64,000 bases of DNA. Origin: Candidatus Binatia bacterium. GTDB taxonomy: Bacteria; Desulfobacterota; Binatia; UBA9968; JAJDTQ01. A program made the position numbers and the translations under genes. Shown in pieces: positions 1 through 64,000 of the stretch (its first letter is position 1; the number at the start of each line of letters is the position of its first letter). A model generated the notes under the pieces. That model saw nothing but the letters and a program-made list of their open reading frames with translations, did no database searches and was not told the DNA's origin. The stretch lies in the NCBI GenBank assembly GCA_963666515.2, contig OY762897.2, positions 1,344,001 through 1,408,000 on the forward strand, read 5' to 3'.

Positions 1-862
1 TCTCGTCCATGGCCACGATCTCGCCGTCGATGAGGAAGCGCGACGGTGCGGTCTTGCTCAGCGCGTGGACGATCTCCGGATACCGCCGGGTGATGTCGTC
101 TCCCTTGCGCCCCAGAAGCGTGACGGCATCGTCGCGCCGCCGGGCGAGCACGCGCACGCCGTCGTACTTGATCTCGAAGAGCCAGTCCGCGTCGGAGAAG
201 GGGACGCCGCCGGGCGACGCCAGCATCGGCGCCGGCTTCCGGCGCGACACGGAGGCCGGCGGGGCCTTGAGCCGTTTCAGGGCCTTGTCGAGCACCGCTG
301 TCCGCGAGCCCGGGTCGCCGCGCTCGGACACGGTGAGGCCGGACAGGATGGAGCCGGGAAAGGCCTCCGCCGGCTCGGGCTCCTCCCCGCGGCCGTCCTT
401 GCTGAACAGCAGCCACTCCCTGGCGCGGCCTCCCATACGCACGAGCATCCACACGCCGCGCAGCTTGTAGCCCTGCAGCTCGATCTCCAGCGTGCCCTCG
501 TCGAGCTGCCGCAGCGGGTCCTCGGCGTGGAGCAGCCGGTAGCGGCCCTGGTCCCACAGGATGACCGCGCCGGCGCCGTAGTTGTCCCTGGGGATCACGC
601 CCTCGAAGTCGGCGTACTCGATGGGGTGGTCCTCCACGTGCACCGCCAGCCGTTTTTCGTAGGAGCGGACCGACGGGCCCTTGGGAACGGCCCAGCTCTT
701 GAGGACGCCGCCCATCTCCAGCCGGAGGTCGTAGTGGAGCGCGCGGGCGGCGTGCTGTTGCACCACGAAGAGGCCTCCGGCGGAGGACGCCTGGCCTCCG
801 AACGCTTCCGGGGTCCGCTCGGGATCGCGCTTGCGCCGGTACTCACCCAGCGGGGCGGACAT
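1..862 (-). CDS. ligD: DNA ligase D (NHEJ), N-terminal phosphoesterase domain plus start of ATP-dependent ligase domain; truncated by window edge
   Basis: Not in the ORF track because it runs off the edge. Manual minus-strand translation from ATG at 862 gives MSAPLGEYRRKRDPERTPE...FVVQQHAARALHYDLRLEMGGVLKSWAVPKGPS...RLAVHVEDHPIEYADFEGVIPRDNYGAGAVILWDQG (LigD PE domain), then WLFEIKYDGVR (ligase KxDG motif) and IDGEIV. Divergent from ku. Confidence 0.95.
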   Translation of the reverse strand, partial: MSAPLGEYRRKRDPERTPEAFGGQASSAGGLFVVQQHAARALHYDLRLEMGGVLKSWAVPKGPSVRSYEKRLAVHVEDHPIEYADFEGVIPRDNYGAGAVILWDQGRYRLLHAEDPLRQLDEGTLEIELQGYKLRGVWMLVRMGGRAREWLLFSKDGRGEEPEPAEAFPGSILSGLTVSERGDPGSRTAVLDKALKRLKAPPASVSRRKPAPMLASPGGVPFSDADWLFEIKYDGVRVLARRRDDAVTLLGRKGDDITRRYPEIVHALSKTAPSRFLIDGEIVAMDE

Positions 863-871
863 GGCAACCTG

Positions 872-900
872 TTGACAAGTTCATAACTTGTAGAATTCTA
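872..900. promoter_or_regulatory. Divergent ligD/ku promoter region with perfect 17-bp palindrome (candidate operator)
   Basis: AT-rich 86-bp intergenic region. TTGACA at 872-877 overlaps ACAAGTT-CAT-AACTTGT (875-891); a second palindrome TAGAATTCTA lies at 891-900. Confidence 0.6.
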
Positions 901-948
901 AAGGCATTTCATGCTAGAGTGCAACGGATCGAATCTGGAGGGACCATC

Positions 949-2058
949 ATGGCAGCACGCGCCATCAGTTCCGGGACCATTTCCTTCGGCCTGGTTTCCA
1001 TCCCCATCAAGCTCTACACGGCAGCGTCATCGGGCGGCATCACGTTCAATTTCCTGCACAACCGATGCGGGTCGCGCATGAAGCAGCAACAGTTCTGCCC
1101 CGTGTGCGACGAGGTGGTGCAGCGCTCCGACCTGGTCCGCGGCTACGAGTTCGCCAAGAACCAGTACGTACGTTTCGAGAACGACGAGTTGAAGGCCCTG
1201 GAAGAGGAGACTTCCAAGGTCATCGAGCTGGAGGAGTTCGTGCCGCTGGAGAAGGTCGATCCGGTCTACTTCGAGAAGACCTACTACCTCGGCCCGGACA
1301 AGGGCGGCGAGAAGGCGTACCGGCTGCTGGCGGACGCCATGACCGAGTCCAACCGGGTGGGTCTGGCCAAGTACGTCATGCGGGGCAAGGAGGGGCTCGT
1401 GCTGATCCGCGCGGTCCAGGGCGGTCTCATGCTCCACACCATGTACTACGCCGACGAGGTGCGGGATTTCGACGACATCGACCGGGGCCAGACCATCCAG
1501 CTCAAGGAAGGCGAGCTGGACTTGGCGGTCCGCCTCATCGACGAGCTGGTGAGCAAGGAGTTCCACCCGGAGAACTACCACGACGAGTACAAGGCACGCG
1601 TCCTGCAACTGGTGGAGCAGAAGGTGGAGGGGAAGGAAGTGACGGCCCTGGAGCCGCAGGCGCGCCAGAGCCAGGTGGTGGACCTCATGGAAGCCCTCAA
1701 GGCCAGCCTGGAGAAGCACGACGGCGCGGCCGGGGCGAAGCCCAAGGCCCTGCGCGCTGCCGCGCGCACGCGCAAGGCGCCGGCCGGGGAAGCGGAGGTC
1801 ACCTTCGAGGAATTCCAGGCCGCGGTGAACGAGTCCGGCCTGGAAGTGAGCGCCGCGGAGCTCAAGAAGAGCTACAACGGCCTCGCCTCGCTCGGCAAAC
1901 GCAAGAAGCTGGCCTCGGCCGACGTGCGCGGCAAGGTCGTGAACCTGCGCAAGGATCTGGAAGTGATCCGCTCCGATCCCGAGCTGTTCGGCAACGCGCC
2001 GAAGAAGCTCAAGGCCGCCCGCATCCCCCTCACCGCCCGGGACTGGGAACGCTACTGA
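949..2058 (+). CDS. ku: Ku protein (NHEJ end-binding) with an extra C-terminal domain
   Basis: MAARAISSGTISFGLVSIPIKLY...LVRGYE...IELEEFVP...DPVYFEKTYYL...LHTMYYADEVR...YHDEY...VVDLMEALKASL is the Ku core. GGAGG RBS precedes ATG 949. About 115 aa follow the core. Confidence 0.96.
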   Translation: MAARAISSGTISFGLVSIPIKLYTAASSGGITFNFLHNRCGSRMKQQQFCPVCDEVVQRSDLVRGYEFAKNQYVRFENDELKALEEETSKVIELEEFVPLEKVDPVYFEKTYYLGPDKGGEKAYRLLADAMTESNRVGLAKYVMRGKEGLVLIRAVQGGLMLHTMYYADEVRDFDDIDRGQTIQLKEGELDLAVRLIDELVSKEFHPENYHDEYKARVLQLVEQKVEGKEVTALEPQARQSQVVDLMEALKASLEKHDGAAGAKPKALRAAARTRKAPAGEAEVTFEEFQAAVNESGLEVSAAELKKSYNGLASLGKRKKLASADVRGKVVNLRKDLEVIRSDPELFGNAPKKLKAARIPLTARDWERY

Positions 2059-2086
2059 GCCGGGTCTGCCCGATACCAACGGCGAC

Positions 2087-2884
2087 ATGGCACGGGACGC
2101 CACGGACAGGGCGCACCGGGTGATGGAAGAAGCCCGGCGTTTGCTGGATACATGCGGTGTCGAGCGCCCGCCCGTGGACTTGGTGCGCATCGCCCACCAT
2201 CTGGGCATCCGGCGCATCCGGGAGTTGGACGTTCGTCTGGACGGGCAACTCGTGGAACTGGGCGACGGCGGCTACGAGGTCATCCTCAGCCGGAACGCCC
2301 CTCACACCCGCCGGCGCTTCACCCTGGCCCATGAGATCGCTCACATCCTCGCGGCTTCGCCCGGCGACGACTCCATGAGCTGCGGCGACGCCGCCACCGA
2401 GGAGCTGTGCAACCGCGTCGCCGCCGAGCTGTTGATTCCGGGCCGCTTCATTGCCGACGAGGCGCCAGGGGACATGGACGTGGCCGCCTTCCGGCGATTG
2501 GCCACCCGGTTCCAATGCTCCCTCGAAGCGGCGGCTTGGCGCGTCCTCAACATGGGAAAGGTGGCCGGCGCTCTGCTGATCTGGCGCATGCAGGACGGCG
2601 GCAAGCTGGAACTGTCCGCGTCGCCGCGCACCTTCGGCTTCGATTCGCCGTTCGAGAACGGCGCCGTCCTTGATGGCGCCATGCCGTTCGTGCGACAGTT
2701 GATGGCGCGGAGCGAAGGTCCGGTCACCTGCGGTGAGGACCCGGGCGGAAGAATCTACACGGGCGACTATGTCCGCCTGAACAAGGTGTTGCTCATGTAC
2801 CTGAGATCCGAAGGAGATCCCCCGGCCTCGAAGACGAGCCGCCGCCCGTCAGGCGCGCCGGGCCAGGGCGAGTTGTTCTCATAG
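2087..2884 (+). CDS. ImmA/IrrE-family zinc metallopeptidase (COG2856) with HTH and putative GAF-like C-terminal region
   Basis: PPVDL..IA..LGI N-terminus, RRRFTLAHEIAH (HExxH), EELCNRVAAELLIP, LATRFQCSLEAAAWR; ends in QGELFS. Confidence 0.92.
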   Translation: MARDATDRAHRVMEEARRLLDTCGVERPPVDLVRIAHHLGIRRIRELDVRLDGQLVELGDGGYEVILSRNAPHTRRRFTLAHEIAHILAASPGDDSMSCGDAATEELCNRVAAELLIPGRFIADEAPGDMDVAAFRRLATRFQCSLEAAAWRVLNMGKVAGALLIWRMQDGGKLELSASPRTFGFDSPFENGAVLDGAMPFVRQLMARSEGPVTCGEDPGGRIYTGDYVRLNKVLLMYLRSEGDPPASKTSRRPSGAPGQGELFS

Positions 2885-2910
2885 GGTCGAAACCCTCGCA
2901 AGGAGCCGTC

Positions 2911-3432
2911 ATGGACGTCATGAAAGCATTGGAGACCATCGACCTCGACAAGCTGATGGAGAAGACCGCGGCCGAAGGCAACGGCCGCACGGTGGTGTGG
3001 CAGGACTCGGAGTCCATCGCGTTCCTGAGCAGCGGGCGCAAGCGCCGCATGGACTTTCACGTGGACCCGAGCGACGAGGTGACGCTGGTGCTCAAGGGCG
3101 AGCAGCGCCTTCACTGTCTGACCGATGACGGCAATGAGAAGGTCGTCACCATGGGGCCGGGCCAGATGACCCTGTGCCCGGGCGGTGTGCCACACTCCCC
3201 GCGGGTGGACGAAGGCACCTGGTTCCTGGTGTTCGAGCGGGTGCGCAAGCCGGGCGAGCAGGACCGCTTCATGTGGTTTTGCGAGAACTGCGGCAAGAAG
3301 GTATACGAGGTGGACGTGACCGTGGGCAACTACAGCGACGACCCCGTGGGTCAGGTCCACCGCGAGTTCTACGGCGACGACAAGCTCAGGACCTGCAAGG
3401 ACTGCGGCAGCCTCGTCCCGACGCCGGAATGA
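2911..3432 (+). CDS. 3-hydroxyanthranilate 3,4-dioxygenase-like cupin
   Basis: RMDFHVDPSDE, VPHSPR, FLVFER and the rubredoxin-like Cys pairs WFCENC and RTCKDCG typical of bacterial 3-HAO. Confidence 0.85.
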   Translation: MDVMKALETIDLDKLMEKTAAEGNGRTVVWQDSESIAFLSSGRKRRMDFHVDPSDEVTLVLKGEQRLHCLTDDGNEKVVTMGPGQMTLCPGGVPHSPRVDEGTWFLVFERVRKPGEQDRFMWFCENCGKKVYEVDVTVGNYSDDPVGQVHREFYGDDKLRTCKDCGSLVPTPE

Positions 3433-3451
3433 GTGCGCGGGCAAGGGTAGG

Positions 3452-4213
3452 ATGATGGACTACAACCAGGCGCTGGAACGGCTGGCCGAAGGCTATGGCA
3501 AGGCGGAAAGGGACGTCGTCACGGCCTATTTCAGCGCGCCGCGCACACCCGAGGAGCACATCCACTGGCTCAAGGCCCAGGCCTTCAAGGAATACTCGGC
3601 CATCCAGCCGCTGATCCATGCCCTCGACAAGCTCTACTCCCAGCTTGACCGCCAGGTGGACCGCCACGACTTCGAGGAACTCTGTCACAAGCTCGGCGAC
3701 GAGATGAGCCACGCCAGGCTGATCATGGATTTCCTGGAGGAGTTGACCGGCAAGCGGCTGACGCAGAAGGACCTCACCTGGTTGCCGGAGGACCGCAAGC
3801 TCGCCGAGGTGAGGGCGCGCTACTCCCGCAGCTACGCCGGGCTGCTGCACGGCTCCGAGCGCATCACCACCAGTGAGATACAGCGGCGCGACGAGATGCT
3901 GGAGCGGGCCGCCATCACCCTGACCGAGGGCGGCGGGGGCGCGCTCTACGAGGTCTGCCGCCACCTGAAAGGCAACCGCATCAACCGCAGGATCGCGTCC
4001 ATCTTCGGGCGCATCCACCGGGACGAGACCAGGCACAGCGACGCCAACGAGCTGGCCGCGCTGGTCAAGACCCGGAAGGACTACGACCGCGCCCGGCGCA
4101 TCATCGCCAACGTTTCGTCCCAGCGTCTTCGGATGCGCAACGAGCAGTTCGGCTTTCCGCTGAGCCGGAGCGAGCTTCGATCGCTGGAACGGGAGTGCAC
4201 CGCCGCGGCTTAG
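3452..4213 (+). CDS. Ferritin-like (di-iron four-helix bundle) protein
   Basis: Helical protein with two DExxH motifs (DEMSH, DETRH) and upstream Glu residues (KEYSA, TEGGG). Confidence 0.7.
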   Translation: MMDYNQALERLAEGYGKAERDVVTAYFSAPRTPEEHIHWLKAQAFKEYSAIQPLIHALDKLYSQLDRQVDRHDFEELCHKLGDEMSHARLIMDFLEELTGKRLTQKDLTWLPEDRKLAEVRARYSRSYAGLLHGSERITTSEIQRRDEMLERAAITLTEGGGGALYEVCRHLKGNRINRRIASIFGRIHRDETRHSDANELAALVKTRKDYDRARRIIANVSSQRLRMRNEQFGFPLSRSELRSLERECTAAA

Positions 4214-4273
4214 CGGCGCGCAGAGCGGGCCGCACTTGAACGACGGCCCCGGTAAACCAATGAGGAGGTTCCC

Positions 4274-5392
4274 GTGAACACGGACACAATGCCTGTCATC
4301 GACATGGACTCGCACGTCGAGGAACCCAAGGAGGCCTGGGAGCACCTCGACCCGAAATACGCCGACCGGAAGCCCTTTCCGGTGGTGGCTCAGGACTTGC
4401 CGCAACTGGGCGGCATCAACGCCTTCTGGTACATCGACGGCACGGTCTATCCCAAGCCCGTGGGCCGGGGGAACCTGGTGTACGGCACCCCCATCGAGAT
4501 GCGCTTCGCCACCCAGAAGGAGTTCACCATCGGTTCCCAGACCATGACCGACATCCCCGCGCGCCTGAAGGACATGGACGCGGTGGGCATCGACGTCCAG
4601 GTGGTGTTCTCGACGCTGTTCCTCCAGCCGGTGACCGACGACCTCCTGTTCGAGGCCGCGCTGATGCGGAGCTACAACACCTGGATGGCGTCGGCCTGCG
4701 CCGAAAGCCCCGACCGCATGAAGTGGGGCGCCATCCTGCCCATGAGGGACCCGCGGCTGGCCCTCGCCGAGCTGGAACACAGCCTCAAGCTCGGCGCGTC
4801 GGTGGCAGGTATCTACGGCACCGTGGGCGAGACCATGCTGCACGACCGCTACTACGATGACTTCTTCGCCGAGGTGGAGCGCCTCGGCGTGCCCCTGGCG
4901 ATCCATGCCGGCTGGAGCCATCCGGGCATCACCCGCAGCATGGACGACGTCTCGGGTTCCCGCGCCATCGGCTTCACCCTGCCGGTGATGATGGGGTTCT
5001 ACAGCTTCCTGGGCGGCGGCATCCTGGAACGGCACCCGCGTCTCCGGGTCGCGTTCATGGAGATCGGCGTGCAGTGGGTACCCTATCTGGTGCAGCGGAT
5101 CGACCACTACCACCACGCCGACGGCGCCCTGGGCATGCCGCTGCCCGTCAGGCAGCCGGTGTCCGAGACCCTCAAGCAGAGCGACGTCTACTTCACCCCG
5201 GAAGCGGACGAGATCTACCTACCGCAGGTGGCCGAATACCTGGGTGAGGATCGCCTGCTGTTCGAAGGCGACATGCCCCACGCCGAGGCCCGGGAAGGCG
5301 CCAAGCAGGAGATCCTGGAACGGGACGACATCTCGGAAGAGCTCAAGTGGAAGATACTGAGCGTCAACGGCCGGCGGTTCCTCAACCTGTGA
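4274..5392 (+). CDS. Amidohydrolase_2 family metal-dependent hydrolase/decarboxylase
   Basis: IDMDSH, RLKDMDAVGIDVQV, LAIHAG, GGILERHPRLRVAFMEIG, LFEGDMPH; GAGGAGG RBS before the GTG start. Confidence 0.9.
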   Translation: MNTDTMPVIDMDSHVEEPKEAWEHLDPKYADRKPFPVVAQDLPQLGGINAFWYIDGTVYPKPVGRGNLVYGTPIEMRFATQKEFTIGSQTMTDIPARLKDMDAVGIDVQVVFSTLFLQPVTDDLLFEAALMRSYNTWMASACAESPDRMKWGAILPMRDPRLALAELEHSLKLGASVAGIYGTVGETMLHDRYYDDFFAEVERLGVPLAIHAGWSHPGITRSMDDVSGSRAIGFTLPVMMGFYSFLGGGILERHPRLRVAFMEIGVQWVPYLVQRIDHYHHADGALGMPLPVRQPVSETLKQSDVYFTPEADEIYLPQVAEYLGEDRLLFEGDMPHAEAREGAKQEILERDDISEELKWKILSVNGRRFLNL

Positions 5393-5402
5393 CGGAAGCG
5401 GC

Positions 5403-5651
5403 ATGACCCCCGAGGCGCTGGCGGACAAGATACTGGAGCGGCTCAAGGACGGCCCGCTCCACTTCGAGGACATCCTGCTCCAGTTCAAGGAGGAGCCCTA
5501 CCGGGTGGTCCTGCAGGCCTGGGGACAACTGCGGGAAGCAGGAAGCCTCGGGCGCGAGATCGAAACCGGACGCTACGTCGCCGAGCCCCGTCATTCCGGG
5601 CTTGACCCGGAATCCAGGAGGGGTGGAGCGGGAAGCACTGACGAGGATTGA
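5403..5651 (+). CDS. Small hypothetical protein (possible winged helix); C-terminus runs through a REP-like element
   Basis: Fills the gap between same-strand genes with host-like codon usage. RHSGLDPES is encoded by the repeat at 5590-5617. Confidence 0.6.
   Translation: MTPEALADKILERLKDGPLHFEDILLQFKEEPYRVVLQAWGQLREAGSLGREIETGRYVAEPRHSGLDPESRRGGAGSTDED
5590..5617 (+). repeat. REP-like palindrome family A
   Basis: GTCATTCCGGGCTTGACCCGGAATCCAG; related copies at 32336, 34515, 43759 and 45071, plus degenerate copies near 9415 and 16281. Confidence 0.85.
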
Positions 5652-5653
5652 AA

Positions 5654-6418
5654 ATGGCTCCAACATTCGACGGCAAGGTGGTTATCGTCACCGGCGGCGC
5701 CCGCGGCATCGGCCAGGTGTACTCGCAGGAGTTGGCCAAGGCCGGCGCCAGGGTGGTGGTGTCGGACATCCTGGACGGCGAACCCTGCGCTTCCGGGATA
5801 CGCGATCAGGGCGGGGAGGCGTTCTTCGTCAAGGCCGACGTCACCAGCGAGGAGAGCGTCACGGCCCTGGCCGCGGCGGCCCACGGCCGCTACGGACGCA
5901 TCGACGGGCTGGTGAACAACGCGGCGATCTTCGCCGACGTCCGCTACGCTCCGTTCGACGAGATCACGGTGGCCGAGTGGGACCAGGTCATGGACGTGAA
6001 CGTCAAGGGCGTGTGGCTGGCGTCGCGGGCGGTCTACCCGTACATGAAGGAGCAGGGCTCGGGCAAGATCGTCAACATCGCCTCCGGCGTCCCCTTCAAG
6101 GGCATTCCGGTGTACGTCCACTACACGGTGTCCAAGGGCGCGGTGGTGGCGCTCACGCGGACGCTGGCCCGGGGCACCGGAAAGGACGGCATCTGCGTGA
6201 ACGCGGTGGCGCCCGGCCTCACCCGCAGCGAGAGCCTGCTGGCGGTCCGCGGCGGCCTGGTGGACGAGGACGACGTGCCGCAGATCCAGAGCCGCGCCAT
6301 CCCCCGCAGCCAGTATCCCGAGGACATCGTCGGCGCCGTCATGTTTTTCCTCTCCGACGCCGCCAACTTCATCACCGGACAGACGCTACTGGTGGACGGC
6401 GGCTCCTACATGCACTGA
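5654..6418 (+). CDS. Short-chain dehydrogenase/reductase (SDR)
   Basis: TGGARGIG, LVNNAA, YTVSK (YxxxK), ITGQTLLVDGG. Confidence 0.95.
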   Translation: MAPTFDGKVVIVTGGARGIGQVYSQELAKAGARVVVSDILDGEPCASGIRDQGGEAFFVKADVTSEESVTALAAAAHGRYGRIDGLVNNAAIFADVRYAPFDEITVAEWDQVMDVNVKGVWLASRAVYPYMKEQGSGKIVNIASGVPFKGIPVYVHYTVSKGAVVALTRTLARGTGKDGICVNAVAPGLTRSESLLAVRGGLVDEDDVPQIQSRAIPRSQYPEDIVGAVMFFLSDAANFITGQTLLVDGGSYMH

Positions 6419-6489
6419 GCGGGCTCCAGGGTGCCACGAGCTTCGGCAATCTCGGGAGGTGCACGAACCGATCTCGAAGGAACGATGCG

Positions 6490-7857
6490 ATGAGTGAATC
6501 ACGCACACTGCCGTACCACGACATGCGCGGCTTGATTGCGCTGCTGGAGTCCGAGGGTCAGCTCCGGCGCATCACCAAGCCGGTGGAGGCCCGCTACCTG
6601 AACACGCTGCTGGCGCAGGCCGACACCGCCCTGCTCATGGAGAACGTCGAGGGTTATTCCATGCCGGTGGTGGGTGGCTTGGTAGGCTCGCGTCAGCGGG
6701 TGGCGCTGGGTTTGGGATGCGACCAGAAGACCCTGGGGCACACGTTCATGGAGGCCCTGGACAATCCCATCCCCGCCGAGGTGGTGGCCGGTGGTACAGC
6801 CCAGGAAGTGGTGAAGATCGGCGACGAGGTGGACCTCACCGAGTTGCCCATTCCGTTCCAGCACCGGAAGGACGGCGGCCCCTACCTCTCCGCCGGCATC
6901 TCGGTATCCAAGGATGCAGCCGGGCGGCGCAACGCCGGTTGCTACCGGCTCATGTACCGGACCCCACGGGAGACCAGCATCGACCTGGTGTCGCCGTCGG
7001 ACATGCGCTTCAGCTACGAGGCGGCCTTGAGGCGCGGCGAGCCGTTGCCCCTCGCCATCGCCTTCGGCACCGGCACGCCGGAGCTGATAGCCGCCGCCTA
7101 CAAGGCGCCGCCCGGCTACGACGAGTTCGCGGTGGCAGGTGCCTTGTACGGCCGCCCCGTGCCGCTGGTCAAGTGCAAGACCGTAGACCTGGAAGTGCCG
7201 GCCGACGCGGAGATCGTCCTGGAAGGGGATATCTCCACCGACGGCTGGACCATCGACGAGGGGCGCTACGGCGACTTCACCGGACATCAGTGCTCCATTC
7301 GCTGGAACCCCGTTTTCAAGGTGAAGGCGGTAACCCACCGCAGGAACCCGATCCTCCACACCATCCTCATGCCCTGGGAGAACGACTGGCTGGAGGCGCC
7401 GCCGCTAGAGGCCGCAGGCTGGCGCGCGCTGCGCGAAGCCAGCGTCAAGACCGTTGCTGTCTACGCCACTCCCGGCAGCGCCTGCTACTGGCACCTCTAC
7501 GCCGCCATCGACAAACGGCCCGGCGAAGGGAAGAACGCCCTGATGGCGCTCATGTCGCTCCACGCGATCAAGCTCGTGGTGGTGACCGACGGCGACGTGG
7601 ACCTCACCGACCCAATGGCGGTGGAGCGGGCCATGGCCTTCCGGGTCCAGCCCGACGAGGACGTCATCATCGTCTCCGGCGCCCGCGGCAAGCACCTGGA
7701 CCCCACCCTCAAAGCCTCCCGGTTGCCCAAGGGCTCACTCCCCACCACCTCCAAGATGGGCATCGACGCCACCATCCCCGACGACGTCGATCCCGCGGAG
7801 TACGAACTGCTGGAGTACCCGTTCATGGACGAGGTGAAGCTGGAAGACTACCTGTAG
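6490..7857 (+). CDS. UbiD-family (prFMN-dependent) decarboxylase
   Basis: VDLTELPIP, DGGPYLSAG, NAGCYRLM, LEVPADAEIVLEG, DEGRYGDFTG, KMGIDAT. The ORF-track upstream extension is spurious; start taken at MSESRTL. Confidence 0.93.
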   Translation: MSESRTLPYHDMRGLIALLESEGQLRRITKPVEARYLNTLLAQADTALLMENVEGYSMPVVGGLVGSRQRVALGLGCDQKTLGHTFMEALDNPIPAEVVAGGTAQEVVKIGDEVDLTELPIPFQHRKDGGPYLSAGISVSKDAAGRRNAGCYRLMYRTPRETSIDLVSPSDMRFSYEAALRRGEPLPLAIAFGTGTPELIAAAYKAPPGYDEFAVAGALYGRPVPLVKCKTVDLEVPADAEIVLEGDISTDGWTIDEGRYGDFTGHQCSIRWNPVFKVKAVTHRRNPILHTILMPWENDWLEAPPLEAAGWRALREASVKTVAVYATPGSACYWHLYAAIDKRPGEGKNALMALMSLHAIKLVVVTDGDVDLTDPMAVERAMAFRVQPDEDVIIVSGARGKHLDPTLKASRLPKGSLPTTSKMGIDATIPDDVDPAEYELLEYPFMDEVKLEDYL

Positions 7858-7866
7858 CGTGTAGTG

Positions 7867-8253
7867 TCAGAATATCTCGATATCCCGGCACCGGGATAGC
7901 AGTCGGTCCAACGTCACCAACTTGAGGTCATAGACCTTGGCGGTCGCTGCAATGAAGCGGTCTGCCGGGTCCTCGTGCGGCAACGCGATGGTCCGGCTTG
8001 TCAGGGCGACATCGAATGTCAGCGGGGCTTCAGTGACCGGGACGGCGTCTCTCGCGTCACGCACCCATGCTTGCGGGTCCACATCCATCTCGATGCGTCC
8101 GCGCTCGGCCAGGAGAAGCGTTTCCCAATAGCTGATAGGCGAGAGCCAAAGCTCGTTCTCACGGGATGCAAGAGCGGTTCTCGTGCGCTCAGAGAGTCTT
8201 GTCGGGTCCAGAATGCTCCACAGCCAGACGTGGGTATCGAGTAGCAGTTTCAT
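7867..8253 (-). CDS. vapC: VapC/PIN-domain toxin
   Basis: MKLLLDTHVWLW...SPISYWE...HEDPADRFIAATA...LVTLD; overlaps the antitoxin stop (ATGA). Confidence 0.93.
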   Translation of the reverse strand: MKLLLDTHVWLWSILDPTRLSERTRTALASRENELWLSPISYWETLLLAERGRIEMDVDPQAWVRDARDAVPVTEAPLTFDVALTSRTIALPHEDPADRFIAATAKVYDLKLVTLDRLLSRCRDIEIF

Positions 8254-8507
8254 CGGACCTTGGGGTCGGGTCTGAGGACTTCCCAATCCGAAATGTCCGC
8301 TGCCGGTTCCATGATGTCGCCGACGATGCGTCCTCGGCCCTTCATGCAGCCGAGCCAACCCTCACGACGGTCCGGGGGCGGGGGTGGGACGATTTGCGCC
8401 ACAGGTTTGCCGAACCGCGTTACCAACACCGGCTTGTGTGTCTTGCCGACTCGGTCAAGCACGGCGAGACAGGTGGCCTTGAACTTGGATATCTGTATTT
8501 CTTCCAT
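8250..8507 (-). CDS. Phd/YefM-family antitoxin
   Basis: MEEIQISKFKATCLAVLDRV...PVLVTRFGKPVAQIVP; directly upstream of the PIN toxin. Confidence 0.92.
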   Translation of the reverse strand: MEEIQISKFKATCLAVLDRVGKTHKPVLVTRFGKPVAQIVPPPPPDRREGWLGCMKGRGRIVGDIMEPAADISDWEVLRPDPKVR

Positions 8508-8570
8508 TTCTCCGCAGACTAACATAGTCAATCTGAATGGTCCAACTTTTCCAGGCTAAGGATTCCGCGC

Positions 8571-9380
8571 TTGGCGCCGATTCTTTCCTGTGTGAGCAAG
8601 CCGCATCAGCTCGACTATCACGTTACCGGGAGATGGGCCCGACGGCTGCTGGAGGCCGCGCTGGACCTGGTCTTTCCGCCCTGCTGCATGGCCTGCGAAC
8701 GGTGCCTTCCATCGGAGTCCCACGGCGCCTTTTGCAGCCCCTGTGGCGACGGCATCCGACCCGTCCGGCCGCCGTTTTGCCGGCGGTGCGGGCTGCCGTA
8801 CCTGCATGAATGGCAGGGCGACCACCTGTGCGGCGGGTGCCTGCTTCGGCCGCCGCACTTCTCCATGGCGCGGAGTTGGGCGTGCTATCCGCGCGAATCG
8901 GACACCTCGCATCCGTTGCGGCAGGTGGTCCACAGGTTCAAGTACGGCCGGCAGGCGTCCCTGGGTACGCCCCTCGGCCGGCTCGTGGCGCGCGCGTGCC
9001 GGCCGTGGTTCCGGGCGTCGTACTTGAACCTCATCGTTCCGGTCCCGCTGCATCCGCGGCGGCTGCGCTGGCGCGGTTTCAATCAGTCCGTGCTGCTGGG
9101 GCGGGAAGTCGGCCGCGCATGGGGGATTCCGCTGGACCCCTTCGTCCTCACCCGGAGGACGGAGACGGTGCCTCAGAGCACCTTGACCCTGAAGGAACGC
9201 CGGCCCAACGTGAACGGCGCCTTCTCCGTCGCCCCGCGCCGGACGGTGGAGAAGATGCGGCTGCTTCTCGTCGACGACGTCTACACTTCGGGAGCCACGG
9301 TCAACGAGTGCGCCCGTGTCCTGCTGCGTTCCGGTGCGCGGGAGGTGCAGGTGCTCACGCTGGCGCGCACGGTCTCCTGA
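8571..9380 (+). CDS. comF: ComF family protein (double zinc ribbon plus phosphoribosyltransferase); start uncertain
   Basis: LDLVFPPCCMAC...CRRCG...CGGC, FKY, VPVPLHPRRLRWRGFNQS, LLVDDVYTSGAT. Confidence 0.92.
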   Translation: MAPILSCVSKPHQLDYHVTGRWARRLLEAALDLVFPPCCMACERCLPSESHGAFCSPCGDGIRPVRPPFCRRCGLPYLHEWQGDHLCGGCLLRPPHFSMARSWACYPRESDTSHPLRQVVHRFKYGRQASLGTPLGRLVARACRPWFRASYLNLIVPVPLHPRRLRWRGFNQSVLLGREVGRAWGIPLDPFVLTRRTETVPQSTLTLKERRPNVNGAFSVAPRRTVEKMRLLLVDDVYTSGATVNECARVLLRSGAREVQVLTLARTVS

Positions 9381-9443
9381 ATCCGGCGGTCCCTGTGGCG
9401 ATCCAAGGGCCGTGTTCCGGTCAGGCCCGAATGACGGGTCCGG

Positions 9444-10793
9444 CTACCGCCGGCTCAACGTCACGGCTATCCCGTAGCGCGGCTTCAGGGTGACCTTGGC
9501 CATGGTCTCGACGGGATGGTCGGGGACGATGTGCACCTTGAAGCGCTGGAGGATCTGCGCCAGCACCAACTGGATTTCGAGCATGGCCATGCCGGCGCCG
9601 ATGCAGGTGCGGGGTCCGGCGGCGAAGGGCAGATAGGAGTAGGGGTGGCGGCCTTCGCCGCGGTTCGGCCGGAACCGCTCGGGGTCGAAACGTTCCGGGT
9701 CGGGCCAGAACTCCGGGTGCCGGTGCAGCGCATACGGCACGACGGTGACATAGGCGTTGGCGGGCAGCAGGTACCCGTTAAACCGTTCCTCCGCTTCCAC
9801 CCGCCGCGAGTAGCCCCACACCGGCGGATAGATGCGCATGGACTCCTGCACCACCTGCTTGAGGTAGGGAAGCCGCGGAAGGTCGCCGGCCGTGGCGGGC
9901 GCGCCGTTCAGGGCCGCGGTCAGGGTTTCGGTCAGCGTCTCCTCCACGTCGGGGTGGGTGCCCAGCAGGTACAGGGTCCACGCCAGCGCGTTGGCCGACG
10001 TTTCGTGTCCGGCCAGCATCAGCGTCACCACCTCGTCGCGCACCTGTCTTTCGTCGATGCCTTCCCCGCCCTCTTCGTCATGCGCGCGGATCAGGCAGTC
10101 GAGGAGGTCGTCGTCGCCCACGCCGCGGCGCCGGCGCGCCTCGATCAGCCGGTACACGATACGGTCGAGACGGCTCACCGCGCGTCTCCACTTGAGGTTG
10201 TGGGGCGTGGGTATCCAGGAAAAGAGCGTCAGCAGCGCGCGGGTCTCCAGCGGGTACAGGTTGACCCGTTCGAGGATATCCGCGACTTCACCGGCGTCGC
10301 GGTCGAGGTCGCTGCCGAACAGGGTCGCGCCGACGATGCCGAGCGTCAACCGGCTCATTTCGCGCTCGACCCGGAAAGCCTCGCCGCCGACCCGTCCGTC
10401 CCACTCATCCATCAGGGAAGACGTGAGAGCGTTGATCCTCTCGTCGAAGCCGTTGACGCGACGGTTGCCGAAGAAGGGTTGAATGAGGCCGCGCTGCCGG
10501 ACCCAGTGGGGACCGTCGCTGGTTACCAGCCCGTTTCCCATGCTCCCCTTCAGCACCCGGTAATCGACGATGCGCTTGGAAAAATGCCGGTAGTCCTGCG
10601 ACAGCACCGGGCGTATGAAATCAGGGTGGTTGACCAGGTAGATGTCGTGGAATCCACGCCAGCGCACGAAGTCCCCGTGCGCCCGGAGCAACCCGTAGAG
10701 CACCCGGTGCGGCTCCGTCCCCAGGCGCCGGAACTGATGGAACCGGGGGGTTGAAGGCGGCGCCGTGGGCGGCCCGTTTCGGTTGCCGTTCAT
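9444..10793 (-). CDS. Cytochrome P450
   Basis: I-helix LAGHETS, ExxR (ESMR), PERFDPERF, heme motif FAAGPRTCIG. Confidence 0.97.
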   Translation of the reverse strand: MNGNRNGPPTAPPSTPRFHQFRRLGTEPHRVLYGLLRAHGDFVRWRGFHDIYLVNHPDFIRPVLSQDYRHFSKRIVDYRVLKGSMGNGLVTSDGPHWVRQRGLIQPFFGNRRVNGFDERINALTSSLMDEWDGRVGGEAFRVEREMSRLTLGIVGATLFGSDLDRDAGEVADILERVNLYPLETRALLTLFSWIPTPHNLKWRRAVSRLDRIVYRLIEARRRRGVGDDDLLDCLIRAHDEEGGEGIDERQVRDEVVTLMLAGHETSANALAWTLYLLGTHPDVEETLTETLTAALNGAPATAGDLPRLPYLKQVVQESMRIYPPVWGYSRRVEAEERFNGYLLPANAYVTVVPYALHRHPEFWPDPERFDPERFRPNRGEGRHPYSYLPFAAGPRTCIGAGMAMLEIQLVLAQILQRFKVHIVPDHPVETMAKVTLKPRYGIAVTLSRR

Positions 10794-10939
10794 GACGCCT
10801 TCACTCTACGCCCGATGCATGGAATCATCAAACCGGACCGGTCCGTGCCGACTTGCACTATGACGCATTTCCGATAAAAGAGGGGGAACGACCGTGCCCA
10901 TGCCGAACCCGTCCGCGCCGTGATCGAGAGGATGCTTTG

Positions 10940-11542
10940 ATGGCCGAATATCCCGTGGAGCCCTTGACCCACGCCGAGCCGGCAACCGCCAGGAAAACCT
11001 ACATCGACGCTCAATCCCTGCTGGAAGACTCGTTCCGCCTCGGCATGCAGATCCTGGAAAGCGGCTTCCGTCCGAGCTTCATCGTCGGCATCTGGCGCGG
11101 CGGCACGCCGGTGGGCATCGCGGTGCAGGAACTGCTGGACTACTTCGGCATCGAGACCGACCACATCGCCATCCGCACCTCCTTCTACAAGGGCATCGGA
11201 CGCACGGGTTCGCGCATCCGCGTGCACGGCATGCAGTACATCATCGACAACGTCGAGGCGGACCAGGGGCTCCTGATCGTCGATGACGTGTTCGACACCG
11301 GTCTCAGCATCGAGGCGGTGCTCTCGCACCTGAAACGCAAGTCCCGCCGCAACACGCCGGCGGACACCCGCGTGGCCACCGTCTACTACAAGCCGGACAA
11401 CAACCGCACCGGCCGCGAACCCGACTACTACGTGCACGAGACCGATCACTGGCTGGTCTTCCCCCACGAACTGCACGGCCTCACGCGGGACGAAATCATC
11501 GAGCACAAGCTGGGAATCGGACCCTTCGCGCCGCGCCTGTGA
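10940..11542 (+). CDS. Purine (hypoxanthine/xanthine-type) phosphoribosyltransferase
   Basis: GIWRGG, PRPP-binding LIVDDVFDTG, WLVFPHE; adjacent to a purine/nucleoside ABC transporter. Confidence 0.85.
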   Translation: MAEYPVEPLTHAEPATARKTYIDAQSLLEDSFRLGMQILESGFRPSFIVGIWRGGTPVGIAVQELLDYFGIETDHIAIRTSFYKGIGRTGSRIRVHGMQYIIDNVEADQGLLIVDDVFDTGLSIEAVLSHLKRKSRRNTPADTRVATVYYKPDNNRTGREPDYYVHETDHWLVFPHELHGLTRDEIIEHKLGIGPFAPRL

Positions 11543-11558
11543 GCCGCGCGCGGCATCC

Positions 11559-13115
11559 ATGGAGATGATGGACGACGGCGGCTATCTCCTCGAAGCCGAG
11601 GACATCGTCAAGCGCTTCGGCCATTTCACCGCCAACGACCGGGTGACCCTGAGGCTCCGGCCCGGGGAGATACACGCCCTGCTGGGCGAGAACGGCGCCG
11701 GCAAGTCCACGCTGGTCAAGATCATCTACGGCTCGTTGCAGCCCACCGCCGGCCGCCTCCGCTGGCGCGGCGAGACCGTCACCGTGCCGGACCCGTGGTC
11801 GGCCCGGCAGCTCGGCATCGGCATGGTCTTCCAGCATTTCTCGCTCTTCGAGGCGCTGACCGTGGTGGAGAACATCGCCCTGGCGGTGCCGGGCCCGTTC
11901 GACCGGCGGGCGCTGGCCCGGCGGGTCGAGAGGGTGTCCGCGGAGTACGGACTGCCGCTGGAGCCGGCCGCGTTGGTGGCGGACCTGCCGGTGGGCGTGC
12001 GCCAGCGCATCGAGGTGGTGCGCTGCCTGCTCCAGGAGCCGCGCCTGCTGATCATGGACGAGCCCACCGCGGTGCTCACCCCTCAGGAGGCCCGGCAACT
12101 CTTCGTCACCCTGAGGCGGCTGGCGGAGGGCGGCTGCGCGGTCCTGTACATCTCGCATCGACTGGAGGAGGTGAGGGAACTCTGCCATCGCGCCACCATC
12201 CTGCGCCGCGGCGGGGTGGTGGCCGAGGTCGATCCCGGGGCCGAGACCGCAACCTCGCTGGCGCGGCTCATGGTGGGCGCGGACGTGCAGTCGGTGAACG
12301 CCGGGGGCCGTGACGCCGCCGGAGCCCCGGCCCTCACGGTCCATGACCTCTCCCTCCCGGCGCCGGGCACCTTCGGGGTGCCGTTGCGCAACGTCTCCCT
12401 GGAGGTCCGCAGCGGCGAGGTGACCGCGGTGGCTGGCGTCGCCGGCAACGGCCAGTCCGAGCTGTTCGACGTGCTGTCCGGCGAACGGCGGGCGCCCACG
12501 CCGGAATCCGTCGTCATCGCCGGGCAGCCGTGCGGCGTCCGGGACATCACCGAGCGCCGGCGCCTGGGCGCCGCCTTCGTGCCCGAGGAACGGCTGGGGC
12601 ACAGCGCGGTGCCCGGCTTCAGGTTGTCGGAGAACGTGCTCCTCACGCGCCACGCCTCCGGCGACGATCTCGTGCGCACCGGCTTCATCAACGGAGGCCG
12701 CACCCGGGCGCTGGCGGCCCGGGTCACCCGGCGTTTCGACGTGCGCGCCGGGCGTGAGGACCAGGAAGCCAACGCGCTCTCCGGCGGCAATCTGCAGAAG
12801 TTCGTGGTGGGACGCGAGCTGGACCGGAACCCCCGGGTCCTGGTCGTCAACCAGCCCACTTGGGGGGTGGACGCGGGCGCCGCGGCGCTCATCCGGCAGG
12901 CGCTGGTGGACCGCGCCCGGGACGGCGCTGCGGTGCTGGTCATCAGCCAGGACCTCGACGAGATATTCGAGATCGCCGACCGCATCGCGGTGATCTCACG
13001 CGGTTCCCTGTCCGACACCTATGCCACAGACGCCATCGACCGGGAACGCGTCGGCATGCTCATGGCCGGCGCCGCCGAGACCGGCACGGCGCCGGACGGG
13101 GAAGCGCGGGCGTGA
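11559..13115 (+). CDS. Nucleoside/purine ABC transporter ATP-binding protein (two ABC domains)
   Basis: GENGAGKST, MDEPTAVLT, LSGGNLQKF, NQPTWGVD. Confidence 0.95.
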   Translation: MEMMDDGGYLLEAEDIVKRFGHFTANDRVTLRLRPGEIHALLGENGAGKSTLVKIIYGSLQPTAGRLRWRGETVTVPDPWSARQLGIGMVFQHFSLFEALTVVENIALAVPGPFDRRALARRVERVSAEYGLPLEPAALVADLPVGVRQRIEVVRCLLQEPRLLIMDEPTAVLTPQEARQLFVTLRRLAEGGCAVLYISHRLEEVRELCHRATILRRGGVVAEVDPGAETATSLARLMVGADVQSVNAGGRDAAGAPALTVHDLSLPAPGTFGVPLRNVSLEVRSGEVTAVAGVAGNGQSELFDVLSGERRAPTPESVVIAGQPCGVRDITERRRLGAAFVPEERLGHSAVPGFRLSENVLLTRHASGDDLVRTGFINGGRTRALAARVTRRFDVRAGREDQEANALSGGNLQKFVVGRELDRNPRVLVVNQPTWGVDAGAAALIRQALVDRARDGAAVLVISQDLDEIFEIADRIAVISRGSLSDTYATDAIDRERVGMLMAGAAETGTAPDGEARA

Positions 13116-14254
13116 GGCTGGTGCTGGAGAAACGGCCGGAGCGGAGCCGGGCCATGCAGGCGGCCTCGCCGCTCCTCGCCGTGGCCCTCACCGTTGTCTT
13201 CGGCAGCATCCTTTTCGCCGCCCGCGGCTTCGACCCGCTGCACGCCAACTACGTCTACTTCATCGGACCGCTGACCACCCTGTGGTCGGTGGAGGAGCTG
13301 ATCGTCAAGGCCACGCCGCTGGTGTTGATCGGCGCCGGTCTGGCCATCTGCTTCCGCGCGGACCTCTGGAACATCGGCGCGGAAGGGCAGCTCATCGCGG
13401 GCGCGCTGGCCGGCGCCTCCATCCCCATCCTGGCGCCCCAGTGGGACTCGGCTCTGGCCATTCCTGCGATGCTCGTCCTGGGCATGCTCGGCGGCATGGC
13501 CTGGGCCGCGGCGCCGGCGCTCCTGCGAAACCGCTTCGGCGCCAACGAAATCCTCACCAGCCTGATGCTGGTGTACGTGGCCCAGTACCTGCTGGACTGG
13601 CTGGTGCGCGGCCCGTGGCGCGACCCCCAGGGCTTCAACTTCCCCAAGTCCATCAGCTTCAACGACTGGCATCTGCTGGCCACCTTCGGCGACGGGCGGG
13701 TCCATCTCGGCGCGGTCTTCGCGGTGGTCGTGGTGCTGGTGCTGGCCGTGTTCATGTCGCGGACCCTCATGGGCTTCGAGATACGGGTGAGGGGGGAGGC
13801 GCCGCGGGCCGGCGGCTTCGGCGGCTTCTCGCAGAAGGGGACCACGTGGCTCTGTTTCGGCATCTCCGGTGCCCTGGCGGGCTTGGCGGGTATCTGCGAG
13901 GTGGCGGGCCCGGTGGGGCAGCTCCAGCCCACCATCTCGCCGGGCTACGGCTTCACCGCCATCATCGTGGCCTTCCTCGGACGGCTGAACCCGCTGGGCG
14001 CGCTGCTGGGCGGACTGGTCCTGGCCATCTGCTACCTGGGCGGCGAGGCCGCGCAGGTGGAGCTGTCCATCTCCGAGAAGACCGCGCAGGTCTTCCAGGG
14101 CATGCTGCTCTTCTTCATCCTCACCTGCGACACGCTGATCCGCTGCCGGGTGCGGCTGGAGCGGACGACCCGGAGCCCCGCGCACGCGCGCGCATCCAGG
14201 GGCATCGGCGACGCGGCCTCCGGCGCGGCGGGCGTCCGGGGGGCCGTGCCATGA
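13112..14254 (+). CDS. Nucleoside/purine ABC transporter permease
   Basis: WNIGAEGQ, ANEILTSLML, GYGFTAIIVAFLGRLNP; GTG start overlaps the upstream stop. Confidence 0.93.
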   Translation: MRLVLEKRPERSRAMQAASPLLAVALTVVFGSILFAARGFDPLHANYVYFIGPLTTLWSVEELIVKATPLVLIGAGLAICFRADLWNIGAEGQLIAGALAGASIPILAPQWDSALAIPAMLVLGMLGGMAWAAAPALLRNRFGANEILTSLMLVYVAQYLLDWLVRGPWRDPQGFNFPKSISFNDWHLLATFGDGRVHLGAVFAVVVVLVLAVFMSRTLMGFEIRVRGEAPRAGGFGGFSQKGTTWLCFGISGALAGLAGICEVAGPVGQLQPTISPGYGFTAIIVAFLGRLNPLGALLGGLVLAICYLGGEAAQVELSISEKTAQVFQGMLLFFILTCDTLIRCRVRLERTTRSPAHARASRGIGDAASGAAGVRGAVP

Positions 14255-15171
14255 GCGCGCTGGAAGCGGTCCTGCTCACCATCATCACCGCATCGACACC
14301 GCTGCTCCTGGCCGCGGTGGGCGAGCTGGTGACGGAACGTTCCGGCGTCCTCAACCTCGGGGTCGAGGGCATGATGATCATGGGCGCGGTGACGGGCTTC
14401 GCCGCCGCCTACACCACCGGGTCGGCCGCGGTCGGCGTGGCCGCGGCCGTCGGCGCCGGCATCGCCATGGCCCTGCTGTTCGCCTTTCTCACCCAGACCC
14501 TGGCGGCCAACCAGATGGCCACGGGGCTCGCCCTGACCCTGTTCGGAATCGGCCTCTCCGGGCTCACCGGCCAGCCCTTCACCGGGCTCCCAGGCGTCAA
14601 GCTCGGCGCCATCCACGTGCCGGGGCTGAGCGGCCTGCCGCTGGCCGGCCCGGTGCTGTTCAGCCAGGACGTGCTGGTGTACGCCTCCGTGGCAATTACC
14701 GTAGCGGTCGCCTGGATGTTCGCCCGAACCCGCATCGGGCTGGTGATTCGCGCCGTCGGCAGCAACCATCATTCCGCCCACGCCCTGGGCTACAACGTGG
14801 CCGCGGTGCGTTACGGCTGCATCGCCTTCGGCGGAGCCTGCGCTGGGCTGGCCGGAGCCTACCTGTCGCTGGCGTACACGCCGCAGTGGATCGAGAATAT
14901 GACCGCGGGACGGGGCTGGATCGCGCTGGCGCTGGTGGTGTTCGCCACCTGGACGCCCGGCCGGGTAGCCGCCGGCGCCTACCTGTTCGGCGCCGTATGG
15001 ATCATGGGGCTCTACGCCCAGGGCATCGGGGTGAACATTCCGCCCCAGTTCCTGGCGGCCCTGCCGTACCTGGTGACCATCGCCGCGCTGCTGGCCATCT
15101 CGGGCAATCGAATCTTGACGAAAGTCAACACACCTGCTTGTATCGGTCAAACGTTCGTGCCGGACCGGTAG
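14251..15171 (+). CDS. Nucleoside/purine ABC transporter permease
   Basis: ERSGVLNLGVEGMM, AGRGWIALALVVF, ALPYLVTI. Confidence 0.93.
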   Translation: MSALEAVLLTIITASTPLLLAAVGELVTERSGVLNLGVEGMMIMGAVTGFAAAYTTGSAAVGVAAAVGAGIAMALLFAFLTQTLAANQMATGLALTLFGIGLSGLTGQPFTGLPGVKLGAIHVPGLSGLPLAGPVLFSQDVLVYASVAITVAVAWMFARTRIGLVIRAVGSNHHSAHALGYNVAAVRYGCIAFGGACAGLAGAYLSLAYTPQWIENMTAGRGWIALALVVFATWTPGRVAAGAYLFGAVWIMGLYAQGIGVNIPPQFLAALPYLVTIAALLAISGNRILTKVNTPACIGQTFVPDR

Positions 15172-15206
15172 ACCGCGGCCGGCGCCACCCACCGAAGGAG
15201 GAAGAA

Positions 15207-16274
15207 ATGAAAAAACTGATCGTGCTGGCCGCCGTCCTCGCACTGTCCCTGGCCGCCTCCGGCGCCCTCGGCGCCGACGCCCTGAAGGTCGGTTTCATCT
15301 ATGTCGGCCCCATCGGCGATCACGGCTGGAGCTATCAGCACGACCAGGGCCGTCTGGCCGTCGACAAGGCCCTGGGCAAGAAGGTCAAGACCCTCTACAT
15401 CGAGAAGGTCGCCGAGGGTCCGGACACCGAACGCGCCATCACGCGGCTGGCCCGGCAGGGCGCCGGCCTGATCTTCACCACCTCCTTCGGTTTCATGGAC
15501 CCCACCATCAAGGTGGCCAAGCGTTTCCTCAAGGTGAAGTTCGAGCACGCCACCGGCTACAAGCGCGCGAAGAACGTGGCAACCTACTCGTCGCGCTTCT
15601 ACGAAGGCCGCTACGTCATCGGCCAGATCGCCGCCAGGCTCTCCAAGAGCGGCGTGGCCGGCTACATTGCCTCTTTCCCGATCCCTGAGGTGGTGCGCGG
15701 CATCAACTCCTTCATGCTCGGCGCCCAATCCGTCAACCCCGACTTCAAGGTCAAGACCGTGTGGGTGAACTCCTGGTTCGACCCCGGCAAGGAAGCCGAC
15801 GCCGCCAAGGTGCTCATCGGCCAGGGAGCGGACATCATCACCCAGCACACCGATTCCACCGCGCCCATGCAGATCGCCGGCGAGAAGGGCGCCAAGGCCT
15901 TCGGGCAGGCGTCCGACATGATCAAGTTCGGCCCCAAGACCCAGCTCACCGCCATCATCGACGACTGGCGGCCCTACTACGTCCAGCGCGCCAAGGCCGT
16001 GCTCGACGGTTCCTGGAAGTCCACCGACACCTGGGGCGGCATGGACACCGGCATGGTCGGGATGGCCCCCTACACCAACATGCCCGCGAACGTGGCCGCC
16101 ATGGCCAAGGCCACCGAGGAAAAGATCCGCTCCGGCAAGATGCACGCCTTCGCCGGCCCCATCTACAAGCAGGACGGCTCCCTGGCCGTGCCCAAGGGCA
16201 AGAACCTGGACGACGCTACGCTGCTGGGCATGAACTGGTACGTCAAGGGGATCGACGACAAGCTGCCGAAGTAG
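15207..16274 (+). CDS. BMP-family ABC transporter substrate-binding protein (purine/nucleoside)
   Basis: Signal peptide, KVGFIYVGPIGDHGWSYQHDQGR, FTTSFGFMD, WVNSWFDPGKE, QHTDS. Confidence 0.94.
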   Translation: MKKLIVLAAVLALSLAASGALGADALKVGFIYVGPIGDHGWSYQHDQGRLAVDKALGKKVKTLYIEKVAEGPDTERAITRLARQGAGLIFTTSFGFMDPTIKVAKRFLKVKFEHATGYKRAKNVATYSSRFYEGRYVIGQIAARLSKSGVAGYIASFPIPEVVRGINSFMLGAQSVNPDFKVKTVWVNSWFDPGKEADAAKVLIGQGADIITQHTDSTAPMQIAGEKGAKAFGQASDMIKFGPKTQLTAIIDDWRPYYVQRAKAVLDGSWKSTDTWGGMDTGMVGMAPYTNMPANVAAMAKATEEKIRSGKMHAFAGPIYKQDGSLAVPKGKNLDDATLLGMNWYVKGIDDKLPK

Positions 16275-16280
16275 GGTGGA

Positions 16281-16300
16281 ATTCCCGTGCAAGCGGGAAT
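16281..16300. repeat. Degenerate REP core ATTCCC-N8-GGGAAT at the left edge of the island
   Basis: ATTCCCGTGCAAGCGGGAAT lies between the BMP gene stop and hsdR. Confidence 0.5.
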
Positions 16301-16316
16301 GTGAGGCCGCGTACCT

Positions 16317-18764
16317 TTGGATAAGAAAAGCCTCAGCGAGCGCGATATCTGCACCAAGTTCATCACTCCGGCTCTGCGCAGGGCCGGTTGGGACGAGATG
16401 GTGCAAATCCGTGAAGAGGTCAGCTTCACCAAGGGCCGCATCATCGTGCGCGGGAAGCTGGTCAGCCGGGGCAGGGGCAAGCGCGCCGACTACATCCTCT
16501 ATTACAAGCCCAACCTTCCCATCGCGCTGATCGAAGCCAAGGACAATACCCATGCGGTCGGCGACGGCATACAGCAGGCCCTCGACTACGCCGACACGCT
16601 GAACATTCCCTTCGTGTTTTCCTCAAATGGCGACGGCTTCGTCTTCCACGACCGAACCGGCGTCGTCGCAAGGGAGACAACCCTGGCCCTCGACGCCTTC
16701 CCGTCGCCAGACGACCTGTGGGTGCGTTATCGGACCTGGAAGGGCCTGACGTCCGATGCCGAAGAAATCGTCCTTCAGGACTATTTCGACGACGGAAGCG
16801 GCAAGACACCACGCTACTATCAGGTCAACGCTATCAACGCCGCCATCGAGGCCATCGCCAAGGGTCGCGACCGCATCCTGCTCGTTATGGCAACGGGAAC
16901 GGGCAAGACCTACACTGCCTTTCAGATCATCTGGCGGCTGTGGAAGGCGGGTCGAAAGAAGCGCATCCTGTTCCTGGCGGACCGCAACGTGCTCGTCGAT
17001 CAGACCATGGTTAACGACTTCCGGCCCTTTGGTCCGGCAATGGCCAAGCTCTCGACCAACGCCAAGACCATAGAACGCGAGGACGGCTCTTCGGAGCATG
17101 CAACTGCCCCCCTCAACAGGACGCGCCGCATCGACACCGCCTACGAGATCTATCTCGGTCTCTATCAGGCGATCACCGGACTGGAGGAACAGCAGAAGAT
17201 TTTCCGGGAGTTTTCGCCCACATTCTTCGACTTGATCGTAGTCGACGAGTGTCACCGTGGCAGCGCTGCCGAGGATTCGGCCTGGCGGGAAATTCTTGAG
17301 TATTTCTCTACCGCCACGCAGATCGGCCTAACCGCCACCCCCAGGGAGACCCGCTACGTTTCCAACATCCATTACTTTGGCGAACCCGTCTACTCCTATT
17401 CCCTGAAACAAGGTATCCGCGACGGCTTCCTTGCCCCCTACAAGGTTATCAAGGTTCACATAGATCGTGACGTGGAAGGCTACCGCCCGGAAAAGGGTCA
17501 GCTTGACCGGGAGGGGCGGGAGGTCGAAGACCGTATCTACAACGTCAAGGACTTCGACCGGACGCTGGTGCTGGACGACCGAACCCAGCTCGTCGCCCGC
17601 AGGGTCACCGAGTTTCTGAAAGAGAGCGGCGACCGTTTCCAGAAAGCGATCATCTTCTGCGTTGATCAGGAGCATGCCAGTCGCATGAGACAGGCCCTCA
17701 TCAACGAAAACGGCGACTTGGTAGACCAGAACCACCGTTACGTCATGCGCATCACCGGCGTCGACACCGAAGGTCAGGCACAATTGGGCAACTTCATCGA
17801 CCCGGAATCCAGATATCCCGTATTGGTCACCACCTCACGGCTTCTCTCGACTGGAGTCGACGCTCAGACCTGTCGTCTCATTGTGCTCGACCGAACGGTC
17901 GGCTCGATGACCGAATTCAAGCAGATCGTCGGCCGCGGCACCCGTGTGCACGAGGACACCCGTAAATTTTACTTCACCTTGATGGATTTCCGTGGCGCTA
18001 CGAGTCATTTCGCCGATCCCGATTTCGACGGTGAGCCGGTTCAGATATATGAGCCAAGCGCGGACGACCCCATGACCCCGCCGGATGACGTGCTACCCCC
18101 GGGTGACGGCGACGATCCCATACCGCCGAAACCCGGTGAGGACGAGACCATTATCTGCGTAACCCCCGATGCCCCTCATTCACCTACAGAGGGTGGTACG
18201 TACAAAGTGTACGTGGATGACATCGATGTCGCCATAGTCGCTGATCGAGTGGAATATCTGGATGAGAACGGCAAGCTGATCACCGAATCCTTACGCGACT
18301 TCACGAAGAAGACGCTGAAGAGACACTTCGCCAGTCTCAACGATTTCCTCAGACGCTGGAACACCGCAGAGCGCAAGCAGGCCATTATCGAGGAGTTGGA
18401 GGCCGAGGGTCTTCCTCTCGGCGCTATCGCCGTGGAACTGGGCAAGGATCTCGATTCTTTCGATCTCATTTGCCATATCGCCTTCGATGCCAAGCCTCTG
18501 ACCCGCCGCGAGCGCGCCGAGAACGTCAAGAAGCGGGATGTGTTTCACAAATATGGCGACCAGGCCCGCGCCGTACTCGACGCACTTCTCGCCAAGTATG
18601 CCGACGAGGGCATGTTCAATCTCGAGGACGTGTCCGTGCTTCGCATCCCGCCCTTCACCGAGCTCGGCACCCCGGTTCAGTTGATCAAAGCCTTCGGCGG
18701 CCGGGATGGATTCATTGAGGCCGTCCACGACCTGCAATCCGCGCTGTACCAGGAGACTGCTTGA
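16317..18764 (+). CDS. hsdR: Type I restriction enzyme R subunit (EcoAI/EcoEI-like)
   Basis: SERDICTKFITPAL, ADYIL..IEAK nuclease motif, MATGTGKT, DECHRG, GLTATP, FKQIVGRGTR, EcoEI-like C-terminus; TTG start. Confidence 0.96.
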   Translation: MDKKSLSERDICTKFITPALRRAGWDEMVQIREEVSFTKGRIIVRGKLVSRGRGKRADYILYYKPNLPIALIEAKDNTHAVGDGIQQALDYADTLNIPFVFSSNGDGFVFHDRTGVVARETTLALDAFPSPDDLWVRYRTWKGLTSDAEEIVLQDYFDDGSGKTPRYYQVNAINAAIEAIAKGRDRILLVMATGTGKTYTAFQIIWRLWKAGRKKRILFLADRNVLVDQTMVNDFRPFGPAMAKLSTNAKTIEREDGSSEHATAPLNRTRRIDTAYEIYLGLYQAITGLEEQQKIFREFSPTFFDLIVVDECHRGSAAEDSAWREILEYFSTATQIGLTATPRETRYVSNIHYFGEPVYSYSLKQGIRDGFLAPYKVIKVHIDRDVEGYRPEKGQLDREGREVEDRIYNVKDFDRTLVLDDRTQLVARRVTEFLKESGDRFQKAIIFCVDQEHASRMRQALINENGDLVDQNHRYVMRITGVDTEGQAQLGNFIDPESRYPVLVTTSRLLSTGVDAQTCRLIVLDRTVGSMTEFKQIVGRGTRVHEDTRKFYFTLMDFRGATSHFADPDFDGEPVQIYEPSADDPMTPPDDVLPPGDGDDPIPPKPGEDETIICVTPDAPHSPTEGGTYKVYVDDIDVAIVADRVEYLDENGKLITESLRDFTKKTLKRHFASLNDFLRRWNTAERKQAIIEELEAEGLPLGAIAVELGKDLDSFDLICHIAFDAKPLTRRERAENVKKRDVFHKYGDQARAVLDALLAKYADEGMFNLEDVSVLRIPPFTELGTPVQLIKAFGGRDGFIEAVHDLQSALYQETA

Positions 18765-18768
18765 CCCC

Positions 18769-20226
18769 ATGTCCGTCCGCACGACCGTCAAATCCATCCA
18801 GAACATCATGCGCCAGGACATCGGCGTCGACGGCGATGCCCAGCGCATCAGTCAGTTGTGCTGGATGTTCTTTCTCAAGATCATCGACGATCAGGACCAA
18901 GAACTGGAGTTGATGCAGGCCAACTATACGTCGCCGATCGCCGAGCGCTTCCAATGGCGCGCTTGGGCAGCCGATCCCGAGGGCATCACCGGAGAGGATC
19001 TGCTGGCTTTCATCAACAACGATCTGTTCCCGGCCCTGAAACAGGCCCGGATCACCGGCCAGCCCAGCGACCGCCACCGGGTCGTACGCGACGTGTTCGA
19101 GGACGCCTACAACTATATGAAATCCGGCCAGTTGATGCGTCAAGTGGTCAACAAGATCAACGACATCGACTTCAACGACCTTACATCGCGCCAGCACTTC
19201 GGCGACATCTATGAACATATCCTCAACGACTTGCAATCCGCGGGCAATGCGGGTGAATACTACACGCCCCGTGCGGTCACAGCCTTCATGGTCGACCGCA
19301 TCGACCCCAAACCTGGCGAGAGCCTTTTCGATCCTGCCTGTGGCACTGGCGGTTTTCTGACCTGCGCGTTGCGCCACATGCGCCAGCGTTACGTCAAGCG
19401 GCCCTCTGATGAACGGAAGATGCAAGCCGCACTACGCGCCGTGGAGAAAAAGCAGCTTCCGCACATGCTGTGCGTCACCAATATGCTGCTTCACGGTATC
19501 GAAGAACCGAGCTTCGTTCGCCACGACAACACGCTGGCGCGGCCCTACATCGGCTGGGAACGGAAAGATCGGGTGGATATCGTGCTGACCAATCCCCCCT
19601 TTGGAGGAAAGGAAGAAGACGGCATCGAAAGCAACTTTCCGCAGCACTTTCGCACTAAAGAGACCGCCGACCTTTTTCTGGCCCTGATCGTTCGCCTGTT
19701 GAAGCCGGGCGGACGCGCTGCCGTCGTGCTGCCCGACGGTTCATTGTTCGGCGAGGGTGTCAAGACGCGCCTCAAGGAACATCTGATGGAGGAGTGCAAC
19801 CTCCATACCATCGTCCGCCTGCCCAACTCCGTGTTCAAGCCCTATGCCTCCATCGGCACCAACCTGCTGTTCTTCGAGAAGGGTGAACCGACCCGGGATA
19901 TCTGGTTCTACGAACACCGTGTGCCTGAAGGCCAGAAAGCTTATTCCATGACCAAGCCGATCCGGCTGGAGCATTTCCAACCCTGCATCGACTGGTGGGG
20001 CGGAACGGCCCGCAACGGCCGCAAGGACACGGACCACGCATGGAAGATGACCGCTGAGGAAGTCAAGCAGCGCGGCTACAACCTCGATCTCAGGAATCCG
20101 CACACGACCGAAGACGACCACGGCGACCCGGAAGAGCTGCTGGCCAAACTGGCCGACGCAGAGGCAGAAACGGCGTCCTTGCGGGAACAGTTGAAGGTCA
20201 TTCTGGCGGAGGCGCTGACCCCATGA
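18769..20226 (+). CDS. hsdM: Type I R-M N6-adenine methyltransferase M subunit
   Basis: MRQDIGVDGDAQRISQ, GEYYTPR, DPACGTGGFL, NPPF. Confidence 0.96.
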   Translation: MSVRTTVKSIQNIMRQDIGVDGDAQRISQLCWMFFLKIIDDQDQELELMQANYTSPIAERFQWRAWAADPEGITGEDLLAFINNDLFPALKQARITGQPSDRHRVVRDVFEDAYNYMKSGQLMRQVVNKINDIDFNDLTSRQHFGDIYEHILNDLQSAGNAGEYYTPRAVTAFMVDRIDPKPGESLFDPACGTGGFLTCALRHMRQRYVKRPSDERKMQAALRAVEKKQLPHMLCVTNMLLHGIEEPSFVRHDNTLARPYIGWERKDRVDIVLTNPPFGGKEEDGIESNFPQHFRTKETADLFLALIVRLLKPGGRAAVVLPDGSLFGEGVKTRLKEHLMEECNLHTIVRLPNSVFKPYASIGTNLLFFEKGEPTRDIWFYEHRVPEGQKAYSMTKPIRLEHFQPCIDWWGGTARNGRKDTDHAWKMTAEEVKQRGYNLDLRNPHTTEDDHGDPEELLAKLADAEAETASLREQLKVILAEALTP

Positions 20227-21113
20227 AACCCAACCATCATTCGCGTGGAAGCGTGAATCCGTTCTCTGGCGAACAATTACTCACCCACTTCGATCGCATC
20301 ATTGAGGCCCCGGCTGCCATTTCGCGTTTACGCCGGTTCATTCTCGACTTGGCCGTGCGTGGCAGGTTGGTGGAATCGGACCCGAAGGACGAGCCTGTGC
20401 CAAGGCTATTGAAGCGAATTGCGGCGGAGAAGGCACGACTGGTGCAAGCGGGGGAAATAAAACAACAAAAAGAGATTCCGCCACTGGTGAAGAACGATTT
20501 GCCATTTTTATTGCCTGCAAACTGGAGGTGGAGCCAAATTGCGGAAGTCGGACTGCTCAGCCCAAGGAACGAAGCGCCGGATGATCTTGAAGCTTCCTTT
20601 GTCCCAATGCCCTTGATTGCGGCCGACTATGGTGTGAGTTGTAGCCACGAGATTCGGCAATGGGGGAGGATCAAAAAAGGCTATACGCACTTCGCAGAGG
20701 GCGACGTTGCTTTGGCGAAGATCACGCCTTGTTTTCAGAACGGAAAATCGACGGTCTTTCGAAACCTTACAGGTGGCCTGGGGAGCGGCACCACCGAGTT
20801 GCATATTGTCCGGCCCTTGTTCGTCGATCCCAACTTCATTCTTCTTTTCTTGAAATGCCCTCATTTCATCGAGAGTGGTATCCCGAAGATGACTGGCACC
20901 GCCGGCCAAAAGCGAGTGCCTGCGGAATACTTCGCTTATTCACCGTTCCCGCTCCCACCCTTTGCGGAACAGCGACGCATCGTCGCCAAAGTCGATGAAC
21001 TCATGGTACTGTGTGACCGGCTTGAGGCGAGCCTTGTAGCCCGTGATGCAATGCGGGAGTTGTTGGTGGAAGCGATGTTGCACAATGCTTTGAATCCAAA
21101 CGGAGGCCACTGA
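20223..21113 (+). CDS. hsdS: Type I R-M specificity subunit, half-size (single TRD)
   Basis: ILDLAVRGRLV, LPANWRW, one variable TRD, PLPPFAEQRRIVAKVDELMVLCDRLE; only 296 aa. Confidence 0.88.
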   Translation: MKPNHHSRGSVNPFSGEQLLTHFDRIIEAPAAISRLRRFILDLAVRGRLVESDPKDEPVPRLLKRIAAEKARLVQAGEIKQQKEIPPLVKNDLPFLLPANWRWSQIAEVGLLSPRNEAPDDLEASFVPMPLIAADYGVSCSHEIRQWGRIKKGYTHFAEGDVALAKITPCFQNGKSTVFRNLTGGLGSGTTELHIVRPLFVDPNFILLFLKCPHFIESGIPKMTGTAGQKRVPAEYFAYSPFPLPPFAEQRRIVAKVDELMVLCDRLEASLVARDAMRELLVEAMLHNALNPNGGH

Positions 21114-21179
21114 GCACTGACGAGAGCCTTGCCCAAGATTCCGAACAAGATCGCGATCTAGGAGCGTGCTTGGTTTCGT

Positions 21180-24100
21180 TCAGTGCTCCAGCCTCTTTCT
21201 GACTTCCATTTCTGTGTCTTCCCTTTTCGCATCGCGGTCGTAGTCGGCCGCGATACTTTCAAGGACAGCGCTGACATAGGGGTAGTCGAAGGCATGCAGC
21301 TTTGCCCAGCCTCGATACTTTGCGGCAAGCTCACGTTCCTGCGCACCTCCCTCATTCAATTCGCGAAAATGTCCGCCGCGCCCGTTGAAGACACCAATGT
21401 TGAAGCCTATGCCGATCTGCTGGGAAGCAAATCTCTCCATCGCCTCACAGACCGGAAGGCACGGCCAAGCGCCGTCCTCTTCGGCAGGAGCCTTAGACAG
21501 AAGCTCACCGATCTTTTTATCACCGATATCGACTCGCCCATGCTTGGCGCAGAGTTGTCGCACTTTGGTAATCCACTTCAGCAGCGTTTCGGTCTCGATC
21601 TTCCCGTCCGGTCTAGTCCCTGGAATGCGCCCAATTCGGAACAGAAGACGATGGGCTGCAGATCTCAGAAGAGCGCGATGCCCTTGGTCTTCGATTTGCC
21701 ATCCGGGAGGGTCCTGACCATCGTCTTTACGTCTGTACACAATCCCCAGTACTTGGACGAAAAGGGTGGGAGTCTCGGCAATCTGCCGCTCAAGATTAGG
21801 AATTCCGTGCTCGCTATACTCAAGCGCCGCAATGAACAAGAACTCAAGCTGCGCCATCTCGTCCCTGCTAACGCCAGGGCGGCCATCGAGTGAATCCAAT
21901 GCCTCCGAAATGTAGTAGGAGTCAAGGCTGTGCCAATCCGCAGGTTCGGCATCCACGGTAGCTACGGCGAGGAGAAGCCGTTTCAGTCGCGAGGTCTCGA
22001 TCCGCGGCCAGTGCAGAGACAGAGCGACGGCGCGAAATGCATCGTGGGGTCGCTTTGCTTCAAGCAGACGGTCAATGAGCTCAATCAACTCTGCCTCGTT
22101 GTGGCGGTTCCAGGATGGGAAAACTTCCTGCCAATATCGATCTTGGATTTCTTGGTCGTATCGGTCGAGCAAGCGCCACGTGTTCTGATTGAACGGCGCG
22201 CACCGGAACAACCGCACGATCTGGTCAGCGTCTCTACCTTCGGCAACGGCCAAGAGAACTGCGCTCCGTTCTTCGTCGCACAGGGATCTCAAAAATCCGT
22301 TCACACAGCCGTCAACTTTCTTCCCCACGTCGCCGGTAGTGGAAAGGCATTGTCGCAAGAAATTGGTCCGCTCATTCGCGGTCGCTATGTTCGGTCCTAG
22401 GGAACCACCGATCGTATCGGGTGTCCCACTACGAGACAGCAGTCCCATCACAGCTTCAAACCCACCTTCCGCCCAAATCTCCTTGATCGCCGCGGCTCGG
22501 AGCTTGTGGATTCTTTCTTCGTGTTTAGAAGGATCGAGCCTGCCATCCTCCATATCGTCGTCGGAAAACTCGATCCAGCCGTTGGCAAACAGCCAAGCAT
22601 TCCGGAGAACAGGGTCACGCGGTTGCAATTTCTCGTACGCCATACGCGCCCGGTTCTTTGTCGCGTCACTCAGAGCGTGAATCTGACCTCGCATCGTAAA
22701 CATAAAGAGGCGAATCCGCTCGCCAAGGCTAGCCCTAGTATCGTCGTCGGTCTCTGAATCCGCCCAAGTGTCAATCAAGTCCCAAACCAGAGTCTGGCTT
22801 TCCTCGGATATTGCCGGGAGCCGCTCGACGAGGTCGCCGAGCGTCTTCGGATCGTGTTTTTGCCACGCGAGTGCAAGGTCGAGCGCTTTATGCGTGAATT
22901 CATGGAATTCGCTCTGCGTCACCGACCGGCCCGCGCCTGAAGCGTCGCTCCGCCAACGTGGCCGGTAACTAGGCGAGGCCATTTGGGGACCGGTGTGCAA
23001 CTGGTCGATACAAACCTGCCAACCAACGTCCGGGAGCCGCTTGGTCAGGACCTCAAGGGCCTGCACCCGTTCTCCAAGCGAAGCGGCGGTTTGAGGTAGC
23101 CACGACCGATAAGTCGCAAGAATACTGGAGATGGGCTTGTTGACCCAGTTGTCTTCGATAACGGTTCTCGACAACTGCGCGAGGATCAAGCTCACACGCC
23201 CGAGGTGTTGCCACGCGAGGCATTCCAGTGCCCATAGCAGCCCTGTTCGTGTTGGTGAGCTGAACGCGCCGCCGTCTACTGGTTTCAAGAGACCGAGTAC
23301 CGCCGGATGGACCTGTCGCAAGTCATCCTCAAGTAAATTCAAGAACTCGCCGGGTGCCGCTTCTGCATACTTTGGCAGGTCTTTGTCGTGCGAGAGCAGT
23401 TTGTCCAGGGACAGCGGCGTAAGGAGCTTCCGCACTAGCGACGAGACATGAGCCTCGACGTCGATGCCAAGCCGCTCCCGGAATAGATTGCTGCCGTGGA
23501 TGGAGAGGATGACGAGGGTTTCGCAGATACCTTCGCGCAATGCGGCAGAGTGTTTGCGCACCTTGCCATAGAACCCTGCAGCCCACCGTTCGTCTTCCGG
23601 CAGATCAAGCGCCGGATCGTTCTCGGAAAGTACATATTCAGAGAGGAAAAAGAAGTCCTGCAGGTCTTTTTCGGTCATTTGCCAACTGATGGCGAACAGA
23701 GTGTCGATTTTGGATGCGACGCCGCGATATGGTCCCACGGACCATACAGGGCAGTCGTCAAATTTCAACAACCGGGCTACACACCTTTCAATGTCGGGAT
23801 AGCTCGTATCTGCGAGGGTAGAGAGAATTTCGCAATCCGCGTTGGAGTTGGTATGCCATGCACCCACCAGAGCCACGGGGATCAGGCTCTTTGCAATCTC
23901 AATGTCTCCAGCCCATTGGGGTTTCCTGATCGCATGGATCGCCGAGAGGTTTCGACGTAGGATGGTCGGTGAGCGGCCCGACACTCTTGCCAGCCGGTCT
24001 GCTTGATCTTCATCAATACCCATCGCTACGAGCGCCTTCCCGAACTCGCTCTGGTTCAGCAGGTCAAGGGCTATATCTGGATTTGAATCAATGGCGTTTC

Positions 24101-25256
24101 GCGGTTGGACGACAATGCAGTGGCGTGTGCGATCGATACCTGCCAGCTCGCGTGCAGTTTCATCGCTGTGGATGATTGGGGTGAAAAGGGTGTTGGAGGC
24201 GATCAGCTTCCGCAACGTCTCACCCGAATCGAATACTGCTGCCAGATCCTTCCATTTGGGCTGAATGGAGTCATCCCGGAACAGACATACAAGAAACGCA
24301 AGCGCCTCATCCTTGGAATCGGCCGCGACAACAAGCGGCTTTTGGCTCGGTTTTTCGAGCCATTCTCTGAACTTGTCGCGATACGCGATGATGGACGGCT
24401 CGAATATCGCGGAGGTCATTTTCGGCACGCTCGCCTCCGACCAACGCTGCCAGCACCGATCCAGCGTCTCGAATCCGTCGGTTGGCATGGCCAGTCTCTC
24501 AGCAAACCATATCTGCGCGGCGACCGACTCTTCCAGCCACTGCTCAATATCGCTCGCATCGAGTGCTCTCACGGCTTTCCAGTCACCCTCTGCGTTCTTG
24601 CTCCGAGCCCAAGCTACTTTGCCCGGCCAATTGCGTGGCGTGACAAAGACGAAAGTGCATTCCGCCTTCTGGTCTGGAGGGACAGAAGCGCGGCCCGCGT
24701 AATCGCTCTCGGCCTTCCTTGTCGGATTTTCATTCGTGCCAAACTCCCATCCGGATATGCCTTCTGGAATCCACGGTGTGGCCGCATCAGCTTCGATCTG
24801 ACCATCCCAGCCCTTGCGTTCTGCGTTGTCGTAGCCAGGGAAATCAACCCGTCGCAGTCCGTGGCCAGTCGAATGGACCAGCTTGCGCAGCAACACCGGC
24901 AACAGGTGGCGGGCGTCGATATTTCCCTTCGCCCACTCATCGATCTGCCGGGCCTTGATGGTCAGGAAACTGGGCACATAGGTGTGAGCCACTACGGCAT
25001 TTTCTTTCCCGCGTCGATTATGGAGGTCGAACGCTGCCTGAAGATCAAAAAGTTCCTGTTGGTCGGCCCCAAACGATTTCTCCAACCTGACCGCCATTGT
25101 AGGGGACAGAGAAGAATTGCCGTTCAGGAGATTCGACAGGGCGGGTCTGCCTACTCCCAGCCTCTTTGCGGCATCCGTCACCGACATACCCTGCGGGATT
25201 ACCTGTTCTCTGATGAAAATACCGGGATGTATGGGCTTTTCTGGTTTGTTGGGCAT
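21180..25256 (-). CDS. Large protein with N-terminal HigA-type XRE HTH, putative restriction-endonuclease-like domain and long helical C-terminus
   Basis: PIHPGIFIRE...SVTDAAKRLGVGRPALSNLLNG..LSPTMAVRLEKSFG (HigA), then GWDGQIE...WEFGTN...KAESDY...FVFVTPRNW; 1358 aa uninterrupted. Confidence 0.8.
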   Translation of the reverse strand: MPNKPEKPIHPGIFIREQVIPQGMSVTDAAKRLGVGRPALSNLLNGNSSLSPTMAVRLEKSFGADQQELFDLQAAFDLHNRRGKENAVVAHTYVPSFLTIKARQIDEWAKGNIDARHLLPVLLRKLVHSTGHGLRRVDFPGYDNAERKGWDGQIEADAATPWIPEGISGWEFGTNENPTRKAESDYAGRASVPPDQKAECTFVFVTPRNWPGKVAWARSKNAEGDWKAVRALDASDIEQWLEESVAAQIWFAERLAMPTDGFETLDRCWQRWSEASVPKMTSAIFEPSIIAYRDKFREWLEKPSQKPLVVAADSKDEALAFLVCLFRDDSIQPKWKDLAAVFDSGETLRKLIASNTLFTPIIHSDETARELAGIDRTRHCIVVQPRNAIDSNPDIALDLLNQSEFGKALVAMGIDEDQADRLARVSGRSPTILRRNLSAIHAIRKPQWAGDIEIAKSLIPVALVGAWHTNSNADCEILSTLADTSYPDIERCVARLLKFDDCPVWSVGPYRGVASKIDTLFAISWQMTEKDLQDFFFLSEYVLSENDPALDLPEDERWAAGFYGKVRKHSAALREGICETLVILSIHGSNLFRERLGIDVEAHVSSLVRKLLTPLSLDKLLSHDKDLPKYAEAAPGEFLNLLEDDLRQVHPAVLGLLKPVDGGAFSSPTRTGLLWALECLAWQHLGRVSLILAQLSRTVIEDNWVNKPISSILATYRSWLPQTAASLGERVQALEVLTKRLPDVGWQVCIDQLHTGPQMASPSYRPRWRSDASGAGRSVTQSEFHEFTHKALDLALAWQKHDPKTLGDLVERLPAISEESQTLVWDLIDTWADSETDDDTRASLGERIRLFMFTMRGQIHALSDATKNRARMAYEKLQPRDPVLRNAWLFANGWIEFSDDDMEDGRLDPSKHEERIHKLRAAAIKEIWAEGGFEAVMGLLSRSGTPDTIGGSLGPNIATANERTNFLRQCLSTTGDVGKKVDGCVNGFLRSLCDEERSAVLLAVAEGRDADQIVRLFRCAPFNQNTWRLLDRYDQEIQDRYWQEVFPSWNRHNEAELIELIDRLLEAKRPHDAFRAVALSLHWPRIETSRLKRLLLAVATVDAEPADWHSLDSYYISEALDSLDGRPGVSRDEMAQLEFLFIAALEYSEHGIPNLERQIAETPTLFVQVLGIVYRRKDDGQDPPGWQIEDQGHRALLRSAAHRLLFRIGRIPGTRPDGKIETETLLKWITKVRQLCAKHGRVDIGDKKIGELLSKAPAEEDGAWPCLPVCEAMERFASQQIGIGFNIGVFNGRGGHFRELNEGGAQERELAAKYRGWAKLHAFDYPYVSAVLESIAADYDRDAKREDTEMEVRKRLEH

Positions 25257-25500
25257 GATGGGGTCAGCCTCCAAGTTTCTTTTTCATTAGCATAGTGTAT
25301 TGCGTAGCGCAACACAGATCGAATCTCGCACAGCTACAGAGGGCAGAACCCACCCGTAGCTCTTCGATGAGATCAAAGGGGCCACCGAGAAGGAGTCTGG
25401 CAAATTTGAGTTGACGGTACGCGGAAAACAGGGCTGGGAGTAGGGCAGAACCAAGGGTCTCATACCCGTTCTCGCGCCTTTGTTCAGAGCGAGTCAAGGA

Positions 25501-25917
25501 CTACGTCACTTCAGTGCCGTAGGTGTCGAACGTCTCGATAGTCGCTTGGTGACCGGGAGCTGCGGCCAACCGGGCATCACAGGTAATCAAGGGTGCGGGA
25601 AGGGACTCTGCGAGAGCCAAGTAAACGGCATCATAGGCGGTGACATTGTGACGAAGCGCCCAGATGCGCGGCAAAAAGGGGTAGTGCGGATAACGAGTAA
25701 TCCGGAAATCATTGACCTCCGTCAAGGCTTCCTCTCCTTGCTGCGGCGTCAACTGGCCGATGGACACGTACCGCCGGAGGACGTGGGTTATCTCAAGATC
25801 GATAAGGTGCGGCGCATGCAGGGACTCGGAAGCCTCCACGAGCCGTTTCTCAATGTCCGACGCACCGGGCGTGTTCAGGAGCAGCGCCAAGAGGGCCGAG
25901 GCGTCAACGACGATCAA
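25501..25917 (-). CDS. vapC: VapC/PIN-domain toxin
   Basis: (M)IVVDASALL...APHLIDLE...NVTAYDAVYLALAE...LITCDARL; TTG start overlaps the antitoxin stop. Confidence 0.92.
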   Translation of the reverse strand: MIVVDASALLALLLNTPGASDIEKRLVEASESLHAPHLIDLEITHVLRRYVSIGQLTPQQGEEALTEVNDFRITRYPHYPFLPRIWALRHNVTAYDAVYLALAESLPAPLITCDARLAAAPGHQATIETFDTYGTEVT

Positions 25918-26144
25918 GGCTTGTCCCGTTCTTCCCGGATAATTTGCGCTGGGGTGAGGGTTGGACGAAAAGGCGCTCGACCCCGGAGCCTCCGGCAAAG
26001 CTCTTCCAGGGTCGGATACTCGGCATGACGTCCGAGTTCTGTGATCAAATAGTCCGAAAGCGACGTCCCGGCCAGCGCGGCTCTCGACTTGAGAATCCGA
26101 TGCAGATCATCAGGAACATTTCGTAGCTGAATCATTTTGGACAT
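25914..26144 (-). CDS. FitA-like ribbon-helix-helix antitoxin
   Basis: MSKMIQLRNVPDDLHRILKSRAALAGTSLSDYL...IIREERD; upstream of the PIN toxin. Confidence 0.9.
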   Translation of the reverse strand: MSKMIQLRNVPDDLHRILKSRAALAGTSLSDYLITELGRHAEYPTLEELCRRLRGRAPFRPTLTPAQIIREERDKP

Positions 26145-26145
26145 G
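26116..26145. repeat. 30-bp direct repeat, copy 1 (5' end of antitoxin gene)
   Basis: ACATTTCGTAGCTGAATCATTTTGGACATG, identical to 27684-27713. Confidence 0.9.
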
Positions 26146-26149
26146 GAGC

Positions 26150-26234
26150 AAACATACTTGCATGTTTCCCACATGTCAAATTCAAGAATTGTTATCCTTG
26201 CAAATTGTCCAAATTGTGGATAATTTGCAGGGAT
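26150..26234. promoter_or_regulatory. Divergent promoter region with two inverted repeats
   Basis: AAACAT-N6-ATGTTT (26150-26167) upstream of the antitoxin; ATCCTTGCAAATTGTCCA-N5-TGGATAATTTGCAGGGAT (26194-26234, 2 mismatches) reaching the ATPase start codon. Confidence 0.6.
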
Positions 26235-27414
26235 GATATCCCGTATTGCCGCGGCTGACATCGAAGACGCACTGAACCGTCAGGCCGCCGTTCTCTTGAT
26301 CGGACCTCGGCAGGTGGGCAAGACGACGCTGGCCCTGGAGATCGGCCGGTCGCGTGACGCCCTGTACCTGGACCTCGAGGATCGGGACGATCGCAACCGG
26401 CTCGCGGAACCCGCGCTGTTCCTGCAAAATCTTGAGGATCGCCTGGTCATCCTCGACGAGATTCACCGGGTGCCGGAGCTGTTCCAGACGCTCCGTGGGG
26501 TCATCGATCGTGGCCGCCGCAAGGGCAAGGGTAAAGGCCGGTTCCTGATCCTGGGGTCGGCTTCCCTGGATCTTCTCCGTCAATCGGAAAGCCTGGCCGG
26601 GCGAATCGCTTACGTCGATCTGACACCGCTCTCGGTGCTGGAAGTGGAGGACGAGCACGCCGCCCGTGAGCGGTTGTGGCTGCGAGGCGGCTTTCCGGAC
26701 AGTTACCTGGCGCAGAGCGACAGGGAAAGCTTCGTTCTGCGGAGGGATTTCATCCGCACTTACCTGGAGCGTGACGTCGCGGAATTCGGGCCGCGTGTCC
26801 CCTCCACGGCCCTGGAGCGGCTGTGGACGATGCTGGCGCATCGGCAGGGGACCACCTTGAACGCTTCGGTGTTGGCCAGGGCGTTGGAAACGAGCGCCCA
26901 GTCGGTGACGCGTTACGTGGACCTCCTGGCTGATCTGTTGCTGGTGCGCCGCCTCCAGCCCTTTCACGCCAACGTAGGCAAGCGTCTGGTGAAATCGCCA
27001 AAAGTGTACGTGCGCGACAGCGGCCTGCTGCACGCCCTCTTGGGTATTCCCTCGCTGGAGCAGCTCGCCGGGCACCCGGTGGTAGGACAGAGCTGGGAGG
27101 GATTCGTCATCGAGACGCTTCTGTCCGTCCTCCCGCCGTTGGCGACGCCGCTCTTCTACCGGACCAGCACCGGCGCCGAGATCGACCTGCTGATCGAGTT
27201 CAGCGACGGAAGGCTTTGGGCCGTCGAGATCAAGCGTTCGCTGTCGGCCAGGGTCCGACGTGGATTTCATGTCGCATGCGCCGACGTGAAGCCATCGAGT
27301 GCCTTCGTCGTGCACGCCGGCGAAGACCGCTGGCCGCTGTCGGAGACTTTGGAAGCCATTGGTGTTCGCGAACTCGCGTCACTGTTTCGAGAACAGAATG
27401 GACCCTTGAGTTGA
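26233..27414 (+). CDS. AAA_14 family ATPase with DUF4143 C-terminal domain
   Basis: GPRQVGKTT, ILDEIHRVPELF, LGSAS, SESLAGRI, WLRGGFP, KRLVKSPKVYVRDSG, YRT..GAEIDL..EIK. Confidence 0.92.
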   Translation: MISRIAAADIEDALNRQAAVLLIGPRQVGKTTLALEIGRSRDALYLDLEDRDDRNRLAEPALFLQNLEDRLVILDEIHRVPELFQTLRGVIDRGRRKGKGKGRFLILGSASLDLLRQSESLAGRIAYVDLTPLSVLEVEDEHAARERLWLRGGFPDSYLAQSDRESFVLRRDFIRTYLERDVAEFGPRVPSTALERLWTMLAHRQGTTLNASVLARALETSAQSVTRYVDLLADLLLVRRLQPFHANVGKRLVKSPKVYVRDSGLLHALLGIPSLEQLAGHPVVGQSWEGFVIETLLSVLPPLATPLFYRTSTGAEIDLLIEFSDGRLWAVEIKRSLSARVRRGFHVACADVKPSSAFVVHAGEDRWPLSETLEAIGVRELASLFREQNGPLS

Positions 27415-27445
27415 CATTTACGGCCCCGCACCGTAGGGTTTCGGC

Positions 27446-27634
27446 ATGGAGACCGAACGTTACGCAACACGGGAGGACTTGGCCCGACTGGAAACCGACT
27501 TGGTGAGGGAAGTGAAGGACGGAGAAATCAGGCTTACCAGGGAAATGCACGGCCTGCAGACGCGCGTGCTCGTGTCCATTGTCGCCGCCCTGCTCGCGGC
27601 GCTCACCTCAATTGCAACCGCCTTGCTCCAATAG
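27446..27634 (+). CDS. Small coiled-coil protein with C-terminal membrane anchor (DUF1640-like)
   Basis: YATREDLARLET...coiled segment followed by hydrophobic VLVSIVAALLAALTSIATALL; TTGACA at 27411. Confidence 0.6.
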   Translation: METERYATREDLARLETDLVREVKDGEIRLTREMHGLQTRVLVSIVAALLAALTSIATALLQ

Positions 27635-27683
27635 GCTCGTCAACGAGCCACGCCATCAAGCTCCGGCAGACCCGGAGCGGTTC

Positions 27684-27713
27684 ACATTTCGTAGCTGAAT
27701 CATTTTGGACATG
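27684..27713. repeat. 30-bp direct repeat, copy 2 (relic antitoxin 5' end)
   Basis: Identical to 26116-26145. On the minus strand it reads MSKMIQLRNV, then diverges and stops within about 8 codons. Confidence 0.9.
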
Positions 27714-27742
27714 AGCCTGAGAGGAGGTCTCAAGGGGGGATG

Positions 27743-27817
27743 TGGTGCGCCCGCCAGGAATCGAACCTGGACTTAGGGTTCCGGAGACCCTCGTGATGTC
27801 CTTTTCACTACGGGCGC
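27743..27817 (-). tRNA. tRNA-Arg(CCG)
   Basis: Reverse complement is GCGCCCG...AGGGT-CTCCGGA-ACCCT...GGTTCGATTCC...CGGGCGC-A-CCA: acceptor stem, anticodon CCG, T-loop and encoded CCA. Confidence 0.96.
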
Positions 27818-27870
27818 ATATCATCTGTTTACCAGACGGAGCGGCTCCTGCTCAAGCTAAAGGCATCATC

Positions 27871-28785
27871 CTATCGTCCAACCGCGTTGAGAATGGCTTG
27901 GGCCACCACCTCGGCGGCGAGGATGCCGAGGGCGTTGAGGTCGGCGCGGCCTTTGCCGGTGGAGAGGGTGAACAAGGTGTCGCCGTCGTGGAGGGTGTGG
28001 GAGGGGCGGATGGCGCGGGCGATGCCGTCATGGGCCATGGAGGCCACGGTGTTGGCTTCCGCGGATGACAGGGCGGCGTTGGTGGCGACGACGCCGATGG
28101 TGGTGTTGGTCCCGGGCATCGTTGCCGTGCGTCCCTGGCGTGACTTCGGCGCCGCGCCGCCCCTGCGGCCGGATATCTCGTCACGGGCGCCGGCGATGAC
28201 CTCGCCCGAAGCGGGATCGACGACGCTGCCGACGGCGTTGACGACTACGAGGGCGCCCACGGTGACGCCGTTGTCGAGCTTCGCGCAGGCCGAGCCGATG
28301 CCGCCGTCGGCGGGGCGCAGGCCCGGAGCCTTGCCCACGGTGGCGCCGCTCCCGGCGCCGAGCCGTCCCGTGGGGACGGCCGCATCCGTGGCCGCCTTGC
28401 AGGCGCGATAGCCCATGGCCTTGTCGGGGCGGACCCGCGGATCCCCGACGCGCAGGTCATAGATCACAGCGGCCGGGACGATGGGGACCACGCCATGAGG
28501 GGTGGAGTATCCGGCGCCGCGCTCCTCGAGAAACCGCATGACGCCGGCCGCGGCGTCCAGCCCGAAGGCGCTTCCGCCGGTCAGCAGGACGCCGTGGACC
28601 TGTCCCACCAGCCGTCCCGGCCGGATGGCGTCGGTCTCCCGCGTGCCGGGCGCGAAGCCGCGCACGTCCACGCCGGCCGCCGCCCCGTCCGGGCAAAGGA
28701 CCACGGTGCAGCCGGTGCGCGCCCGGAGGTTGGAGGCGTGCCCCACCTGAATGCCTTTCACCGCGGTAATCGTCCGGTTCTTCAT
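27871..28785 (-). CDS. P1/S58-family peptidase (DmpA-like L-aminopeptidase/D-esterase)
   Basis: GIQVGH, TGCTVVL, APGTRETD, LTGGSAFGL, NTTIGVVATN, AIRPSHTLHDGDTLF. Confidence 0.92.
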   Translation of the reverse strand: MKNRTITAVKGIQVGHASNLRARTGCTVVLCPDGAAAGVDVRGFAPGTRETDAIRPGRLVGQVHGVLLTGGSAFGLDAAAGVMRFLEERGAGYSTPHGVVPIVPAAVIYDLRVGDPRVRPDKAMGYRACKAATDAAVPTGRLGAGSGATVGKAPGLRPADGGIGSACAKLDNGVTVGALVVVNAVGSVVDPASGEVIAGARDEISGRRGGAAPKSRQGRTATMPGTNTTIGVVATNAALSSAEANTVASMAHDGIARAIRPSHTLHDGDTLFTLSTGKGRADLNALGILAAEVVAQAILNAVGR

Positions 28786-28825
28786 TTCTGTCGCTTTCTT
28801 CCCGCGTAGGCTATAGCCTGTTCCC

Positions 28826-30058
28826 ATGAGCAACGAAAACCCTCCGGTGCGTCCCCAGCTTCGCTACGTCGATGTCTTCCCGGTTCCTGCGGAGGAGGGA
28901 AGGCAGGCTTTCGGCATCCGCGACCCACAACATCTGAGCGACAAGGTCCTGCGCCTGCAGGTCGAGGCCGCCTATGCGCTGCAGTTCTTCGACGGCGAGC
29001 ACACCCTGCCGGATATCCAGGCGGCCTACCGGGAGAAATACAAGATCGAGTTCCCGCTGGAACTGCTGGAACAGCTCTGCCAGGTGCTGGACGAAGGCTG
29101 CTTTCTGGAGGGCGACAACTTCGAGCGCCACTACCGGCGGTTGGCGGGTTCGTTCCGCGAGTCCCCGGTCCGCGAGGCATTCCATGCGGGCGTCAGCTAC
29201 GACGCCAACCCCGCGCTTTTGAAGGAGGGCTTGGGGAAACTGTTCGAGACCCCGGCGGGACCGGGGCTGCCGGGCGGACGAAATCCCGATCGGAGGATAC
29301 CCGGCATCGTCGTGCCGCACATCGACCTGCGGCTCGGCGGAGCCGCCTACGCTTGGGCCTACAAGGAACTGGCGGAGGCCGAGCCGCCGGAGGTGTTCGT
29401 CATTCTGGGCACCGGGCACAACGGAACGCTGAACCCCTACGTCCTGACCTCCAAGCGCTTTGCCACGCCGCTGGGGGAGGTCCCGGTGGAGGCCGGGTTT
29501 ATCTCCCGTCTGGAGGGACTCCACGGCGGCGAGCTTTTCGCGGACGAGCTGGCCCACCGTTCCGAGCACACCATCGAGTTCCAGGTGCTGTTCATCCAGC
29601 AGTTGTTCGGCGACGCGATACCCATCGTGCCGGTGCTGTGCTCCTTCTCGTACGCGGCGCCGGGGAGGAGTCCCGCGGGGGAGTCCATCGAACGGTTCAC
29701 GGAGGCGTTGCGGACGATGATCGCCGAAGACGGCCGCCGAGTCTGCCTTATCGCCAGCGCCGACCTGGCCCACATGGGGCCGCGTTACGGTGACGCCGAC
29801 GGTATCGAGGGGGAAGAGCTGGAGGCGGTCAAGCGGTGCGACCGGGAGATGCTGCGGCACGTGGAAGACGTGGATGCGGAGGGATTTCGCGATTACCTGG
29901 CGCGGGAGAACGACCGGCGGCGGATCTGCGGCTTCTCGCCCATCTACACCATGCTCAAGTCCATGCAGGCGGAACGGGGGCGGCTGGTCGCCCACGACCA
30001 TGGCGAGATGGACCCCATCGGCTCCATCTGCAGCTTCGCCAGCGTCGTTTTCGATTGA
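28826..30058 (+). CDS. MEMO1-family protein (AmmeMemoRadiSam protein B) with N-terminal extension
   Basis: HAGVSY, VPHID..GG..YA, ILGTGH, HRSEHTIEFQ, ASADLAHMGPRYGD, ICG. Confidence 0.9.
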   Translation: MSNENPPVRPQLRYVDVFPVPAEEGRQAFGIRDPQHLSDKVLRLQVEAAYALQFFDGEHTLPDIQAAYREKYKIEFPLELLEQLCQVLDEGCFLEGDNFERHYRRLAGSFRESPVREAFHAGVSYDANPALLKEGLGKLFETPAGPGLPGGRNPDRRIPGIVVPHIDLRLGGAAYAWAYKELAEAEPPEVFVILGTGHNGTLNPYVLTSKRFATPLGEVPVEAGFISRLEGLHGGELFADELAHRSEHTIEFQVLFIQQLFGDAIPIVPVLCSFSYAAPGRSPAGESIERFTEALRTMIAEDGRRVCLIASADLAHMGPRYGDADGIEGEELEAVKRCDREMLRHVEDVDAEGFRDYLARENDRRRICGFSPIYTMLKSMQAERGRLVAHDHGEMDPIGSICSFASVVFD

Positions 30059-30127
30059 GAGGCTTGGCGGCGCCTCCTCGGAAGACGCCTGCGGAACCGG
30101 CGCCGGGGAACGCTGCCGTGCGGCGCG

Positions 30128-30343
30128 TTACGACTCGGGGAAAAGCCTCTTTCCGTCGTCGTCCTCCACCGTGATGGCCTTGGTGGGACAGATCCTGGCG
30201 GCCAGGACCACCTTCTCCGACGTGTCGCCGTTCGCATCCGCGACTTCCGCGATGAATCGTTCGTTCATCTTGAAGACGTTGGGCGCCGCCTGCACGCATT
30301 TCTCGTGTCCGTCGCATTTCGTGGTGTCGACCGTAATGTTCAT
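30128..30343 (-). CDS. Single-cluster ferredoxin (probably [3Fe-4S])
   Basis: MNITVDTTKCDGHEKCVQAAPNVF...ICPTKAI (CxxHxxC...CP); GGGAGG RBS. Confidence 0.9.
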   Translation of the reverse strand: MNITVDTTKCDGHEKCVQAAPNVFKMNERFIAEVADANGDTSEKVVLAARICPTKAITVEDDDGKRLFPES

Positions 30344-30472
30344 GGTGCCCCTCCCAAGGCAAGGAATCTCCCTTCTATAGCCGAGTCGATGGCGGCACGC
30401 CACCGCCCCTTTCAACCGGCCGGCAATTCGGTATTGCAGTGCCGGAAGCGCCTGCTATATATTGGACGCCGC

Positions 30473-32296
30473 ATGAGGATCCACCGTTACACGTCCTGGG
30501 ACGGCTCCCAGGAGGTCCGTTTTCCCACCGCCAACGATCTGCTGAAGCAGCTTTCGGACACCTTTCTGGAGGAGGAGGGCGTGCGCCGCGCGCTGCGGAG
30601 CCTGATGCGCCGGGGGTTCGAGTCCGAGGACGGCATGCGCTCGGTGCAGGGGCTGCGGGACCTGCTGCAGCAGGCCGAGGAGAAGAAGCAGGACATCCTC
30701 AACAAGTACTCGCCCGATTCCTTCAAGCTCTCGCCCGAGGAGAGCGAGGCCCTGAGCCAAAAGCTGAACGAGCTGGCGGAGAAGCTGGAAGCGTATCACG
30801 AGCAGATGCGCAACTTCATGGAGCGGCTGTCCGGCCGGTACGCCAACAACATGGACGAGCTGGCCGAACGGATGCGCCAGGCCCAGGAGCGTTACCAGCA
30901 GCTCAAGGAGCGGCTGGGAGAGCAGATCAGCCAGCGCTCCATGAACCAGCCGCAGAACCTGACCGGGCCGGGGGCGCCGGACCTCTCCCAGATGCTGGAG
31001 CGGCTGAGCCGCCTGCTGGAGGACGACGATTTCCTCAAGAACCTGCCCAACATGCTGGACGCCGCGGTGGAGGACCTGGACAACCTGCTGGAGAACCTCG
31101 ATTCGCTGAGCCAGCAGGAGCTTCAGCGCCTGAGCGACGCCATGTCCCAGATGGAGCAGCTAGAGCAGCTCCTGAACCAGTATCCCTTCCAGGGAAGCCA
31201 GCGCATGGGCATGGGGGAGGCCGGTCAGGTGCTGGGGCAGCTACGAGGCCTGGAGCAGTTCCTGCGCTGGGGCCGGCGGGGGCTGGGCGACGTCGCCGAC
31301 CTCGACCTGGAGGCCATGCGCGAGTTGCTGGGCGAGGAGGCCTATGAGCAGCTCAATTACCTCCAGGGTGTCGAGCAGATGATGGTGGACGCGGGCTACC
31401 TGGTGCGCACGGGAAGCGGGCTCCGGCTCAGCCCCAAGGGCATGCGCCAGCTCGGCGACAAGGCCCTGAAAGAGATCTTCCAGCTCATGAACAAGAACCG
31501 CTGGGGCCAGCACGCCAGCGCCAAGATCGGCAACCAGGGCATGCGGCTGGAGGACACCCAGGCCTACGAGTACGGCAACCCCCTCAACATCGACATCCGC
31601 AAGACCCTCCTGAACTCCCTGGAAGAAGGGCGGACCGGAGTCCCCGTCCGCATCGAGCCCAGGGACTTCCAGGTGTACCAGCACGAGTTCTCCACCGACA
31701 CCGAGACCGTGCTGCTGATCGACGTCAGCTACTCCATGCTGATGAACGACGCGCTGCACGCCGGCAAGAAGGTGGCGCTGGCGCTGAACCGGCTGATCGA
31801 GACCAAGTTCCCCCAGGACGTGCTTCATCTTGTGGCGTTCCGCTCCAACGCCAAGATCATCCGCACCGAAGACCTGCCCTCCATCGTCGCCATCACCTAC
31901 TTCATGGAGCACGGCACCGACATCAAGGAGGCGTTGAGGTTTTCGCGGCAACTGCTCGGAAACAATAGGGCCACGAACCGCCAGATCATCCTCATCACCG
32001 ACGGCGAGCCGACCGCCTGCAACGTCGACCGGGGCGGGCGCCTCCACAGCGGCTGGGGCTCGGCCCTGCTCCACGAGCGCATCGTCCGGGAGACCCTCAA
32101 GGAAGTGCGGCGCTGCACCCAGAGCGGCATCCGCATCAACACCTTCATGCTGGGCATGGACTACTACCGCATGGGCTTCGTGGACCGCCTCACCCGCATG
32201 AACACCGGCCGCGTCTTCTACACCTCTCCCGACGAGATCGGCAACTACATCGTCGTCGACTACCTCGCCAACAAGCGCAAGCGCCTGCGGCGCTGA
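30473..32296 (+). CDS. VWA-domain protein with long coiled-coil N-terminal half
   Basis: RYTSWDGSQ N-terminus, MIDAS LIDVSYSM, HGTD, ILITDGEPT. Confidence 0.88.
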   Translation: MRIHRYTSWDGSQEVRFPTANDLLKQLSDTFLEEEGVRRALRSLMRRGFESEDGMRSVQGLRDLLQQAEEKKQDILNKYSPDSFKLSPEESEALSQKLNELAEKLEAYHEQMRNFMERLSGRYANNMDELAERMRQAQERYQQLKERLGEQISQRSMNQPQNLTGPGAPDLSQMLERLSRLLEDDDFLKNLPNMLDAAVEDLDNLLENLDSLSQQELQRLSDAMSQMEQLEQLLNQYPFQGSQRMGMGEAGQVLGQLRGLEQFLRWGRRGLGDVADLDLEAMRELLGEEAYEQLNYLQGVEQMMVDAGYLVRTGSGLRLSPKGMRQLGDKALKEIFQLMNKNRWGQHASAKIGNQGMRLEDTQAYEYGNPLNIDIRKTLLNSLEEGRTGVPVRIEPRDFQVYQHEFSTDTETVLLIDVSYSMLMNDALHAGKKVALALNRLIETKFPQDVLHLVAFRSNAKIIRTEDLPSIVAITYFMEHGTDIKEALRFSRQLLGNNRATNRQIILITDGEPTACNVDRGGRLHSGWGSALLHERIVRETLKEVRRCTQSGIRINTFMLGMDYYRMGFVDRLTRMNTGRVFYTSPDEIGNYIVVDYLANKRKRLRR

Positions 32297-32335
32297 CTCA
32301 CAATGTGCGCGTATCGCGCGGGAGTGCACGAACAC

Positions 32336-32362
32336 GTCATTCCGGCGAAAGCCGGAATCCAG
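32336..32362 (+). repeat. REP-like palindrome family A variant
   Basis: GTCATTCCGGCGAAAGCCGGAATCCAG between convergent genes. Confidence 0.85.
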
Positions 32363-32384
32363 GGGCGGGGCGGCGCCGGTCCAG

Positions 32385-33557
32385 TTACTCCGTGACGAGC
32401 GCCAGCACTCCCGTGTAGGTGAGCAGGTGGTTGCCGCCCCCCATGGGGCCGATCTCGTAGTTGCCGAAGAAGCCGATGACCGGCACGCCGGCCAGGGCCT
32501 GCTTGATGTAGGCGGTATCGATGCCGGGTACGCCGTAGAGGCCGCTGCCGCGGGCGCAGCAGTTGAAGTAGAGGCCCAGCCGGGGCTTCCTGCCTTCGAG
32601 CCGGGCCGCCTGCCGCTCCAGCATCTGCCCGAGGTCATCCCGTGCCCGCTGCCCGTCGCGCAGGGTGAAGATCAGCGGTTGCCCGGCTTCCACGGGTTGA
32701 GCCACCGCGAGAATGCCGCGCTGCGCGTCCAGGCCGATGATGTTGCGGACGAGATACTGCCCGGGCTCGATCTCGCTCTGACGCGGGTCCGGCGGCAGCC
32801 CCACGAACACGAACGCGAGCGCGCGGCGCAGGTCCTGCTGGAACGGTTTGCCGATGAGATCGACGAACACCTCGAAAGCCGGGCGGTCGTTGATCTCGAA
32901 GATCAGGTTCTCGTGCGCCTTGGTGATGACCATGGGCTCGCCCACCGGCTGGCAGCCCTGGGTCAGCTCGATGGCGGTGGTGCAGGCGCCCGACAGCGCG
33001 AACCCGACCGCGCTGTTGCCGGTCACACGATCCTCGTAGAACTGGTAGGTGCGGCCGTGGCTGCCGTTCTCGGACGCGCCCGCGCCGACCACCGGCCCGG
33101 CGTGGCCCGCCGTCGCCATGCCATCCAGAATGGCGTCGGGGCGGCTCCGGTAGCCGTCGGCCAGGAGCACGGTCAGGGAAGGGGAGTCCGCACCCACGGC
33201 GTTGGCGATGTCCTGTCCCGCGGCGGCGTCGTTTCCCTTGAGCGAGTCGCGGATGAAGGGGCGCGCCCGCACCGCGTCGGAAGCCAGCGCCATGACGGCG
33301 ACGCCGGACTCCCCCTCGATCTCGCCGCCGTCCGTCAGGATCCCCAGGCCGCTGCAGCCCACGGTGTTGCGGGTGCCGGTGATCCCCTGAAGCGTGACCA
33401 GTTCTTCCTCCAGGGCGCCGACGTGGTCGACCGTGGCGTAGATCACCACCAGGTCGGCGCCGCCGTCCGGCAGACCTTCCATGGCGCTCCGCGCCGCGGC
33501 CTCGACCGCCGCCCGCGTGTCCGCCAGCGATGACTGTCCGACTCCGGCCTTCAGCAT
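32385..33557 (-). CDS. FIST-domain (FIST_N + FIST_C) protein
   Basis: VGCSGLG, VVGAGAS, TQGCQPVG, LVRNIIG, YFNCCARG, GFFGNYEIGP. Confidence 0.9.
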   Translation of the reverse strand: MLKAGVGQSSLADTRAAVEAAARSAMEGLPDGGADLVVIYATVDHVGALEEELVTLQGITGTRNTVGCSGLGILTDGGEIEGESGVAVMALASDAVRARPFIRDSLKGNDAAAGQDIANAVGADSPSLTVLLADGYRSRPDAILDGMATAGHAGPVVGAGASENGSHGRTYQFYEDRVTGNSAVGFALSGACTTAIELTQGCQPVGEPMVITKAHENLIFEINDRPAFEVFVDLIGKPFQQDLRRALAFVFVGLPPDPRQSEIEPGQYLVRNIIGLDAQRGILAVAQPVEAGQPLIFTLRDGQRARDDLGQMLERQAARLEGRKPRLGLYFNCCARGSGLYGVPGIDTAYIKQALAGVPVIGFFGNYEIGPMGGGNHLLTYTGVLALVTE

Positions 33558-33712
33558 GGCTTCAGGGTATGCAACACCGCGCCGCAGGTCAATCAAGTCG
33601 TGCGCGTTGCCCCCATGCGATCGGTCTTCGATTTCCTGGATGGGCTCTCTCATGGGCGGCGCCAGGTTCCCGACTATGGTCCGGGCCACCCGAGTTTGCT
33701 ATAAAGGGCCGC

Positions 33713-34483
33713 ATGAGAATCGTTCAGATACCCCTGCTAAGAGACAATTACGGTTACCTTCTGGTCTGCGAGAAGACCAACCAGGCGAGCATCGTGGACC
33801 CGTCCGAGGGCGAACCCGTCTGGCGTACGGTGCAGGAGGAGGGGGTCGAGCTGGTCGCGATCCTCAACACCCACCACCACCGGGATCACACCGGCGGGAA
33901 CGAGTACCTCCTCCAGCACAAGCCGGACCTGAAGGTGTTCGGCGCCAAGGTGGACGAGCACCGCATCCCAGGCATCACGCATCGGCTCATGGAGGGGGAC
34001 GACGTCGAGGTCGGGGAAGAGTGCGGCAGCGTGCTGTTCATTCCCGGCCATACCATCGGGCACCTCGGCTTCGTGTTCCCCGGAACGCTGTTCAGCGGAG
34101 ACGCCCTGTTCGCCGGCGGTTGCGGCCGGGTCTTCGAGGGAACCGCCGCGCAGATGACCTCGTCCCTGGACAAGCTCCGCGACCTCTCCGGCGACATCTT
34201 GGTCTACTGCGGCCACGAGTACACCGAGAAGAACCTCCAGTTCGCGCTGACGGTGGAACCGGGCAACGAGGATATCCGCCAGCGGCTGGAGGCGGTGCAG
34301 GCGCTCAGGGCCAAGGACCAGTTCACGGTGCCCTCCCGCCTGGACGACGAGCTCGCGACCAATCCGTTCCTCCGCTGTGAAAGCGACGAGATCAAACACG
34401 GCATGGCCGAGCGCTTCCCGGGGATCGAGACGGACCCGGTTTCCGTGTTCGCCAAAGTCCGGGAACTCAAGGACGCCTATTAG
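33713..34483 (+). CDS. gloB: Hydroxyacylglutathione hydrolase (glyoxalase II)
   Basis: DNYGYL, THHHRDHTGG, PGHTIGH, FSGDALFAGGCGRVFEG, CGHEYT, ELATNPFLR. Confidence 0.95.
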   Translation: MRIVQIPLLRDNYGYLLVCEKTNQASIVDPSEGEPVWRTVQEEGVELVAILNTHHHRDHTGGNEYLLQHKPDLKVFGAKVDEHRIPGITHRLMEGDDVEVGEECGSVLFIPGHTIGHLGFVFPGTLFSGDALFAGGCGRVFEGTAAQMTSSLDKLRDLSGDILVYCGHEYTEKNLQFALTVEPGNEDIRQRLEAVQALRAKDQFTVPSRLDDELATNPFLRCESDEIKHGMAERFPGIETDPVSVFAKVRELKDAY

Positions 34484-34514
34484 GCCCTTTGCGCACCGGC
34501 ACGAATCCCCAACC

Positions 34515-34542
34515 GTCATCCCGGGCTTGACCCGGGATCCAG
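34515..34542 (+). repeat. REP-like palindrome family A
   Basis: GTCATCCCGGGCTTGACCCGGGATCCAG, with compensatory stem changes relative to the 5590 copy. Confidence 0.85.
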
Positions 34543-34601
34543 AAGCACGACCCACGCTGTCCGCAACGTTCTCGACACGCGGCACGCCCTGGAGGTATTT
34601 G

Positions 34602-35468
34602 ATGCGGTTTGCGACCCTTAAGGACGGCACCGTGGCCGCGGTCACGCCGGAAGACGGGATGGTCTCTCTGGACGGCGTCTGCGGCTCGATGATCGAACTG
34701 GCGGCCTCGTATGAAACGAGCCGCGAAGCCATCGAACGCGCCGTCTCGGAGACGACCCCGACGGCCCTCGATGCCGCGCAACTGGCGGCCCCGGTGCCCG
34801 CCCCCTCGAAGATATGGGCGGCCGCCGGCAACTACAAGCGCGGGAGCGCGAACCTGGCCAGTGCCGGAGGGCGGGGCGAGGCCCGGGAGAGACCGCCGGA
34901 CGAGTTGCTGGAACACATCTTCCTCAAGCCGCCGTCCGCGGTCGTCGGCCCGGGCAAGGACATCCTCATCCCGGCCGACGCCGAGACCATCTTCCCGGAG
35001 CTGGAGCTGTGCGTCGTCATCGGCAGGGAGAGCCGGGACTTGTCGGTGGACGAGGCCCTGGACGCCGTGTTCGGTTACAGCGTCATCCTCGACGTCACCG
35101 CGCGGGGATACGGATCAGGCAAGAACCTCATGGGCACCCGCTGCGTGCGCAAGGGCTTCGACACTTTCGCGCCCGTGGGTCCCTGGATCGTCACCCGGGA
35201 CGAGATAGCCGATCCGCAGGCCCTGGAGATGCGCTTGTGGGTGAACGACGACCTGCGGCAGTCCGCCAGCACCGCCGGCATGATCAACGGCGTGGCACGG
35301 CTGGTGAGCTACCTCTCCCAGGTGGGCACCCTGATGCCGGGCGACCTCATCGCCAGCGGCAACCCGGACTCGCCGGAGTTCCAGCAACAACTGGCGGCGG
35401 GCGACGAACTGGTAGCGGAGATCGAGGGGATAGGGCGGCTCCGGCTGGGCGTCGCGCGCGCCGGTTAG
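34602..35468 (+). CDS. Fumarylacetoacetate hydrolase family protein
   Basis: FLKPPSAV, PELELCVVIG, DVTAR, KGFDTFAPVGPWIVT, TLMPGDLIASG. Confidence 0.92.
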   Translation: MRFATLKDGTVAAVTPEDGMVSLDGVCGSMIELAASYETSREAIERAVSETTPTALDAAQLAAPVPAPSKIWAAAGNYKRGSANLASAGGRGEARERPPDELLEHIFLKPPSAVVGPGKDILIPADAETIFPELELCVVIGRESRDLSVDEALDAVFGYSVILDVTARGYGSGKNLMGTRCVRKGFDTFAPVGPWIVTRDEIADPQALEMRLWVNDDLRQSASTAGMINGVARLVSYLSQVGTLMPGDLIASGNPDSPEFQQQLAAGDELVAEIEGIGRLRLGVARAG

Positions 35469-35515
35469 CCGGCGAGGTGTCCGGGCGGGTCGGGACCGAC
35501 CGAGGAGAGGAGCGC

Positions 35516-35995
35516 ATGGCCGAGGAGTTGCCCTTCCAGGATCAAGGCGCGACCACCCTGTGCTACGGGTGCGGTCCGGCCAACGAGCAGGGGCTCCAGA
35601 TCAAGAGCCGCTGGGACGGCGACGACGCGGTCGGCACGTGGACGGCGGAGCCGCACCACTGCGGCGGCACCCGCGAGGTGGTGAACGGCGGCGTCATCGC
35701 CACCTTGCTCGACTGCCACAGCATGAACCTCGCCATCGCCCGCGCCTACCGGGACGAGCAGCGGCCCATCGGCAGCGCGCCGCGGGTATTCTTCGTCACG
35801 GCCAACATGAACATCGACTACCGGCGGCCGACGCCGCTGGGAAAACCCCTGGAACTGCGCGCCTCCATCCGCAGGGTGCAAGGGAGGAAGACCTTCCTCA
35901 CCTGCACCCTGAGCTGCGAGCAGCAGGTTTGCGCCGAAGCCGACGTGCTGGCCATCCGCATCCACCGCGACGAGTCCGTCGAGCCTACCCGTTAG
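35516..35995 (+). CDS. PaaI/hotdog-fold thioesterase
   Basis: MAEELPFQD, CYGCGPANEQGL, VVNGGVIATLLD, YRRPTPLG; GAGGAG RBS. Confidence 0.88.
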   Translation: MAEELPFQDQGATTLCYGCGPANEQGLQIKSRWDGDDAVGTWTAEPHHCGGTREVVNGGVIATLLDCHSMNLAIARAYRDEQRPIGSAPRVFFVTANMNIDYRRPTPLGKPLELRASIRRVQGRKTFLTCTLSCEQQVCAEADVLAIRIHRDESVEPTR

Positions 35996-36675
35996 CGAGT
36001 CCGCATGTGCGACCACAACGACAGCACGAGATAATAGGCGGGGAAGAACAGCGACACCACGGCCAAGCCATATGACGGGTCCGGCAGGAAGTAAATCACG
36101 ACGAAGCACAACACTCCCCAAATCACCCCCAGGGTGATGGTGAGGCTCTGGAGAAGGGTGTTGCGGCTCGGATACAGATAGCGGATGGGCACGAACACCA
36201 TCACCGACAACGCGATCACCAGGACCCCGTTGAACCAAGGGCTCGACTCCAGCACGAAGCAGTAGAACGCCACCACGTTCCAGTACGAGGGAAACCCCAG
36301 GAAGTGGTGGTCGGGAGTCTTGGCGTTGGTCTGCGAGAAGCCGTAGGCGCTGGCCAGGAGCGGCAGGCAGACCATCCACCATCCGTGACCGGCCGGCAGA
36401 AGATCGGCCCAGAGCAGCAGAAAACACGGAACGAAGACGTAGTTGAGGTAGTCGACGATGTCGTCCAGGCGGGCGCCGTCCACCCCGGGGATCAGCTCCT
36501 TCACCCTCGCGGCTCGGGCGAAGGTCCCGTCCGTGGCGTCGAGAATCAGCGCCACCCCCATGAGCGCCAGCGCCTCCCGGTAGCGGCCCCCGGCGATCAG
36601 CGCCAGGGTAAACACCGCCACCGCCGCCCCAAGGGCGGTGTAGAGGTGCACCAGCCAAGCAAGCAGCAGTCGCAA
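35992..36675 (-). CDS. pcs: Phosphatidylcholine synthase-like CDP-alcohol phosphatidyltransferase; start uncertain
   Basis: AWLVHLYTALG, DATDGTFARAARVKE..P..DGARLDDIVDYLNYVFVP, KTPDHHFLGFPSYWNVV. Confidence 0.8.
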   Translation of the reverse strand: MRLLLAWLVHLYTALGAAVAVFTLALIAGGRYREALALMGVALILDATDGTFARAARVKELIPGVDGARLDDIVDYLNYVFVPCFLLLWADLLPAGHGWWMVCLPLLASAYGFSQTNAKTPDHHFLGFPSYWNVVAFYCFVLESSPWFNGVLVIALSVMVFVPIRYLYPSRNTLLQSLTITLGVIWGVLCFVVIYFLPDPSYGLAVVSLFFPAYYLVLSLWSHMRTR

Positions 36676-36704
36676 TTTAGCGGACGGATTTCGGTGATCG
36701 GGCG

Positions 36705-37307
36705 TCAGTTTTGTGTGGCGGCGTAGCTGGCACGGGTGCGCAGCCGTTCGATCCAGCCGGACACGTTTTTGAGATCCGGGTCCAGGGGCACGTTGAAACG
36801 TTCCAGCAGGGCGATGTTGGGCATGTAGGCGATGTCCGCGAGGCTGAACGAGCCTGCCAAGTACTCCCTTCCCTGCAACTGTCTCTCGATCACCGTGAAG
36901 GCGGAGCCGATGTTCGCGCAAGTCTCGCGGATGAGCGCCACGTCGCGCTCCTCTTCCGGCTTCCGGTACTCGTGGATCAACGTGACGAAGTGGGGATTGA
37001 CGTGGTTGTCCCGAAAATCCTCCATCAGGCGGGCACGGGCGCGATTTTCCGAGTCACCGGGCAACAGCGGCGGATGCGGGTATTCGTCCTCCAGGTACTC
37101 GTTGATGACGGTGGAGTCGTAAACGATGAAGCCGTCGTCATCCAGGGCTGGCACTTGGCCGAAGGGATGGATCTTCAGGTACTCGGGGTCCTTCTGCTCC
37201 CGTTTCGTCAGGTCGATCACGACGCTCTCGAATTCCAACCCCTTTTCCAGCAGGGCGATGCGCACCTTCAACGAGTTCGTCGAAGGTGGAAAGTGGTAGA
37301 GTTTCAT
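36705..37307 (-). CDS. Glutathione S-transferase family protein
   Basis: MKLYHF..STNSLKVRIAL.EKG, HPFGQVPAL, DSTVINEYL, FSLADI. Confidence 0.93.
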   Translation of the reverse strand: MKLYHFPPSTNSLKVRIALLEKGLEFESVVIDLTKREQKDPEYLKIHPFGQVPALDDDGFIVYDSTVINEYLEDEYPHPPLLPGDSENRARARLMEDFRDNHVNPHFVTLIHEYRKPEEERDVALIRETCANIGSAFTVIERQLQGREYLAGSFSLADIAYMPNIALLERFNVPLDPDLKNVSGWIERLRTRASYAATQN

Positions 37308-37394
37308 TCGCCCAACCTCCCGATTTTCATATCGCCCAGCCCCTGCCCGGACGATACCACAAACCAGGGGGCAGGACTACCGGACGGGCGGCTT

Positions 37395-38126
37395 TCACGG
37401 ATGGCTCGAAGGGCGCCGCAGGCGAATGGCCGCCAGGAAATCCCTTGCGAATCGCCGCGCCTCGGCCAGCCTTGCGGACACATCCGGCCACCCCCGCTGT
37501 ATCTCCTTCTGCTTGCGTCGATAGTCGTCCTGATGTTTCCTGAAGCGCTTTCGCTTCGGCAATGCGGCCAGTTGCTCCTCGGGACGGGACCGACATTCCC
37601 AATCGTCTTGCTGAACGAGATTGTTGTCCGGCCAGACCGCCGCAACCACCCATGCTTCGATGTTCTTCGATGGCGTGCTCAAGATCACCTGTGACGGAGT
37701 TCTGGATTCGCCCAGCCAGTTGAGAACGACCCCTCGCAACGTGTCCGTAGTGTCGCTGGACGGTGGGCAGGGCTGTTCGCAGGGCAGGTCTTGGCGCGGC
37801 GCATCGCGAACGCCTCCGCTGGAGTATGTCTTGCTCGCCACGTCCGCGTCCATCTGCACGATCAACGCATCGTGGTGCAGCAATGCCGAGGAACCGGACA
37901 CGGAACCTCCGCCCTCCAAAGCAGCTTGCCTGCACCACCGATACACTCCGACCCATCCGGCACCGCGTGCGCTGGATGTTGCTTCACCAAAGGCGAGAGA
38001 CCTTTCCGGCTGAAGCGTCTGCAGGACGAAATCGGTATCCGGAAGCAGGGCAGCCAGGATTGATTCGAGCACGATTGCGTCGGTGGGTCCTTCGACGGCC
38101 ACGGCGACGCGCAACGGATCAGACAT
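37395..38126 (-). CDS. Hypothetical protein, TOPRIM-like (DUF4276/RloB-type) partner of ABC-type ATPase
   Basis: VAVEGPTD, QMDADV (DxD), NIEAWV; overlaps the ATPase stop. Confidence 0.65.
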   Translation of the reverse strand: MSDPLRVAVAVEGPTDAIVLESILAALLPDTDFVLQTLQPERSLAFGEATSSARGAGWVGVYRWCRQAALEGGGSVSGSSALLHHDALIVQMDADVASKTYSSGGVRDAPRQDLPCEQPCPPSSDTTDTLRGVVLNWLGESRTPSQVILSTPSKNIEAWVVAAVWPDNNLVQQDDWECRSRPEEQLAALPKRKRFRKHQDDYRRKQKEIQRGWPDVSARLAEARRFARDFLAAIRLRRPSSHP

Positions 38127-39324
38127 CCGGGACGCCTCCCAGATGTCCCATCACCCACAAACGCGACAACGTCCAGCCCTGCTCTGCCCGTTCCAACAGA
38201 TGGTCATTGACGACGATCCGGCAGATGGAAGTACGGCCCGAGTTGGCCCGGGACACGGTGAACAATCGCACACCCTCATCCTGCAATGGCAGTCCGTCCA
38301 ATACCAACGGGTTGTGCGTGGTCAGCAGGATCTGACGTGCGTTTTTCGCGGAAAGATACCATTCACACAGGAGCTTGATCAGAGAACGGGCCAACCTGGG
38401 ATTCAACCCGTGATCAGCGTTGTCAACGGCGCAAAGTCTGGGACTCTCCTTATGGCCCGACAAGACCGCGAGAAAGAGGGCGACCAAGGCGCCCTCGGAA
38501 GCGTCGTAGCCGGACAGGACGTTCCGGTCCTCGCGCATGAATCGGTCACGAAATCGTATCACGTTTCTCGACGCTGCCGCGCTCGGAGAAAGCGAAAGCC
38601 GGCTGGCGGAGGTTGCACCAAAACTCTTGGCCCAATCCACGAGCCCAAGCGTCTCTCGACAAATCCGTCGGCTGTGGGCATCACTGACACGTTGCCTGAG
38701 CAACTCCGATATCGCTTGAGGCAGCCCCCCTCCAGAGAGGCCCACCGGGTGTCTCGGTTGTGTTTCCGGAGCAACGCCACGCAGCACCGGTGTGGTCGGT
38801 GAATAAATCACGTAACCTTGCAATAGTTTCAAGAGGTCCAGGGCGGAACCTGACGGCACTTCCACGGCCTTTAATGCGGCGAGACCTCGCTCGGGATCGA
38901 CTCCGTTCGAGTTTTGGCTACGCGGCGACCGGCCGACAAGGGGCTTGGCCTTCGTCTCGCCATCGTCCCACAACTCTGTCTTGAATCGCCATGCAGGCGC
39001 CGGTTCCGTAAGAGGGTTGTGGAGTGAGACTTCGTATCTGGCATGGGCGCCTTGACCGCCGAAGAATAGATGCGGAGGGATTCTTTCGCCGGCCTTGGCC
39101 GGAAAGGCCGACTTGTACAACGCGGGAAGGCCGGGCCGGACGCCGCGGGCCAGCAGGGTCTGGTCGTCAACCCTGCCGTCCGCGGCCGCGGATAGTATGC
39201 CCAACGCCTCCAGGAGATTGCTCTTACCGCTCCCGTTGGCGCCAATGAAGACGTTAACCTGTCCCAGGTCAACCGTCACGTCATCCAGAGACTTGAAGGT
39301 CTTGACGTATAGTTTCTCCAGCAT
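38119..39324 (-). CDS. AAA_15/AAA_21 (ABC-type) ATPase
   Basis: FKSL, FIGANGSGKSNLLEAL, ASEG signature, variant Walker B CAVDNADHGLNP, LTTHNP. Confidence 0.88.
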   Translation of the reverse strand: MLEKLYVKTFKSLDDVTVDLGQVNVFIGANGSGKSNLLEALGILSAAADGRVDDQTLLARGVRPGLPALYKSAFPAKAGERIPPHLFFGGQGAHARYEVSLHNPLTEPAPAWRFKTELWDDGETKAKPLVGRSPRSQNSNGVDPERGLAALKAVEVPSGSALDLLKLLQGYVIYSPTTPVLRGVAPETQPRHPVGLSGGGLPQAISELLRQRVSDAHSRRICRETLGLVDWAKSFGATSASRLSLSPSAAASRNVIRFRDRFMREDRNVLSGYDASEGALVALFLAVLSGHKESPRLCAVDNADHGLNPRLARSLIKLLCEWYLSAKNARQILLTTHNPLVLDGLPLQDEGVRLFTVSRANSGRTSICRIVVNDHLLERAEQGWTLSRLWVMGHLGGVPDV

Positions 39325-39378
39325 CGGAAGTGCTTCCCAGTGCCTTGTGGTTCCGCGAATCCTGGATCGGTCCTCGCG

Positions 39379-40347
39379 TCAAACTTCCAGCCCAAGCCTC
39401 CCGATGCTCTCGATGTAGTCGTCGATGCCTTTTTCCAGGTCGTACTGCGGCGAGTAGCCCAACTGCTCGCGGGCCTTGGTGATGTCGAAGACGCAGTAGC
39501 TCTGCTTGTAGCCGTCGCGGAAGTCGAGGCCGGGGCCGATGTCGATCTTCGCCTCGGGGAAGATGAGCTTCAGCACGTCGGCGAAGTCTTTCAGCGTAAC
39601 GCCCCTGCCGGTGCCGATGTTGAACGTCCACTGGGTGAGGCCCTCGGCGTTAAGGGCCAGGACGATGGAATGGGCGACGTCGCCGACGTAGACGGCGTCG
39701 TTCCGCTGGTCGCCGCCGCGCGGGATGGAAACCTCCCGTCCGGCCATGGCGTCCTCGATGATCTTGCCGTAGAGGGCCAGCACGCCGTGGCGCGCCAGCT
39801 TGCCCGGGCCGTAGATGGAAGGGTAGCGCAGGGCCACGAACTCGATGCCGTAGCGCTTGCGGTAGTAGTTGCCAAGCGTCTCGGAGCAGACCTTGGTGAC
39901 GCCGTAGAGGTCCGCGGGGTTGGGCGGCAGGGATTCGTCCAGAGGCACGAAATCGGGATGGCCGTGCTTGCCGCTGATGTTGCCGACGAAGGCGTTGGAG
40001 CTGGTGTAGACCACGCGCCGGACGTCGCAGGCGCGTGCGGCTTCCAGCACGTTCAGGGTGCCGTCCACCCCGATGGCGATGGCCAGGCTCGGATTGGCCT
40101 CGGCCGGGCCGGGCATCAGGGCCGCCATGTGCGCGATATGGGTGATGCCATGGGCCGCCACGACCTCCTTCAGCCCCGCGCCGTCCAGGATGTCGCCGGT
40201 CGCCACGTCCACGCCGTCCGCGATGTCCGCGATCAGCGACAGGTCCACACGGTTGTCCAGCAGCACGGGCCGTTGCCCTCGGGACACCAGGAGGCGCGCG
40301 GTGGCCGCGCCGTTCACGCCGGTTCCGCCGGTAATCAAGGTCTTCAT
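39379..40347 (-). CDS. NAD-dependent epimerase/dehydratase
   Basis: LITGGTGVNG, HMAA, YTSS, LYGVTK, IYGPG. Confidence 0.93.
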   Translation of the reverse strand: MKTLITGGTGVNGAATARLLVSRGQRPVLLDNRVDLSLIADIADGVDVATGDILDGAGLKEVVAAHGITHIAHMAALMPGPAEANPSLAIAIGVDGTLNVLEAARACDVRRVVYTSSNAFVGNISGKHGHPDFVPLDESLPPNPADLYGVTKVCSETLGNYYRKRYGIEFVALRYPSIYGPGKLARHGVLALYGKIIEDAMAGREVSIPRGGDQRNDAVYVGDVAHSIVLALNAEGLTQWTFNIGTGRGVTLKDFADVLKLIFPEAKIDIGPGLDFRDGYKQSYCVFDITKAREQLGYSPQYDLEKGIDDYIESIGRLGLEV

Positions 40348-40380
40348 TGTCACCCAATCCTCAATGCAAAACGCCAGCCA

Positions 40381-40417
40381 CCCTTCGACTTCGCTCCGCT
40401 ACGCTCAGGGTGAACGG
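40381..40417 (+). repeat. REP-like family B, single arm
   Basis: CCCTTCGACTTCGCTCCGCTACGCTCAGGGTGAACGG; related to the arms at 41228-41331 and the fragment at 46307-46321. Confidence 0.8.
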
Positions 40418-40484
40418 GAGAACACGACCTTCAGGGTCTGCTTAGCCGCTTCAGGCCCCTCGTGCAATACGCTATAGTGGAATC

Positions 40485-41225
40485 ATGATGTACCGGACCC
40501 AGCCCGCCTACGGGTCGTTCAGCTTCGGCGGTCCGGTCACGCCCGCGGTCAAGTGGCTCTTGATCGTCAACATCGTCGTCTTCGTCTTCCAGCTTCCCTA
40601 TCTCGGCGGCCGTCCGCTGCTGTGGATATTTGGCCTGGTGCCGCAGCTCGTGTGGGAACAGCTCCACGTCTGGCAGCTCTTCACCTACCAGTTCCTCCAT
40701 TTCGGCCTGTTCCACATCCTGTTCAACATGCTGGCCCTGTGGATGTTCGGGTGCGACCTGGAGCGGGCCTGGGGCACGCGGTTCTTCCTCAAGTACTACT
40801 GGGTCAGCGTGGTGGGGGGCGGGCTCTGCGTGCTGCTCCTGGAGCCGGCCCAGGCCATCCCCACCATCGGCGCGTCGGCCGGCATCTACGGCGTGCTGCT
40901 GGCCTACGGGCGGCTCTATCCCAACACGGTTGTCTACTTCTACCTGCTGTTCCCCATAAAGATGAAGTACTTCGTGCTCATCATCGGCGCCATCGCCTTC
41001 TTCTCGTCCATCAGCCCCGGCAACTCCGGCATCTCCCACCTGGGCCACCTCGGCGGCATGCTGTTCGGCTACGCCTACCTCCGCTGGGGCTACATGCTGA
41101 ACCTCCGGCGCTCGTGGGCCACGGCCAGGCACGAGTACTACCGTTTCCGCCTGGCCCGCCTCAAGCGGCGCTTCCGCGTGGTCGAGGGGAAGAAGAAGGA
41201 CGACGAGCCGCCCACGCTGCACTAA
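40485..41225 (+). CDS. Rhomboid intramembrane serine protease
   Basis: WQLFTYQFLH, HILFNM, IGASAG, HLGHLGG. Confidence 0.94.
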   Translation: MMYRTQPAYGSFSFGGPVTPAVKWLLIVNIVVFVFQLPYLGGRPLLWIFGLVPQLVWEQLHVWQLFTYQFLHFGLFHILFNMLALWMFGCDLERAWGTRFFLKYYWVSVVGGGLCVLLLEPAQAIPTIGASAGIYGVLLAYGRLYPNTVVYFYLLFPIKMKYFVLIIGAIAFFSSISPGNSGISHLGHLGGMLFGYAYLRWGYMLNLRRSWATARHEYYRFRLARLKRRFRVVEGKKKDDEPPTLH

Positions 41226-41227
41226 TG

Positions 41228-41331
41228 GCGTCCTTCGACTTCGCTCCGCTACGCGTCGCTACGCTCAGGACGAACGGTTGTGACAGCCTTTCTGTTCGTC
41301 CTGAGCGTAGCGAAGCGAAGTCGAAGGACGC
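41228..41331. repeat. REP-like family B inverted doublet (REPIN/MITE-like hairpin)
   Basis: GCGTCCTTCGACTTCGCT...CGCTACGCTCAGGACGAAC paired with GTTCGTCCTGAGCGTAGCGAAGCGAAGTCGAAGGACGC; lies between the convergent rhomboid and arfB genes. Confidence 0.85.
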
Positions 41332-41339
41332 AAACTTAC

Positions 41340-41765
41340 TTACTCGGACAAGCTCGTCGCGGGTGCGCGCGACTTCTTGATCTCGCTCCGTTTTCGCTTG
41401 TCGTCGAGACGGCGCTGCCGCGCCCCCAGGGTGGGCTTGGTGGGGCGTCGCGGAACGGGTTTCTCAGCGGCCTTGCGGATCAGCTTCGCCAGCCGCTCCA
41501 GCGCGTCCTCCCGGTTGTGCGACTGGTCGCGGTAGCGACGGGCCTCGATGGTCAGCACCCCGTTCTTGTCCACGCGCCTCCCGGCCGCTCGCAGGAGGCG
41601 TTCCCGCACGGCCGCCGGCAGCGACGGGGAATCGATGATCCTGAACCGGAGCTGCACTGCGGTGGCGGTCTTGTTGACGTTCTGCCCGCCGGGCCCTGAA
41701 GCCCGGATGAACCGCTCTTCGATCTCGCCCTCGTCCAGGCTGATGCGGCTGGTAATTCGTAGCAT
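41340..41765 (-). CDS. arfB: Alternative ribosome rescue peptidyl-tRNA hydrolase ArfB
   Basis: FIRASGPGGQNVNKTATAVQLRF, RYRDQSHNREDA, basic tail RRPTKPT..ARQRRLDDKRKRSEIK. Confidence 0.95.
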   Translation of the reverse strand: MLRITSRISLDEGEIEERFIRASGPGGQNVNKTATAVQLRFRIIDSPSLPAAVRERLLRAAGRRVDKNGVLTIEARRYRDQSHNREDALERLAKLIRKAAEKPVPRRPTKPTLGARQRRLDDKRKRSEIKKSRAPATSLSE

Positions 41766-41927
41766 CGGTTCTCTCGGCGCTGACCCGATTTCGTGGGGCG
41801 CCACTTTGCCGGGCGCCCTGCTTGTATCCCGCGCCGTTTCGGGCATCATCCTCTTGTGTAACAGATATGGGAACCCGGCCCTACCGCCGTACAAACGGTA
41901 TGGGGCAGGGCGGATCGAGGAGGACGA

Positions 41928-43706
41928 ATGCGCATCATTCGAATCATTCTCATGGTGATTGGAGCGCTGGCGACCCTGACGGCCGCCGGCGTCGTGGCCG
42001 CGGTGATCTTCTTTTCCACGCGCACGCCGCCGGTGCCGGAGAAGACGGTCCTTACCCTGGACCTGGACCGCAGCGTCCCGGAAATCGGCTCCGGCGGACT
42101 CACGCCCTGGAGCGGCCTCGGGAAGACGCGGCCGGCGCTCTGGGAAGCCGTCGCCGCCATCGAGCGGGCGGCGGAGGACGAGCGCGTGGTAGGTCTCGTG
42201 GCCCGCGTCGGCGCGTCGGACATGGGCTTGGCGCGGACCCAGGAGCTGCGCGACGCGGTCCAGGCCTTCCGCCGCTCCGGCAAGCCAGCCTACGCCTTCG
42301 CCGAATCCTTCGGCGACTTCGGTCCCGGCAACGCCGCCTTCTACTTGGCCGCGGCGTTCGAGAAGATATACCTGCAACCGTCCGGGGACGTGGGGCTCAC
42401 CGGCCTGCTGGCGCAGAGCTATTTTCTCAAGGGCACGCTGGAAAAGCTCGACGTGCAGTTCCGGATGAGCCAGCGGGAAGAATACAAGGGCGTCAGGGAT
42501 CGCTTCACGGACAGCGGCTTCACGGCCGCTCAAAGGGAGGCGGTCACCCGGATACTGGAGTCCCTGACCGAGCAGTTGACCGCGGGGATCGCCGAGGGAC
42601 GCGGGCTCTCCCGCGACGAGGTACGGGCCTTGATGCAGCAGGCGCCTTTCCCCGCCAGGGAGGCCCTGGAGGCACGGCTGGTGGACGGCCTGCTCTACCG
42701 CGATGAGGTGGATGAACTGGTCCGCGAGACGCTGGGAAAGGACATCGCGTTTCTGTCCCTGTCCCGCTACCGTCGCCGGCTCGAAGCCGGGGACGGCGAC
42801 GCCGCCACCGTGGCGCTGATCCACGGTCTGGGTCAGGTCCACCGCGGGAGCAGCCGCCACCGCGCCTTCACCGGGCGGGACTCCATGGGGTCGGACAGCA
42901 TCGCCCGGGCCTTTCGGCGGGCCGCGGACGACGATGAGGTGAAGGCCATCATCTTCCGCGTCGACAGCCCGGGCGGCTCCTACGTGGCCTCGGACGTGAT
43001 CCGGCGCGAAGTGCTGCGGGCGCGCCGGCGGGGCAAACCGGTGATCGTTTCCATGGGCGACGTCGCGGGCTCCGGCGGCTATTTCGTCGCCGCCCCGGCC
43101 GACCGGATCGTAGCCCAGCCCGCGACCCTCACCGGCTCCATCGGGGTGGCCGGCGGGAAGGTTGTCACCAGGGGCCTGTGGGAAAAGCTCGGCGTGTCCT
43201 GGGACCAGGTAGCCGGCAACACCAACGCCACCTTCTGGAGCGCGATCGAGGACTACGATCCAGTCCAGCGCGCGCGCCTGGAGGGGCTGCTCGACACGGT
43301 CTACGATGACTTCCTTTCCAAGGTGGCGGAGGGCCGGAATCTGACTCGTGAACAGGTGTCGGCCGCGGCCAAGGGACGTGTCTGGACCGGCGCCGATGCG
43401 AGGGAGCATGGGCTGGTGGATGACCTGGGCGGTTACGCGGCGACGCTCGCGGCCGTGCGAGAGGTCGCCGGCATCGCTCCTGACGCAGCCATCCGGCTGC
43501 GGCCGTTCCCGCGCCGGAAGTCCACGCTCCGGCTCCTGGCCGAACAGTTGACGGGGGAGGGCGATGCGGAGATCGGCATCCCCGCGCGGGACCTCCTGAG
43601 TGGAACCCTGGAGCGCCTGGGACCGCCGGCGGGCTGGGCGCGTTCGGCCGGTCTGGCGGGGCGCCGGGGTCTGTTGGAGATGGCGGTGCCCGGCGGGCTC
43701 CGTTGA
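41928..43706 (+). CDS. sppA: Signal peptide peptidase SppA (67K type)
   Basis: N-terminal TM, tandem S49 domains, RVDSPGGS, SMGDVAGSGGYF, TGSIGV, KGRVWTG. Confidence 0.94.
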   Translation: MRIIRIILMVIGALATLTAAGVVAAVIFFSTRTPPVPEKTVLTLDLDRSVPEIGSGGLTPWSGLGKTRPALWEAVAAIERAAEDERVVGLVARVGASDMGLARTQELRDAVQAFRRSGKPAYAFAESFGDFGPGNAAFYLAAAFEKIYLQPSGDVGLTGLLAQSYFLKGTLEKLDVQFRMSQREEYKGVRDRFTDSGFTAAQREAVTRILESLTEQLTAGIAEGRGLSRDEVRALMQQAPFPAREALEARLVDGLLYRDEVDELVRETLGKDIAFLSLSRYRRRLEAGDGDAATVALIHGLGQVHRGSSRHRAFTGRDSMGSDSIARAFRRAADDDEVKAIIFRVDSPGGSYVASDVIRREVLRARRRGKPVIVSMGDVAGSGGYFVAAPADRIVAQPATLTGSIGVAGGKVVTRGLWEKLGVSWDQVAGNTNATFWSAIEDYDPVQRARLEGLLDTVYDDFLSKVAEGRNLTREQVSAAAKGRVWTGADAREHGLVDDLGGYAATLAAVREVAGIAPDAAIRLRPFPRRKSTLRLLAEQLTGEGDAEIGIPARDLLSGTLERLGPPAGWARSAGLAGRRGLLEMAVPGGLR

Positions 43707-43758
43707 CGGGCTGGTCCGCGCAGAGCGGGTGAGGATTCGTTACATATCAGGCTTTGCT

Positions 43759-43786
43759 CTGGACCCCGGATCAAGTCCGGGGTGAC
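43759..43786 (-). repeat. REP-like palindrome family A
   Basis: CTGGACCCCGGATCAAGTCCGGGGTGAC (reverse orientation). Confidence 0.8.
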
Positions 43787-43900
43787 GCGGAATCGGTCCT
43801 GCAACCGCGCGGCTTGACAGGGGAAAGCGGGCTTTGCTAGCCGGTATGGCTGCGGGATTGCCGCGGACTTCCACGACTCCGGAGCGTTTCTTCACACATC

Positions 43901-45097
43901 ATGCTTGACGGCATCAGAGTGCTTGAGCTCGGCCACATCGTGGCCGGACCTACGGCGGGGCTCATCCTGGCGGCGCTGGGGGCCGACGTCATCAAGGTGG
44001 AGCGTCCCGGCAGCGGCGACCAGGCGCGCTTCAGCCGCGGCAACCAGGGCTACTTCCTGGCCTTCAACGGCGGCAAGCGGAGCATCGCCCTGGACCTGAA
44101 GGACGCGCGCGGACGCGAGGCATTCGAGCGGCTGTTGCGGACTTCCGACGTGCTCATCGACAACTACGGCCCCGGCGTGCTGGAACGCATGGGCCTGGGC
44201 TACGACGCGCTGCAACGCATCAAGCCCGGCCTGCTTCACTGCGGCATCAAGGGGTTCCTCGCGGGACCCTACGAGCAACGCAACCTGCTGGACGAGCCCG
44301 CGCAGATGATGGGCGGTCTGGCCTACATGACCGGGCCCCCCGGCATGCCGCTCCGGGCCGGCGCCTCCATCATCGACATGACCGGCGCCATGTTCGGCGT
44401 CATCGGCATCCTCGCGGCGCTGCTCGGCCGCGGCCGGGAAGGCGGCGGCAACGACATGCGGGTCGGATTGTTCGAGACCGCGGTGTTCCTGGTGTCCCAG
44501 CACATCGCCAAGGCGGGGATATCGGGGGAAGTCCCTGCCCCCATGACCGAGCGCGGCGTGGGGCAGGATCTGGGTTGGGGCATCTACAAAGTGTTCGAGA
44601 CCCGGGACGGGCGCCACGTGTTCATCGGCGTTACCAGCGATGTCCAGTGGGAGGCCTACTGCAAGGAGTTCGGCCTGGACGAGATCTGGGCGGAACAGGC
44701 ACTGCGGAACAACGCTGGCCGGCGTGCGGAGTTCCGCCGTTTGACCGGGCTCACCGAGGAACTGGTGCGCACCTTCGAGTTCCGCGACATCGTCGCCCGG
44801 CTCGAATCGGCCAACATCCCCCACGCGCCCATCAACACCCCGACGGATCTGTTCGAGCACCCCCATCTCAAGGAACGGGGCCACATGACCGAATTGACCG
44901 CGCCCGACGGCACCTCGTCGCCGTTGCCGGGCCTGCCGGTGGATTTCCGGGACTCGGAGTTGCCGCGCCGGACGAATCCGCCCCTGCTGGGCGAGCATAC
45001 GGTTTCCTTGCTGCGGGAATTGGGCTATTCGGAAGAGGAGATTTCCGCCATCACCACCCCAGGGCCGCCCATGGATTCCGGGTCAAGCCCGGAATGA
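43901..45097 (+). CDS. CoA-transferase family III (CaiB/BaiF)
   Basis: LDGIRVLEL, LGADVIKVE, NGGKRSIALDLK, D in SIIDMTG, PPLLGEHT. Confidence 0.95.
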   Translation: MLDGIRVLELGHIVAGPTAGLILAALGADVIKVERPGSGDQARFSRGNQGYFLAFNGGKRSIALDLKDARGREAFERLLRTSDVLIDNYGPGVLERMGLGYDALQRIKPGLLHCGIKGFLAGPYEQRNLLDEPAQMMGGLAYMTGPPGMPLRAGASIIDMTGAMFGVIGILAALLGRGREGGGNDMRVGLFETAVFLVSQHIAKAGISGEVPAPMTERGVGQDLGWGIYKVFETRDGRHVFIGVTSDVQWEAYCKEFGLDEIWAEQALRNNAGRRAEFRRLTGLTEELVRTFEFRDIVARLESANIPHAPINTPTDLFEHPHLKERGHMTELTAPDGTSSPLPGLPVDFRDSELPRRTNPPLLGEHTVSLLRELGYSEEEISAITTPGPPMDSGSSPE

Positions 45098-45098
45098 C
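45071..45098 (-). repeat. REP-like palindrome family A supplying the stop codon of the CoA-transferase
   Basis: ATGGATTCCGGGTCAAGCCCGGAATGAC encodes MDSGSSPE-stop. Confidence 0.85.
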
Positions 45099-45169
45099 GG
45101 ATGCGGGCATGGAGACGAGTTCGTGATGTCGTGCCGAGTGTGGACAGTCTGAACATGCGGAGACAATCA

Positions 45170-46294
45170 ATGTCAATGACAGCGGACCAGCAGATGGACA
45201 TGTCGCAGGTGGACGCCGCCATCGACGCGTGGAAGGCGGTGACGGAGGAGATGACCGGCAAGATCGTGGAGGAGCGCCAGCCGTGGGTCAGCTCCGTGAC
45301 CGGGGACGCCATCAAGCATTTCGCCTTCGGCACGGACGACGACAATCCCCTGTGGACCGATCCGGCCTATGCGGCCAAGACCGCAGAAGGCAGGACCCAG
45401 GCCCCGCCGGCCTTCGTATTCGTCAACCGCTACCCGATCCTTCACGGCGCGCCCATGAAGGCGCCGCTGGCGTCCCTCATCGGCGGCGTGGAGGTGGAGT
45501 GGTTCGGCCACGTGTACGCCGGCGATACCCTGAGTTCCGAGCCGCGCCAGAAGGAGTTCTTCGAGAAGCGCAACAAGGAGGGCCGGCGGCTCAACTTCGT
45601 CATCTCCGGGATCGACTACCGCAACCAGGACAGCAACCTGGTGGCCAGGGCCACCGGCACCATGATCATGGCCACCCAGATCGGCCTCCAGACCATGATG
45701 GAGCACGCGGTGCCGCACTACGACGACGGCGCGCTGGAGCGGCTGGAGACCACCTGGCGGCGCGAGTACCGCCGGGGCAGCGACACGCTCTTCTTCGAAG
45801 ACGTTGGGGAAGGGAGCGAGATCCCGTCCATCGTGCGCGGCCCGCTCACCATCGGCGACATGGTGGCCTGGAACGCGGCCATCGGCCCCTCCTACAAGGC
45901 CGGGCGCTGGGGCTACCTCGACCTCAGCAAGGCCATGCACAGCGCCATGTTCAACCCGGTCACGGGCTTTCCGGTCAAGTACTCGCAGCAGCACGAGGAC
46001 GCCAACATGGCTGCGGGCCGCGGCATGCCCGCGCCCTTCGACAACGGCGTCATGCGTTTCGCATGGGTGGCGCCGCTGGTGACCAACTGGATGGGCGACG
46101 ACGGCTTCCTCAAGCGCTTGAACGTCCAGGTGGCCCGGCCCGGCCTCTACGGCGACCTGACCACCTACTCGGGCCGCATCACGGCCAGGGACGAGGAAAC
46201 GAAGACGGTGACCCTGGAGATCACCGGGACCCGGCAGGACGGGATGGTGAACACCCGCGGCAGCGCGGAGGTGGTCCTTCCCGGCCGGGCGTGA
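45170..46294 (+). CDS. Double MaoC/hotdog-fold (R)-enoyl-CoA hydratase/dehydratase-like protein
   Basis: DAIKHFAFGTDDDNPLWTDPAYA...APPAF in the first domain; FFEDVGEG...QHEDANMA...PFDNG...TNWMGD in the second. Confidence 0.82.
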   Translation: MSMTADQQMDMSQVDAAIDAWKAVTEEMTGKIVEERQPWVSSVTGDAIKHFAFGTDDDNPLWTDPAYAAKTAEGRTQAPPAFVFVNRYPILHGAPMKAPLASLIGGVEVEWFGHVYAGDTLSSEPRQKEFFEKRNKEGRRLNFVISGIDYRNQDSNLVARATGTMIMATQIGLQTMMEHAVPHYDDGALERLETTWRREYRRGSDTLFFEDVGEGSEIPSIVRGPLTIGDMVAWNAAIGPSYKAGRWGYLDLSKAMHSAMFNPVTGFPVKYSQQHEDANMAAGRGMPAPFDNGVMRFAWVAPLVTNWMGDDGFLKRLNVQVARPGLYGDLTTYSGRITARDEETKTVTLEITGTRQDGMVNTRGSAEVVLPGRA

Positions 46295-46343
46295 GGCGGC
46301 CGACAACCGTTCGTCCTGAGCATTCACGGAAAGGAGAGATACC

Positions 46344-47852
46344 TTGGACAGCTATGACAACGGGCTTCCGGCCCGCTGGGATGCCGAGACCGACGTGGTG
46401 GTGGTGGGCTTCGGGTTCGCCGGGGGCGTTTCCGCGGTGGCCGCGGCGGACTCCGGCGCCGAGGTGACGATCGTGGAGAAGATGCCCAACCCCGGCGGCA
46501 TCTCGATCCTGGCGGGCGGCGGCATCGCCACCGCCGTCGACGCCAACAAGGCGTTCGAGTACCTCCAGCACACCAACGCCGGGCGCACCCCGGACGACGT
46601 GCTCCGCGCCCTGGCCGAGGGCATGACGGAGATGAAGGACTTCGTGAAGGATCTGGTGAAGGAGACCCCGTTCGAGTTGGAAGAGCAGCGGAACGGCGGC
46701 ACCTACCCGTTCCCGGGCGGCGAGGGACTGGACGGCTTCAAGATCGCGCCCATGGAAGGCTACGAGGGTTTCCAGTGGGCCAAGGGCCTGCGCGGCGGCG
46801 CGCGCCTTTTCAAGGTGCTGCTGGACAACGTGGAGGCGCGCCCGACCATCAACGTGCGGCTGGCCACGCCGGCGAAGCGCCTCGTCCGGCACCCGGAATA
46901 CGGCATCGTCGGGCTGGTGGCGGAGCACGACGGCGAGGAGGTCGCCATCAAGGCGCGCAAGGGCGTCATCCTGTCCTGCGGCGGGTTCGAGAACAACGAC
47001 GAGATGAAGCGCAACTACTTCGAGGCCATGCCCGTGTACACGCTCTTCACCGGCAACACCGGCGACGGCATCACCATGGCGCAGGAGGTGGGGGCGTCGA
47101 TGTGGCACATGTGGCACTTCCACGGCAGCTACGGGTTCAAGTACCAGGAGTTCCCGCTGGCCTTCCGCCACTGCTTCCGGGGGCCGCGCAAGGACGACTG
47201 GGTGATGCCCTGGATCGCGGTGGACAAGTACGGGCGCCGCTTCATGAACGAGTATCCGCCCGCAGTGCAGGACACCGGCCACCGGGCTCTGGAGTTCTAC
47301 GACGCCGACAAGCAGGAGTTCCCGCGCATCCCGGCCTACCTGGTGTTCGACGAGAAGGGGCGCAAGCTCGGCCCGATAGGGCAGCCCACGGTGCACGACG
47401 AGAAGGTCTCCTACGAATGGAGCGAGGATAACCTGGCGGAGGTGGAGCGGGGCTGGATCCAGAAAGCCGACGATCTGGAAACCATCGCCGGCATGATCCC
47501 GGCCGCGGAGGCGGCCACGCTCCAGGCCACCGTCGAGGAATGGAACCAGGTGTGCACGAGCGGCGGGGTGGACCGCTATCACCGGCTGCCCGGCACGCGC
47601 CTGACCATCGACACGCCGCCGTTCTATCTGGCGGAGGTGTGGCCCATCGTCTCCAACACCCAGGGCGGCCCGGTGCACGACGCCGAGCAGCACGTCATGG
47701 ACGTGCGCAATGAACCCATCCACCGGCTCTTCTCGGCCGGAGAGTGCGGTTCGTCCTTCGGCCACCTCTACCTGGAGGCGGGAAACATCACCGAGTGCTT
47801 CGTCACCGGACGCATCGCCGGCCGCAACGCGGCGGCACTGGAACGCTGGTAA
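46344..47852 (+). CDS. FAD-dependent oxidoreductase (FAD_binding_2; fumarate reductase/TcuA/KstD-like)
   Basis: WDAETDVVVVGFGFAG, GGFE, NTGDG, GRRFMNE, NTQGG, LFSAGE; TTG start with AGGAG RBS. Confidence 0.9.
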   Translation: MDSYDNGLPARWDAETDVVVVGFGFAGGVSAVAAADSGAEVTIVEKMPNPGGISILAGGGIATAVDANKAFEYLQHTNAGRTPDDVLRALAEGMTEMKDFVKDLVKETPFELEEQRNGGTYPFPGGEGLDGFKIAPMEGYEGFQWAKGLRGGARLFKVLLDNVEARPTINVRLATPAKRLVRHPEYGIVGLVAEHDGEEVAIKARKGVILSCGGFENNDEMKRNYFEAMPVYTLFTGNTGDGITMAQEVGASMWHMWHFHGSYGFKYQEFPLAFRHCFRGPRKDDWVMPWIAVDKYGRRFMNEYPPAVQDTGHRALEFYDADKQEFPRIPAYLVFDEKGRKLGPIGQPTVHDEKVSYEWSEDNLAEVERGWIQKADDLETIAGMIPAAEAATLQATVEEWNQVCTSGGVDRYHRLPGTRLTIDTPPFYLAEVWPIVSNTQGGPVHDAEQHVMDVRNEPIHRLFSAGECGSSFGHLYLEAGNITECFVTGRIAGRNAAALERW

Positions 47853-47872
47853 TGCCCGGGATCGAGTGAGCC

Positions 47873-49945
47873 ATGTTTGACTACTTCGGCTCCCTGTTCG
47901 CCGGCCTCGCGTCGGTGTTGCCCTTCACCGCGGCCGGGCAGGATCCCTTCCTGTTCATGATGATCGGCATCGCCATCGGCTTTGCCGTAGGCATCCTGCC
48001 GGGGCTCGGCGGCGCCACCACGCTGGCGCTGATGCTGCCGTTCATCTACAAGATGGACCCCACCACGGCGTTCGCGTTCCTGCTGGGGAGCCACGCGGTC
48101 ACCGCCACTACCGGCGACATCACCTCGGTGCTGTTCGGCGTGCCGGGCGAGGGCATCACCGCGGCCACCATCGTCGACGGCCACGCCATGGCCAAGAACG
48201 GCGAAGCGGGGCGCGCCCTGGGAGCGGCCCTCATGAGCTCCCTGGTGGGCGCCATCTTCGGCGCGTTCGCGCTGGCGCTGGCCATCCCCATCGTCCAGCC
48301 CCTGGTGCTGTCCATCGGCGCCCCCGAATTCATGATGCTGAGTCTCCTGGGCATCACCTTCCTGGCTTCGCTGAGCGGCGGCAACCTCGCCAAGGGCCTC
48401 ACCGCCGGCGGCTTCGGGCTGGTGCTGGCCATGGTGGGTCTCGACGCCATCACCAGCGTGTCGCGCTACACCCTGGAGCCCATCCTGGGCAGCGAGAACG
48501 TCCTGTTCCTGTGGGACGGCCTCTCCCTGGTGGCGGTGACCGTGGGGCTTTTCGCCATCCCGGAGATCATCGAGCTGGGGACCCAGGGGAGCAGCATCGC
48601 CCGGGACACGCCGGGCGCCTTGGGCGGAGTGATGCAGGGCGTCCGCGACACTTTCAGGAAGTGGAAGCTGGTGCTCCGGTGCAGCGCCATCGGCACCTAC
48701 ATCGGGCTGATTCCCGGCCTGGGGGGCGGGCCGGCCCAGTGGGTGGCCTATGCCCACGCCGTCCAGAGCGGCTCGGACCACGCCCGCTTCGGCGAAGGGG
48801 CGGTGGAAGGGGTGCTCGGCCCCGGCGCCGCCAACAACTCCAAGGAGGGCGGGTCGCTGGTCCCCACCATCGCCTTCGGCGTGCCCGGCAGCGTCGGCAT
48901 GGCGATCCTGCTGGGGGCGTTCATCATCCAGGGGATCGTCCCCGGACCGGATCTGCTGAATCCGCACAAGCACCTGACCCTGACCTTCTCCTTCGTCTGG
49001 ATCATCGTGCTCTCCAACATCGTCACGGTTGCGGTCTGCTTCCTCTTTCTCAAGCAGTTGGCCAGGATCACCTTCGTCAAGGGCACCTACCTCATCCCGT
49101 TCCTGCTGCTGCTCATCTTCCTGGGCGGCTTCGCGGTCAAGAACAGCTTCGGCGACATGATCGTGGTGCTGCTGTTCGGCGCGTTGGGGTGGCTGATGAT
49201 GCGCAACGACTGGCAGCGCCCTCCGTTGCTGCTGGGGCTCGTGCTGGGAGGCATCGCCGACAACAACCTGTTCCTCACCACCAAGATCTACGGCATGAGC
49301 TGGGTGACGCGGCCCGGGGTGATCGTCATCGGGCTCCTGATCGCCGGAGCGCTGCTCTACCCGCTGTGGCAGGCGTACAGGCAACGCCGGCGGATGGAAG
49401 CGGAAAGGGGAGAAGTCGCCGCGGAGGGTTACGAGGACGCCGGTCCGGAGGAAAGCGGAGAGGCGTCCAAGCCGGAGCGGACTCTCTTCGCCGGATTTTT
49501 CGTCGCCATCTTCGTCTACGTGGTCTACGAGGCGCTCTACGGTTTCGGCGCCATCGAGAAGCAGGCCGCGCTGTTCCCGCTGGCGGTAGGCGTTCCGAGC
49601 CTTGCGCTGGCAACCGTGGCGCTGCTTCAGGAATTTCGCGCTCCGGCGCCCGCGGCGGCAGCGGAGACCGCCGCCCTGGCCGCCGAACGCGCGCTGCTGC
49701 GCCGCCGCACCCTGGCCATCGTCGCCTGGACGGTGGGCTTCTTCCTGACGATCTGGTTCCTCGGCTTCATCACCGCATCCGCGGTGGCGACCCTCGCCTA
49801 CCTCAAGCTGGGGGCCGGAGAGAAGTGGGGCATCAGCGTCGCGCTCGCCGCGTTGGCGTGGGTCTTCTTCTTCGGCCTGTTCGACTACGGGCTGAAGCTG
49901 CCTTTCCCGCCGGGAGAGCTTTTCCTTTGGCTCGGGCTCGCCTGA
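47873..49945 (+). CDS. Tripartite tricarboxylate transporter TctA fused to TctB
   Basis: GILPGLG, VPGE, VDGHAMAKNGEAGRAL, ANNSKEGGSLVPT.AFGVPG, followed by a hydrophilic linker and a TctB-like tail ending FDYGLKLPFPPG. Confidence 0.9.
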   Translation: MFDYFGSLFAGLASVLPFTAAGQDPFLFMMIGIAIGFAVGILPGLGGATTLALMLPFIYKMDPTTAFAFLLGSHAVTATTGDITSVLFGVPGEGITAATIVDGHAMAKNGEAGRALGAALMSSLVGAIFGAFALALAIPIVQPLVLSIGAPEFMMLSLLGITFLASLSGGNLAKGLTAGGFGLVLAMVGLDAITSVSRYTLEPILGSENVLFLWDGLSLVAVTVGLFAIPEIIELGTQGSSIARDTPGALGGVMQGVRDTFRKWKLVLRCSAIGTYIGLIPGLGGGPAQWVAYAHAVQSGSDHARFGEGAVEGVLGPGAANNSKEGGSLVPTIAFGVPGSVGMAILLGAFIIQGIVPGPDLLNPHKHLTLTFSFVWIIVLSNIVTVAVCFLFLKQLARITFVKGTYLIPFLLLLIFLGGFAVKNSFGDMIVVLLFGALGWLMMRNDWQRPPLLLGLVLGGIADNNLFLTTKIYGMSWVTRPGVIVIGLLIAGALLYPLWQAYRQRRRMEAERGEVAAEGYEDAGPEESGEASKPERTLFAGFFVAIFVYVVYEALYGFGAIEKQAALFPLAVGVPSLALATVALLQEFRAPAPAAAAETAALAAERALLRRRTLAIVAWTVGFFLTIWFLGFITASAVATLAYLKLGAGEKWGISVALAALAWVFFFGLFDYGLKLPFPPGELFLWLGLA

Positions 49946-49973
49946 CGCCGTTCTCACGCCTCGAGGTTGCAAC

Positions 49974-51524
49974 ATGAAAGCATCCTGGGATCGGGAGACC
50001 GACGTGGTCGTGGTGGGCTACGGCTACTCCGGCGGCGTCGCCGCCATCGTCGCCCACGATCTCGGCGCTCGGGTGACGCTCCTGGAGAAGATGGAGCATC
50101 CGGGGGGCAACTCCATCCTCTCCGGCGGTTTCTTCCGCATCACCGACGACGTGGACAAGGCCTTCGCCTACCTGAAGCGCATGTGCCTCAACACCGTGCC
50201 GGACCCGGTGATCCAGACCTTCGCCAAGGAGCTGCGCACCCTTTCCGGCTTCATGAAGGAACTTGCCGACGACACCGGCATCCAGGTGCAGGAACGGCAC
50301 GGCACCGGCGGCACCTACCGTTTCGACGGCGGCCCTCCGGGCGACGCCATCGGGCTTTTGGCGGTCAAGAGCGAGGAGGCCCAGTGCTACCCCTGGCTCC
50401 AGGTCCACGGCACCGGCTGGATCGCCTTCAAGGTGGTGGACGACAACGTGAGCAAGCGCGACATCGACGTGTCCGTGTCCACGCCGGTGCGGGAGCTGGT
50501 CTCGGACGGGCAGGGCAGGGTGATCGGGGTGGTCGCGGAGCGCGAGGGCGAGCGCGTTCGCATCCGGGCGCGCAACGGCGTCGTGCTGGCCGCGGGAGGC
50601 TTCGAGCACAACGAGCAGCTCCGGCTCCAGTACCTCCAGGCGCAGCCCTTCTATCCCATCTGCGCTTTGGGCAACACCGGAGACGGACTGCTCATGGGGC
50701 AGAAGGCCGGCGCCGGCCTGTGGCACATGTGGCACGTCCACGGCGGCTACGGCTTCAAGGCGCCGGAGTACCCCATCGCCTTCCGGCACCGCATCCAGGG
50801 GCGCCACGGCGCCAACCACCGGCCCAGGCCGGGCGAGGAGTTCTCGCTCAAGAGCGGCGACGAGGGGCCCAAGATGATGCCCTGGATCGTGGTGGACAAG
50901 TTCGGCAAGCGCTACATGGACGAGTACCCGCCGGCGCCCCAGGACAGCCCCTGGCGCGACATGAGCCTCTACGACGTGCACGTCAAGGACTTCCCCCGCA
51001 TCCCGTCGCACATGATCTTCGACGAGAACGGCCGCATCACCGGCCCCATGTTCACGCCCATCAGCGACCACCCGTCGCGCCGCTACGAGTGGAGCGAGGA
51101 CAACTCCGTGGAGCTGGCCAAGGGCTGGATCAAGCAGGCGCCCACCGTCGAGGAGCTGGCGCGGACCATCGGCGTGCCGGAGGACAATCTGGCCGCTACC
51201 GTGGAGCGCTGGAACGATATCTGCGACCGGGAGGAGGACACCGACTTCCGGCGCTTCGCCGGGAGCCTCTTCCCCATCTTCAAGCCGCCTTTCTACGCGG
51301 TGGAGGTGTGGCCCATCATCACCAACACCCAGGGGGCGCTGGCCCACGACAAGGACCAGCGCGTGCTGGATGCCCACGACAATCCCATCCCCGGCCTCTA
51401 CTGCGCCGGCGAGATGGGCGGCGTGTTCGGCCACCTCTACCTCAACTCCGGCAACAACTCGGAGGCGTTCATCACGGGGATGATCGCCGGGCGGATGGCG
51501 GCGGGAGAACGGGCCCACGAATGA
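49974..51524 (+). CDS. FAD-dependent oxidoreductase (paralogue of 46344-47852)
   Basis: WDRETDVVVVGYGYSG, NTGDG, WHMWHVHG.YGFK, NTQGA, LYCAGE. Confidence 0.9.
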   Translation: MKASWDRETDVVVVGYGYSGGVAAIVAHDLGARVTLLEKMEHPGGNSILSGGFFRITDDVDKAFAYLKRMCLNTVPDPVIQTFAKELRTLSGFMKELADDTGIQVQERHGTGGTYRFDGGPPGDAIGLLAVKSEEAQCYPWLQVHGTGWIAFKVVDDNVSKRDIDVSVSTPVRELVSDGQGRVIGVVAEREGERVRIRARNGVVLAAGGFEHNEQLRLQYLQAQPFYPICALGNTGDGLLMGQKAGAGLWHMWHVHGGYGFKAPEYPIAFRHRIQGRHGANHRPRPGEEFSLKSGDEGPKMMPWIVVDKFGKRYMDEYPPAPQDSPWRDMSLYDVHVKDFPRIPSHMIFDENGRITGPMFTPISDHPSRRYEWSEDNSVELAKGWIKQAPTVEELARTIGVPEDNLAATVERWNDICDREEDTDFRRFAGSLFPIFKPPFYAVEVWPIITNTQGALAHDKDQRVLDAHDNPIPGLYCAGEMGGVFGHLYLNSGNNSEAFITGMIAGRMAAGERAHE

Positions 51525-52489
51525 GCGTGCTGGTCACCGGCGGCACCGGCTTCGTGGGCATCCACGTAGCCGCCCAACTGGCCGAGATGGGGGAGGCGGT
51601 GGTGACCTTGTCCCTGGAGGGCAAGCTGGACCGTTGCGCGCTGGAGTTTATCGGAGCGGCGAGTGAGCGGATCACTTGCGTCGAGGGCACGGTTCTCGAC
51701 CTTGGACGGCTGCGCTGGATAGTGGATCGGTACGGCGTCGACCGGGTCATCCACGGGGCAGCCATCACCGCCATTGGCAAGCTGGAAAAGGAAGCCGCGC
51801 ATCAAGCGGTGGCGGCCAACGTCAGCGGCACCGCCACGGTCCTGGAAGCCGCGCGTCTCGCCGGGCTGAAACGATTCATTCACCTCAGTTCGGCGAGCGT
51901 CTACGGCTCCACCGACCCGGAGCTTGCACTGGAAGAGGACGCCATACTCGAACCGCGAGACATCTACGGCATCACCAAGCGCGCCGGGGAGGATCTCGCG
52001 CGCCGGTACTTCGACCTGTACCACATGGACGGGGCCATCCTGCGCCTCTCGGCGCCCTACGGTCCGCTGGAACGCATCAACCCCCTGCGCGCCGTCATGT
52101 CGCCGGTGTTCCACTGGTGCCGGGCTGCGCTCAAGGGCGAGGAAGTGGAACTGGCGGAGGACCTCGTGCGCGACCTCACCTACGTCTCGGACGCCGCCCG
52201 GTGCGTGGTGCTGGCGTTTCACAGCCCGAAGCTGCGCCACAGGGTCTACAACGCAAGCTGTGGTGAAAACTTTCGTTTCTCTGATATCCTTGCGGTCTTG
52301 GCGCGAGTCCGGCCAGGTTTCCGCTTCCGCCTCAAGAAAGGCAGGGGTTCATCCTCGTTCTTCCGCGACAGCCTGCGGGGTCCGTTATCCATGAAGCGGG
52401 CACGGGAAGACCTGGGTTTCGAGCCGCAATACGATATCGAGAGCGGATTGCGCCGCTATCTGGAATGGCTGGAAGGGCATCGGATCTGA
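51521..52489 (+). CDS. NAD-dependent epimerase/dehydratase
   Basis: MSVLVTGGTGFVG, HGAA, LSSASVYG, YGITK. Confidence 0.92.
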   Translation: MSVLVTGGTGFVGIHVAAQLAEMGEAVVTLSLEGKLDRCALEFIGAASERITCVEGTVLDLGRLRWIVDRYGVDRVIHGAAITAIGKLEKEAAHQAVAANVSGTATVLEAARLAGLKRFIHLSSASVYGSTDPELALEEDAILEPRDIYGITKRAGEDLARRYFDLYHMDGAILRLSAPYGPLERINPLRAVMSPVFHWCRAALKGEEVELAEDLVRDLTYVSDAARCVVLAFHSPKLRHRVYNASCGENFRFSDILAVLARVRPGFRFRLKKGRGSSSFFRDSLRGPLSMKRAREDLGFEPQYDIESGLRRYLEWLEGHRI

Positions 52490-52522
52490 CAGCCTGTCCG
52501 ATCCTGAAGTGGGAGTTGATTC

Positions 52523-53419
52523 ATGATCCCAAGGGCATTCGAATACTTCGATCCGCCGACGCTGGACGAGGCCGTGGCGCTTCTCGGACGGTACGGCGAC
52601 GACGCCAAGCTCATGGCCGGCGGCCAGAGCCTGCTGCCGATGATGAAGCTGAGGATGGTCTCGCCGGCGGTGGTGGTGGATCTCTGGCGCGTACCGGAAC
52701 TCGACTTCATTCGGCGAGACGATAACGTCGTCCGTATCGGCGCCATGACCACCCACTTCGAGCTTCACAGCTCGCCGCTGATCCAGAGCACCTTGCCAGC
52801 GTTGGCAGACGCCGCCCGGGTGGTAGGCGACCCGCTTGTGCGAAACCTCGGCACCATCGGCGGCAGCGCTGCCCACGCTGCCCACAACGCCGACTATCCG
52901 GCAGTGCTGGTGGCCCTCGACGCCGAGTTCCGCGCCGTGGGGCCGAACGGAGAGAGGATTATTGCCGCTGCCGATTTCTTCACCGACACTTTCACTACCA
53001 GCCTGGAAGCTACTGAAATTCTGACTGAAATCTCGATCCCCGTTCCGGGAGGCCAGGACCGTGGCGCGTACCTGAAGCTGAGCCGTCGCGGAACTGATTT
53101 CGCCATTGTGGGCGTAGCCGCGGTTCTCACGGAAGGAGAGGACGGAGGTTGCACCGATGCCCGCGTCGTACTCACCGGCGTTGCCGACATTCCCGTACGT
53201 GCCGGGGGGGCGGAAAGGATCCTCAAGGCCGGCCCTGTGGATCAGGACCGCATCCATGAGGCCGCAGAGGCCGCCAAACAGGACCTCGACCCCCCTTCGG
53301 ACGTCCAGGCGGACGCACAGTACCGTGTCGACGTCTCCGGCGTCTACGTGCGTCGCGCGGTGGCCGCAGCATGGGAACGTCCGGCAGGCGGCAATACAGC
53401 GCCCCCGTCATCTTCCTGA
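52523..53419 (+). CDS. Molybdenum hydroxylase FAD-binding (CoxM-like) subunit
   Basis: MIPRAFEY, AGGQSLLPMMKLR, VRNLGTIGGS, YLK..RR..DFA. Confidence 0.94.
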   Translation: MIPRAFEYFDPPTLDEAVALLGRYGDDAKLMAGGQSLLPMMKLRMVSPAVVVDLWRVPELDFIRRDDNVVRIGAMTTHFELHSSPLIQSTLPALADAARVVGDPLVRNLGTIGGSAAHAAHNADYPAVLVALDAEFRAVGPNGERIIAAADFFTDTFTTSLEATEILTEISIPVPGGQDRGAYLKLSRRGTDFAIVGVAAVLTEGEDGGCTDARVVLTGVADIPVRAGGAERILKAGPVDQDRIHEAAEAAKQDLDPPSDVQADAQYRVDVSGVYVRRAVAAAWERPAGGNTAPPSSS

Positions 53420-53456
53420 GCCATGCTTGATCTTGACCAAGTCATATTCTGACCCC

Positions 53457-53696
53457 ATGAAGACCGCCACGATCCACCAGACCAAGACACACCTTTCCCG
53501 GATGTTGAAGGAGATTCAGGAGGGTGAGACCATCATCATACTCAACGGCTCTACGCCGGTGGCCAAACTGACAGCCATTGAGCCGCCCGCAGTCCGGCGT
53601 CCGAAGGTAGGCACGCGAACCTCGCCACCCGTCCAATACGCGGCCGATGCGTTCCAACCGCTCGCGGATGATCAACTGAAGAAGTGGGGTCTTTGA
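53457..53696 (+). CDS. Orphan Phd/YefM-family antitoxin
   Basis: [24 protein letters not shown]....PVAKL...AFQPL.DDQL..W; no toxin follows. Confidence 0.8.
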
Positions 53697-53724
53697 CTCA
53701 GTACCCTTGAAAGGAATGGCCCAC

Positions 53725-54201
53725 ATGCCAAGAACCGTCCAGGCCACCGTCAACGGCCGTAAGTACTACGAGGAGAACGTCGAGCCGCGCCTGTTGCTGG
53801 TGCACTTCCTGCGGGATCGGCTGGGTCTCACCGGGACCCATGTGGGCTGTGATTCCACCAACTGCGGGGCGTGCACGGTGATGTTCAACGGCAAGGCCGT
53901 GAAGTCCTGCACGCTGCTTGCGGTGAGGGCCGACGGGGCCGAGATCACCACCATCGAGGGGGTGGCGGACGAGGACCGGCTTCATCCGCTCCAGGAGGGC
54001 TTCTGGGAGAAGCACGGCCTCCAGTGCGGCTACTGCACGCCGGGCATGATCATGTCGGCCTTGCAGTTGCTGGAGCGCCATCCCGACCCTGACGAGGCGA
54101 CCGTGCGGCAGGAACTGGAAGGGAACCTGTGCCGGTGCACGGGCTACCAGAACATCGTGGAGGCGGTGCTGTGGGCCGCCGAGCGGCTGAAGAGCGCGTG
54201 A
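53725..54201 (+). CDS. Molybdenum hydroxylase [2Fe-2S] (CoxS-like) subunit
   Basis: [31 protein letters not shown]. Confidence 0.96.
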
Positions 54202-54217
54202 GGGTGAGGGTCAAGCC

Positions 54218-56587
54218 ATGCCAATGATCGGACAGAGCATCAAGCGGCGCGAGGACCTGAAGTACGTGACAGGCTCGGGCACCTACGTGGACGACATCAC
54301 CCTGCCGGGCATGCTCTACGCCGCGTTCGTGCGGAGCCCCCACGCCCACGCCCGGCTGCTGGGCGTGGACACGAGCAAGGCGCTGGAGCACCCCAAGGGC
54401 ATCGACGCCGTCACCGGCGCGGAAGCCTACCCGCTGGCGGGCCCCATGCCCGTCTACAGCTACCGTCAGGCCACGGCCATCAAGAAGCCGGACTACCGTT
54501 GCCTGGCCCACGACCGGGTGCGCTTCGTGGGCGAGCCGGTGGCGCTGGTGGCGGCCGCGGACCGCTACGCCGCGGACGACGTGGCCGAGCTGGTGGAGGT
54601 CCGGTACGAGCCCCTGGAGCCCCTGATGGACCCGGACGAGTCCCTCAAGCCGGACGCGCCAAAACTGCACGACAACCTGGACAACAACGTGGGGCTGCGC
54701 ATCGAGCGCCAGGGCGGGGACATGGAGGCCGCCTACCGGGAGGCCGACTTCGTCTTCAAACGGCGCTACCGCATGCACCGCCACACCGGCACACCCATCG
54801 AGACCCGGGGCTGCATCGCCCAGTACAACACCGGCACGAAGGAGCTGACCCTCCACTGCTCGACCCAGATCCCGCACATCCTCAAGACCCATCTGTCGGA
54901 GATACTGGACTTCCCCGAGTTCAAGATCCGGGTCATCGCGCCGGACGTGGGCGGCGGCTTCGGCAACAAGCTGCAGGTGCCGCCCGAGGTGGTGGCCGTG
55001 TGCCTGATGGCCATCAAGACGCGCCGCCCGGTGAAGTGGATCGAGACCCGGCGGGAGAGCCTGATGGCGTTCCTGCACGCCCGCGAACAGACCCACGACG
55101 TGGAGATCCCGGTGAAGCGGGACGGCACCATCCTGGGCATCAAGTCGCACGAGATCGTCAACGCCGGCGGCTATCTCGACGCCCGCATCAGCGGCCCGTC
55201 GCTGGGCGCCGGCATGTGGCTGCCCGGGCCTTACATGGTCAAGGGCTACCAGGTGGACATCGACGCGGTGATGACCAACAAGTGCCCCTACGGCGCCTAC
55301 CGGGGGTTCGGCAGCCAGATGGGCGCGCTGGTCATCGAGCGCTCTGTGGACCTCATCGCCCGCCAGCTCGGCCGCGACCCGGTGGACCTGCGCCGGCAGA
55401 ACGTCATCAAGGAGACCCCCTACAAGTGCGTCACCGGGCACGAGTTCGACAGCGGCGACTACGTGGCCGGGCTCGACAAGGCTCTGGAGATGGTGGACTA
55501 CCCGGCGCTCAGGGAGGAGCAGGCGCGGCTCCGCAGGGAAGGCCGCTACATGGGCATCGGCGTGGCCATGGCGGTGGAAGGCGCGGGCTGGAACACCTAC
55601 ACCGCGGCCATGGCCCAGCACTACGTGCCCACACTGGACTACGCCACGGTCACCATGCGCATGGACACCTCCGGCAACGTCAAGGTGCTCATCGGCGACG
55701 TCGCCTGCGGCACCAGCCACGCCACCACCGCGGCGCAGGTGGCCGCGGACGCCACCGGACTGCCCATCGAAACCATCGAAGTGGTGGAAGGGGACACCGC
55801 GGTGACGCCCTACGACTCGGGCACCCGCGCCGCGCGGTTCAGCGCGGTGGTGCTGCCGGCGGTGGCGGAGTCGGGCATGGCGCTCAAGAAGAAGGTGTGC
55901 CGCGTCGGCGCCCACTTGCTGGAGGGGTCCGAGGAGGACATGGAGATCGTCGAGGGGCAAGTGCAGGTGCGTGGCGTGCCGGACAGGAGCCTGCCGGTGA
56001 GCCGAGTGGCCCGGGTGGCCTACTCGGAGGTGGCGACCCTGCCCCGGGAAATCCCAGCGGGCCTCGAGGCCACCGAATCGTTCAAGGCGCCGGTGAGCGG
56101 CCTTTGCATCACCTGGCCCTACTCTATCCACATTCCGGTGGTGGAGGTGGACATCGAAACCGGCGCCGTGAAGTTCCTGCGCTACGCCATCGTCCATGAC
56201 TGCGGAGTCGAGATCAACCCCATGGTGGTGGAAGGGCAGGTGGTGGGCGGCACCGCCCAGGGCGTGGGCGGCGCTCTGCTGGAAGAGCTGGTCTACGACG
56301 AGGACGGCCAGCTCCTCACCACCAGCTTCATGGACTACCTCATCCCCACGGCCACGGACATGCCGTCTTTCGAGGTGTGCCATCTCCAGACCGCGGCGCC
56401 GCAGATTCCGGGCGGCTACAAGGGAATGGGGGAGGGCGGCTGCGTGTACGTCTACGCCGCGGTGGTGAACGCCGTGGCCGATGCCATCGAGCCCCTGGGG
56501 GTGGAGATCACTTCGACCCCGCTGTCGCCCAGCCGCATCCTGGAGCTGCTGCGGGAAGCCAAGGGCCGGAACGGAGGAAATGCCTGA
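54218..56587 (+). CDS. Xanthine dehydrogenase-family molybdopterin-binding (CoxL-like) subunit, not a CO dehydrogenase
   Basis: VRSPHAHAR, DVGGGFGNK, active-site AYRGFG (not AYxCSFR or AYRGAGR), INPMVVEGQ, KGMGEGG. Confidence 0.93.
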   Translation: MPMIGQSIKRREDLKYVTGSGTYVDDITLPGMLYAAFVRSPHAHARLLGVDTSKALEHPKGIDAVTGAEAYPLAGPMPVYSYRQATAIKKPDYRCLAHDRVRFVGEPVALVAAADRYAADDVAELVEVRYEPLEPLMDPDESLKPDAPKLHDNLDNNVGLRIERQGGDMEAAYREADFVFKRRYRMHRHTGTPIETRGCIAQYNTGTKELTLHCSTQIPHILKTHLSEILDFPEFKIRVIAPDVGGGFGNKLQVPPEVVAVCLMAIKTRRPVKWIETRRESLMAFLHAREQTHDVEIPVKRDGTILGIKSHEIVNAGGYLDARISGPSLGAGMWLPGPYMVKGYQVDIDAVMTNKCPYGAYRGFGSQMGALVIERSVDLIARQLGRDPVDLRRQNVIKETPYKCVTGHEFDSGDYVAGLDKALEMVDYPALREEQARLRREGRYMGIGVAMAVEGAGWNTYTAAMAQHYVPTLDYATVTMRMDTSGNVKVLIGDVACGTSHATTAAQVAADATGLPIETIEVVEGDTAVTPYDSGTRAARFSAVVLPAVAESGMALKKKVCRVGAHLLEGSEEDMEIVEGQVQVRGVPDRSLPVSRVARVAYSEVATLPREIPAGLEATESFKAPVSGLCITWPYSIHIPVVEVDIETGAVKFLRYAIVHDCGVEINPMVVEGQVVGGTAQGVGGALLEELVYDEDGQLLTTSFMDYLIPTATDMPSFEVCHLQTAAPQIPGGYKGMGEGGCVYVYAAVVNAVADAIEPLGVEITSTPLSPSRILELLREAKGRNGGNA

Positions 56588-57858
56588 TGCGTATCCGGGA
56601 GCTTGTAACCGCGTGCCGCGAGCGCGGCGACCTGTGCACCGTCGGCGAAGCCATCGACCGGGAGTCCATGCCCGGACGGATCCAGGACGAGGAGAAGAAC
56701 GGCAACCGCGCCATCCTGTTCGAGCGCGTCAACGGCTATGACGTGCCGGTGCTGGCCAACCTCTACGGCACCATGGAGCGTTACGCCCTGGGCCTGGGTA
56801 CGGATGTCGCGAAGATGTGGGAGCACTTCGACCACGCGGTGGCGCATCCGGAGCCCGTGCTGGAGGCCGCGGACGCCCCCTGCTTCGAGGTAGTGCACGA
56901 CGACCCGGACATCACGAAGATCCTGCCGCTGGCGCAGTACTCGGAACGGGACGCCGGCCCCTACATCACCTCCGGGGTGGTGTTCATGAAGGACCCGGAC
57001 TCGGGGCGCGTCAACATCTCCTTCATCCGCCACATGGTGAAGGGCCCCAAGAAGCTGGGTTTCAACCCCAAGTCGGTGCACAACCGGCTCTACTACAACC
57101 GCATCGCCCGCAAGGGGCGGCGGATGGAAGTGGCCATCACCCTGGGGCCGCCGTCGGAGATGCTGGCCGCGGCCGCGGGCTACATCCCGGAGGGGGTGGA
57201 CGAGGTCCAGGTGGCCACGGCGCTGGCCGCGCCGGAGCACCGCGGCGAGCTGGCCATGGCCCAATGCGGCGCCGTGGACATCCAGGTGCCGGCGGGGTGC
57301 GAGTTCGTCATCGAGGGGGTGGTGTCCACCGACCTGGAGACCGAGGGCCCGTTCGGCGACTGGACCGGCTGCTACGCCCGGCCGCAACAGAAGCCCACCC
57401 TGGACATCCTGCGAGTGTCGCACCGCCAGGACCCGGTGTACCAGACCATCCTGCCGGTGGACTCCAGGGAGCAGATCCTGCTCACCATCGTGCGGTTCTT
57501 GCCGGAGCTGGAGGCGATCCAGCGCAAGTATCCCGAGATCAAGCGTTACACGGTGCCCGACTACGCTTTGGGGCGACTGGTGGTGGCCGCGGTGGGACCC
57601 ACCGAGCGGGCGCCTGCGATCATGGACGACTACCTCGGGATCCAGTGCATCAACCGCGCCATCCTGGTGAACGAGGACGTGAACATCGACGACCCCGCTG
57701 ACGTGCTCTGGGCCGTGAGCAACCGTATCCTGGAGCCGGAGAAGGTGGTGGACCGGGGCTGCGACGACGAGTGGTGGAACAACTTGAAGCTGGGAATCGA
57801 CACCATGGTGGACATCGACGACATCCGCCATGTGCGGCCCAGGATCATCCACCGCTGA
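56587..57858 (+). CDS. UbiD-family decarboxylase
   Basis: RDAGPYITSG, NISFIR, VPAGCEFVIEG, EGPFGDWTG, KLGID; ATG overlaps the coxL-like stop (TGATG). Confidence 0.9.
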   Translation: MRIRELVTACRERGDLCTVGEAIDRESMPGRIQDEEKNGNRAILFERVNGYDVPVLANLYGTMERYALGLGTDVAKMWEHFDHAVAHPEPVLEAADAPCFEVVHDDPDITKILPLAQYSERDAGPYITSGVVFMKDPDSGRVNISFIRHMVKGPKKLGFNPKSVHNRLYYNRIARKGRRMEVAITLGPPSEMLAAAAGYIPEGVDEVQVATALAAPEHRGELAMAQCGAVDIQVPAGCEFVIEGVVSTDLETEGPFGDWTGCYARPQQKPTLDILRVSHRQDPVYQTILPVDSREQILLTIVRFLPELEAIQRKYPEIKRYTVPDYALGRLVVAAVGPTERAPAIMDDYLGIQCINRAILVNEDVNIDDPADVLWAVSNRILEPEKVVDRGCDDEWWNNLKLGIDTMVDIDDIRHVRPRIIHR

Positions 57859-57919
57859 GCGCGAGAGTATCCCCGACCCCTGGTGACTGCCTGAAGCGAA
57901 CCGAGCACTGGAGCCGACC

Positions 57920-58591
57920 ATGCCCAAGCTCATCGACCTGAGCCTGCCGCTGACCGCCAACGTCACCGTGGTGCCGGGCCATCCGACGCTGTCATTCCAC
58001 CCGATCCACCAGCACGAGACCCACGGGCGATCCAACACCGAGATGCGCGCCAGCATCCACACCGGCACCCACTGCGACCCGCCGTATCACTTCGTGCCGG
58101 GCGGCAAGACCATCGACCAGATGCCGCTGGAGCGTTTCATGGGCCCCGCGGTCAAGATAGACCTGCGGCGCAAGGTGAAGCCCAGGACCGGCATCACCAT
58201 CGACGACGTGCGCACCTCGCCGGGCTTTCGCGAGCGCGACCTCAAGGGAAGGATCGTGGTGTTCCACACGGGCTGGAACCGCAAGATGTTCGGCGAGCCC
58301 AACTACTACTTCGACAACCCGTTCATCACCGTCGAGCTGGCGCGCTGGCTGGTGTCCAAGCGCATCAAGGCGCTGGCCCTGGACTCGCCCCAGGACCAGG
58401 TGCAGGGGAAGGGCGAGCCGCGCCCCGGCGACTTCCCGGTGCACCGGACCTTCCTGGGCAAGGGCATCCCGTTCATCGAGCACCTGGCCAACCTGCACAA
58501 GGTGCGGCAGCGCACGTTCACGCTGATCGCCTTTCCCATCAAGATAGAGGGCGGAGACGGGGCGCCGTGCCGGGCGGTGGCGGTGGTGTAG
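57920..58591 (+). CDS. Cyclase family protein (kynurenine formamidase-like)
   Basis: LIDLS, HTGTHCDPPYH, VHRTFL...IEHL, PIKIEGGDGAPCRAVA. Confidence 0.92.
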   Translation: MPKLIDLSLPLTANVTVVPGHPTLSFHPIHQHETHGRSNTEMRASIHTGTHCDPPYHFVPGGKTIDQMPLERFMGPAVKIDLRRKVKPRTGITIDDVRTSPGFRERDLKGRIVVFHTGWNRKMFGEPNYYFDNPFITVELARWLVSKRIKALALDSPQDQVQGKGEPRPGDFPVHRTFLGKGIPFIEHLANLHKVRQRTFTLIAFPIKIEGGDGAPCRAVAVV

Positions 58592-58601
58592 CGGCAAACA
58601 C

Positions 58602-58640
58602 AAAACCGCCCCTTCCCGGTTTACGCGGAAAGGGGCGGTT
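58602..58640. terminator. Hairpin between convergent genes (probable intrinsic terminator)
   Basis: AAAACCGCCCCTTCC-loop-GGAAAGGGGCGGTT; the A-run gives a U-tract for the minus-strand tctC transcript. Confidence 0.7.
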
Positions 58641-58673
58641 CACGGCGTCAGCCGCAGGCGGTTGGCTGAACCC

Positions 58674-59711
58674 TCACTTGGGCAGCATCCACTTGAGGCG
58701 TTCCTTGGTATCCGGTGACATGGACAGGATCGTGTCCGTGTGCTTCTCGGCTTCCTCGCCGGATACGTAGACGACGTTCAGCTTCGACTTCTTGGCGTCT
58801 GCCAGGAAGGCCGGGTCCTTGAGGGTGTCGGCATAGGCCTTGCGCCAAGCCGCCACACGGTCCTTGGGGGTGCCTGGCGGCAGCGTCACCGGCCGCTGGA
58901 AGTTGTACTGCACCGCCCAGGCGTTGAGCATCTCCACGTTGTCCTTGCCCTGGACCAGGTCCGTCACACGCGGCAGGCCCTTCACTTCCTTGTCTGGCGG
59001 GCTGCCGTGGACCAGGATCGGGATCAGCTTGTCGTCGCCCTTGGCGTCGAGCATGGAGCGCGCCGTGACACGCATGGACTCGAACGCCATGCACACGCCG
59101 CCCAGCTCCCTGGCCTGCAAGGCCAGCCGTATGATCGCCGTGCCCTTGTAACCGGGAACGATGTCGAAGATTTTCTTGCCGGAGGCGATGTTGAGGATGG
59201 TGGGCAGGGTGGTGCCGGTTCCGCCCGCCGATCCGACCTTGAGGGGCTTCCCGGACTTCACCAAGTCGTCCCAACTTTTGAGGCCGGTGAATCCCATCAC
59301 CGCGCAGCTCGGCCAACCGGTCACGGGTGCGCCGACCCAGCCGTAGTTCCGGCCCTTGAAGTTCACGCGCCGGGAGCCCAGCGCCTCGTGCAGCAGGAAC
59401 ACGTTGTTCCAGACGCCGACGGTCAGGCCGTCGGGCTTGACCTTGTTGTAGAGGTAGTTGGCGACGATGAGGCCGCCCGCGCCGGTCAGGTTCTGCACCA
59501 CCGGGGTCGGGTTGCCGGGAAAATGCTTGCTGATGTGGCGCGCGGCGGTGCGGGTATAGGTGTCGTAGCCGCCGCCGGGCGAGGCGCCGACGATGAACCG
59601 GATGGTCTTGCCCTTGAAGAACTTCTCGACGCCGAAGGCGTTGCCCGACACGCCCAGGACGAGCGCCAGCGCAATGCTCAGGCTGATGATTCCAACGACT
59701 GCTCGCTTCAT
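58674..59711 (-). CDS. Bug/TctC-family tripartite tricarboxylate transporter substrate-binding protein
   Basis: Signal peptide, KTIRFIVGASPGGGYDTY.R, VVQNLTGAGG, KPDGLT, PGYKG, PPGTPKDRV. Confidence 0.93.
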   Translation of the reverse strand: MKRAVVGIISLSIALALVLGVSGNAFGVEKFFKGKTIRFIVGASPGGGYDTYTRTAARHISKHFPGNPTPVVQNLTGAGGLIVANYLYNKVKPDGLTVGVWNNVFLLHEALGSRRVNFKGRNYGWVGAPVTGWPSCAVMGFTGLKSWDDLVKSGKPLKVGSAGGTGTTLPTILNIASGKKIFDIVPGYKGTAIIRLALQARELGGVCMAFESMRVTARSMLDAKGDDKLIPILVHGSPPDKEVKGLPRVTDLVQGKDNVEMLNAWAVQYNFQRPVTLPPGTPKDRVAAWRKAYADTLKDPAFLADAKKSKLNVVYVSGEEAEKHTDTILSMSPDTKERLKWMLPK

Positions 59712-59768
59712 GTGTGGACTCCTCCGTTGGTCGTTTCGGCTTGACGATCGGGGCGACCGCTCACCCGT

Positions 59769-60797
59769 TTACTTGGGCAGCATCCAGTTCAGCCGCTCCT
59801 TGGTCTCCTCGGACAGGTTCAGCATGATTTCCACGTACTCGTCGATCCGCTCTCCGGACACGTACTCGACGTTCAGGCGTGACTTCTTGGCGTCCGCCAG
59901 AAAGGCGGGGTCGCTGAGGGTGGCGGCGTAGGCCTTGCGCCACGCGGCCACGCGTTCCTTGGGGGTTCCCGGAGCGAGGGTCAGCGGCCGCTGAAAGTTG
60001 TACTGCAAGGCCCAGGCGTTGAGCATGGCCACGTTGTCCTTGCCCTTGACGAGGTCGGCTACACGCGGGATGCCCTGTACTTCGGGATCCGGCGGATTGC
60101 CGTGAACGAGAATAGGGATCAGCTCGTCACCGCCCTTGGCGTCGAGCATCGAACGGGCGGTCACCCGCATGGACTCGAACGACATGCAGACCCCGCCCAG
60201 CTCTCTTGCCTGCATGGCCAGCCGCACCGGCGCGGTACCCCTGTAGCCGGGAATGATCTCGAAGATCTTCTTGCCGGTCGCCATGTTCAAGATGGTCGGC
60301 AGCGTGGTGCCGGTTCCACCGGCCGATCCCACCTTGAGGGGCTTGCCCGACTTGACCAGATCGTCCCAGCTCTTGAGGCCGGTGAATCCCATCACCGCGC
60401 AACTCGGCCACCCGGTGACGGGAGCGCCGACCCAGCCGAACTTCCGCGCGTCGAACTTGACCCGTCTGCTGCCCAGGGCCTGATGCACCACGAACTGGTT
60501 GTTCCACACGCCCACGGTCAGACCGTTGGGCTTGGTCTTGTTGTAGATGTAGTTGCCGGCGATGAGGCCGCCGGCGCCGGTGAGGTTCTGCACCACCGGC
60601 GTGGGCTTGCCCGGAAAGTGTTTGGTGATGTGGCGGGCGGTAGTCCGGGTATAGGTATCGTAGCCGCCGCCCGGCGCATGACCCACGATGAACCGGATGG
60701 TCTTGCCCTTGTAGAAGTCCGCCACGCTCCACGCCGGCCCCGACATGAGCGCCAAGGCTATGCCTGCCGTTGCCACGGCAGTGAGTGTCCGTACCAT
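59769..60797 (-). CDS. Bug/TctC-family substrate-binding protein (tandem paralogue)
   Basis: Same motifs as the neighbouring gene, with long stretches of identical protein sequence; start at MVRTLT. Confidence 0.93.
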   Translation of the reverse strand: MVRTLTAVATAGIALALMSGPAWSVADFYKGKTIRFIVGHAPGGGYDTYTRTTARHITKHFPGKPTPVVQNLTGAGGLIAGNYIYNKTKPNGLTVGVWNNQFVVHQALGSRRVKFDARKFGWVGAPVTGWPSCAVMGFTGLKSWDDLVKSGKPLKVGSAGGTGTTLPTILNMATGKKIFEIIPGYRGTAPVRLAMQARELGGVCMSFESMRVTARSMLDAKGGDELIPILVHGNPPDPEVQGIPRVADLVKGKDNVAMLNAWALQYNFQRPLTLAPGTPKERVAAWRKAYAATLSDPAFLADAKKSRLNVEYVSGERIDEYVEIMLNLSEETKERLNWMLPK

Positions 60798-60973
60798 TGT
60801 AAGCTCCCTTCCTGGATGGTGGAATGCACCGTTGCTAGAAGGCACACACAATGCAAGACGGCAGGAAGATTGTCAAGAACGGGAGGGACCTCGGGCGGCG
60901 GGCCTGTTGCCTGTCCGGGCCCCGTGTTATAGGTGCTGGTGGCCTTACAGACACCGATGGAGAGGTACGAACC

Positions 60974-61900
60974 ATGCTGAGCCAGCAAGAGATCGCGAGC
61001 ACGGTGACCGCGTTGTGGAAGAGCAACCAGTATGATCTTCCCGAGGACTTCAAGTCGTTCCTGCAGGAGCAGCACGACAAGGAGACCAGCGAGCTGGGGA
61101 AGGCTCACCTCAAGGCCAACCTGGACGCGGTGGCCACCGCTTCGGCCCGGAACATGCCTTTCTGCGCGGACACCGGGCTGTTGACCTACTACATCGGCCT
61201 CGGCACCGCGGTGATCGGCGAGATCGAGGGCGGCTACCAGGCGCTGGAGCGGACGCTGCGGGAGGTGAGCGCCGAGGTCACCTCGGACATCCCGCTCCGT
61301 CCCAACGCGGTGCATCCCATCACGCGCCACAACCCCAACACCAACCAGGGTCCCGGCTGCCCCGACATCAAGGTGCGGGTGGTGCCGGACGCGGACTACC
61401 TGGAGATCACCAACGTGGCCGTGGGCGGCGGCCCCGAGCTGGTGGGCAGCAAGTTCACCGTGCTGCCGCCCACCGCTGGCGAGAAGGGCGTACGGAAGTT
61501 CGTGGTGGAGTCCACCATCAACCTGGTGCGGCTCGGCGCCACCTGCTCGCCCAACCTCGTGGGCGTGGGGCTGGGCGGCACCTTCGAGACCTGCACGCGC
61601 ATGGCCAAGGAAGCGGCGATCCTGAGGCCGGTGGGCGACCGCAACCCCGACCCCGAGCTGGCCCGGCTGGAGGACCAGCTCATGGACGACATCCTGCGGC
61701 TCAAGCTGGGGCCCATGGGCATGGGCGGCTCCACCTCGGCCTTCGACGTCCACCTGGAGATGGCCTACTGCCACATGGCGACCCTTCCCGTGGCGGTGTA
61801 CCTCCAGTGCGCGGCCATGCGCCGCACCACCGTGCGCATGTACGCGGACGGCCGGGTCGAAAGCCTGCCGCTGTCGAGCTGGATGGAGCGGGATTCGTGA
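60974..61900 (+). CDS. Fe-S hydro-lyase, tartrate dehydratase/class I fumarase alpha subunit-like
   Basis: PFCADTG, PLRPNAV, GGGPEL, TCSP..VGVGLGGT, LGPMGMGG, CHMATLPVAV..QCAA.R. Confidence 0.9.
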   Translation: MLSQQEIASTVTALWKSNQYDLPEDFKSFLQEQHDKETSELGKAHLKANLDAVATASARNMPFCADTGLLTYYIGLGTAVIGEIEGGYQALERTLREVSAEVTSDIPLRPNAVHPITRHNPNTNQGPGCPDIKVRVVPDADYLEITNVAVGGGPELVGSKFTVLPPTAGEKGVRKFVVESTINLVRLGATCSPNLVGVGLGGTFETCTRMAKEAAILRPVGDRNPDPELARLEDQLMDDILRLKLGPMGMGGSTSAFDVHLEMAYCHMATLPVAVYLQCAAMRRTTVRMYADGRVESLPLSSWMERDS

Positions 61901-61951
61901 ACCGCGGACAACGCCATCGTCCGGCGGACTCCATGACCATCACCCGGGGTC

Positions 61952-62707
61952 TTGCTGCTTGACGCCGCCACCATCCTGGCGATCGCCGGAACCTTCCTGA
62001 TCGCGGGCACGGTCAAGGGGGTCGTCGGTCTCGGCCTCCCCTCGATCAGCCTCGCGCTGCTGGCGGTGGCCCTCGATCTGACCAATGCAATGGCCGTTCT
62101 CCTCGTGCCGTCCCTCGCCACCAACATATGGCAGGCGACAACCGGCGGCCACGGGCGGGTCCTTCTGCGCCGGATGTGGCTGTTCCTGCTGGCGGCGACG
62201 ACCACCGTGCTGCTCGGAGCGTCCGCGCTGACTCGCGTCGAGCTGTCGCTGCTGACCGCACTTCTCGGGTTGCTGCTGCTGGCGTACGGCGCCGCGAGTC
62301 TCGTCGGACAGCGATTCCGCCTCGAAACCCGTCATGAGAAGTGGGTCGGGGCGCTGGCCGGACTCGTGAACGGGGTCTTCACCGGTATGACGGGATGCTT
62401 CGCCGTGCCCGGGTTGATGTACCTTCAATCGCTCGGTTTCTCCAAAGATGCGCTGATCCAGGCCATGGGAATGCTGTTCACGGTTTCCACGGTGGCTCTC
62501 GGGTTCGCGCTTCACGCCAACCACCTGCTGCGCCTGGAGCACGGCTTCGTTTCCACCCTGGCCCTGCTGCCGGCCATGGCGGGAATGGTCATCGGGCAGC
62601 GAATCCGCAACCGGCTCTCCGAGCAGTCGTTCCGGAAGGTATTCTTTCTTGCTCTCCTTGCGTTGGGCGCGTACCTGGCCTCGGGCGCGTTCGGCAGCTT
62701 GCAATGA
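61952..62707 (+). CDS. TauE/SafE-family membrane exporter
   Basis: AGTVKGVVGLGLP, PSLATNIWQ, G..NG...GMTG, about eight TM segments. Confidence 0.88.
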   Translation: MLLDAATILAIAGTFLIAGTVKGVVGLGLPSISLALLAVALDLTNAMAVLLVPSLATNIWQATTGGHGRVLLRRMWLFLLAATTTVLLGASALTRVELSLLTALLGLLLLAYGAASLVGQRFRLETRHEKWVGALAGLVNGVFTGMTGCFAVPGLMYLQSLGFSKDALIQAMGMLFTVSTVALGFALHANHLLRLEHGFVSTLALLPAMAGMVIGQRIRNRLSEQSFRKVFFLALLALGAYLASGAFGSLQ

Positions 62708-62753
62708 CGGGGGCGTCCACATAGGCTGCACAACGGTCCGGGAGGAGGATGAC

Positions 62754-63362
62754 ATGAAGTCGGTCCATCTGCAGAGTCCGGTATCCGGGGAAGCCCTGCG
62801 CGCTCTCGACGCCGGCGATTCGGTCACCATCAGCGGGCGCCTGTTCACCTGCAGGTCGCTGACCTATGACCGCCTGATCGATCCCGAGGGAGGGGAGGGC
62901 GTCCGCAACCGCCTGAAGGAGCTGGGCGCGGAAACCGTGTTCCACAGCGGCCCGCTGGTCAAGGAAGGGCCGGACCACGCCGAGATGATCGCCATGGTGC
63001 CCATGCCGAGCTGGCTCGCCGGACGCGAGAAGATCGAGAAGGCCGTCGGCCTGCTGGGCCTCAAGCTGATCATCGGCAAGGGCATGCTCGAAGGGCTGGA
63101 AGAGTTCTGCAAGAAGTCCGGCTGCGTGCACCTGGTGTGCGCCGGCAACTACAACGAGTACGCCGCACGGGTGACACGGGTCATCGAATGCGTCTGGCCC
63201 GAGCTGGGCCGCCCCGAGGCCATGTGGATCGTGGAGGTGGACGCGCTGGGCCCGCTGATCGTCGACGCAGACACCAAGGGCAAGAGCCTGTACCAGGACA
63301 TCGACGAGGACTTCAAGTCCGACGCCGCGGCGCTGCTGGAAGAGCTGGATATCAAATTGTAG
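62754..63362 (+). CDS. Fe-S hydro-lyase beta subunit-like
   Basis: L.AGDSVTISGRLFTCR, VFHSGP, IIGKG, ELGRPEAMW, GPLIV..DTKGKSLY; GGAGG RBS. Confidence 0.88.
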   Translation: MKSVHLQSPVSGEALRALDAGDSVTISGRLFTCRSLTYDRLIDPEGGEGVRNRLKELGAETVFHSGPLVKEGPDHAEMIAMVPMPSWLAGREKIEKAVGLLGLKLIIGKGMLEGLEEFCKKSGCVHLVCAGNYNEYAARVTRVIECVWPELGRPEAMWIVEVDALGPLIVDADTKGKSLYQDIDEDFKSDAAALLEELDIKL

Positions 63363-63381
63363 GGGCGACCGCCGGTCGCCC
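63359..63381 (+). repeat. GTAG-type REP (family C) between convergent genes
   Basis: GTAG-GGGCGACC-GCC-GGTCGCCC; only one copy in the window. Confidence 0.55.
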
Positions 63382-64000
63382 TAAAACCCCGGAGCCACCT
63401 TCTTCCGCTCAACCCCATCCCACGTGTCGATGACTTCCCGGTGGGACGCCACCGCGCCGAACTGGCGGCGGGTGTTCTCCAGGGTGCCCTCGTGGAGCAC
63501 CGGGTCCGGACCCGCCATGCAGTCCTCCACCATGGTGACGTAGTAGTCCAGCATGAAGGCGTCCCGCATGGTGCTTTCCACGCACACGTTGGTGGCCACG
63601 CCGGTCAGCAGCACGCTCTCGATGCCCTTGGCCTTGAGGATGGTGTCGAGGTCGGTGTTGATGAAGGCGCTGTAACGGTGCTTGATCACCACCCGCTCGT
63701 CCGCCCGGGGCTCGATGCCGTCGAAGAAGTCGACGCCCCAGGAGCCTTCGCGGCAGGTCTCGGTATCGGCGCCCTCGGGCTTGCGGTAGAGCCAGGGCTC
63801 GGTGTCGGTCCACTCGCTGTGGACGGTCTGGATGTAGATGATGGGCAGGCTCACCTCGCGCGCCTCGTCGATGAGCTCGTAGAGGTTGGGCATCATCTCC
63901 AGACCCGGTTTGATGTCCATGCCGCGCCTGGCGCACGCCCCATCGGGGCTGCAGAAGTCGTTCTGCACGTCCACCACGATAAGCCCCGCCAGCTTGGGGT
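63381..64000 (-). CDS. Isochorismatase-family cysteine hydrolase; 5' end beyond window
   Basis: LIVVDVQNDFC, KHRYSAF, TGVATNVCVESTMRDA. Confidence 0.93.
   Translation of the reverse strand, partial: PKLAGLIVVDVQNDFCSPDGACARRGMDIKPGLEMMPNLYELIDEAREVSLPIIYIQTVHSEWTDTEPWLYRKPEGADTETCREGSWGVDFFDGIEPRADERVVIKHRYSAFINTDLDTILKAKGIESVLLTGVATNVCVESTMRDAFMLDYYVTMVEDCMAGPDPVLHEGTLENTRRQFGAVASHREVIDTWDGVERKKVAPGF

Follow-up and report, generated by a model that had tools for sequence, protein, structure and literature searches.

What is an IrrE-type peptidase doing beside a gene for Ku, where a repressor gene would usually be found, and why does that Ku end in a domain of its own? Accounts of bacterial end joining, to our knowledge, usually name two proteins, Ku and LigD, with expression as the only level of regulation. 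The locus considered here lies at the start of a 64,000-nucleotide stretch of a Candidatus Binatia genome (the whole stretch is called the window below), and it places a third gene directly behind ku. A first-pass annotation of this DNA proposed that Ku carries an additional C-terminal domain ending in a putative cleavage region like that of DdrO, the repressor cut by IrrE, and that the domain might be a grafted, protease-sensitive module. The question is therefore whether the arm of Ku is a substrate of the peptidase encoded next to it, or whether arm and enzyme merely share an address.

The identity of the first partner is secure: P0001 has the core, the minimal C-terminus and the nearby ligD gene of a bacterial Ku (Table 1). 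The Pfam Ku family (PF02735) matches residues 12-191 (3e-51; 174.4 bits against a cut-off of 25) and TIGR02772 (Ku_bact) residues 4-254 (1.2e-90; 303.5 bits against a cut-off of 150), and in an alignment of 20 Ku proteins the columns Q242, D245, L246, M247, A249, L250, S253 and L254 are invariant. The Ku domain stood alone in the Pfam scan of this protein, from which an XRE helix-turn-helix was absent. The neighbouring ligD, identified by Pfam (LigD_N 9.8e-42, DNA_ligase_A_M 6.8e-14), is divergent from ku at 20 of 20 same-genus loci as well as at L024 and L025; at L039 it was not found within 6 kb. The peptidase gene starts 28 bases 3' of the ku stop codon, with no terminator-like site found in the gap, and a sigma-70 scan of the region between ligD and ku gave no promoter. 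That region does hold a palindrome, TAGAATTCTA, which is exact in 15 of 20 same-genus upstream regions and was not found at four loci of other clades; an inverted repeat beside it was dropped as a candidate operator since it is not conserved across the genus. Positions 2-2884 of the window are occupied by ligD, ku and the peptidase only, no XRE repressor gene being found there in the list of open reading frames or by Pfam, and the ku locus showed no signs of mobile elements.

Table 1. Features of the ku locus (window positions unless Ku residues are given).
Feature	Position	Strand	Details
ligD, 5' part, running off the window	2-862	-	3'-phosphoesterase domain, then start of ligase domain
ligD-ku intergenic region with genus-conserved block	863-948		
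Inverted repeat ACAAGTT-CAT-AACTTGT	875-891		this genome only
Palindrome TAGAATTCTA, 10 bp	891-900		within ligD-ku intergenic block
ku gene (P0001), one open reading frame	949-2058	+	369 aa; stop codon at 2056-2058
Ku core and conserved minimal C-terminus	958-1710	+	residues 4-254, TIGR02772
VVDLMEALKASL motif of Ku minimal C-terminus	Ku residues 243-254	+	invariant columns in alignment
Basic linker EKHDGAAGAKPKALRAAARTRKAPAGE, variable	1711-1791	+	Ku residues 255-281; alignment of 20
Tail module of Ku	1792-2055	+	Ku residues 282-369, 88 aa
Predicted tail helices	1804-1830, 1852-1902, 1915-1974	+	AlphaFold2
Low-confidence tail loop GNAPKKLKA	1990-2016	+	tail residues 67-75, pLDDT <50
Conserved C-terminal peptide LKAARIPLTARDWERY	2008-2055	+	Ku residues 354-369
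IrrE/CapP-type M78 metallopeptidase (P0002)	2087-2884	+	265 aa; Pfam, PADLOC and PDB matches

What follows the core is as the first-pass annotation had described it: a short basic linker (net charge +4, pI 10.4), which differs in length and sequence among the 20 aligned Ku proteins, and beyond it an extra C-terminal segment that is conserved in homologues, across clades, and predicted to fold. The invariant positions of this tail are kept in the same alignment despite the variation of the linker, its end reads KLKAARIPLTxRDWERY in consensus, and 47 proteins match Ku residues 270-369 at E<=0.01, with a Pfam Ku domain in 45 of them. Given a 13-row alignment of tails (A2), AlphaFold2 returned a mean pLDDT of 80.2 and a pTM of 0.71, predicting helices at tail residues 5-13, 21-37 and 42-61 and, with confidence (mean pLDDT 89 over residues 81-88), an end that, going by the confidence values and leaving coordinates aside, may dock on the helix bundle; the whole of Ku, run without an alignment, reached an unusable 38.4. 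Although the tail is basic (pI 9.5 in the window; 8.0-11.7 in 13 of 13 tails), its conservation and its predicted fold argue against a disordered Lys/Ala/Pro tail, as the annotation had also held. It is, on alignment and structure prediction, a small, basic, conserved helical domain, and it replaces the disordered Lys-rich extended C-terminus that is usual in bacterial Ku.

This domain has few known relatives. The families of Pfam, NCBIfam and PADLOC gave no match to the tail, and the nearest approach was to the Myb/SANT-like family PF12776, matched weakly by five of 13 tails (best E 0.0064, none reaching the 23.6-bit cut-off). SAP, HeH and Rho_N were not among the Pfam hits of the 13 tails at E<=10, and no helix-turn-helix family matched Ku or the tails in the Pfam scans. 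The tail is also rare: phmmer against 1.84 billion representatives retrieved 26 proteins at E<=0.001, several of them long, repetitive proteins in which only a short part matches, the ESM Atlas offered no usable match, and a scan of viral contigs found no relative.

Is it, then, a DdrO C-terminal domain in a new setting? The DdrO strings that the annotation had quoted are accurate, agreeing with the sequence from D. geothermalis (6jq1). For a reference we used P0073 (5.9e-60 to PDB 6jq1) from metagenome locus L124, a genuine IrrE-DdrO pair among 80 distant M78 loci, and an alignment of it with 16 homologues (A5, 17 sequences) was compared with the tail profile. Against the family as a whole, hhalign gave a probability of 0.64% (E 0.089) with the match in the HTH region; against the C-terminal domain (about residues 73-129), a single comparison, it gave eight columns at 0.63% (E 0.092). 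Global alignment of tail and C-terminal domain scored 3.9, BLASTP of the tail against DdrO found nothing in that domain, and a profile search of all PDB sequences, DdrO and CapH included, went no lower than E 1.1, with no DdrO among its matches. Fold comparison was equally sparing: DdrO, CapH, SAP and Myb were absent among the matches listed by Foldseek and by two VIA-align searches with the tail model, and the highest scores listed, Z 5.7-5.8 for designed helical repeats and Z 5.6 for a DnaD domain, belong to generic helical matches within the chance range for helical bundles, which do not imply that the folds differ. The kinship claimed by the annotation thus falls away, and of the two resemblances on which it was built only the second stands, as the eight columns PLTARDWE / PESKRDWY, the first, LRKDLEVIRSDPELFG, having been recovered by no aligner. 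That the tail is nonetheless a true and very diverged homologue, inherited together with an IrrE-type peptidase, we regard as very improbable: those eight columns are the best match once the search is restricted to the C-terminal domain, and a Leu-basic pair precedes a proline by 5-6 residues in both proteins, which would suit common descent, yet a probability of 0.6%, so low a global score and a motif spacing of 4 residues in the tail, compared with 14 in DdrO, speak against it. In DdrO the Leu-basic pair is reported to be the scissile bond, L106-R107 (PMC12828697). Homology with DdrO is not supported by these sequence comparisons, and the likeness would be one of function and position instead.

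The idea of a graft fared better. A family of proteins other than Ku, about 185-220 aa long, ends in the same tail; its members begin with a domain of unknown family (MWSRLYRxHVIMAFPSFDTATN...), continue with a copy of the Ku minimal C-terminus motif, VIDxxxALKxSL, and close with linker and tail, and in a tblastn comparison one member aligns with Ku residues 212-368 at 35% identity. The tail also ends a receiver-domain protein (P0054), in which it takes the place of the output domain, and a protein of 375 aa (P0064), both singletons on contigs of 1.5-2.3 kb and given little weight here; all non-Ku tail proteins with readable context belong to the one family. Searched against the ESM Atlas, the non-Ku tail protein P0069 scored below 0.8 throughout, with integrase SAM-like domains, matches that are leads only. 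Of 401 genomes sampled from the class, 40 matched the tail profile, all within two families of one order. By the annotation's own account, a tail common in genomes lacking the peptidase would count against its reading, and such genomes do carry the module: the non-Ku family is present in 16 genomes without a peptidase orthologue, and around 19 non-Ku tail loci no A4-like peptidase was found within about 5 kb. The tail is a movable module. Its occurrence on non-Ku proteins in genomes without the peptidase implies that it does not need the enzyme and has a function of its own, which is probably the binding of DNA or LigD judging by how basic it is, where it sits and what has been published on the roles of the extended C-terminus of Ku. 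As an aside on provenance, the sequence of L042, whose record carries the label Udaeobacter, is the same as that of a contig (L174) from a genome assigned to this order in the taxonomy followed here.

The second partner belongs to a family with a well-defined habit. The protein matches Pfam Peptidase_M78 (PF06114; 1.8e-15, 57.2 bits against a cut-off of 22), has the PADLOC capP profile as its best match (2.4e-22), reaches IrrE in the PDB (3dte) at 6.3e-4, and is nearer in size to IrrE and CapP than to ImmA with its 169 aa. An HEIAH motif occupies residues 82-86 (window 2330-2344), and H82, E83, H86 and E114 (Glu114 at window 2426-2428) are invariant in 10 orthologues; the zinc-site residues reported for D. 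deserti IrrE are H82, E83, H86 and E113 (PMC12828697). Cys99 (window 2381-2383), 13 residues after H86, is present in the genus and at L039 and absent at L024, L038 and L040; the g9-type peptidases lack the loop that holds it. In CapP a cysteine switch, C114, is described 13 residues after H101 (bioRxiv 10.64898/2026.05.16.725639), a likeness of spacing that is taken from the text of the preprint only and concerns a switch that is not universal in CapP. Profile and PDB matches end at about residue 164, and a GAF domain is unsupported because the last ~100 residues match nothing. Judged from these residues, the enzyme looks catalytically intact and of the damage-sensing type. Its gene stands where a member of this family usually stands relative to the gene for its substrate, usually an XRE repressor: an XRE gene lies directly upstream of many of the 80 distant M78 relatives, and a canonical one directly upstream of the second M78 peptidase of this very genome.

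How faithful is the association? Of the 123 genomes of the order, 25 have a peptidase orthologue (a strong full-length match, E<1e-100), namely 21 of genus g1 including this one, three of three of g9, and G805, and three further genomes have weak or partial matches only. At every one of the 25 the peptidase comes directly after a tail-bearing Ku, so that the tie between tail and enzyme suspected from a single locus holds when read from the side of the enzyme. Ku is present in 34 of 61 relatives, as the tail-bearing form in 23 of the 34 and as the tail-less form only in 11, and none of those 11 genomes has a peptidase match at E<=1e-10; in 400 sampled other genomes of the phylum, M78 matches are weak only (E>=1e-9). 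Related loci were searched with a 7-row alignment (A3), and the counts that include G780 and G731, together with statements on L040 and L041, draw partly on genomes flagged as unpublished. Nor is the pair simply carried by its surroundings: the downstream genes for a cupin, orf3452 and an amidohydrolase are found at 12 of 12 same-genus loci and at none of L038-L040, where the pair persists amid different flanking genes. At the syntenic site of G011 peptidase residues ~156-257 only are left, frameshifted, and ku and ligD are gone, a deletion having removed the first part of the peptidase gene along with ligD and ku. A metagenome scan with the peptidase profile found M78 loci of at most 41% identity, 80 in all, none with the tail, Ku or LigD; because all of them are distant, the pairing was neither confirmed nor extended by them. 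The kin genomes are not independent, and the pairing, which may trace to about three clades, could be an operon structure inherited from very few evolutionary events.

Within the tail, one short stretch sets the Ku proteins apart. Among 22 distinct Ku-tail ends, the LKAAR that stands just before the proline has L in 95% and K, A, A and R in 100% each, and among 18 distinct non-Ku tail ends conservation at these positions is 22-61%; both groups have P-L-T-x-R-D-W. The contrast was noticed post hoc, and sequences of the non-Ku family have in general diverged further. LKAAR begins inside the low-confidence loop of the model (tail residues 67-75). Such invariance in the sequence fits an additional requirement on proteins that are paired with the protease.

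The reading that we prefer, at a probability of roughly 0.4, is that of a protease-coupled Ku arm, in which a peptidase activated by single-stranded DNA would cut the arm of Ku. The arm would contact DNA, LigD or both, as in other Ku proteins; single-stranded DNA at damaged or resected ends would activate the peptidase, which would then cleave the arm in the exposed loop near KK-L/K-AAR, or in the linker, and the cut would alter how Ku holds DNA, threads along it or recruits LigD. The peptidase would in this way act directly on a repair protein, not on a repressor. The candidate site for the cut is the predicted loop formed by tail residues 67-75; cuts known for the peptidase family are of the hydrophobic/Arg kind, L106-R107 in DdrO and F82-R83 in CapH, as reported in PMC12828697 and bioRxiv 10.64898/2026.05.16.725639. 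The broader claim, that end joining is switched by proteolysis of the Ku arm by a member of the IrrE/CapP family, with Ku as the first substrate that is not a repressor and the tail as a portable cleavable-arm domain, is put forward tentatively, at odds that are somewhat against it.

Cleavage of Ku is favoured by the restriction of the orthologue to genomes with tail-bearing Ku (and to none of the 11 with the tail-less form), by the weakness of M78 matches in the 400 other genomes of the phylum, and by the persistence of the pair amid different flanks together with its joint deletion in G011. It is favoured also by the absence here of an XRE gene such as accompanies the genome's other M78 peptidase and many of the distant relatives, by the retention of the zinc-site residues with a Cys99 spaced as in CapP, and by an LKAAR, partly in the loop, that is fixed in Ku tails only. 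It is weakened by the 16 genomes in which the tail module lives without the peptidase, by the prospect that the pairing reflects about three clades and inherited operon structure, by the lack of detectable homology with DdrO or CapH, and by the g9-type peptidases without the Cys99 loop. It is further weakened by the reported recognition, by both IrrE and CapP, of the HTH domain of the substrate (PMC12828697; bioRxiv 10.64898/2026.05.16.725639), a domain that Ku does not have. Complex prediction for Ku residues 255-369 (A1) and the peptidase (A4) gave a score of 0.28 against a mark of 0.32, in a run without controls, and speaks neither for nor against.

The main rival keeps the arm and dispenses with the cut: the tail would only help Ku to bind DNA or LigD, as an accessory arm left uncut, and the peptidase, placed in the ku operon only for co-expression with end joining, would act elsewhere. 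The tail would then correspond, in bacteria, to the SAP domain of Ku70, and the target of the peptidase would be an unlinked repressor or another protein. We consider this a serious possibility, at appreciably less than even odds. The basic character of 13 of 13 tails suits it well, published extended C-termini of Ku being basic (mean pI 11.4) and binding DNA, and so does the life of the module without the peptidase in 16 genomes, where it travels with a copy of the minimal C-terminus motif; the minimal C-terminus of Ku is itself reported to bind LigD (PMC4889933). The P0054 singleton, whose receiver domain is joined to the tail where an output domain would stand, and the weak, sub-threshold matches of five tails to PF12776 point the same way. 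What an uncut arm leaves unexplained is why the peptidase should occur only beside tail-bearing Ku and never with the tail-less form, why the adjacent XRE partner of the usual arrangement is missing, and why LKAAR is fixed in Ku tails only.

A further alternative would have the tailed Ku repress its own locus, the tails of a Ku dimer binding the ligD-ku palindrome until their removal by the peptidase brings derepression; Ku would in effect copy DdrO in function, its core serving as the dimerisation domain. The perfect palindrome in the block shared by 15 of 20 same-genus loci, the basic and helical nature of the tail, and its output-domain position on the receiver protein would all accord with a DNA-binding repressor; but the palindrome was not found at the four other-clade loci where the tail is conserved, no helix-turn-helix family matches, and the palindrome may simply be part of a promoter, so that this proposal strikes us as improbable.

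Returning to cleavage by the neighbouring peptidase, one close precedent is IrrE (PprI) and DdrO of Deinococcus, a DNA-damage response in which cleavage is stimulated by single-stranded DNA. Both systems have an M78 (COG2856) peptidase with almost identically numbered zinc-site residues, and a paired gene whose protein has a small helical C-terminal domain with a ...P...DW end; they differ in that the partner here is a Ku without an HTH and not an XRE repressor, and in that its tail has no detectable kinship with the C-terminal domain of DdrO. CapP and CapH, of CBASS and other defence operons, provide the best profile match to the peptidase, the cysteine 13 residues after the second zinc histidine, and a partner gene directly upstream on the same strand, whereas here there is neither a defence operon nor a CapH-type HTH protein, and the g9-type enzymes are without the Cys loop. 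ImmA and ImmR of ICEBs1 likewise join an M78 peptidase to a partner encoded by the neighbouring gene, which ImmA cuts, the cut in Ku being a proposal; ImmA is short and has no extra C-terminal region, ImmR is a repressor, and the ku locus is without mobile-element signs and its tail absent from the viral contigs scanned.

On the side of Ku, the extended C-termini of B. subtilis, M. tuberculosis and P. aeruginosa share with the tail their position after the minimal C-terminus and their basic charge, and are credited with binding DNA, limiting threading and helping LigD (PMC4889933), roles that by analogy are likely to apply to this tail too. They are Lys-rich, without sequence similarity and treated as flexible, unlike the tail described here, which is conserved, predicted to be folded and found on other proteins. 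The SAP domain of Ku70 and the HEH extension of one Streptomyces coelicolor Ku are also small helical C-terminal domains on a flexible linker; the tail differs from them in matching none of SAP, HeH and Rho_N and in being larger, with three helices and a docked end as predicted. PMC11936186 and PMC4889933 describe prokaryotic Ku as consisting of the core domain only, one Streptomyces protein excepted.

Outside the subscription journals, a search at title level found no published pair of Ku and a protease, and none was found of titles joining COG2856 and Ku or of literature joining Binatia and end joining. The novelty of the tail is bounded by survey tables of Ku (C-terminal lengths for 689 Ku proteins), which might already contain such tails. 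If the arm of Ku is indeed cut by its neighbour, this would be the first post-translational switch for bacterial Ku, and the IrrE/CapP/ImmA protease family would have substrates other than repressors.

The three genes downstream of the pair formed by ku, with its 88-residue, predicted-folded C-terminal tail, and the M78 peptidase gene encode a cupin, a 253-aa protein and a 372-aa protein. Although their synteny was kept in 12/12 same-genus loci, they are absent beside the ku-peptidase pair in other clades, and we therefore do not count them as part of the ku-peptidase system. In G011, a same-genus relative without Ku, these conserved genes are adjoined at the syntenic site by a frameshifted remnant of the peptidase, retaining residues ~156-257 only; evidently, a single deletion took out ligD and ku along with the 5' part of the peptidase gene. 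Between the divergent ligD and ku, comparison of the upstream regions showed the palindrome to be identical in 15 of 20 same-genus loci; it was not found in four loci from other clades, and a sigma-70 scan returned no promoter. The palindrome block could act as a promoter element, or else as an operator.

Locations of features in the window and in the compared loci
Feature	Location	Strand	Remark
ligD-ku intergenic region	window 863-948		genus-conserved block inside
Perfect 10-bp palindrome TAGAATTCTA	window 891-900		within the genus-conserved block
3-Hydroxyanthranilate-dioxygenase-like cupin	window 2911-3432		zinc-ribbon end
253-aa protein	window 3452-4213		no clear family
372-aa protein	window 4274-5392		
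Second M78 peptidase and XRE repressor genes	L050 (G000:C1:88380-91868), 1498-2376	minus	window's own genome
Peptidase remnant	L173 (G011:C1:3477000-3485000), ~4068-4371		frameshifted
IrrE-DdrO pair	L124, 2729-3860		metagenome contig

The second M78 peptidase of the window's genome is an ImmA-sized protein of 170 aa, directly preceded by the gene for a canonical XRE repressor of 119 aa. Two small genes, to which no function was assigned, lie beside this pair. A genuine IrrE-DdrO pair is carried by a metagenome contig, where DdrO is 130 aa long and matches the Deinococcus geothermalis structure 6jq1 at 5.9e-60; its gene runs into the beginning of the peptidase ORF when that ORF is called from its first start codon.

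The Ku tail also occurs in a family of ~185-220-aa proteins (L021-L023, L041, L042 and L174-L187), in which an N-terminal domain (MWSRLYRxHVIMAFPSFDTATN...) is followed by a copy of the Ku minimal C-terminus, the conserved motif that directly follows the Ku core, and then by the tail; no Pfam family matched the N-terminal domain. The L042 contig, publicly titled Candidatus Udaeobacter, is identical to that of L174, whose genome is placed in the window's order by the taxonomy used here, in conflict with the public label. Two genomes, G038 and G045, each encode one such protein together with a tail-less Ku. These proteins may act as mimics or competitors of the arm of Ku.
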